Of a stretch of 29,391 nucleotides of DNA, positions 1 through 29,391 are shown in pieces (positions within the stretch are counted from its first letter, which is position 1; the number at the start of each line of letters is the position of its first letter). Origin of the DNA: Fimbriimonadales bacterium (GTDB lineage Bacteria; Armatimonadota; Fimbriimonadia; Fimbriimonadales; JABRVX01); the NCBI GenBank assembly GCA_045862955.1, contig BTVI01000037.1:1-29391 (forward strand), given 5' to 3'. A program made the position numbers and the translations under genes. The notes under the pieces were generated by a model that had not been told where the DNA came from, made no database searches, and saw nothing but the letters and a program-made list of their open reading frames with translations.

Positions 1-968
1 AGCCCCACCTATCTCTCCATCCGCCCCTCGAGGGTGGGGAAGTGGGAGCGTACCGTGTCCCGAACCGTCACGCTGAGCCCGTATCGTCATGCTGAGCCTG
101 TCGAAGCATGACGCTCGTGCGAGGCGAACGTGTCTCTTGCACGCGAAAGCGCGCGGCGTATGATCTCATGCTTCGACAGGCTCAGCATGACGGTCTTAGT
201 GTGGCTCCTCCTGGCGCCTCGGATCGCCTGCCGTAGGAGGCCCTGCTCGCCGCTGACGTGAGCGGCACGGTCCCGCGAACAGGCTCAGCACGACGGTCTC
301 AGCGTAGCTCCTCCTCGCGCCTCGGAGGGCCAGCCGTGGGTGACCCCGCCCCCATTCACGGATACGGCGCAAGCACCCCAAAAGCGCGAGCAGGCTCGCG
401 CAGTCCCAGACAGTCCCACCTATCTCTCCATCCGCCCCTCGAGGGTGGGGAAGTGAGAGCGTGCCGTGTCCAGAACCGTAATGCCAAACCCGTGTCGCCA
501 TGCCGGGCCCGAATCGCCATGCTGAGTGCGAATCGTCATGCTGAGCCTGTCGAAGCATGACGTTCGCGCGAGGCGAACGTCTCTCTTGCACGCGAAAGCG
601 TGCCGTGTCCCGAACCGTCACGCTGAGCCCGTATCGTCATGCTGAGCCTGTCGAAGCATGACGTTCGTTCGAGGCGAACGTGTCTCTTGCACGCGAAAGC
701 GTGCGGCACATGATCTCATGCTTCGACAGGCTCAGCATGACGGTTTTCGGAGTAGCTCCTCCTGGCGCCTCGGATGTACAGCCGTAGGAGGCCCTGCTCG
801 CCGCTGACGTGAGCCGCACGGTCCCGCGAACAGGCTCAGCATGACGGTGTTAGAGTGGCTCCTCCTGGCGCCTCGGAGGGCCAGCCGTGGGTGACCCCGC
901 CCCCATTCACCGATACGGCGCAAGCACCCCAAGAGCGCGAGCAGGCTCGCGCAGCCCCAAACAGCCCC
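1..968. repeat. Composite REP/MITE-like repeat array (tandemly duplicated palindromic unit)
   Basis: 53-~415 recurs at 603-~968 (offset ~550), and 1-66 recurs at 412-477. The 27-bp arm CGTCATGCTGAGCCTGTCGAAGCATGA is at 85-111, 534-560 and 635-661. Its exact reverse complement is at 166-192 and 716-742. A second palindrome, GCGCGAGC-AG-GCTCGCGC, is at 384-401 and ~934-951. The ORFs called here are repeat-derived. Confidence 0.9.
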
Positions 969-971
969 GTC

Positions 972-980
972 TGGTATACT
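972..980 (+). promoter_or_regulatory. Extended -10 promoter element (TGGTATACT) for tRNA-Ala
   Basis: TGn-TATACT about 85 nt upstream of the tRNA. No clear -35. Confidence 0.55.
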
Positions 981-1065
981 GCTCCGCGGTTCGGGGGAGC
1001 CTTCCAACGGACAACTCCAGCAGCCCCGAGCACCGGGCGTAAGCCCTCGGGGCGCGCTTCGAGGT

Positions 1066-1141
1066 GGGGATGTAGCTCAGCTGGGAGAGCGCTGCAATCG
1101 CACTGCAGAGGTCGTGGGTTCGAATCCCATCATCTCCACCA
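1066..1141 (+). tRNA. tRNA-Ala (anticodon CGC)
   Basis: 76-nt cloverleaf. Acceptor stem GGGGATG/CATCTCC has the G3:U70 alanine identity pair. D arm TAGCTCAGCTGGGAGAGC, anticodon arm CTGCA-ATCGCAC-TGCAG, T loop GTTCGAATC, encoded CCA. Confidence 0.98.
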
Positions 1142-1157
1142 ACGTCTTCCTCCGTGC

Positions 1158-1640
1158 TCAGGAAGACTGTGATCGAACGACCGGCCTTCCTTCGATGTAC
1201 CCGCGCTCGCCAACCGGCGCGAACTGGCAGTGAGGGGCCTCCGCGCTGCACTGCCAACCAAACGGCTCTGGCCGGGAGACATCGGTGCTGGCAACGACCT
1301 TGGAGCTAGCCTCCGCGATCCGGTGTTCGCTGTGCGCCGTCTGCCGAAACACCAGATAATGCCCTGACGGAAGCCCGGTACCTTCCATCCGCCCGGGCAC
1401 TGGCCCGGAATAGTCGAGCGGAGCCTCGACGCCCATCACGTACGCGGACGTTCCCGGTCGCCGCAGGCACTCCGGGAGCCAGAGGCCCATGGGCTCGGCC
1501 AGTGTGCCCTGCAGGCTGCTCAGGAGTTCCCAGACGTCGCAGCCTCGCTCCTCGCAGTAGCTCCAATAGTCGGTTGCGGAGGTTGGCCGCACCAAGATCG
1601 GCTTGCGCGGCGGCCTGGTTCCGTGATAGACGACGGCGCT
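1158..1640 (-). pseudogene. Remnant C-terminal (effector-binding) domain of an AraC-family regulator; N-terminal HTH missing or degraded
   Basis: The segment RPPRKPILVR..DYWSYCEERGCDVW..EPMGLWLP..PGTSAYVMGVEAPLDYSGPVP..RGYIEGRPV resembles, from memory, the C-terminal half of a family of AraC regulators. The upstream in-frame sequence is not protein-like and there is no good start codon. Confidence 0.55.
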
Positions 1641-1840
1641 TCCGATGGCCTCGTGACGTCTTTCCCTCCTCCGACCTCTGATGAGTATCCCCTTGCTGGT
1701 GCGCAGGTCGGCGCAGTGGTGTCGCCCGGCGGCATGCCTGCGGTGCCCAGGCAACTGGAACAGCTGCGTAGACCATCTCGTAGAACGTTCCAAGCCCCCG
1801 GCGGGGCCATCACACATCTGGACACGAGAGGTCTTCGATA

Positions 1841-2806
1841 ATGGAGTTAGAGAAAGTGATCGCAGTCGTCGGTGCGACGGGAGCACAGGGAGGCGGGCTC
1901 TGCCGGGCCATCCTCAACGACCCAAGCAGGCAGTTCGCACTCCGCGCCATAACGCGCAAACTTGATTCGCCTCGAGCGCAGGAACTCACAAGTCGGGGTG
2001 CCGAGGTGGTCGCAGCGGACTTAGACGACATGAACAGCCTGAAGAGGGCGTTCGCGGGAGCTTACGGCGTCTTCGGAGTGACGAACTTCTGGGAGCACTT
2101 CTCGCCGGAGACCGAGTTGCGGCAGGCCCGGAACATGGCTGAGGCGGCCAAGGCGGCAGGCGTCCGTCACTTCGTGTGGTCTACGCTGGAGGACACGCGC
2201 AAGTGGGTGCCTCTGGACAGCGACCGGATGCCGACGCTGATGGGCAAGTACAAGGTGCCGCACTTCGATGCAAAGGGTGAGGCCGACGCTTTCTTCGGAG
2301 AGTTGGGTGTGCCGACGACGTTCCTGCGGACTTCTTCCTACTTCGAGAACCTCATTTACTCTGGGCTGCGCCCGCAACGGGGGCCGGACGGATCGCTCAT
2401 CATCTCCTTTCCGATGGACGACAAGAAGCTCCCAGGCATTGCCGTGGAGGACATCGGCCGATGCGCCTATGGCATCTTCGAACGCGGCGACGAGTTCATC
2501 GGGAAAACTGTAGGTATCGCCGGGGAGCACCTGACCGGTGAAGAGATGGCTGCCGCGTTGACGAAGGCGATCCGGGAGCCCGTCGAGTTCTTTCCCATCT
2601 CGCCCGACGCCTATCGGGCGCTGGGGTTCCCCGGGGCCGAGGACCTAGGCAACATGTTCCAGTTCAAGCGCGACTTCAACGAGGACTTCTGTGGGGTGAG
2701 GAGCGTAGCCGTTTCGCGCGAGTTGAACCCCGAGCTTCAGACCTTCTCGCAGTGGCTGGACAGGCATGCATCGGAGATCCCGATACCAGAGGCAGCACCA
2801 GCGTAG
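1841..2806 (+). CDS. NmrA/HSCARG family NAD(P)-binding protein
   Basis: N-terminal VVGATGAQGG Rossmann motif, GAYGVFGVTNFWEH, and VPHFDAK. GAGAGG RBS upstream. Confidence 0.95.
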   Translation: MELEKVIAVVGATGAQGGGLCRAILNDPSRQFALRAITRKLDSPRAQELTSRGAEVVAADLDDMNSLKRAFAGAYGVFGVTNFWEHFSPETELRQARNMAEAAKAAGVRHFVWSTLEDTRKWVPLDSDRMPTLMGKYKVPHFDAKGEADAFFGELGVPTTFLRTSSYFENLIYSGLRPQRGPDGSLIISFPMDDKKLPGIAVEDIGRCAYGIFERGDEFIGKTVGIAGEHLTGEEMAAALTKAIREPVEFFPISPDAYRALGFPGAEDLGNMFQFKRDFNEDFCGVRSVAVSRELNPELQTFSQWLDRHASEIPIPEAAPA

Positions 2807-2903
2807 AAGCGGGTGTACGGGGTGCCTCACAGGCCGGCTGCGCCTTCGCACCGTTCCGGAGGGCGCACGTTTTCGGGGCAGCTCGCGTGAGGAAAGCACA
2901 TTT

Positions 2904-2920
2904 CTATTATGATATAATAG
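2904..2920 (+). promoter_or_regulatory. Extended -10 (TGATATAAT) overlapped by a perfect 7-3-7 inverted repeat (putative repressor operator)
   Basis: CTATTAT-GAT-ATAATAG at 2904-2920, with TATAAT at 2913-2918. It is an AT-rich island in GC-rich DNA. GAGGAG RBS at 2934-2939. Confidence 0.65.
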
Positions 2921-2947
2921 CTAAATCTTCCATGAGGAGCCTGATCC

Positions 2948-4543
2948 ATGCTACACCACCCCGTGAAGTCACCTGCCCTCCGCACTCCTCTGCTGCTCGG
3001 TGCAATTGCAGTTACTGGGCTGACATCTTCCGCCAGTGTGATCCACGTGAACGCTGCTGCGTCCGCACCGGGCGACGGCACTTCGTGGGCCACGGCCTAT
3101 CCACACCTTCAGGACGCCCTGGCTGCGGCTAGAGCCGGAGACGAGATCTGGGTGGCGCGCGCCACCTACCTGCCCGGTGCCCCCGGCAACACCTATGCCA
3201 CCTTCGAGCTGAAGGACGGGGTCGCCTTGTACGGTGGGTTCGCTGGCTGGGAGACCTCACGATTATGGCGGAACCCGACCGCCAATCCCACCGTGCTGAG
3301 TGGAGACCTCGGCCAAGACGATGTTTTCGGTAGCGGGTGGTGGCGAACAGGCTGGCTAATCAACTCCCCCAACAGCAGCCACGTGGTAACTGCACGAAAC
3401 GTCGCTTCAGCCACCATAGACGGCTTCAGGATCGTCCAAGGCTACGGAGTGTGGAGCAGCGGAGCGGGACTGTATGCAGAGAACAGCTCCCTGGTCATTC
3501 GCAACTGCACCTTCATGCACAACGCGACCTACGGGGCCAAGGGCACTTGCGTCTACCTCACGGACTCGGTTGCCTTGGTGTCCAGGTGCAACTTCAGCGA
3601 AAACTACGGCCGCCTGTCGAGTGGCATCGGTATCTGCACGTATGGTGCGAGTGGAGTCACAGTGTCTGACTGCAGTTTCTACGACTGCGAGGCGGATGGT
3701 GACGCGTCGAGCGGGAACGGCGGTGGCATCGAGCTCTCTGGCTCGCTGCCCTCTTCGGTCATAAGGTCGTCTTTCGACCGTTGCAAGGCGTTTCCGTTCG
3801 GCGGACAGTATGCTCAAGGGTACGGCACGTATGGCGGCGCAATCCACAACTCCTTTGCCCCGCTGACCGTGGACAGGTGTTCTTTCACGAACAACGTCTC
3901 GATGCAGGGCGGCGCCATCTATAGCTGGAGGGACCTGACCGTGACGAACTGCGTGATGGTGTCGAACAAGGTATATGCGCTTCCAGGACAGGGCGGTTCC
4001 CTGGGAGGCTGGGGAGGCGCTATAGCCTCCTACTCCTATCAGCCGTACAATCTCGAGGTGATAGGTTGCACGCTCGTGAACAACGAGGCGCACGAAGTTG
4101 GCGGAGTGGCGTTCGGCAGCTATGGCTCGATGACTGCACGCATCTCCGGCTGCATTTTCTGGGGAAATCGGGATGTACAAGGCATTCACAGCCGCGCACA
4201 AGTCGCGAAGGCATCCTACAGCTGTATCCAGAACCTCTGGGTGGCTCTTCCGGGAGAGGACCCGATCGACCCAGAGAAGTTTCCGGGGTGCTTCGATTCC
4301 GATCCGCAGTTCGTGGCGTTTCCGACCGACCTCCGTCTGCTGCGCACCTCTCCTTGCATTGACGCCGCGGACCGCACGGCATATCCCACAGGCATCTATG
4401 CGGACTTTGGGGGTCTGGCACGCTTCGTGGACATTGCCGCAGTGCTCGACACCGGAATCGGGGCTGCACCACTCCCCGATATGGGGGCGTATGAAGTACA
4501 GCTGGATTCGGGCCGAAAGCCGGCGATCCCTCTCGCACGCTAG
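2948..4543 (+). CDS. Secreted right-handed parallel beta-helix repeat protein with choice-of-anchor-Q-like C-terminus
   Basis: Signal peptide, GDGTSWATAY..LQDAL N-terminal motif, GGAI/FxxN repeats, and C-terminal LRLLRTSPCIDAA...DMGAYE. Confidence 0.85.
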   Translation: MLHHPVKSPALRTPLLLGAIAVTGLTSSASVIHVNAAASAPGDGTSWATAYPHLQDALAAARAGDEIWVARATYLPGAPGNTYATFELKDGVALYGGFAGWETSRLWRNPTANPTVLSGDLGQDDVFGSGWWRTGWLINSPNSSHVVTARNVASATIDGFRIVQGYGVWSSGAGLYAENSSLVIRNCTFMHNATYGAKGTCVYLTDSVALVSRCNFSENYGRLSSGIGICTYGASGVTVSDCSFYDCEADGDASSGNGGGIELSGSLPSSVIRSSFDRCKAFPFGGQYAQGYGTYGGAIHNSFAPLTVDRCSFTNNVSMQGGAIYSWRDLTVTNCVMVSNKVYALPGQGGSLGGWGGAIASYSYQPYNLEVIGCTLVNNEAHEVGGVAFGSYGSMTARISGCIFWGNRDVQGIHSRAQVAKASYSCIQNLWVALPGEDPIDPEKFPGCFDSDPQFVAFPTDLRLLRTSPCIDAADRTAYPTGIYADFGGLARFVDIAAVLDTGIGAAPLPDMGAYEVQLDSGRKPAIPLAR

Positions 4544-4778
4544 CTGACCGCAAACCAAGAGCCATGGCAGCCCAGCCAGTGGGGCTCTCGTGGGACACGG
4601 CTGCGGGGGTTCCACTGAAGCGGCGTGTCACCCTCAACCCGGCACTCGCGCTCGCAGCTGCATGTCAGGGCGCTAACCTTCCTGGGACGGGGGGCATCTG
4701 CACTATCTTCCTGGGGGCAATCCCAACTCAGAGTTACTGCAGTCCCCTGGTGGCCTAGCGTCGGCGGCCCCCACGAAG

Positions 4779-7004
4779 CTACTGCCTGTCTACCTCGCAG
4801 ACGACCCGCAGTGGCTCTCGGAGGCCCGTCAGCTCTACGGCACCCGAGCCGTCTATCATGCGCGGGCGACCGTTCACAGTAGCACGTACCGCATGCCAGC
4901 CATCGGGTAGACGAAACCTCAGATACAGGCTGTAGGGAACCCGCGGTGGCGGAACCACGTCGGCGCTGAGCCTCCCGCGAGAGAGCTGGGACTCGATACG
5001 ATACGACGCAAGACCGAAGGCTGTGGGTGCGTTCTTGACACTGACCACCTGACCATCGCGCATCCAGTGCCTCGGCACTGCGAAGCCCAAACGCAGAGTC
5101 TCCGGTATGCCATCGTCGTTCAAGTCCCAATCCTGCACCAGCACATATCGCAACATAGTTAGGAAGTAGCCCGTAGAGGAAGAGTTCGGTGGTAGGTACA
5201 TCGGTCGGCCATGCCTGTCCAGCGGCCGAAGACCGGTCCCCTCAGCACCGAGGAAGGTATCGCGTGTCAGTGCCTGCGCCAGCTTCCCGTACAGGGACAC
5301 GGCCGCAAGCTCCGGCTCGTCCCTTCGTAGCACCTCTAGCACGTACCGTAGAGAGTACAGGTCATCGAGTGCGTTCCGGTTAGCAAACCAATCTACGTTC
5401 GCATCGAAGCGCACCTGACCCATGCACAGCCCACCCTGTTCACGCACGTGGCGGATGATCCATTCGTTGTATTCCGGCCGTGGTAGCAGAGCACCCGACT
5501 CGAGCGCATACGGTGCGATGAGGTTCCAGTAGGCACTTAGGCCAGTGGATGTGATGGGAACCGCGCGCTTCTCGAATCCGAACAGAGCCATCGGTACGAA
5601 GGGCGGATCACTGGTTCGGTCTACACTCTTATCCACCGCGTCTAGGATCGCCTCCCTCAGCTTGCTGGCAGCCTTTGCATATCGGTCGGCAGACTCGCTG
5701 TCAACGCTCTCACGCAGCAGTGCGGCCAGGTCTCGTAGCGCCCTCCATGCGGCGCAGTTGGAGTTGAGGCTGTTCACTGGAGTGCCGATGTCTCCACAGT
5801 AACCGGACTTGGGTAGCAGCCCTGTCTCCGGCTCCAGCCGAGCCATCAACTCATCGGCAGAGGACTGCCAGTGCTGGCGACAGCGGCGTAGAAAGCCGTC
5901 GTCGCGTGTGAGCCAGTAGAGACCGAGCATGAGGCGAATCTTGTAAGCACGATCGTGGTCTTCAACGCCGTGTTGGAGCGGCCGCTCCAGCGTCGGCAGT
6001 GCGTATCGCTTTGCGGAAGGCTCGCCATACAGCCCGAGTGCGAAGACTGCGTCACCGCACTCCGCCTCGAAGGTGCAAGCGTACTGGTTCAGCGCGCTGT
6101 ACATCATGGTATCGCCGTGGAGTAGTGTCAGTAACGTCACCAGCGAGGCCCGCCAAGCACGATTGATTACGGGGTCCGGCGTCTCGATCTGGATCAGACT
6201 CCTCGTCCGTGTCTGCCAGAAGTGCTGCACGTCGGCTAGAGCACGGTCATAATCCAGCTCGGTCCGTGCGCCCGGATCGGGCGCCGCTCCCGCTCCGAAG
6301 AAGACGCAGCGTGCAGCCATACCAGCCTTCAGTTCTGACGTCAAGCGCTTCGCAGCGGAGTCCCATGTCCACGCATCGTCGTGCAAGACCCGCGTTCCCC
6401 CGGAAGCCTCCACCAGCCTATCGCCAGCGGCCGTTACAGACAGACTCGGAAAATGGAAGGATGCATTTCCCGCGCCGCCGGATAGGAGCTTTACCTGCAC
6501 GTACACTGCCTCCGCCCCACCGATGGTCTTCGGTGCCGCGAACGCTTCGAGGTGATACTTGCATTCGCCCACGTGATATTGCCAGCGGTAAATGGGCATC
6601 CAGCCGTCCGCTAGGTGCGGCCCGATCAGCCGGTCGAGATCGGCGCCGAAACGCTCAGGCCGATCGCCGACCCACACCTCCATCGGGTGAAGGCTCGCAT
6701 CGTGCCAGTTAGCGCGGTTGGCCCTAAGGTTCACCCCAGAGCCGTCGCTCGCCAGACGCTGTTTCTGCTGCCCGTGCAGTGAGCTAACGACTATAGGGTA
6801 GCGACCGAACTCCGCGTCCACGTAGCGGAGCGGTGGCAGGAGGTCGGCGAAGAAACGATAGAACGGTCCGTCGGGCTGCCGGAGCGCAGCCTCACCCCAG
6901 AGGTCGGTGCCGGCGTTCAGCACTTCATCAACGCTGGGAACGCTGCTACCCGAAGCGCCGACTGCGGACAGCAACCAGAAGGGCATTAGTGCCATGAGCA
7001 TCAC
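4779..7004 (-). CDS. Secreted uncharacterised glycoside hydrolase-like protein (probable six-hairpin (alpha/alpha)6 barrel)
   Basis: 741-aa ORF with signal peptide. ETPDPVINRAWRASL helix-barrel entry, aromatic/acidic helical repeats, and a C-terminal beta domain (AVPRHW..VSVKNAPTAFGLASYRI). Confidence 0.65.
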   Translation of the reverse strand: MMLMALMPFWLLSAVGASGSSVPSVDEVLNAGTDLWGEAALRQPDGPFYRFFADLLPPLRYVDAEFGRYPIVVSSLHGQQKQRLASDGSGVNLRANRANWHDASLHPMEVWVGDRPERFGADLDRLIGPHLADGWMPIYRWQYHVGECKYHLEAFAAPKTIGGAEAVYVQVKLLSGGAGNASFHFPSLSVTAAGDRLVEASGGTRVLHDDAWTWDSAAKRLTSELKAGMAARCVFFGAGAAPDPGARTELDYDRALADVQHFWQTRTRSLIQIETPDPVINRAWRASLVTLLTLLHGDTMMYSALNQYACTFEAECGDAVFALGLYGEPSAKRYALPTLERPLQHGVEDHDRAYKIRLMLGLYWLTRDDGFLRRCRQHWQSSADELMARLEPETGLLPKSGYCGDIGTPVNSLNSNCAAWRALRDLAALLRESVDSESADRYAKAASKLREAILDAVDKSVDRTSDPPFVPMALFGFEKRAVPITSTGLSAYWNLIAPYALESGALLPRPEYNEWIIRHVREQGGLCMGQVRFDANVDWFANRNALDDLYSLRYVLEVLRRDEPELAAVSLYGKLAQALTRDTFLGAEGTGLRPLDRHGRPMYLPPNSSSTGYFLTMLRYVLVQDWDLNDDGIPETLRLGFAVPRHWMRDGQVVSVKNAPTAFGLASYRIESQLSRGRLSADVVPPPRVPYSLYLRFRLPDGWHAVRATVNGRPRMIDGSGAVELTGLREPLRVVCEVDRQ

Positions 7005-7086
7005 GCTCGTATGCTACCCAGGGCTCTTCCATGCTCGCCACCGGCTGGGGGGATGCTCTAGGCGCAGCGCTGTGTCCGACGCGTCG

Positions 7087-7530
7087 TCACACACCGTGCG
7101 CGTTCTGCTCATCGTCCTCCCGATACCATGCGACCCAGTCCGAGAAGGGAGTGTCGCTTCGGGGCTCGGACCCGAGGCGTATTACGTGTCCGTCTGGGTC
7201 CTGCACGTGCATCTCGTAGGCCCAAGGGTAGTTCGTCGGAGCGAGAGCAATCCTGGCGCCCTTCTCCCGATACTCCTCGTACAGCGCAGCCGCATCGCCG
7301 ACGCCTATCCACACCCATGTGCCGGAGCACCCCTGCGAGCCTTCGCACAGCATCAAGTTCGCGTGCTTGCGCGAGACCGAGGCAATCCGCCCTTCGTAGT
7401 TCCAGTCAATCGAGAACCCTAGCACCCTCGTGTAATAGTCGAGGCTGCGGTCTAGACTCTCGACACGAAGGATGGGGCTCGACGCGTGAAAGTGGATGTC
7501 TTGCCGACCGCTCGTTGGAACGTCACTCAT
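7087..7530 (-). CDS. VOC/glyoxalase/bleomycin-resistance family protein
   Basis: PILRVESLDRSLDYYTRVLGF and PWAYEMHVQDPDGHVIRL motifs. Start moved to ATG 7530, which has a GAGGTG RBS. Confidence 0.92.
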   Translation of the reverse strand: MSDVPTSGRQDIHFHASSPILRVESLDRSLDYYTRVLGFSIDWNYEGRIASVSRKHANLMLCEGSQGCSGTWVWIGVGDAAALYEEYREKGARIALAPTNYPWAYEMHVQDPDGHVIRLGSEPRSDTPFSDWVAWYREDDEQNAHGV

Positions 7531-7557
7531 ACTGCACCTCCGAATTCGACTCGTTGA

Positions 7558-9093
<1,536 letters not shown>

Positions 9094-9183
9094 GGGACGT
9101 GCTTCGACGATCGCAGTAGTGTGGTGTCATGACGCTGCGCAGTCTGCGAATGCCACGGCTCTTGCCGGTCGCCAGACGTCTCT

Positions 9184-9381
9184 TGTCATCCCGAAGAAGG
9201 GGAGCGCAGCGTTGAGCTCTGAAGCGGACCTGCCGAGGTCGATCGAGAGCCGCTTTCTCGCTCCTTCCGCTACGGATCACGTGGGGCCTCGGCGTTGAAG
9301 GGGCCCAAGAAGTGGTTCACCGGCCGCGGGCGAGAGCACACGGTGTGCGATTGGTCTGCCGACCGCTCCCTCGGGATGACA
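9184..9381. mobile_element. ~200-bp MITE/REP-like element with terminal inverted repeats
   Basis: TGTCATCCCGA (9184-9194) and TCGGGATGACA (9371-9381). Both ends continue inward with GGGAGCG. Non-coding. Confidence 0.55.
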
Positions 9382-9459
9382 GGTACCTGGTAGCGAATGT
9401 GCTGCGTTGTTGGCATGCGGCGCTCACGGTGTCGACTCCAACGACGATACGTATCAATC

Positions 9460-9712
9460 CGTCATGCTGAGCTTGTCGAAGCATGCGTGATGCTGAGCCT
9501 GTCGTAGCACCCGTCATGCTGAGCTTGTCGAAGCATGCTGGCGCAAGCCGCGGTCGGGGCATTCGAGGGCGAGAGCGTGCGGCATGTGGGGTCATGCTTC
9601 GACAAGCTCAGCATGACGGTCATGAGAGATGGCGTTACGTACTTCGCCAGGCTCAGTATGACGGTCATGAGAGCCAGCAGTAGCGCGGTTCGACAAGCTC
9701 AGCATGGCGACC
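9460..9712. repeat. REP-like palindromic cluster, same family as 1-968
   Basis: Three forward arms at 26-bp period (9460, 9486, 9512; CGTCATGCTGAGCTTGTCGAAGCATG) face three reverse arms (9591-9618, ~9640-9663, ~9689-9709). It lies between the convergent tpl and pirin genes. Confidence 0.9.
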
Positions 9713-9803
9713 ATAAGAGCCTTTCGAAACATGCTCAGGTGGTCATCGCATGACTGGCCGGCATGCGTGGCGCGCAGTACGGGGAGGGATGGCAGCCACG
9801 CTG

Positions 9804-10712
9804 CTACACCCTGGGCTCCAAGAAGGTGCCATCCTGCAGTTCGCGGTAGGCTTGGCGGAGCTGCTCTTGCGTGTTCATCACGATGGGTCCATACCATGCG
9901 ACCGGCTCCTTCAGCGGCTCGCCGCTAACCAGCAGGAACCGAATGCCCGCGTCGCCGGCTCGCACACGTACCTCGTCCCCGCTGTCGAACAAGACGAGCG
10001 AGCGGTTATCGGCCTCGCTCGGCGGCAAGGCGTCCGTCCAGCCGACCGGCTCGGTGGGCACCGCGAGCGGCTCGGAAGCGTTGCAGAACTTACCCGACCC
10101 TACGAAGACGTAGGCGAATGCGTTACGTCCCATCTCCACGCGGATCGTCTTCTCCAGCCCGGGTGGCACCGAGATATCCACGTACACGGGGTCTGCCGCG
10201 ATGCCCTCCACCGGTCCTTTCTTGCCCCAGAAGGAGCCGCACACGATGCGCGCATGGGTGCCGTCATCGTCGGTCTCTTCCGGAATCTCCTCGGCTTTCA
10301 CTTCTTGGTATCGCGGAGCGGTCATCTTCAGTGCCGCAGGCAGGTTGGCCCATAGCTGGAAGCCGTGCATGCGGCCCTCGGAGTCACCCTTGGGCATCTC
10401 CTGATGCAGAATGCCGCGGCCCGCCGTCATCCACTGCACGTCGCCGGCACCGATCGTGCCGCTATGTCCCATGCTGTCGCCGTGCTCCACGGTTCCAGCG
10501 AGCACGTAGGTGATGGTCTCGATGCCTCGGTGCGGATGCCACGGGAACCCCGCCAGATACTGGGACGGGTCATCGCCGCGGAAGTCGTCCAGCAGCAAGA
10601 ACGGGTCGAAATCGGATGTGCTGCCGAATCCGAATGCTCGGTGAAGGTGCACCCCCGCACCCTCCACCGTCGGCTTGGCTCTCGCGATCTTCTTGACCGG
10701 CCGAATGGACAT
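9804..10712 (-). CDS. Pirin family protein
   Basis: DPFLLLDDF, GFPWHPHRGIETITY, QWMTAGRGILHQE, GFQLWANLP and YGPIVMNT. ATG 10712 has a GGGGGAG RBS. Confidence 0.96.
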   Translation of the reverse strand: MSIRPVKKIARAKPTVEGAGVHLHRAFGFGSTSDFDPFLLLDDFRGDDPSQYLAGFPWHPHRGIETITYVLAGTVEHGDSMGHSGTIGAGDVQWMTAGRGILHQEMPKGDSEGRMHGFQLWANLPAALKMTAPRYQEVKAEEIPEETDDDGTHARIVCGSFWGKKGPVEGIAADPVYVDISVPPGLEKTIRVEMGRNAFAYVFVGSGKFCNASEPLAVPTEPVGWTDALPPSEADNRSLVLFDSGDEVRVRAGDAGIRFLLVSGEPLKEPVAWYGPIVMNTQEQLRQAYRELQDGTFLEPRV

Positions 10713-10791
10713 GATCTCCCCCTGCACAGCGCGATTGGGCCGATTCTACCGGACGCGCCTCCCGGGCCGAGTACTCGGCCACAATATATGC

Positions 10792-12174
10792 GTGAACAGA
10801 GCCGACGGACGGAGTGACTCGCAGCGGAAATTCCCGAGAGCCGCATGGGTGTGTCACTACACCCTCTACTGCCTGTTTCATATCGTTCTTGCTCCGCTGT
10901 TAGCACTGCGATCCGCCCTGCGAGCCGGCCGGCGCGACTACGCCCGCTCTTGGTGGTTGCGTCTCTCCGGCGGTTCGCGTCCGCCGCACGCGGGGCCATG
11001 GACCGTTTTCCTTGCGCCCCACATAGGCGAGGCCAAGGTGGCAGCGAGGTTAGCGCGCTCGGTGTCCGAGCTGGGCGAAGGCAACATCGTAGTGCTGGCA
11101 ACGGTGGATAGCGCGGTTCATGCCATACAGGACACCTGGACATCCGGCGCTGCCCCCTTCAACAATCCGATCGCGTGTCTGCTCTTTCTGAGGAGGTGGC
11201 ATCCAAGAGCGATCGTAGCCATTGGCTCGTGCGACATCCCGCATCTGACGGCGCTATGTGCGCTGCTCGGGGTTCCGGTGGTAGTGCTCAACACTGCGTT
11301 GACCGAGTCGCAGGCTGCAGGTATCGTGCGACATGGCATGCGGAGGTGGAGATGGCAGACCGCCGCGCTCTACGCCACGCCGACACAGGCGATAGCCGAC
11401 AGGCTCATGCGACTAGGTGTCCCATCACAGAACGTGCTCGTCACGGGGCCGTTAGGGTCCTGGCCCGAGCCTAAAGGGGTAGACGACGCGACGCGCCAGT
11501 TGTGGAAGAAGCGATTGGGCCTGTCACCGCTGGACGGGCCGATAGTCCTTGCGGGCAGCACGCATGCTGAGGACGAGGAGATGATTCTCCCTGCATTCGA
11601 GTTGCTCCGTAGGTGCGTGCCGAACGCAGTGTTAGTGATTGCCCCGCGTCGGCCAGACCGCATCTCGGCGTTGCTGCACCGCCTAGTCGCAGCAGGCGCG
11701 TCCTATAAGCTTCGCTCGCAACCGGACACGCCGCTGCCTGCAGGAAGGGTGATCGTGCTCGATACCTACGGCGAGCTCGAGCACCTGTATGCGATCGCCG
11801 ACGTCGCCCACGTGGGTGGCACGTTCAGTATCGCGCTTGGGGGACACACTCCAGCCGAAGCCCTAGCCTATAGTGTTCCTATCACTGTGGGCCCCCACTA
11901 CGAGCAACAGCACGCCACCATCGAGCCGCTACTATCCGATGGCGTCGCTCGGCGAACCTGCAATGCACGCGAGCTCTCCCACGCTTGGGAGGCCCTGTTG
12001 CAGGACCCTAGCGTTCGAGAGCGGGTAGGTATCTCCTATGCCCGAATCCGTTCGCTGGAGGGCAACGCACTCAGGGAAGTGTGGCAACAAGTGCAGGCGA
12101 TCCTGACTGCCGCTTCGGGGTCAGCAGTGGCCAGCGATGCACTTCCGACTTCCCATCATCACAGCTTGCGGTAG
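10792..12174 (+). CDS. waaA: 3-deoxy-D-manno-octulosonic acid (Kdo) transferase family glycosyltransferase (WaaA/KdtA-like, divergent)
   Basis: AGSTHAEDEE, LVIAPRR, LDTYGELEHLYAIADVAHVGG and GGHTPAE motifs, plus an N-terminal hydrophobic segment. The start (GTG 10792) is uncertain. Confidence 0.75.
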   Translation: MNRADGRSDSQRKFPRAAWVCHYTLYCLFHIVLAPLLALRSALRAGRRDYARSWWLRLSGGSRPPHAGPWTVFLAPHIGEAKVAARLARSVSELGEGNIVVLATVDSAVHAIQDTWTSGAAPFNNPIACLLFLRRWHPRAIVAIGSCDIPHLTALCALLGVPVVVLNTALTESQAAGIVRHGMRRWRWQTAALYATPTQAIADRLMRLGVPSQNVLVTGPLGSWPEPKGVDDATRQLWKKRLGLSPLDGPIVLAGSTHAEDEEMILPAFELLRRCVPNAVLVIAPRRPDRISALLHRLVAAGASYKLRSQPDTPLPAGRVIVLDTYGELEHLYAIADVAHVGGTFSIALGGHTPAEALAYSVPITVGPHYEQQHATIEPLLSDGVARRTCNARELSHAWEALLQDPSVRERVGISYARIRSLEGNALREVWQQVQAILTAASGSAVASDALPTSHHHSLR

Positions 12175-14600
12175 AACCACAAGACCGCGCTTCTCTGCGG
12201 CAAAGTTATCGTGAATCCCTCTGACTGCAGCTTCTGTCCTTCGGTCTCGACGGTCTCGCCCGTGTTACCGTTCTCGAAAACGTATCGCGCCTCCGCGTCG
12301 ACCCCCTTGGGCCGTACCACGAAGCTCTCGTCCGCACTCTTCGGTAGGCGTATCGCTTGGATCGCCCCACGTCCGGTTGTCGGCTCGTCGAATTGGCGCA
12401 CCACCCATTGCGTGGCGTCGCGGTGATAGGGTGTCAGTGCGTAGTAGTCACCGTATACCAACAGGTGCGCGGCCTTACGCCACAAGGCGATCAGCTTGCG
12501 TGACAGCTCGAAGTCGTAGTCGTCCCGTCGGATGTCCAGTGTCACGAACAGCATGGGTGCCATTCCGGTGTGGTAGGCAAACGGGTCTACCGAGGCGTCG
12601 AAGCGCGATCCACCCGTCAGGTCCCATGACAGCGTAAAGTCCTTGAAGTACGGAATCCACTCATAGAGCGTGCGCTGGAACGCCAGCTTGACGGGATGGT
12701 CGCCATATCCGTAGTCACTGTAGTGCAGCGGCACGGAACGCCGCATAGTCTCCAGGTCGTTCCTTCGACCCCCACTCGCACACGAGTCGATCCACAGTCC
12801 CGGATTCCGCTCGAGCAAGTCGTCCCAGTAGCGCAGGTACCCCTGCACGTACAGGTTTTCGTTCATCCCCTGCCTATCTTCCGCCTCGTTTTCTCGCCAG
12901 TGCTGCAGTGGCGGGAAGTTGTGGTCCTGCCGATAGATGCGGATGCCGTTGTCACGGATCAGCTTACACACGTGGTCGGTCAGCCACTGTCTGCAGTCGG
13001 GGTTGCCGAGGTTGAACAACGCGTTGTCGTTATCCTTTGCCCGCAGCAGCCAGTCGGGGTGATCGTGCTCGAACATGGTGCCGGCCTGCACTCGCTCTGG
13101 CTCGAACCATACGAGCAGCTTCGCGCCGCTCTTCTCGGCGGCCTCCGAGACGGACTTCATACCCTTCGGGAACCGGTCGGGGTCCGGGTACCAGTTGCCC
13201 GTTATCCACCATCTCCGCTGACCCTCTTTGTCGAAGCAGGGATACCAGCCTGCGTCGATCCACCACACATCGAAGGGGATTCCGTGTTCGCGGAACTTGG
13301 CCATGTAACGTAACTGGTTTTCTTCGGTCGCAGCGGTGAACTCTTCGCCCTCGTCGGTTGCCGCCACAGCGAGCAGGGGTTGCAGCGGCTGGCCGTTCGA
13401 TCGCGGCAGCAGGTGCGCTAGATACCACCTTCGCCACAGGTTGATAGCGCGAGCTTCGTCTCCCTTCCAAGCAAGCACCGTCATGCGAGGCGTCCGAATG
13501 CTCTCGCCGGGGTCGAGTCGGAGACGCGTTTTCTCCTGTCCGGCCTTACCGTGCACTCCGTCGCTCGCGCCCTCGAGCGTCAGCGACCACTGCGCGGGCC
13601 ACCCAATGGCGCAGGCAAGGCCGCGACCTTCGAACAGAATCCGGAAGTATGGAAACCACCCGTCGCAAGGGCGTCCGCCGTTGGGAGCCAGATGCACCTT
13701 CGTCCCCGGCGACAAGGCCGACTCTTGCGGCTCATAGCCCTGCTCGTTCCAGAAGTCACCCTTGTAGTAGTGCAGGATGGGGGCCGGCCCAGTCAGGGTC
13801 GCATCCAGCGCCAAAACGTCGCTGAGCAGCGGTGTGGGTGCCGTGCCGCGGTTGGTGAACCAGGCGACCCACTCGATGACCGGATAGTCCCTGTAGATGA
13901 GACATTCGACACGCACTTCCAGCCCAGTCCGAGGGTCACCACCGCTGCATACCATCTCCACCAAGTTCGCGTCGATCGACCGGGTTCGGATTACCGGTTG
14001 CCAGTCCTTCGGGATGCCCCTCTGCTGCCTTCCGTCGAACAGATAGGTGATGGGGAGCTTGGAGGGGTCGGTGAAGAACTGCTCGTACAGGGCACGGCTC
14101 TCGGCCATGTCCTCGGGGGTCGGTATCGGGGGTATGAACGCTGACTTCATAGTGCTGGCCTCTTGTGGTCCGAGTGTGGCTGCGCTAGGCTCGATTGCGG
14201 CTGCCTCTCGGCCGGACCGCTCTGGGGTTGGGGCTGGAAGACTGCCGTCGGAGTCCGATTCGCCGCGTTGAGCCATTCCTCCCGTCGCGAGGAGCAGCAT
14301 GCCCACTACCATCGTCGCGATTCCCAGCCACTGCACGGGAGCTACCTTGGAGCGAAACGCCACGGCGATGGCGACCTGGCTCAGAAGGAACGCGCCACCC
14401 GCCGCGACGCCGAGCGCAACGTTGGGGTTGATCACGCGGTAGACAAGCATCAGCAGCCAGATGCTAGACAGGCCGAGGGCATTCCCTCCCCAGAACCCCC
14501 ACATCCAACGCGATTCCGAAAGACTTCCCCACTTGAACAGGATCTGGGCGACAATCTGCATCACCCAGAAAACGAGCAGCAGCACTCCAACTCGGGCCAT
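12159..14600 (-). CDS. In-frame fusion of an SMR/DMT-like 4-TM membrane domain and a GH36 alpha-galactosidase
   Basis: The first ~108 aa form four hydrophobic helices (AQILFKWG..., QWLGIATMVVGMLLL). A P/E/S-rich linker follows, then GH36 motifs WWIDAGWY, WFEPERV, YRQDHN and IDSCASGGRRNDLE. GGAGG RBS before ATG 14600. A second in-frame ATG at 14150 has AAGAGG upstream. Confidence 0.85.
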   Translation of the reverse strand: MARVGVLLLVFWVMQIVAQILFKWGSLSESRWMWGFWGGNALGLSSIWLLMLVYRVINPNVALGVAAGGAFLLSQVAIAVAFRSKVAPVQWLGIATMVVGMLLLATGGMAQRGESDSDGSLPAPTPERSGREAAAIEPSAATLGPQEASTMKSAFIPPIPTPEDMAESRALYEQFFTDPSKLPITYLFDGRQQRGIPKDWQPVIRTRSIDANLVEMVCSGGDPRTGLEVRVECLIYRDYPVIEWVAWFTNRGTAPTPLLSDVLALDATLTGPAPILHYYKGDFWNEQGYEPQESALSPGTKVHLAPNGGRPCDGWFPYFRILFEGRGLACAIGWPAQWSLTLEGASDGVHGKAGQEKTRLRLDPGESIRTPRMTVLAWKGDEARAINLWRRWYLAHLLPRSNGQPLQPLLAVAATDEGEEFTAATEENQLRYMAKFREHGIPFDVWWIDAGWYPCFDKEGQRRWWITGNWYPDPDRFPKGMKSVSEAAEKSGAKLLVWFEPERVQAGTMFEHDHPDWLLRAKDNDNALFNLGNPDCRQWLTDHVCKLIRDNGIRIYRQDHNFPPLQHWRENEAEDRQGMNENLYVQGYLRYWDDLLERNPGLWIDSCASGGRRNDLETMRRSVPLHYSDYGYGDHPVKLAFQRTLYEWIPYFKDFTLSWDLTGGSRFDASVDPFAYHTGMAPMLFVTLDIRRDDYDFELSRKLIALWRKAAHLLVYGDYYALTPYHRDATQWVVRQFDEPTTGRGAIQAIRLPKSADESFVVRPKGVDAEARYVFENGNTGETVETEGQKLQSEGFTITLPQRSAVLWFYRKL

Positions 14601-14828
14601 CCGCGGTGATCCTCCCGGGCGTCCGATCTGCGTCGAATCGAGCGCCCCGCAGGTTTTCGTGCACGCACCTAGCACTCCTGCGGAGGACGGGGGCTGAGAG
14701 TGCCTCGGCAGGTCTGGGATGATGCCCACCGCAGCCCGCCTCCGCACGGACGTCTGGCCCAGGCAACCGCAGCAGACGACAACGCGGCTTCACGGCCGCA
14801 GAGAACACGTGGAGTCGTCTGACTAGGT

Positions 14829-15887
14829 CTAGTCTGCAGCTGTCGAGGTACCCGTTCTGATGCGCTGCGGCCCATTAGGCACCAGGGGGCTCATCAGAAT
14901 AGCTCCGATCGGCCCGTTCGCACCCTGTTGGGCCGCCGCAACGATCTGCCGCCGGTTGTTGATCCCGTTGGCTCCGCCGTATTGCACGTACCACTCTCCT
15001 TGGCTTGGATCAATGAGAGCCCCGAGCCCAAAGAGGCCGTACTCTACGAAGTGCACCGACGAGGTTGACATGTAGTAGTACTGCAACACATCCCCCCAGT
15101 CGTTGATGGCGGTGGCGCCGGTGGTAGTCGCACATCCCCCAGTGAACTCCCATCCAATACCCTGGCGGTACCGAATCGGAAACCTGCTGCATCCGGAGTA
15201 GCCTAGGATGTAGCCGCAGAAGTCGGCCCGGTTGTTGATGGCAGAGGCTACCATCCCCTGCCAGTTTCCCGGCGGCAGGGGAAAACTTACGATGTCACCG
15301 GTGTTCAGGTCTAGAATCCGGGGACCCGTAAGCAGAACCTGCCGATTGTCGTTCACGTCCGAAACAGGCGAGCCATCTCCCAAGCGTACTGCACCCTGCT
15401 GAGTGAAGATCACACCGGTTGACAGGTTCCAGCCCCAAAAGCCTGAACCACCCACGATGTCGCCGACGTTGTTGATTGCGTACGCTGCGCTGTATGGGTC
15501 GCCGGGCAGGCCACCCAAGACCTCTACTTCGTATCCATTCGCAGTAGGATGCCACACTGCGGCGGTTGGCTGCGAGATGACGTACTGGTTCGGGCATACG
15601 GCGCCCACGATGACGCCGGCGTCATTGATGTCGTACGCGCGTGAGGTCTGCATCCCTGGCGGTAACGGAAGGGCAACCAGTGGACCTCCGTTCTTCGACA
15701 CAGCGGCAAGGAGACTGGTGCCGTCCCCGAGTGATATGTTGCCGCAGACGACTCCAAGCTCGTTGATGCCCGTTCCCGTGGTTCCCGGGCCCAAGAACTG
15801 AACCCGGTACTTGGGCACGTCCGCATCCGCGCCCCATATCAGGCACGCACCGCCGATCAGCAGTAGCAATCGGGAAACCGTTGCCAT
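14829..15887 (-). CDS. Secreted protein with HAF-like extracellular beta repeats
   Basis: Signal peptide and repeated (A/G)INxxGxIVG units (GINELGVVCG, DINDAGVIVG, AINNVGDIVG, GINNRRQIVA). Confidence 0.85.
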   Translation of the reverse strand: MATVSRLLLLIGGACLIWGADADVPKYRVQFLGPGTTGTGINELGVVCGNISLGDGTSLLAAVSKNGGPLVALPLPPGMQTSRAYDINDAGVIVGAVCPNQYVISQPTAAVWHPTANGYEVEVLGGLPGDPYSAAYAINNVGDIVGGSGFWGWNLSTGVIFTQQGAVRLGDGSPVSDVNDNRQVLLTGPRILDLNTGDIVSFPLPPGNWQGMVASAINNRADFCGYILGYSGCSRFPIRYRQGIGWEFTGGCATTTGATAINDWGDVLQYYYMSTSSVHFVEYGLFGLGALIDPSQGEWYVQYGGANGINNRRQIVAAAQQGANGPIGAILMSPLVPNGPQRIRTGTSTAAD

Positions 15888-16004
15888 ACTCGTCCCCCCA
15901 AGTCGGTGCTCTTCTGCCATCGGGCTCCCGAGGGCCAGAGGCAACTGCACCCTTAGAACACGTTCGAGTCACCGTCGGCCGTCTCGGGATGTTGGTGCAC
16001 GACC

Positions 16005-16047
16005 ATTATCTCAGAATGGGCTGATCCGATCCGTGACTTTGGTCACA
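16005..16047 (-). promoter_or_regulatory. Class II Crp/Fnr-type activated promoter for the HAF-repeat gene
   Basis: Minus-strand TGTGA-CCAAAG-TCACG (16032-16047) and extended -10 TGaGATAAT (16005-16013). The box centre is 29.5 bp upstream of the -12 position, i.e. at -41.5. Confidence 0.7.
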
Positions 16048-16055
16048 CACCTTGC

Positions 16056-16745
16056 CTAGTTCTCACGGCCCGCCGTTCCTTCGGCAACTTCATGCAGCCG
16101 CTCGACGTCTGTCAGGCGGATGTGATTGCGAGAAAGCGATACGAGACCGCTATGTTCGAAATTCTTCAGCGTGCGACTCACTACCTCGCGTGCCGTGCCG
16201 AGGTCCGCGGCGATCTCTTCGTGCGTGGCGTGCACGAAGAAATCCCCTGGCCCTGCAGTTGCGCGACGCAGCAGGTAGCCCGCCAGCCTCGTAGTCACGG
16301 TCTCCAGCGCGACTTCCTGTACGAGCTGCAGAACTCCTACCAGCGTTTCGAACGCGGCCCCGAACAGAAAGTCGCGAAACGGACGGCAGTCTGCGAGTAG
16401 CAGTTGGACATGGTCGGGCCGCAACAGCACCATTTCGGTAGGCTCCTCAGAAACTGCACTCGCCACAGCTGGCCTACCAGTCAATACGGCAAGCGCATTG
16501 ACGATACAGAACTGACCCGCAGAGACTCGATAGAGCGTGAGTTCCTTGTCCCCGGAGCCGGTGCGATAGACACGCAGGCTCCCACAACCGATCAACGCGA
16601 ACCGGTCCAGCCTATCCGACTCTAGAAAGACGTGCTCCCCCTTTCCGAATGTTGCCCGAGCCGCTCCCTCTCTAATGCCTACCATCGTCCCGTCGGAACA
16701 CTGCCCGAACACGGGGAAGTGCCCAAGGATCTCTCCCACAGTCAT
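16056..16745 (-). CDS. Crp/Fnr family transcriptional regulator
   Basis: cNMP-binding beta-roll (GSLRVYRTGSGDKELTLYRV) and HTH THEEIAADLGTAREVVSRTLKNF. Confidence 0.95.
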   Translation of the reverse strand: MTVGEILGHFPVFGQCSDGTMVGIREGAARATFGKGEHVFLESDRLDRFALIGCGSLRVYRTGSGDKELTLYRVSAGQFCIVNALAVLTGRPAVASAVSEEPTEMVLLRPDHVQLLLADCRPFRDFLFGAAFETLVGVLQLVQEVALETVTTRLAGYLLRRATAGPGDFFVHATHEEIAADLGTAREVVSRTLKNFEHSGLVSLSRNHIRLTDVERLHEVAEGTAGREN

Positions 16746-16830
16746 AGGCAGGCTATTACGTCGCCGCGGCCTGGCTCCCTGCCTGTCGTTCAGAACCAAC
16801 CGCGAGCAGATGGGCTCGGAGCGGTGCGGC

Positions 16831-17286
16831 CTAGCGTCGCTGATCGGCCCTCCTAACGAGGCCTCTCAAAAGGTTCATCTGGCCGAGGTGGTACGAAACG
16901 TGGACGAGGATGCGGATCAGCGTCTCGATGGCTTCCTGATCCGAAACCATCTCGTGGTCGAACGGCTCACTCGCCGCGATGCGCCGAGCCTCCTGCAACC
17001 CCTCGAGCAGTCGTTTCTTCAGCGCGTGCCACTCGCTCGGGTCCGGCACGCGAAAGTCGTTGTTCCACTCCGACGGGCCCGCCTTCCGTCGCCCACCTGC
17101 GAGTTTCTGCAACCAGAAGTCCTGCCACAGAACGGCGTGCGCGAGGTTCGTCAGAATCGAATAAGGCGCACCCGCTGGCACTGCCGCCCGCTTGTCCTCG
17201 CGCACTCGCAACACGCCTGCCGGGGTCGGGATGTCCCAGCCCTGCAGGATCTGGTCGAACTGCATCACTAAGGGCGTACGGTTCAT
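16831..17286 (-). CDS. DinB/YfiT-like family protein
   Basis: YSILTNLAHAVLWQDFW and HVSYHLGQM metal-binding histidine motifs. Confidence 0.9.
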   Translation of the reverse strand: MNRTPLVMQFDQILQGWDIPTPAGVLRVREDKRAAVPAGAPYSILTNLAHAVLWQDFWLQKLAGGRRKAGPSEWNNDFRVPDPSEWHALKKRLLEGLQEARRIAASEPFDHEMVSDQEAIETLIRILVHVSYHLGQMNLLRGLVRRADQRR

Positions 17287-17371
17287 GCCTGCAGCATAGC
17301 AGACCGAACTTCGCCTCTGCGCCGACGTGGCACCAGGCGTCGGTTCGTCTCGAGGTCCGCGAACGAAGAGG

Positions 17372-19141
17372 TCAAGCTCTTCCGACAGCAACCGCCCTGC
17401 TCGCGCGCTCTGCAAGCTGGTGGAGGAGCACTCGTTCGCGTTCGAGTGCGGCAAGCTCCGCCTCGAGAGCAGAGGACCTCGCCTGCCTCTGGCGGGCAAG
17501 TTGCTCCACTGCCTCCGTGATCGCCTGTTCAGTCTCGGCTGCGCGCTCGACTAGCTCCTGCGCGCACTTCTTCACCGTGGGTTCGATGCGTCGCACGAAG
17601 TCGTAGCGGATCCGGCCGCAGCTCATCTCGAACATCTCCCACAGCTTCGCTGTCACCGTGCGTTCGATCCACCTGCGCACAAACCGGGCCGGCAAGAAGC
17701 GCGCAATGATCCAAGCCTCCGGGCTAAGATGGACTTCCGCCTGCCAGCGAGCAAGCGAGAAGCGACTTCTGTCCGTCAGGCCTCCTCGGATGGCGAAGGA
17801 CTTCAACTGCACGCCGAAGGCGTCGGATGCCGCTTCATGAATCCCTTGGAGCGATGAGTCCATCTGCTGTGAGAACTCCTCGAGGACGCCTTCGAGACGG
17901 GCGTTGATCCGAACCTCCTCCTCCTGCCGCCAGGCGCCGAGGATGTTGTCTACGGTGTCGGCGATGCTTCTGCTTGCCTGCTGGAACGCTGCAGCCGCCG
18001 TAACTCTTGGTCCTACGTTGTCGAGGAAGGCCTTGAGCCTCACCAAGGCGTTGGGAAACTCCGCCCGCTTCAGTACCTCCAAGTCTTGCTCCACGGAAGC
18101 AACCAGGTCCTGACGGCTCTTCTCGCACAGCAGGAACAGGTTGCGCTCGCGCTCGGCGCGGAGCTTCTCGAGACGTGTAGTGAAAATGGTGAGACGGCTC
18201 TGAATCTCTTCGAAGGGCGTGGTCAGCACAGCCTGCTGGAGTGACAGCCTGGTACTCAGCACTTCCTCTGCTGCAGTAACCGTTCGCCGCGCAGACTGCA
18301 ATGCGACGGCGGCGCGCTCCGTCTGCAGGAAATCTGTTACCATGGCAACCAGGTTGCCAAAGCCACTCGCTTCGACCAGGTCGCCCCTGTACTTAGTAGT
18401 ACCCTCTAGGGCAAGCTTCGAAGATACTGCTATCACGGGCAGTGTTAGGTCGAGGCGCTCACGGATCGCCTCTCGGGTAAAGTCCAGCGCCTGCTCCAAC
18501 TCCGCCGGCGCCAACCTGTCCGCCTTGTTAACTACCACGAAAACACGTGGTACCTGTTCGCACACGGTCTGGAGGAACGTTGCTTCGGCGTCGCTCATGG
18601 GAGGATCCGACGACAGTACGAAGAGAGCTGCGTCGGCACTCGATAGAAACCCCCGCGCTGTCGCGGTGTTGTGAAGAAAGATGGAACCGGTGCCCGGAGT
18701 GTCAATGAGCTGCAGTCCGTCCGCCAGAATGGGAGCCGGCACCGAGACGACGGCGTGGTCTACCCCCTTCTCGTTGTCTGGATTGCCCAACTCCGTGATG
18801 TACTGCGGCAGATCTTCGACTGCAATCTCCGTGCCGGTCCGGTCCAGTTTCACTATACGAGCCGACAGCTCCCTTCCATAGCGCACGATGGTGATCGCAG
18901 ATGTCAGGGGTGTCAAGGCTGTCGGCAGCACTTCATGACCGATGAGGGCGTTGACCAGAGTACTCTTCCCACGCTTGAACTCGCCGAAGACCACCAAGTT
19001 GAAACGGTGTTCGGCGAGGCGAGCGCTCGTTCCGCGAAGGACCTCCGCTAAATGGCGCTCGGTGTGCCGATCTGCCAGGGATGCGAGCTGGTCGAGTACT
19101 TCCCGAAGCTCTCCCGCTGCAGTTGCGTGAGCCCCCATCAT
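17372..19141 (-). CDS. Bacterial dynamin-like GTPase (dynamin family protein)
   Basis: G1 GEFKRGKS, G2 LPTALTPLT, G3 LIDTPG and G4 VNKAD, followed by a long helical stalk. Confidence 0.93.
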   Translation of the reverse strand: MMGAHATAAGELREVLDQLASLADRHTERHLAEVLRGTSARLAEHRFNLVVFGEFKRGKSTLVNALIGHEVLPTALTPLTSAITIVRYGRELSARIVKLDRTGTEIAVEDLPQYITELGNPDNEKGVDHAVVSVPAPILADGLQLIDTPGTGSIFLHNTATARGFLSSADAALFVLSSDPPMSDAEATFLQTVCEQVPRVFVVVNKADRLAPAELEQALDFTREAIRERLDLTLPVIAVSSKLALEGTTKYRGDLVEASGFGNLVAMVTDFLQTERAAVALQSARRTVTAAEEVLSTRLSLQQAVLTTPFEEIQSRLTIFTTRLEKLRAERERNLFLLCEKSRQDLVASVEQDLEVLKRAEFPNALVRLKAFLDNVGPRVTAAAAFQQASRSIADTVDNILGAWRQEEEVRINARLEGVLEEFSQQMDSSLQGIHEAASDAFGVQLKSFAIRGGLTDRSRFSLARWQAEVHLSPEAWIIARFLPARFVRRWIERTVTAKLWEMFEMSCGRIRYDFVRRIEPTVKKCAQELVERAAETEQAITEAVEQLARQRQARSSALEAELAALERERVLLHQLAERASRAVAVGRA

Positions 19142-19206
19142 GGCGGACCGCCCCCTTCGGCGAATGCCAGGTGCCCATTCGGGGGCATCGAGATGTACAC
19201 AAACAT
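19138..19206 (-). CDS. Putative 22-aa leader peptide (MFVYISMPPNGHLAFAEGGGPP) coupled to the dynamin gene
   Basis: AGGAG SD 9 nt upstream of ATG 19206. Its TGA overlaps the dynamin ATG (ATGA). It is too short for the ORF track. Confidence 0.5.
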   Translation of the reverse strand: MFVYISMPPNGHLAFAEGGGPP

Positions 19207-19218
19207 TAGCTACGGCTC

Positions 19219-19857
19219 CTATCTGATCGTGCTTGTAGACAGACGCTCAGGAGCCATCAGCCTCGGCGGCGGTTCTCCCCACGGAATGGGAAGGCAGTCC
19301 TCCATTGCCTTTAACTTATTGTACGCCATGTCCGCTCCTCTCATCAGTCTCGACCCATGGGGAGCCACGCACCAGCCTAAGATCTGAGCCGGACTAGGCG
19401 AAGGAAAACTCGTAGGGCCTCTGCGAGCGCACAAGACGGACTGCCCGCCAACGCACACGAGTGCGAGCAGAATGCCCAGCAGCACCGGCACAATGCATCC
19501 CCGCAGACCCGAGGTCCGAAGGATCCAATAGGCACCCGACGTCAGGTTCTCGACCACCACGACTCTGTCGTTGCGAAAGGCGAGCAGCACCAAGTCTCCT
19601 CGACCCAGTTCGATCTCGCTCCCTGCATGGTCTCTGAACAAGAAGACCCTTCCCAGGCGTGAACCGCTGAGAATCACGGCGTGCGTTGACTTGTCTCCTG
19701 CTCGCCGCTCCCACGCCATGGCCACGGTGCCCGCGTAAGCTCGGAACACTGCATCGCACTTTCCGCACCGGTAGTACGTCGTCTCAGCCGGTCTTACCTC
19801 CGCTGCCATCTCGGCATGACACTCGGGGCACACGAGCCAGCTATCGCTTGCCGTCAC
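19219..19857 (-). CDS. Hypothetical zinc-ribbon membrane protein
   Basis: CPEC..CGKC at the N-terminus, a beta-rich middle and one TM helix (IVPVLLGILLALVCV). GGGGA RBS before GTG. The C-terminal tail overlaps the riboswitch. Confidence 0.7.
   Translation of the reverse strand: MTASDSWLVCPECHAEMAAEVRPAETTYYRCGKCDAVFRAYAGTVAMAWERRAGDKSTHAVILSGSRLGRVFLFRDHAGSEIELGRGDLVLLAFRNDRVVVVENLTSGAYWILRTSGLRGCIVPVLLGILLALVCVGGQSVLCARRGPTSFPSPSPAQILGWCVAPHGSRLMRGADMAYNKLKAMEDCLPIPWGEPPPRLMAPERLSTSTIR
19248..19311 (-). ncRNA. Fluoride riboswitch (crcB motif), variant
   Basis: Minus strand AAGGCAATGGAGGACTGCCTT...GAACCGCCGCCGAGGCTGATGGCTCCTG. P1 is AAGGCA/TGCCTT, with an AACC linker, a GCC/GGC stem, GCTGATG, and the GGAG/CTCC pseudoknot. 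It starts ~7 nt after a TACAAT -10. Confidence 0.8.
19318..19323 (-). promoter_or_regulatory. -10 element (TACAAT) for the riboswitch-dynamin transcript
   Basis: AT-rich patch positioned so that +1 falls at the aptamer 5' end. Confidence 0.6.
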
Positions 19858-19923
19858 GAGTTCCCCCGAGATTCGGTGGCTTGGGTGGCGGCATCCGTCT
19901 CCGGGAACGTGGTATCACGTGCC

Positions 19924-20301
19924 GTGGCTCTGACATGGTTCTGCCCCTACTGCTGGCGCGAGGTGTCCGAGGACGATGTAGGGTGCCCGCACTGCAACGC
20001 CAATCTTCGCACGCATCTCGACCTTCCGTACCAGCAGAAGCTCGTACTGGCTCTGAAGCACCCTCTGGCGCAGACGAGGATGACCGTCATTCGCTTGCTG
20101 GGCGAGCTCGGAGCTAAGGATGCCGTACCTGCTCTGGCGGAGCGCTTCAGCGAGACGAGCGATTACTACGAGCTGCGAGCCATCCTGACTGCGGCCCATA
20201 AGATCGAGGGAGACGAAGCTGCGGCACTGATTCGCGGTGCCCTGGATCACCCTTCCGCCCTGGTTCGTAGAGTGGCGCAGGCACTGCTCGAAGGGGAGTG
20301 A
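19924..20301 (+). CDS. Zinc-ribbon plus HEAT-repeat protein
   Basis: FCPYCW..CPHC followed by HEAT-like repeats (ALKHP..RMTVIRLLGELGAKDAVPAL; ALDHPSALVRRVAQALL). The start is uncertain. Confidence 0.85.
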   Translation: MALTWFCPYCWREVSEDDVGCPHCNANLRTHLDLPYQQKLVLALKHPLAQTRMTVIRLLGELGAKDAVPALAERFSETSDYYELRAILTAAHKIEGDEAAALIRGALDHPSALVRRVAQALLEGE

Positions 20302-20312
20302 GCGAGCCTCCA

Positions 20313-20954
20313 TCACCTCCGGCCCTCGTCCGCGACCGTTCTGGGCTGGCCACAGAGCTTCCTGAGCGCCTGCTTCCAGCTTCCCACCTCATCTCCCCAA
20401 GGCTCTCTCTGGTAACGATAGTCGTGGTGCCGGATAACGAGTTCTAGGGCTTCTGTCAGCGAGGCGAGTTTCGAGCGCTCGACCTTCGCGACCCACTCGG
20501 CGGTACCAGCATCGCAAAGCCGCAATAGCTCGGACAGGTGGGGGATGCAGAGCCCCTCCGAGGCCTCGTAGCGCGCACGCCAGGCAGGCTGGACTAGCAG
20601 CCGAGCCAGGTCCGCGCAGGTGCGCTTGGCGTGGTCCTCCATATCGGCGCAGATCGGGCATCGCCGGGTCGTCCGTCGTCCTCGGCCCAACTGCTGCACC
20701 TCGTGTAAGAGCAAGTCCTTGGCGATGATGGAGAGACCGAGCGGGTCGCCGAGCGTGATGTAATCCTCGAGGTGTGCGGTGCATAGGCCCCCCGAGTGCC
20801 GCAAGCGTGCTCGAACTGCCTCGTCGTTGACAAGTTCGTGAAACTGCGTTTCGATGCGCCGCTGGGCAGCAGCGCGAATCACCGTGCAGACTGGGCACCC
20901 CTCGTCCGACATCGCCTGTAGCAGGTCATCACGCAGGGGGCCGGTGTAGCTCAT
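20313..20954 (-). CDS. DUF6062-like protein (duplicated CPxC...GLCxxH zinc-binding module)
   Basis: GCPVC..GGLCTAH, CPIC..EGLCIPH and HDYRY..PWGDEVGSW. ATGA overlap with the upstream gene. Confidence 0.8.
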   Translation of the reverse strand: MSYTGPLRDDLLQAMSDEGCPVCTVIRAAAQRRIETQFHELVNDEAVRARLRHSGGLCTAHLEDYITLGDPLGLSIIAKDLLLHEVQQLGRGRRTTRRCPICADMEDHAKRTCADLARLLVQPAWRARYEASEGLCIPHLSELLRLCDAGTAEWVAKVERSKLASLTEALELVIRHHDYRYQREPWGDEVGSWKQALRKLCGQPRTVADEGRR

Positions 20955-21397
20955 TCATCCTTCCCTTCGGCCAGAAGGGCGGCCAGCCTGTCCGCAATGT
21001 CCCCGAATCTGTCTACCGCCTGTTGCAGCCGCTCGCAGGCGTGTGAGGGCGGGGACCCGTAGCGCTTTGCAACGCGTTGGGGCAGCAGTTCCGCATCAGC
21101 CTCATCATGCAGACCTTGGATCAGGACCCGAAGCCTTGCACGGGTGGTGTCTTCGGGCAGCGATGGACTGCCTTGGCCGCCGAAGAGGTCGCGGACAAGC
21201 CGGGTGAGTTCGCCAGAGAGCTCTTCGAGCATCTCGACGCACGCGCGGGGATCGCTCAGGGGAATGAAGATGCGGCCCCCATTGAGGGCATACCCGAGCG
21301 TAGCCATCATCTCCGCCTGCTCGAGTCGGCTCTGCAGGTATCTGCACGTGCTAAGAACGTGCAGGGCCCACGGCTCGGAGCTGTACTCGCTCATCAT
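20951..21397 (-). CDS. Hypothetical small all-helical protein
   Basis: 148-aa ORF of amphipathic helices directly downstream of a riboswitch and translationally coupled to DUF6062. Confidence 0.8.
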   Translation of the reverse strand: MMSEYSSEPWALHVLSTCRYLQSRLEQAEMMATLGYALNGGRIFIPLSDPRACVEMLEELSGELTRLVRDLFGGQGSPSLPEDTTRARLRVLIQGLHDEADAELLPQRVAKRYGSPPSHACERLQQAVDRFGDIADRLAALLAEGKDE

Positions 21398-21418
21398 CCA
21401 CCCCGCATCTGGCTCTCT

Positions 21419-21474
21419 GCAGGAGCTATCAGCAGGATCGCGGTTCAGCAGACGGCTCGGCGAGCTCCATCACC
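21419..21474 (-). ncRNA. Fluoride riboswitch (crcB motif), canonical
   Basis: Minus strand GGTGATGGAGCTCGCC-gagccgtctgct-GAACCGC-gatcct-GCTGATAGCTCCTGC. P1 is GGTGA/TCGCC, the pseudoknot is GGAGC/GCTCC, and AACCGC and GCTGAT are conserved. TAGAAT -10 at 21492-21497. Confidence 0.9.
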
Positions 21475-21520
21475 GGGTAGAGACCACCAGGATTCTACTC
21501 GATTCGCGCCTAAATGCAGC

Positions 21521-21964
21521 CTAGTAACTCATCAGCTTGGTACCCAGGTCCATCATCTTGTCCACCATTCCGGGATCGCCCGGCTTAGTGCCTTCGATCC
21601 AGCCGCTCATCGGTGTGATGCCGGCGCGCGTGCTGCACATGCCGCACACGTACACCTCGATGCCGTGGCTCATCGCCTTGCGAAGTGACTTCTGGGATTT
21701 AGCGAGCGCGCTCGGCACCTTCTTGGCGGCAGTGCGCACTCCGCGCACCTGGTAGAAGAGGGTGACGTCGTAGCCACGGCTCTTGGTGGCCTCGGCGTAG
21801 CTGATGGCCATTTCGTTCGCCCAGGGGTCGTCGGTCGTCACGGTTATGAAAAGCCGTCCCTTCCCGGAGCCTGCACCCTGGGCAGTCGCTCCTACCACGA
21901 TTGCCAGCGTGACCGCAGCACACGCGAGCAGGCCCAGGATCAAGGGGGTAAGTGTCTTCATCAT
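21521..21964 (-). CDS. Exported DsrE/DsrF-like family protein
   Basis: Signal peptide, DVTLFYQVRGV and GIEVYVCGMC. Start moved to ATG 21964, which has a GAAAGGGA RBS. Confidence 0.8.
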   Translation of the reverse strand: MMKTLTPLILGLLACAAVTLAIVVGATAQGAGSGKGRLFITVTTDDPWANEMAISYAEATKSRGYDVTLFYQVRGVRTAAKKVPSALAKSQKSLRKAMSHGIEVYVCGMCSTRAGITPMSGWIEGTKPGDPGMVDKMMDLGTKLMSY

Positions 21965-22094
21965 ACTTTCCCTTTCGACGGTCTGCCCCCGAGCCTCCTT
22001 CGTCAGAGGCTCGGAGCAGCGAGCGATAGCGACGTCCAGGTGGGTTGCCTCGTAGACTCCAGTACTGTCAGAAACGGTATCCAGGAGGCAATCC

Positions 22095-22703
22095 ATGACG
22101 AGACATTTCGCTCTCTTCGTTACTGTCGCGGCGGCCATCAATGCTTGCCAGGGTCTTGCGCAAACCAAGACGTTCACGGTGGGAGATGGTGGTGGCAAGG
22201 TGCCCCAGTCCGTCGTTGTCGAGAGCGTCGCCCAGTTCGAGAACTTCACGGGCAAGACTAACAAGGTCACGGGAACTCTGAAGATCGATCCGGCCAAAAA
22301 AACGGGAAGCGGCAAAGTAGTGATCGACGTCGCCAGTATCGACACGGGAATCCCGTTGCGGAACGAGCACATGCGCAGCGAGATGTGGCTGGACACGACG
22401 AAGTACCCACAGGCCGTGTTCGAGGCAACCAGCGTCAAGCATAAGACGGGCGACGTCTACACGGTCAGCGGAAAGCTCACCTTCCACGGCGTGACCAAAG
22501 CTATCACCACGGAAGTGACCGGCAAGTATGTCAAGGCGAACGAGCAGACCCGCAAGGCCGGGTTCAAGGGAGACGTCGTCAGGCTGCGGGGGTCATTCGA
22601 CCTCAAACTTGCAGACTACGGCGTCAAGATACCTGAGCGAGCAGTGGGCAAAGTCGCTGAAACCGTGAAGATCAGTTTCGACTTCTACGGGTATACAGGC
22701 TAG
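22095..22703 (+). CDS. YceI family protein
   Basis: Signal peptide, IDVASIDTGIPLRNEHMRS, GKLTFHGVTK and DYGVK. AGGAGG RBS. Confidence 0.95.
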   Translation: MTRHFALFVTVAAAINACQGLAQTKTFTVGDGGGKVPQSVVVESVAQFENFTGKTNKVTGTLKIDPAKKTGSGKVVIDVASIDTGIPLRNEHMRSEMWLDTTKYPQAVFEATSVKHKTGDVYTVSGKLTFHGVTKAITTEVTGKYVKANEQTRKAGFKGDVVRLRGSFDLKLADYGVKIPERAVGKVAETVKISFDFYGYTG

Positions 22704-22709
22704 CAAGCC

Positions 22710-23132
22710 TTGAAGACCGTTGCGCGACTCTCTCGGGTCTTGGCAATCTTGTGCGCCGTCATCCTAGCCCTGGTGCTTGTCGTCGTGCCCCAGATCGCGT
22801 CGAGGGCAGTCCTTGCACAGCGGGTTCGTGTGCCGAGCGGCGAGATAGCAGCCATTTTCGGGGATGAGCCGACTCCGGTCGGCTCCCCCCAGAAGCTGAT
22901 CATCACCGACGAGAAGGCGTTCCTGCCTGGCAGGATCGAGGGGGGTGTTCGCTTAGTGGACGAGGGCTACCTGGAGCGCACCGGCACCTATCCGTTGCAG
23001 CTCAAGACCGTCCAGTTCCTCGGCAGCCTCGTGGGTTGGGGCAGCGCCACTGGCCTCGTGGTATTCGGCTTGGTCGCCTTCTCTGCAGGCCGCAGGGCTC
23101 GAGCCAACCCGTCCGGCGACTCGAGCCCCTGA
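22710..23132 (+). CDS. Hypothetical membrane protein (two TM segments)
   Basis: N- and C-terminal hydrophobic helices. Starts 6 nt after yceI on the same strand. Confidence 0.7.
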   Translation: MKTVARLSRVLAILCAVILALVLVVVPQIASRAVLAQRVRVPSGEIAAIFGDEPTPVGSPQKLIITDEKAFLPGRIEGGVRLVDEGYLERTGTYPLQLKTVQFLGSLVGWGSATGLVVFGLVAFSAGRRARANPSGDSSP

Positions 23133-23162
23133 AACGGTGTAAGACTTCGTCAGCGAACTCAC

Positions 23163-24455
23163 CTACGACCCCGGCCCGGACGATCCGAAGTTCGTCAGCA
23201 CGGTGTTCAAGTCATAGAGATCCGTTGTCCGACTTGCGTCGAAGTCATCGAAATATCGCAGATCTTCGGACACCGGAGCCGTGGTCGCGCTCAATCCGAA
23301 GGTCACCAGAGCCCGGTTCAGGTCCGAGATGTCTACCGAGCCGCTCAGGTCGCTGTCACCGGCTATCAGCACGAAGGTGCCCAGCGCCTGTGACGGCCCG
23401 GCCACGCTGACTCCGTCCATGCGGACGCCCAGGAACGGTACACCGAAGCCGTGAGCCTGTGACTGCTCTGACACCACCGCATCCGCCGCGCCGTAGATGC
23501 CGAATCGCCCGACGATGTAGCTCACCGGCTTCAGAACAATGTCGTAGACCCCGGGTTGGACCGGACCAACCGAGAAGCCACCGTTCGCGTTCACGGGGAA
23601 GGTGAAGACGTTGCATATCTTGCCGGTGGCCGGGTCGAGCAGGCGCAACTCGTATACCTGCGGCTTGCCGTCTGACAGAGCCTTCGATGCACCGAGCGAC
23701 CAGCCGCTAAGCGCAATCGTGCCCGTGAGCGTGGTTCCCCCGCCTCCCACGTTCAGCAGAGTAAAGTACGGTTGGTACAAGTCGTTCGGGTGTGGCCCCG
23801 CAGCGGGATACACGGTCGAATAGAGCCCGCCCGGCCCGAAGTTAGGCATTCGCGTGTCGTCTGGTGAGATGGATTCGGCAGTCCACGAGGAGCCGCTGGT
23901 GGTGCGCCGGTAATTGTAGGGCAACTTCGGACCACCCGGTGCCCCCGCGTACCACACGATCTCGCCGACGAGCGAGTAGAAGGTGAACCAATAGTCGCCG
24001 GCCGACAGGGTCACGGCGGTGATCGGGACTCGTACGTAGCTATCCGCAACGAAGCCGTTGGCAAATATGTGCCGGCGGGGATAAAGGCTGCTGAGCGTAC
24101 CGTTTCCACTCGCTATCACTGTGCCAGGGGCACCTCCGGGGCCGTCCGCGCGATAGATGCGCCAGCGGTAGTCCGTCGGCGTCGGCGAACCGGCGTAGTA
24201 CGCCACCTCGAACGCGTTCACCGTGTCGGCGTTCGCCAGGTGGAACGCGCCGGCGGTCCATCGCTCGGGGTAGTTGCCACCCTGGGTCTGCTTCCCAGAG
24301 ATGAAGCCGAAGCGCAGCAGCGTCGGGTTTTGGGGGTTCACGGTGGTGGCGTCCAGGGCTGGCGTCGGCGCCCCAGTCGAGTACACGACCCGATCTTGGG
24401 CTAAGCACGAAACCGTCCAACAGACAAGGACTGCAGCGGCAAGCACTCTCATCAC
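23163..24455 (-). CDS. Secreted protein with C-terminal dockerin-like/EF-hand repeat pair
   Basis: Signal peptide and C-terminal GDSDLSGSVDISDLN..FG and DFDASRTTDLYDLN..NFG. GGAGG RBS. Confidence 0.85.
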   Translation of the reverse strand: MMRVLAAAVLVCWTVSCLAQDRVVYSTGAPTPALDATTVNPQNPTLLRFGFISGKQTQGGNYPERWTAGAFHLANADTVNAFEVAYYAGSPTPTDYRWRIYRADGPGGAPGTVIASGNGTLSSLYPRRHIFANGFVADSYVRVPITAVTLSAGDYWFTFYSLVGEIVWYAGAPGGPKLPYNYRRTTSGSSWTAESISPDDTRMPNFGPGGLYSTVYPAAGPHPNDLYQPYFTLLNVGGGGTTLTGTIALSGWSLGASKALSDGKPQVYELRLLDPATGKICNVFTFPVNANGGFSVGPVQPGVYDIVLKPVSYIVGRFGIYGAADAVVSEQSQAHGFGVPFLGVRMDGVSVAGPSQALGTFVLIAGDSDLSGSVDISDLNRALVTFGLSATTAPVSEDLRYFDDFDASRTTDLYDLNTVLTNFGSSGPGS

Positions 24456-24498
24456 GATCAGCCTCCATACGAGCGGTGCGACGGCCTGCGCGGAAAAC

Positions 24499-25845
24499 CT
24501 AGCGGCTGGGACCTGTCTGCGCGAAGTTCACGAGAATCGTGCTCATGTCCTGCACGCCCAGCACTCCGTCCCCGTTGCAGTCGCGTGCTACCACGTAGGT
24601 TTCCCACAGCGGGGGGCAGTCGCCGAAAATGGTCTGTCCCCAATGGATAACCGCAGTATTGAGATCGGATATCCCGATTGTGCAGTCCAGATCGGTGTCG
24701 CCGTTTCGCAGCACGATGTCCCCGAGGTCCCGCGTCCCCCCGGTCAGCGTCACTAAGCCTAAGTCGGCCGGCACGAACGGGTGGCCCATACCCGCCACGT
24801 AAGGCTGCTGATACGTGTTCACGCCGTCGCTGCAGGAGAAGCGCCCGATGACCCAGTGACGCGGATACACCCGAACTAGGTAGGTGCCGTTGCGCACCTT
24901 CGAGGTGGTGAAACGACCGTCTAGAGAAAGGTTAACGGTTTCGACGATCTGAGTCTCCTCTGTGACCGGGTCCACGAAAACGATATCGAACGCCTGAGGG
25001 TTGGCAGTCGAACCTGGCAACGTGTACACGGGAGGCTCTGGCCAGGAAGGAACCTGAATGCAACCGGTCACGACCGTGCCATCGAAGCCAGAGGTGTCTA
25101 CTAGAGCGAAGCAGATATGATAAAGGTCCCGTCCCTGCTGCTCATTCGCCGTCCAGCCCGAATAGTCGTAGGGCGCCGAGGGGCCTAGTCTGCTGTAACC
25201 TGCCGTGATATCGGCTCCGAACGAGGGCATGCAGAACATCTTCGTCTCGAACGGAGAATAGTCCGACCCGGCGGTCGTCTTCCGCCACGCGAAGTTCTGC
25301 TTCGAGCCACCAGGCGAGCCCACGTACTGCGGGATGTTGCCGTCTGTGCCGTACACCGTCGCCCAGTACCGGCCGGCGGGCAGGTCGAGTTCGGTATCGA
25401 ATAGGATCGTGCCGGCTCGTGCCGCCTCGAAAGTGTTAGCGAAGGTGCGCGGTGTGGACTGCGCGAGTAGCGACGCGTAGCTACCGCCTCCCTGTGCCAG
25501 AACCGTTCCCGGTCGTCCTCCATCATCGGCATACACCTTCCATCCGTAGCCCGTCGGAATCTGTCCCTCGCGTTCGAAAAAGAAGACCTCGATCGCGTCG
25601 AAGTGGTCGGCTGCCGACAGTACGAACTGGAATACTGACCACCGTTCGTCGAAGCCAGGCACCTTTCCCGAATCCATGCCTACCTTCGTGATGATGGGGT
25701 CAGACCTGTCCGGTGGGCCCGTGCGGGCGTCCAGAACCATTGCCGGTGCCCCGGAAGAGGCAACGATCGTCCGCTGAGCCTGACCACCCACGGCGGCCAA
25801 CGCGACAATCGTAGCCGCAAAGCAACTAGACAGCCGTAATCTCAT
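24499..25845 (-). CDS. Secreted protein with C-terminal dockerin-like repeat pair; paralog of 23163-24455
   Basis: Signal peptide, GDTDLDCTIGISDLN..WG and DCNGDGVLGVQDMS..NFA. Motifs are colinear with the neighbouring gene. Confidence 0.85.
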   Translation of the reverse strand: MRLRLSSCFAATIVALAAVGGQAQRTIVASSGAPAMVLDARTGPPDRSDPIITKVGMDSGKVPGFDERWSVFQFVLSAADHFDAIEVFFFEREGQIPTGYGWKVYADDGGRPGTVLAQGGGSYASLLAQSTPRTFANTFEAARAGTILFDTELDLPAGRYWATVYGTDGNIPQYVGSPGGSKQNFAWRKTTAGSDYSPFETKMFCMPSFGADITAGYSRLGPSAPYDYSGWTANEQQGRDLYHICFALVDTSGFDGTVVTGCIQVPSWPEPPVYTLPGSTANPQAFDIVFVDPVTEETQIVETVNLSLDGRFTTSKVRNGTYLVRVYPRHWVIGRFSCSDGVNTYQQPYVAGMGHPFVPADLGLVTLTGGTRDLGDIVLRNGDTDLDCTIGISDLNTAVIHWGQTIFGDCPPLWETYVVARDCNGDGVLGVQDMSTILVNFAQTGPSR

Positions 25846-25898
25846 GTCTCACCGTTCCGCGTCGCCCTGCGCGTGCAGTGCGCGCCCCCGGCTACATG

Positions 25899-26681
25899 TT
25901 ACAGCCGATCTTGTTCACAGGCTAGGTTTCGCAGCACCGAAGCCAGTAGTTTTCCGTTGGTGCTAAGGGCTTCTGGCCGAAAGTAGACGTCCGATCCGTT
26001 CCAGTCCGTGAGTGTCCCGCCCGCCTCGCGCACGATGGGCACGATGGCCGCAATGTCCCAGCGCGAAACTACGGGGTCCGCCATGATCTCCGCCCGACCG
26101 CTCGCCACCAGTACGTGCCCATACGCGTCCGGGAGTGAGCGGCTCTCGTAGCAGGCATCGCGCAAGGCTTCGTATCGCGGTCCTTTGCCGCAGGAGTACA
26201 GCAGCTTGTGATCACCAGTGAGCAGTAGAGCGCGGCCCAGGTCGGCGCACTCCGAAACCCGGATCGGCCTGCCGTTCAGGGTAGCCCCCTGGCCTTCGGC
26301 AGCCGACACCATCTCGTCCAGGGCAGGGAAGTACGCTGCCCCCACGCGTGGCACTCCATCCACCTCGCACGCCACGAGCACCGCATAGGTTGGGATTCCA
26401 CGCACGAAGGCCTTCGTGCCGTCTATCGGGTCCACCACCCATCGCACCGGCGCACCCTCCCGCACCTCGCCGAACTCCTCGCCGCAGATGCCGTGGCTTG
26501 GGTAACGGCGTTCGATGCCCCCTCGAATCAGCGTCTCGGCAGCCCTGTCAGCCTCGGTCACCGGCGTGCTGTCGGCCTTCGTCTCGGCAGACGCCTCTCC
26601 GAAGTAGCCCAATGTAAGCCTGCCGGCCCGATAAGCCAGGTCGGCAGCGACCTCGCGAAGCTCGGCGACGTTCACACGCAT
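25899..26681 (-). CDS. hisN: Histidinol-phosphatase, inositol monophosphatase family
   Basis: KADSTPVTEAD, GEEFG, WVVDPIDGTKAFVRG and WDIAA. The TKAFVRG/DAYG pattern is typical of HisN-type IMPases. Confidence 0.8.
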   Translation of the reverse strand: MRVNVAELREVAADLAYRAGRLTLGYFGEASAETKADSTPVTEADRAAETLIRGGIERRYPSHGICGEEFGEVREGAPVRWVVDPIDGTKAFVRGIPTYAVLVACEVDGVPRVGAAYFPALDEMVSAAEGQGATLNGRPIRVSECADLGRALLLTGDHKLLYSCGKGPRYEALRDACYESRSLPDAYGHVLVASGRAEIMADPVVSRWDIAAIVPIVREAGGTLTDWNGSDVYFRPEALSTNGKLLASVLRNLACEQDRL

Positions 26682-26737
26682 GCGCCTAGCGTACCGCAGC
26701 CGAAGGACCACGCAAGGCGCTGTCGAAACGGCAACCC

Positions 26738-27358
26738 ATGCCCATTCATGTCGTCGAGCACCCTCTCGCTCGCCATCTGCTGGTGCTCCTTCGGGACCGC
26801 CGCACGCAGCCCGACGCCTTTCGGCAGTATTCGGTGCGCCTTACAACCTTGCTAGCCCTCGAGGCGACGCGCAGCCTGGAGACGAGCGAGGTACGGGTGG
26901 AAACACCGCTTTGCGAGGCGTCGGGACAGGTTCTGCGGCAGCCGATCGCCGTCGTGCCGATCCTGCGCGCGGGCCTCGGGATGCTGGAGGCAATCGCGAA
27001 CCTGTTCCCCGAGGTGTCGGTCGGATACATCGGCCTCGAGCGAGACGAGCGCACTGCGGTGGCCAACCACTACTACTGCAAGCTGCCCGAGCTCGATGGC
27101 AAGGCCGTATTGCTTTGCGACCCGATGCTCGCCACCGGTGGGAGCGCCTGCCAGGCCGTTGGGCTGCTTCAGGACGCGGGTGCGGCTTCTGTCCGAATGC
27201 TCTGCGTGGTGGCTGCGCCGCAAGGCGTCGAGAAGCTGTTGGCCGAATGGCCGCAGGTCGAGATCTTCACCGCCGCGTTGGACGATGGGCTGGACGAGCG
27301 CAAGTATATCGTCCCGGGACTCGGCGATTTCGGAGACAGATTGTACGGGACGATGTAA
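26738..27358 (+). CDS. upp: Uracil phosphoribosyltransferase
   Basis: VPILRAGLGM, DPMLATGGS and YIVPGLGDFGDRLYGT. Confidence 0.98.
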   Translation: MPIHVVEHPLARHLLVLLRDRRTQPDAFRQYSVRLTTLLALEATRSLETSEVRVETPLCEASGQVLRQPIAVVPILRAGLGMLEAIANLFPEVSVGYIGLERDERTAVANHYYCKLPELDGKAVLLCDPMLATGGSACQAVGLLQDAGAASVRMLCVVAAPQGVEKLLAEWPQVEIFTAALDDGLDERKYIVPGLGDFGDRLYGTM

Positions 27359-27423
27359 CGTTCTCGGCCCCGAAGGACTCCTATTCAATGGGACATGCCC
27401 GCATGTCCGGAAAGGAGTAACCG

Positions 27424-29055
27424 ATGACAGTCAATCCCTTGGACCTGCTCGCGAACGCCGAAGAGGTCCTGCGCGATCTCGACGAGCGTATCGCTAGAGC
27501 CGAAGAAGAACGCAAGGCAAAAGCATTCCTCGACGAGCTGCTCGTCCGTCGCGAGCGCGCTGCCAGCCTAGGCCTCACGGACATCGTCGCCGAGATTGAC
27601 GATCTTTGCAGAGCGGTAGAGGCCATACTTGCGGGGGCGCCAAAGACCGAGACAGTGGCCGAGACACCGCCGCCACATACCGAACCTGCCGAGCTGGGAG
27701 TTGTGGCCGTTCATATGGAGCCGGAAGCCGAAGCCGCCGTCAAGGAGGCGCTCGCAGAGCCACCAATCACCGAAGAGGCCCCCGACGCACGAGAGGTGGC
27801 AGACTACCAGCAGGCGCTCGAGGCCGTCCTCGCGGAAATCGAGACCGTCTCCAAGCCGGAGAAATGGGATAAGCAGGCGATGGCGGCGTTCAAAGCCACT
27901 GCCGCCAGACTTCGCGCGGTGGAGGCGTGGGGCCGCGACCTCGGTCAGAACGGGCTCGATACCAGCAATGCCGTGAGACGGATGCGCGACCTGTTCAAGC
28001 TACACTACCGAGGCAAGTACCACACCCATGGCTTTCCGATGCACGAGACACGAACCGCCACGCGCGGCCGCTGGGACATGTTGGCCCAAGCCTACTCCCT
28101 GCTGGCCGAGGCCGAGCGAGCGTTCGGGTTAGGCCTCCACGACGAGCCTGACCTTTCGGGGCCGGAGCGGAACAACACGCTCACCACGATCGCCGCCGCC
28201 GAGGCGCATCTCTATCGCGTGCTGAAGGACGAGTTCGACGGAGCCGCCGACCAGCAGCAGCACGACATCCATCAGATGTTGGAGGAAATCTCCGAGGAGC
28301 GGCAGTGGTACATCCCGGTGTGGACCCAAAATATGTCCAACTCCGAAGTTGCTCGCCTCGCCGCGCAACTCCCCGAGCACCTGGAGAGCCGGCAAAAGCT
28401 GCTGCACTCCCGCAGACTCCGCATGCCGGCGCTGAAGGCCCTGACCGACCTGATTGCGGAGACCCCGGGGCCCGAGGACTTCGAAGACAGGCTGTGTCAG
28501 GTGGTGGCCGACTGTCTGCAGGCCGGGATCAAGGTCTCCGACAAGGAGATGCGGACCCACCTACTGCCGTACCATTCCATCCTGGAGGAGGCGGAGAACG
28601 AGGGAGTGCGTCGGGTGGCAGCGGAGGTTGCCAAGGAACTGGCTCGGCTAGAACGCAATCAAAGCCTCGAGCTCTTGGAGCCGGAGCAGCCGGATGCCGA
28701 GCACGATGCGAGGCTGGCGGAGGTCGTCGAGCACACTCGTGGCAAGGTGATGCTCTTCATGGGCGGCAAGCGCCAGGAAGAGCGGAGGCGCCAGCTCGAG
28801 ACGCTTCTGGAACTGAAGGAACTCAAGTGGCCCGACTTCGAGTACGACTCCAAGCCGTCGGAGTTCATAGATGATGCCCTGAAAGCGGACATCCTCTGCT
28901 ACCTGATTCGCTGGAGCAGAAAGAGCGTTCGGGAAGTGGCCAAGGTGTGTAAGGAGAACGGTGGCAAGGTAGTGCGCCTGCCCGCCGGCGTGGGAGTTCA
29001 CCGCGTGGTTCAAGATCTCCACCAACAGCTCGTCGCGAACCGGAGGGATGCATAA
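27424..29055 (+). CDS. Hypothetical helical protein with possible C-terminal DUF2325-like alpha/beta domain
   Basis: 543-aa ORF with a strong AAGGAG RBS and an E/A/R-rich helical body. C-terminus GKVMLFMGG..ADILCYLIRWSRK..VRLPAGVGV. Confidence 0.75.
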   Translation: MTVNPLDLLANAEEVLRDLDERIARAEEERKAKAFLDELLVRRERAASLGLTDIVAEIDDLCRAVEAILAGAPKTETVAETPPPHTEPAELGVVAVHMEPEAEAAVKEALAEPPITEEAPDAREVADYQQALEAVLAEIETVSKPEKWDKQAMAAFKATAARLRAVEAWGRDLGQNGLDTSNAVRRMRDLFKLHYRGKYHTHGFPMHETRTATRGRWDMLAQAYSLLAEAERAFGLGLHDEPDLSGPERNNTLTTIAAAEAHLYRVLKDEFDGAADQQQHDIHQMLEEISEERQWYIPVWTQNMSNSEVARLAAQLPEHLESRQKLLHSRRLRMPALKALTDLIAETPGPEDFEDRLCQVVADCLQAGIKVSDKEMRTHLLPYHSILEEAENEGVRRVAAEVAKELARLERNQSLELLEPEQPDAEHDARLAEVVEHTRGKVMLFMGGKRQEERRRQLETLLELKELKWPDFEYDSKPSEFIDDALKADILCYLIRWSRKSVREVAKVCKENGGKVVRLPAGVGVHRVVQDLHQQLVANRRDA

Positions 29056-29064
29056 AGCCTCAGC

Positions 29065-29104
29065 GCCGCTCCGGCCCACGGTGCCAGCAGTGGGCCGGAG
29101 CGGC
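29065..29104. terminator. Strong GC hairpin after the 543-aa ORF (terminator or 3' stabiliser, no U-tract)
   Basis: Perfect 15-bp stem GCCGCTCCGGCCCAC/GTGGGCCGGAGCGGC with a 10-nt loop, 9 nt after the stop codon. Confidence 0.55.
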
Positions 29105-29187
29105 CCGGTAAGCGGCTCCTCTCGCTGTCGAGCCCGCAAGGTAGAATCCTCTCCGGTGGCAAAGCCGCCTGGGAGGTCCTCGCACGG

Positions 29188-29391
29188 ATGTCTGGTAAGC
29201 GTTACTACATCACCACGCCCATCTACTACGTCAACGCTCGTCCGCACATCGGAACGGCGCTAACCACTCTGGCCGCCGACGTGACGGCCAGATACAAGAA
29301 GATGCGTGGCTTCGACGTGATGTTCCTCACCGGCACCGACGAGAACGCACCGAAGGTGGCGGAAGCCGCTGAGAAAGCAGGCCAGGCGCCG
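29188..29391 (+). CDS. metG: Methionyl-tRNA synthetase, 5' part (runs off the window; absent from the ORF track)
   Basis: MSGKRYYITTPIYYVNARPHIGTALTTLAADVTARYKKMRGFDVMFLTGTDEN. GGAGG RBS, and TAGAAT at 29142-29147. Confidence 0.95.
   Translation, partial: MSGKRYYITTPIYYVNARPHIGTALTTLAADVTARYKKMRGFDVMFLTGTDENAPKVAEAAEKAGQAP

Follow-up and report, generated by a model that had tools for sequence, protein, structure and literature searches.

Fluoride riboswitches head a dynamin-like GTPase and a DUF6062 protein in a Fimbriimonadales genome without the known fluoride exporters

Which genes does a bacterium place under the control of fluoride riboswitches when it carries neither of the known fluoride exporters? 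The question is raised by a locus in the 29,391-nucleotide stretch of Fimbriimonadales DNA analysed here (the window). A sequence-only reading had proposed two crcB-motif aptamers, to be checked against Rfam RF01734, which head a small helical protein plus DUF6062 and a dynamin-like GTPase, with no Fluc/CrcB or CLC-F gene in the window. Both aptamers are real, and the DUF6062 and Dynamin_N domains score above their Pfam cut-offs. The lack of exporters extends beyond the window, since no CrcB (Fluc) or CLC match was found in the whole source genome G000 (97.55% complete), nor in the same-genus genome G001 (98%). The locus comprises the following features:

21492–21497, minus strand: −10-like hexamer 5' of riboswitch 1, read from the sequence and also kept in G001
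21413–21483, minus strand: fluoride riboswitch 1 (RF01734), in which P1 is followed by an extra insert; Rfam 37.7 bits, E 3.5e-7
21401–21407, minus strand: SD-like G-rich tract of riboswitch 1; pairing with the 3' pseudoknot strand of the aptamer is predicted
20951–21397, minus strand: helical protein of an unnamed family, 148 aa, without Pfam or NCBIfam family
20313–20954, minus strand: DUF6062 protein, 213 aa, with two CxxC...CxxH units; PF19538 79.3 bits, cut-off 27
19924–20301, plus strand: CxxC-CxxC and HEAT-repeat protein, ~125 aa; HEAT_2 35.6 bits, above the Pfam cut-off
19219–19857, minus strand: zinc-ribbon protein with one hydrophobic segment; dN/dS 0.20 over codons 1–140
19318–19323, minus strand: −10-like hexamer 5' of riboswitch 2, identical in G001
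19241–19318, minus strand: fluoride riboswitch 2 (RF01734), which carries a hairpin insert and has a shorter pseudoknot; Rfam 38.2 bits, E 2.4e-7
19138–19220, minus strand: predicted sequestered SD (19220–19216) and 22-codon leader ORF (19206–19138) of riboswitch 2
17372–19141, minus strand: bacterial dynamin-like GTPase, 589 aa, BDLP/IniA-like, single copy; Dynamin_N (PF00350) 90.4 bits

Both aptamers pass the RF01734 gathering score of 34 (Rfam covariance model), with a margin of only ~4 bits each, which counts against the explanation favoured below. P1 and the second hairpin are paired in the Rfam alignment of both, and in G001 only 1 of 54 core columns of riboswitch 1 and 1 of 61 of riboswitch 2 differ, compared with 85% identity for the ~10-kb block around the locus. 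Pseudoknot complementarity, read from the sequence, amounts to 6 bp in switch 1 and ~4 bp in switch 2; the short pseudoknot of the latter is likewise counted against the favoured explanation. No third aptamer lies 5' of the HEAT gene, and with filters off nothing else exceeds 7.2 bits in positions 15500–23000. The −10 elements proposed 5' of each aptamer were borne out in part: the hexamers are present and kept in G001, but a sigma-70 scan of positions 16000–22500 returned zero complete promoters. Three intrinsic terminators were found versus 3.9 expected in shuffles.

An expression platform able to pair with an SD had also been proposed, and structure prediction agrees for both switches. The predicted mean unpaired probability of the switch 1 SD is 0.03 in the free RNA and 0.73 when the 3' pseudoknot strand is blocked (0.02 and 0.61 in G001); for the switch 2 SD the unpaired probabilities are 0.02 and 0.41 (0.00 and 0.58 in G001). 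SD-occluding hairpins are accordingly predicted for the OFF state of both switches in both genomes. The SD of switch 2 serves the 22-codon leader ORF, the stop of which overlaps the second ATG of the dynamin gene, and G001 has a leader ORF of the same length with the same overlap. Since its dN/dS is 0.90, the sequence of the leader peptide appears unconstrained. Across the family, the leader pattern was resolved in only 23 of 51 cases, 15 of them with an SD and a start; a few of these are in frame with the dynamin, and others are short ORFs with no clear overlap. RNA contigs from two studies span the switch 2 leader (19064–19280 and 19068–19292), a weak hint at most; the RNA runs consist of contigs only, with sparse cover, and are uninformative about induction.

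In the GTPase downstream of switch 2, the G1–G4 residues (G53–K59, T80, D147–G150, N205–D208) are invariant in 65 sequences, and a dN/dS of 0.14 reflects purifying selection. The predicted model (pLDDT 85.3) contains neck and trunk helical bundles and finds IniA as its best Foldseek match (7.3e-24), together with BDLP (1e-22), which also provides the best HMM match (8.5e-48). It shares the GTPase, neck and trunk with BDLP of Nostoc (2j68) and IniA of Mycobacterium smegmatis (6j72), and probably also a hydrophobic/basic trunk tip; residues 470–496 here are conserved, hydrophobic and basic (amphipathic), and align to BDLP residue 583 onward. In the accessible part of PMC6715688, IniA is stress-induced and binds lipids via the equivalent trunk end. 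Two observations count against the favoured explanation: Foldseek TM-scores to IniA and BDLP reach only ~0.40, and a transmembrane segment is absent from the GTPase (best hydropathy over 19 residues, 0.81). In contrast to BDLP and IniA, to which it is ~20% identical, the GTPase is under predicted riboswitch control and has small putative zinc, helical and HEAT partners rather than a second dynamin in the genome. Bacillus subtilis DynA, ETEC LeoABC, the Campylobacter DLP pair and CrfC belong to the same superfamily and yield weak profile matches; the NCBIfam scores for DynA, LeoA and CrfC (70 vs a cut-off of 1600, 20 vs 325 and 23 vs 1146) speak against orthology, and the GTPase here is neither two-headed nor paired. 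A contig search with this single protein returned 1 distant locus with no riboswitch, and a plasmid search 6 records, none reaching 80% query coverage.

Behind switch 1, the DUF6062 start overlaps the stop of the helical gene. The helical protein (dN/dS 0.43) belongs to a family with 1130 representatives at E<=1e-3, and an Atlas search gave a best score of 0.82, a lead only. The family does not correspond to a segment of the dynamin stalk (hhalign 1%). The DUF6062 protein (dN/dS 0.19) is a member of PF19538, a family without a function on record and named in no paper of the searched literature. Eight Cys/His residues are invariant in 15 sequences, and the CxxC...CxxH units are predicted zinc sites. 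Its predicted model is all helical (pLDDT 90) and has no Foldseek match at E<=0.001; the best VIA Z is 5.9. These searches do not establish whether the fold is known or new.

Three of the five proteins carry paired Cys motifs, as had been noted. The CxxC-HEAT and zinc-membrane genes do lie between the aptamers, but the former is on the plus strand, convergent with DUF6062 and opposite to both switches, while the latter begins 5' of switch 2, in divergent orientation to HEAT, and its 3' end overlaps the promoter and aptamer of that switch. Given this arrangement, neither is likely to be switched here, although CxxC-HEAT homologues in other genomes are co-oriented within riboswitch operons. A 133-aa minus-strand ORF over HEAT was dismissed as a shadow (dN/dS 0.84 vs 0.37 for the HEAT frame). 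In G001 the reading frame of the zinc-membrane gene is altered near codon 181, and matches occur in only 2 of 301 phylum genomes, the source genome and one marginal case (E 8.8e-4), as well as in G001; the gene is likely a lineage-specific (genus-restricted) passenger. With HEAT antisense and the zinc-membrane protein near-absent from the phylum, a fluoride-induced unit of five genes is not supported here.

The link between riboswitch and dynamin is general beyond this genome. Of the 20 wide phylum loci of this dynamin subfamily, 17 have RF01734 nearby, and our own riboswitch model finds a match in 63 of 80 metagenome loci, 53 of them on the same strand and no more than 500 nt upstream (56 and 48, respectively, at >=30 bits). 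Of 12 loci chosen for their weak own-model scores, 8 were confirmed by Rfam. When the dynamins are clustered at 90% identity, a switch lies within 3.5 kb upstream in 56 of 75 clusters, and at 50% in 10 of 14; the background rate is ~0.001 riboswitch per 9 kb, based on 18 matches in 61 genomes of assumed mean size. DUF6062 is present in 20 of 25 dynamin-bearing versus 38 of 276 other phylum genomes (kin not independent). Natural fusions join the dynamin to DUF6062 (L062, L072, L094, L079) or to the helical protein (L063, hhalign 96.5%; P0321), and the helical protein to CxxC-HEAT (P0198, P0190). The expected co-occurrence was recovered: all four proteins recur in fluoride-riboswitch operons of many genomes. 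Counted against the favoured explanation are the 17 metagenome loci without a riboswitch match, several with long upstream flanks, the 38 genomes with DUF6062 and no dynamin of this subfamily, and the presence of at least one of the three partner genes at only 25 of 80 metagenome loci (16 of the 40 with >=3 kb downstream). Distant dynamin loci have no riboswitch within 1.5 kb (0 of 5).

Neighbours in the 80 metagenome loci are known fluoride genes, namely CPA2 (17), USP (17), enolase (17), histidine phosphatase (15) and CrcB, the last sharing the dynamin operon in at least 8 of these loci and in 4 of 20 phylum loci. The designation "non-export arm" consequently fits this genome and not the family, and the module does not exclude export; still, both exporter families are absent from 11 of 20 genomes with the module. 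The RNA class is identical to that of described regulons, and relatives of the locus carry USP, enolase, phosphoglycerate-mutase-like, CrcB and Na+/H+ antiporter genes; the accessible part of PMC5533749 gives the Enterobacter cloacae FRM regulon as ppaC-uspA-eno-gpmA-crcB-orf5249. Unlike in these regulons, the genes behind the switches here encode a dynamin-like GTPase, a DUF6062 protein and a member of an unnamed helical family, in a genome without Fluc or CLC, and none of the three appears in the accessible portions of fluoride-regulon gene lists. The searched literature holds no paper linking a fluoride riboswitch to dynamin, or to an antiporter and CPA2; the gene tables of Baker 2012 and Breaker 2012 lie outside that scope and may list this GTPase. 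Neither "dynamin" nor "COG0699" occurs in the 8 supplements of PMC2864571 that were examined.

Because the switches head a dynamin and partners fused to it elsewhere, in a genome with neither known exporter, it is likely that the module forms an undescribed arm of fluoride defence, probably one directed at the membrane. We give a probability of roughly 0.5 to the reading that fluoride switches on translation and that the helical protein, DUF6062 and the GTPase form one membrane-acting complex aiding fluoride tolerance. That the genes constitute a real fluoride regulon is very probable; a single physical complex is somewhat favoured, and a membrane-protective role is tentative. Without fluoride, the aptamer's 3' strand would pair with the SD, which ligand-driven pseudoknot formation is predicted to free; at switch 2, the leader ORF would then hand ribosomes to the dynamin. 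To judge from the fusions, the GTPase may have the helical protein, DUF6062 and CxxC-HEAT as accessory subunits. The fold suggests that the GTPase might bind the inner membrane via its hydrophobic/basic tip and remodel or seal it, which could limit the leak of weak acid and protons alongside the riboswitch-controlled CPA2 antiporter. A bolder extension, which we consider rather unlikely, is that many free-living bacteria handle fluoride without Fluc/CLC-F by a riboswitch-induced, four-part inner-membrane-remodelling machine (dynamin-like GTPase, DUF6062, helical adaptor, CxxC-HEAT) plus a CPA2-family protein as a third kind of exporter.

The CPA2 antiporter (G000:C41:4507–5742), headed by the third riboswitch of this genome, invites another explanation: a riboswitch-controlled CPA2-type protein (or MFS) expels fluoride, and the GTPase complex organises this exporter or sheds fluoride-loaded vesicles. 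Of 19 genomes that bear the riboswitch or the dynamin and lack CrcB and CLC, 15 have a CPA2 homologue, versus 6 of 18 with one of these exporters (p 0.008, kin not independent). At the level of the order, all 8 genomes without an exporter carry the switch in front of CPA2, and the remaining 5 carry it in front of crcB or CLC-F. Such export would fit a 2024 review, according to which an exporter is present in >85% of the genomes surveyed and those without one tend to be reduced symbionts; the same review, however, interprets riboswitch-linked antiporters as pH homeostasis (PMC11139923). As 4 of the 19 exporter-less genomes lack CPA2 by that query, CPA2 is also found with crcB, and CPA2 and dynamin are unlinked in G000, we judge unrecognised export unlikely.

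According to the predictions, the partners are soluble proteins of the zinc or HEAT type with no pointer to membranes, which counts against the membrane-acting complex and is compatible with a soluble scaffold or a second fluoride/metal sensor, where metal-fluoride would lock a GTPase dimer and the partners relay to protein quality control or metal handling. A riboswitch-model match within ~1.5 kb of 15 of 30 DUF6062 loci, some without an adjacent dynamin of this kind, points the same way; yet the full neck and trunk and the conserved amphipathic tip are retained, and we hold this to be quite unlikely. GDP-metal-fluoride complexes trap GTPases, and the protein could simply be poisoned and overproduced, like enolase or pyrophosphatase, for an unrelated routine job. 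In the accessible parts of PMC11139923 and PMC5533749, overproducing the enzymes that fluoride inhibits is an established response to it, and the co-regulated genes are largely phosphoryl-transfer enzymes. Such compensation is nevertheless distinctly unlikely: the GTPase is single copy in G000, close members (E<=1e-39) occur in only 25 of 301 phylum genomes, and, as the gene mostly lies directly behind a switch, no housekeeping copy is being backed up. Patchy distribution, rearranged gene order, inserted hairpins and modest aptamer scores would suit functionless passengers on mobile fluoride islands, or aptamer variants with a changed ligand. This is very improbable in view of the switch directly 5' of the dynamin across the tree, the purifying selection on the genes, and crcB, enolase and USP in the same operons.

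To our knowledge, bacterial dynamins mostly lack a defined trigger. The subfamily described here is paired with a switch whose ligand is known, which makes its role testable with NaF. The module also provides first leads for DUF6062, the unnamed helical family (>1000 clusters) and the CxxC-HEAT family. Near-complete genomes of 3–5 Mb sense fluoride without either known exporter, a condition that the 2024 review describes as typical of reduced symbionts (PMC11139923). Fluoride sensing of this exporter-less kind bears on how wastewater microbes and organofluorine-degrading strains tolerate fluoride.

Both crcB-motif aptamers proposed in the sequence-only reading match Rfam RF01734 above its 34-bit cut-off, and no further aptamer was found at the locus. 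The features concerned are:

21413-21483, minus strand: fluoride riboswitch 1 (RF01734), Rfam 37.7 bits
19241-19318, minus strand: fluoride riboswitch 2 (RF01734), Rfam 38.2 bits
19206-19138, minus strand: 22-codon leader ORF, served by the SD of switch 2
19924-20301, plus strand: CxxC-HEAT gene, convergent with the DUF6062 gene

The gene order agrees with the earlier proposal: switch 1 heads the gene of a 148-aa helical protein, whose stop overlaps the start of the DUF6062 gene, and switch 2 heads that of a 589-aa dynamin-like GTPase. The same-genus genome G001 retains both switches with one core column changed in each (of 54 and 61, respectively), within a block whose overall identity is 85%. 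Of the -10 elements suggested before the aptamers, -10-like hexamers are present and retained in G001, while a complete sigma-70 promoter was not called by the scan at the locus. The SD-pairing expression platforms that had been claimed are also predicted: in platforms folded alone, the 3' pseudoknot strand of each aptamer pairs with the downstream SD, and blocking this strand raises the predicted unpaired probability of the SD from 0.03 to 0.73 (switch 1) and from 0.02 to 0.41 (switch 2), with similar values in G001. The stop of the leader ORF overlaps the second ATG of the dynamin gene in both genomes, and its dN/dS of 0.90 against G001 suggests a putative coupling device rather than a peptide product.

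All five proteins are under purifying selection compared with G001 (dN/dS 0.14-0.43). The CxxC-HEAT gene and the zinc-membrane gene do lie between the switches as described, but neither is likely to be controlled by them here. The zinc-membrane gene starts divergently from CxxC-HEAT, reaches into switch 2 with its 3' end and departs in frame from G001 after about codon 181. Flanking the locus are a DsrE-like gene just 5' of switch 1 (21521-21964, retained in G001) and, 3' of the dynamin, DinB-like and Crp-like genes (16056-17286), of which G001 retains DinB and not Crp; none of these neighbours recurs in the other loci.

Within the phylum, dynamin matches occur in 35 of 301 genomes at E<=1e-20, and 25 of these genomes also pass E<=1e-39. 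Wide flanks were taken for the 20 best dynamin-bearing genomes other than that of the window, and 17 contain RF01734 above cut-off; of the remaining three, L075 has two matches with our own model (built from 15 aptamers), L073 lies at a contig edge and L063 has none. Metagenomes were scanned with a 65-sequence dynamin alignment, and the best 80 of 550 relatives were retained, from 7 of the collection's 64 parts. Among these best 80 of 550, our model matches 63 loci, and in 53 of them the match lies no more than 500 nt upstream in the same orientation; with a threshold of >=30 bits these counts are 56 and 48. The model finds no aptamer in 17 loci, some of which include 7 kb of upstream sequence. 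Of 12 loci picked for weak scores, 8 were confirmed by Rfam. At 90% identity, 79 of the 80 dynamins form 75 clusters, of which 56 include a switch; at 50% they form 14, of which 10 do. The background rate is about 0.001 riboswitches per 9 kb, assuming a mean genome size, and five distant dynamin loci have none within 1.5 kb. In one switch-bearing locus the dynamin is 93.7% identical to a Desulfobaccales-labelled protein, and thus the link reaches beyond Armatimonadota.

Neighbours in the best 80 of 550 loci, named by likeness to Pfam-annotated phylum proteins and by inspection, include MFS (18), CPA2, USP and enolase (17 each), histidine phosphatase (15) and CrcB (8). At least two riboswitch matches occur in 31 of these 80, and divergent back-to-back pairs are common (L084:3960-4179, L152, L111, L118, L093, L147). 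An unnamed 95-aa family is co-oriented with dynamin in 10 (e.g., L108:5009-5296). Cytidylate-kinase-like genes (PF13189) lie directly under or near switches in L057 (790-1434), L073 and L076. L076 also carries a cyclopropane-fatty-acid-synthase-like gene (PF02353; 10854-12065) upstream of crcB and dynamin in a fluoride operon, which hints at membrane lipid change. MutS-like genes have long been known among fluoride genes; in L071 (3481-7327) dynamin precedes a HAD-like gene and a pair of MutS_V-domain genes under one switch, tying dynamin to them.

The survey also bears out recurrence of dynamin, DUF6062, the helical protein and CxxC-HEAT near riboswitches, whereas in the phylum comparison the zinc-membrane protein falls outside the pattern. 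Near dynamin, the helical family (a close homologue of the window protein is labelled Fimbriimonadia, which points to Armatimonadota as the phylum) occurs in 12 of the best 80 of 550 metagenome loci and 14 of 22 phylum loci (window and G001 included), DUF6062 in 8 and at least 12, respectively, and CxxC-HEAT in 15 metagenome loci, with both CxxC in 12 proteins; 25 of these 80, many of them short, have at least one of the three. DUF6062 is found in 20 of 25 dynamin-bearing genomes and in 38 of 276 others, and therefore also occurs apart from dynamin; 15 of 30 DUF6062 loci have a riboswitch match nearby. Fusions join dynamin to DUF6062 (L062, L072, L094, L079) and to the helical domain, C-terminally in L063 (hhalign 96.5%, E 9e-10) and N-terminally to the GTPase in P0321, and CxxC-HEAT to the helical domain (P0198, partially P0190). 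At the sequence level, all four families are linked by fusions.

The exporter absence noted for the window extends to its whole genome (97.55% complete), where neither CrcB nor CLC matched and tblastn queries (three CrcB proteins, one CLC-F) concurred; section 11 of PMC11139923 gives exporters in >85% of surveyed genomes. An unrecognised export route is one rival explanation. The third and last RF01734 match of this genome (G000:C41:4414-5742, 53.3 bits, beside an rRNA operon) heads a 411-aa CPA2-like Na+/H+ exchanger family protein, its sole transporter under a fluoride switch; PMC11139923 treats the antiporters as pH homeostasis. Among 37 genomes chosen for switch or dynamin, CPA2 occurs in 15 of the 19 that lack an exporter family and in 6 of the 18 that have one; p=0.008 overstates this difference, because the genomes in both groups were selected and are kin. 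The dynamin locus carries a switch in 20 genomes (one according to our own model only); neither CrcB nor any CLC is present in 11 of them, 10 of which are >=90% complete. Five have CrcB, and crcB shares the operon at 4 of the 20 wide loci; the module is therefore found as a complement to export just as frequently as without an exporter. CLC proteins in L163, L167 and L168 carry a variant CLC-F C-terminal signature.

The other rivals are that the GTPase is a soluble scaffold or sensor, that it is induced to compensate for its inhibition, or that the genes are passengers. The GTPase retains motifs G1-G4, and its model (pLDDT 85.3) has a neck and trunk. By profile and structure the protein is closest to BDLP and IniA, with TM-scores of only about 0.40. 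Its tip, residues 470-496, is conserved, hydrophobic and basic, and contains no transmembrane helix; in IniA, lipids are bound by a basic loop at the end of the trunk, and the protein cuts membranes (PMC6715688). DUF6062 has two invariant CxxC...CxxH units and a confident, all-helical model with no clear match in a fold search.

The riboswitch class and the dynamin superfamily are already known. Their pairing was not found in the literature searched, including the parts covered of PMC2864571 (text and supplements), PMC11139923 and PMC5533749; Baker 2012, outside that scope, may list it. The association is real and widespread, and its function putative. Comparison makes fluoride regulation of the module a well-supported prediction; from the fusions we infer one GTPase-centred complex, and from its fold alone a membrane role. 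Fluoride would switch on translation of this complex, which would likely act on the inner membrane, limiting weak-acid damage.

Follow-up and report, generated by a model that had tools for sequence, protein, structure and literature searches.

The window analyzed here is a 29,391-nt stretch of DNA from the genome of a Fimbriimonadales bacterium (G000), which we compared with a sole sister genome (G001). Its minus strand carries a gene for a membrane-remodelling dynamin-family GTPase behind a fluoride riboswitch, RS1, with a short leader ORF between them. The features of this locus are as follows.

19318..19323, minus strand: TACAAT, a -10-like hexamer and putative promoter, a few bases 5' of the aptamer (by eye)
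19241..19318, minus strand: RS1, fluoride riboswitch aptamer (Rfam RF01734) with a hairpin insert; 38.2 bits, E 2.4e-7
19249..19261, minus strand: aptamer 3' strand GCUGAUGGCUCCU, pseudoknot strand included (RF01734 match and sequence)
19209..19220, minus strand: anti-aptamer strand AGGAGCCGUAGC with SD-like AGGAG; predicted OFF helix with 19261-19249
19138..19206, minus strand: 22-codon leader ORF, peptide MFVYISMPPNGHLAFAEGGGPP; G001 retains the start codon, the frame and the stop
19148..19163, minus strand: UCGCC...GGCGG hairpin over the dynamin SD-like GGCGGU, from the predicted fold of the G000 leader
17372..19141, minus strand: dynamin-family GTPase; 589 aa when read from ATG 19141, 588 aa when read from ATG 19138

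RS1 exceeds the gathering score of the RF01734 covariance model (34 bits) in both genomes, the G001 copy scoring 35.3 bits, and 61 of 64 aptamer nucleotides are identical between them. Alignment to the model places the pseudoknot strands GGAG and CUCC together with the conserved AUG, AACCG and GCUGAUG motifs. The TACAAT hexamer is present in G000 and G001; a consensus promoter scan found no full promoter site at RS1. RS1 and this dynamin occur together in 2 of the 228 genomes of the class, G000 and G001 only, and a scan of genome contigs with a single protein returned one distant locus.

The 3' strand of the aptamer is complementary to a strand just ahead of the leader ORF. An earlier note on this DNA had described a 7-bp pairing of GGCUCCU with AGGAGCC. 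The complementarity is real (on the minus strand, GGCTCCT at 19255-19249 and AGGAGCC at 19220-19214), but the predicted helix between GCUGAUGGCUCCU and AGGAGCCGUAGC extends to 12 bp with one bulge, in both the MFE and centroid folds of G000. From the anti-aptamer strand through the AUG, 16 of 17 nt are the same in G001, which has one G-G mismatch. What the earlier note overlooked is that AGGAG is dictated by the conserved aptamer strand. Switches of this class ordinarily carry such a complementary anti-aptamer strand, and AGGAG also stands before the U-tract in terminator-type fluoride switches; being forced by complementarity, AGGAG alone proves nothing. The 16S tail of the genome carries CCUCCU, and the 9-nt spacing from GGAG to ATG is common in this genome.

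As the same note had proposed, an ATG at 19206 stands 9 nt behind AGGAG and opens MFVYISMPPNGHLAFAEGGGPP. The AUGA overlap it described with dynamin, where the stop TGA (19140-19138) overlaps ATG 19141, is found in G000, but G001 has ATA for that ATG. The leader stop also overlaps ATG 19138 (TGATG), which is the dynamin start common to both genomes. Thus the shared overlap is URAUG, with UGAUG in G000 and, the leader stop there being UAA, UAAUG in G001. In this one sister genome the AUG, frame and stop are kept while the peptide drifts neutrally: 7 of 22 residues differ, and the leader pN/pS is 0.97 (3 synonymous and 8 non-synonymous of 11 changes, small numbers), compared with 0.17 for dynamin. 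The chance that the frame would survive 11 substitutions is 0.7-0.8. The peptide had no Pfam or NCBIfam match. By sequence comparison it is not a conserved peptide, and its residues likely do not matter. Four RNA-labelled runs, sampled in small shares and three of them probably DNA, yielded scattered pieces of 150-300 nt, none over the leader.

The GTPase matches Pfam Dynamin_N (PF00350; E 1.8e-25, 90.4 bits versus a cut-off of 27) and shares this domain and its P-loop motif with bacterial dynamin-like GTPases, but does not reach the cut-off of any named NCBIfam family (DynA, LeoA, CrfC). Within its subfamily, a fluoride switch lies no more than 250 nt away in 55 of 80 metagenome loci. The dynamin relative nearest to it (38%, G153/L016) shows AGGGG, a free SD and no leader; only its dynamin is closest, its aptamer ranking 13th of 163 in likeness to RS1, and no further relatives of this case were found (one of three genomes). 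Dynamin's own SD, given earlier as GAAGGGGG, exists in G000 but is not conserved, G001 having GAACGAGG. The adjacent SD-like GGCGGU is conserved, and the arms UCGCC and GGCGG of the hairpin predicted over it align identically in G001. The modeled opening cost of this hairpin is not exceptional for the genome: of 150 sampled isolated starts, 15% are as costly to open as the G000 dynamin start and 28% as the G001 start. By these models the burial of the dynamin start is nothing unusual.

A second fluoride switch lies in the same window, on the same strand, with its genes.

21413..21483, minus strand: RS2, second fluoride riboswitch, 37.7 bits; predicted direct masking of the next gene's SD
20951..21397, minus strand: 148-aa protein without family match (the helical protein), first gene behind RS2
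20313..20954, minus strand: DUF6062 protein behind RS2 (PF19538, E 3.8e-22)

Locking the RS2 aptamer in the model lowers the opening cost from 13.0 to 5.2 kcal/mol. At the third switch of the genome the masked SD belongs to an antiporter gene and has the same 28-nt spacing, and both switches look like SD-masking types in these predictions. Relatives of the helical protein occur in fluoride-switch loci. Outside its genus, the ten closest matches to the RS1 aptamer all come from one other genus; they sit ahead of DUF6062 operons, with a hairpin, a U-rich tail and a separate SD before the gene. crcB is absent from all three genomes of the family and present in 17 of 18 other sampled genomes of the order.

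To estimate how often the leader layout arises by chance, we made 20,000 dinucleotide shuffles and scored an ATG 5-12 nt after AGGAG with a stop overlapping the dynamin start. With ATG only, start plus overlap appeared in 1.2% (G000) and 0.5% (G001) of shuffles. Looser nulls gave 1.3-9% overall, the most permissive (any start codon, overlap bases kept) reaching 9% (G000) and 4% (G001). URAUG stands before 5.7% of 507 isolated starts picked by crude criteria. In both genomes RS2 too is followed by an ORF, of 3-4 codons, that ends in URAUG, showing that such overlaps can be incidental.

Folding models distinguish the two genomes. In G000, the leader start costs 10-12 kcal/mol to open, a figure that falls to 6-7 once the aptamer is locked, and the cost for the dynamin start falls from 18-19 to 10.5-13.4; the latter drop would allow a relay without the leader. 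In G001 the leader cost hardly moves (5.3-9.9 free versus 6.2-9.1 locked), and the relay to the dynamin start was not seen in its folds. An SD within the aptamer-captured strand is predicted for G000, with little predicted switching in G001.

Our data suggest, by a narrow balance of probability, that RS1 gates a coupling leader, acting as a translational ON switch through an ORF whose content is immaterial. Without fluoride, the aptamer 3' strand would pair with the anti-aptamer strand and hide the leader SD. With fluoride, the freed SD would load ribosomes, which would run the 22 codons and stop at the dynamin start. Leader translation would then be coupled to dynamin by re-initiation at URAUG or by melting of the hairpin over GGCGGU, and Rho polarity may add to repression when the leader is idle. 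Masking of the SD with coupling to dynamin, the mechanism first proposed for this locus, is the best-supported reading we can infer, given the kept start, frame and stop, the apparently SD-masking sibling switches and the recurrence described below. This arrangement most likely arose locally, through loss of the U-tract and gain of an AUG in a terminator-type platform.

A live rival, missed in the earlier note, is that the hairpin alone acts on dynamin's own start: the 12-bp helix would be a weak intrinsic or Rho-assisted terminator, or would relay structure to GGCGGU, and the ORF would be incidental. U-rich tails are common in the wider survey (102 of 163 switches with at least 5 U in the 8 nt after the helix) and in the nearest aptamers of RS1, whose own tail, UAAUGUUUGUG, looks like a decayed U-tail. 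The closest dynamin relative combines a U-poor helix with no leader, canonical hairpins with a U-tract are few in this genome (at 45 of 2937 long ORFs, a count that takes in shadow frames) where the rho gene is present, and aptamer locking opens the dynamin start in the G000 models. Against this, no terminator was called on the minus strand, and the best 8-nt window after the core helix holds 3 U in both G000 and G001; a looser window behind the helix holds 5 U (G000) and 4 U (G001). The G001 tail (UAAUGUUA) has still fewer U, the relay to dynamin's start is missing from the G001 folds, and start plus overlap is uncommon in shuffles and recurs elsewhere. We regard this rival as unlikely, though a serious contender.

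The remaining explanations concern what the ORF is or was. The leader could be a former N-terminal extension of dynamin, with one base lost in the common ancestor and rescue at an internal Met. In G000 and G001 alike, the dynamin frame stays open over the 35 codons upstream (an open frame of 624 aa), and masked-SD dynamins of the phylum carry extensions of about 7-20 aa (L107, L109, L113-L116) or, in G185, 31 aa. This origin is improbable, as most close homologues begin 52 residues before the P-loop, about where ATG 19141 lies; coding of the leader region in the dynamin frame was rejected at pN/pS 1.89, which shows no constraint. A programmed frameshift was also dismissed, since no slippery heptamer common to G000 and G001 was seen by eye. 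An extension would imply the same relay today with another origin, and some fusion by frameshifting may occur. The ORF could also be the scar of a deleted first gene, which left its start and coupled stop; the earlier note had suggested the helical protein, and DUF6062 and crcB are further candidates. In locus L118 a helical protein does directly precede dynamin with an AUGA overlap, the nearest aptamers precede DUF6062 operons, and crcB is missing from the family. Yet the leader resembles neither helical-family termini nor, apart from short chance hits, any other DNA or protein fetched, the best non-self DNA match being 19 nt (E 8e-4, G001 leader only). The G001 peptide appeared Fluc-like by eye; the score against 56 Fluc N-terminal windows was at background, set by 20,059 genomic ATG peptides (P 0.46 and 0.17). 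We consider a scar very improbable. A peptide with its own function, as a dynamin partner or stalling peptide, is least credible of all: G001 shares 15 of the 22 residues and retains the C-terminal Gly-Gly-Pro-Pro, but the neutral pN/pS gives no sign of purifying selection and the leaders of other lineages are unrelated in sequence.

The leader layout recurs before dynamin, crcB and enolase in three other lineages; the switches surveyed were classified with our own HMM. In the sister genomes of L129 and L233, a GUG or AUG stands at the same place before enolase behind a strong SD. Their leaders of 58 and 40 codons differ by one 54-nt in-frame indel and end in UGA at the same place, with a leader pN/pS of 0.70 versus 0.05 for enolase and a chance of frame survival of 0.41-0.44; they were the only 2 of 18 genomes to have it. 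L027 and L050 have an AUG behind a masked SD before dynamin (23 and 22 codons, in different frames) and a common hairpin over the dynamin SD that aptamer locking leaves unaffected in the model. In L127 a 31-codon leader ends 13 nt into crcB; the other genome of its genus is without the switch. In 6 of 10 groups the leader ended within -5 to +20 of the next start, where 1.6 would be expected (P about 0.001); this window was chosen after the cases had been seen, and the main-gene starts were picked by hand. Without G000 and G001 the count is 5 of 9 (P 0.005), and in a strict subset 3 of 7 (P 0.035). L031, L074 and L195 are weak cases (a GUG or UUG start codon, an uncertain start, or a length of 4 codons), and L145 was dropped once its real gene start was set.

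These cases raise the possibility, which we hold tentatively, that fluoride switches have repeatedly evolved a third platform: a leader ORF, free of sequence requirement, that relays ribosomes to dynamin, crcB or enolase. On the same tentative reading, any AUG or GUG just behind the anti-aptamer strand would make a fluoride-gated leader because the CUCCU strand forces AGGAG. If true, a leader-ORF relay would be an added output of fluoride switches beside terminators and direct SD masking, and would account for some platforms that lack a U-tract and lie far from their gene. The forced SD would show how relays arise independently, and a bacterial dynamin subfamily would be tied to a defined inducing signal. 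In annotation these switches would appear as orphans or as a "terminator without U-tract".

In the portions of the literature available to us, characterized fluoride platforms, including those of B. cereus and T. petrophila (bioRxiv 10.1101/2023.12.05.570056), are intrinsic terminators, with an archaeal translational one mentioned (PMC2864571; bioRxiv 10.1101/2023.12.05.570056). RS1 shares with these RF01734 (crcB) switches the capture of the aptamer 3' strand by a downstream complement when ligand-free. Unlike them, it has no proper U-tract, and its freed SD would serve a 22-codon ORF rather than the main gene. Neither the main text of Weinberg 2010 (PMC2864571) nor the eight of its supplement files searched name dynamin, and we found no riboswitch-gated coupling leader for fluoride in print. 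Novelty is capped because the riboswitch-uORF-re-initiation principle has been shown for a B12 switch. In the M. tuberculosis B12 riboswitch-uPPE2-PPE2 system, the uORF is by experiment a ribosome landing pad (PMC11260477). There, in the portion available, a short out-of-frame uORF has its SD masked by the switch and its stop overlapping the start of the main gene; for RS1, such masking is predicted in G000. The RS1 leader is likewise an out-of-frame uORF with a stop/start overlap conserved across the two genomes compared. The uPPE2 relay is an experimentally established cobalamin OFF switch, whereas RS1 is a predicted fluoride ON switch, and PPE2 lacks an SD while dynamin keeps the SD-like GGCGGU. 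Coupling uORFs in Sinorhizobium meliloti, with ATGA or 13-nt overlaps, activate their main genes (PMC13285730), and the 13-nt overlap matches the geometry of L127, L027 and L050. In the part of that report available to us, four such uORFs are not described as riboswitch-gated, and one uRBS, in frame with the gene, lies inside the metA riboswitch.

Rfam placed two fluoride riboswitches (RF01734) in the window, both on the reverse strand. RS1, a real fluoride riboswitch, precedes a gene for a 589-aa dynamin-family GTPase; RS2 precedes a gene for a 148-aa protein with no family match (the helical protein) and then a DUF6062 gene. A third switch of this genome (G000) lies on another contig, upstream of a cation:proton antiporter gene. 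The coordinates proposed in the earlier note for a leader ORF and two complementary strands were all verified; they are listed here after those of the two switches:

19318-19241, reverse strand: fluoride riboswitch RS1 (Rfam, 38.2 bits)
21483-21413, reverse strand: fluoride riboswitch RS2 (Rfam, 37.7 bits)
19255-19249, reverse strand: aptamer strand GGCUCCU (sequence)
19220-19214, reverse strand: its complement AGGAGCC (sequence)
19206-19138, reverse strand: leader ORF, AUG at 19206, 22 codons, UGA at 19140-19138 (sequence)

The claimed complementarity of these strands is present, but its extent was understated: the predicted helix spans 12 bp, GCUGAUGGCUCCU with AGGAGCCGUAGC, and the leader AUG lies two bases past it.

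From the conserved sequence elements and predicted helices we infer that RS1 and the leader ORF probably form a riboswitch-gated coupling relay; that fluoride gates leader translation, coupled to that of dynamin, we rate somewhat above even. Without fluoride, the aptamer 3' strand would pair with AGGAGCCGUAGC, keeping ribosomes off AUG 19206. When fluoride is present, the pseudoknot would retain this strand, and ribosomes translating the 22 codons would melt the predicted hairpin over GGCGGU, allowing re-initiation at URAUG or fresh loading at the dynamin start. This reading is favored by the two other fluoride switches of G000, both of which appear to mask an SD (in one the spacing is likewise 28 nt), by the 9-nt spacing, which is common, and by URAUG being rare at isolated starts.

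Coupling between a riboswitch and a uORF is already known. In M. tuberculosis, mutation and tagging experiments demonstrate that a B12 switch acts on ppe2 via a uORF whose stop overlaps the gene's start as AUGA (PMC11260477); the logic is the same, but that switch is OFF whereas ON is proposed for RS1. PMC13285730 reports uORFs that act by coupling, their overlaps being ATGA or 13 nt long. In passages and eight supplement files of PMC2864571, crcB RNAs with overlapping terminators are described and dynamin is unnamed. Passages on fluoride platforms treat terminators and mention one archaeal translational switch (bioRxiv 10.1101/2023.12.05.570056); those of PMC10043782 mention uORFs solely for fungal TPP switches. 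In the non-subscription literature and bioRxiv main texts covered by our searches, we found no paper joining a fluoride riboswitch to dynamin or to a coupled leader peptide.

A match to this dynamin at E 1e-70 occurred in only 2 of 228 genomes of the class, G000 and its sister G001. The G001 leader retains the AUG, frame, 22 codons and stop, with UGA replaced by UAA. The AUGA overlap claimed earlier is confined to G000; as the first dynamin ATG is missing in G001, the form common to both is URAUG. Conservation thus extends to the leader's start, frame and stop, while its peptide drifts: 7 of 22 residues differ (3 synonymous and 8 non-synonymous substitutions), with pN/pS of 0.97, compared with 0.17, 0.30 and 0.50 for dynamin, DUF6062 and the helical protein, respectively. 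The open frame proves nothing, since its probability of surviving 11 substitutions was 0.7-0.8. The leader ORF is real and evolving neutrally. G001 does not conserve GAAGGGGG, previously named as the dynamin SD; it does keep the adjoining GGCGGU, together with UCGCC, the strand predicted to pair with that motif.

Such neutral drift makes a functional peptide, one identity suggested earlier, scarcely credible. A gene scar, the other, is very improbable: neither terminus of the helical-protein relatives matches the leader, Pfam and NCBIfam gave no family match, and other fetched DNA gave only short chance matches. A crcB scar was tested because crcB is lacking in all three genomes of the family (94-98% complete) yet present in 17 of 18 other sampled genomes of the order; similarity scores were at background, and this source was rejected. 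An unlikely, minor rival is a frameshifted N-terminal extension of dynamin, retained because some dynamins of the phylum carry extensions and the dynamin frame is also open upstream in the window. Among the closest of 120 listed homologues, however, most begin 52 residues before the P-loop, like ATG 19141. Separately, crcB/Fluc (PF02537) is absent from G000, G001 and the third genome, G002, although G000 has three fluoride switches. Under one of these, directly behind an rRNA operon, lies a CPA2-like cation:proton antiporter (L013:4414-5742), a candidate fluoride exporter.

A switch working through its hairpin only is possible but doubtful, and several observations count against the relay. In the ten aptamers nearest RS1 outside the genus, all from one other genus, a U-rich tail follows the hairpin and the SD is separate; the RS1 tail looks like a decayed version of that tail. 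The terminator scan called none on the RS1 strand; still, a U-poor or Rho-assisted terminator could act here, because canonical terminators seem rare in G000 and rho is present. In genome G153, home of the closest dynamin relative (38%), the U-poor helix contains AGGGG, a leader is absent, and the SD lies free, about 19 nt beyond the helix. With the aptamer locked, the predicted opening cost of the leader start went from 10-12 to 6-7 kcal/mol in G000 and from 5-10 to 6-9 kcal/mol in G001, so that folding predicts a leader-start switch in G000 and hardly any in G001. In G000 the predicted cost at the dynamin start also falls (18-19 to 10.5-13.4 kcal/mol). Whether its G000 or G001 value is taken, the dynamin start is not exceptionally buried: when isolated starts were sampled from a crude gene set, 15-28% lay as deep. 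Four RNA-labelled runs, three of them probably DNA, contained no contig spanning the leader, which weighs neither way.

The RS1 complementarity itself is that of an ordinary anti-aptamer strand; since terminator-type switches carry the same AGGAG just before the U-tract, AGGAG is no independent evidence of an SD. The AUG and overlapping stop are the part of the layout that complementarity does not force. In 20,000 shuffles that left only the helix strand in place, 1.2% (G000) and 0.5% (G001) produced an ATG at 5-12 nt after AGGAG with its stop overlapping the dynamin start; the figures rose to 9% and 4% when any start codon was allowed and overlap bases were retained. This is modest evidence beyond chance. 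Stop/start overlaps can be incidental: a tiny ORF of 3-4 codons inside the RS2 masking hairpin (21394-21409, reverse strand) meets the next gene's start as UGAUG/UAAUG (URAUG) in both genomes.

The relay seems to recur within the fluoride class. In two species of one genus (loci L129 and L233), a leader upstream of enolase starts with GUG or AUG at the same position behind a strong SD and stops at the same UGA over the enolase start region; the leaders (58 and 40 codons) differ by a single 54-nt indel, with pN/pS of 0.70 (first 30 codons) vs 0.05 for enolase. At L027 and L050 (upstream of a 31% identical dynamin), the AUG immediately follows a masked SD, and the leaders, 23 and 22 codons long and not in the same frame, end 11 and 16 nt within dynamin, whose SD lies under a hairpin common to both. 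With these aptamers locked, opening the leader was predicted to cost 7-11 rather than 20-23 kcal/mol, and the dynamin start stayed at 13-15. The 31-codon leader at L127 stops 13 nt into crcB; no switching was predicted there. Across all 13 cases of a masked SD with a short ORF (10 groups), the stop fell within -5 to +20 nt of the next start in 6 groups vs 1.6 expected (P about 0.001), in 5 of 9 without G000/G001 (P 0.005), and in 3 of 7 also without the two weakest matches (P 0.035); as the window was fixed post hoc and starts were hand-chosen, these values are indications only.

For a wider survey, we built an HMM from 125 regex-found seeds; of 20 loci picked by hand, Rfam confirmed 17 on the same strand. 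Among 80 metagenome dynamin loci, 55 had a switch ≤250 nt from the dynamin start, 7 had one 250-3500 nt upstream, 15 had none and 3 had too short a flank. All fetched loci gave 236 matches, of which 163 remained once duplicates and 41 with either a variant motif or a short flank were excluded. A U-rich tail was present in 102; the masked SD belonged to a long ORF in 14 and to a short ORF stopping at the next start in 9; 32 were of other kinds and 6 lacked a helix. These classes are rough (at least one "long" case, L046, is spurious, some direct cases sit within "other", and loci are non-independent). At L046:3832-3990, L069:3822-3960, L073:3864-3960 and L074:240-370, CCUACCCC is a second complement of the freed anti-aptamer strand (GGGGUAGG) and by eye overlaps a further hairpin or terminator; these switches before dynamin may be two-step structural relays.

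A fluoride regulon of DUF6062, helical protein, antiporter, Usp-like protein and dynamin under one switch recurs among dynamin loci, L156:5329-11137 included. In the window its RS1 and RS2 parts are separated by a HEAT-repeat gene of convergent orientation (19816-20301, forward strand) and a membrane-anchored zinc-ribbon ORF (19219-19857, reverse strand). The latter is under purifying selection (pN/pS 0.13-0.39) and runs through the putative promoter and entire aptamer; in G000 its stop overlaps AGGAG, and in G001 a 1-nt indel puts the stop at the end of the aptamer. Its read-through translation could override RS1. Directly before the promoter-like TACAAT, a hairpin GGCUCCCC...GGGGAGCC (19331-19366, reverse strand), perfect in G001, contains there GAGGCUGAUG, a 10-mer identical to RS1's own 3' strand; the hairpin may be an aptamer half that has decayed, or else a terminator without a U-tract. 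Paired fluoride switches on the same strand, about 170-830 nt apart, occur at L214/L222 (G331:C11), L197 (G112:C22) and L159 (G185:C18).
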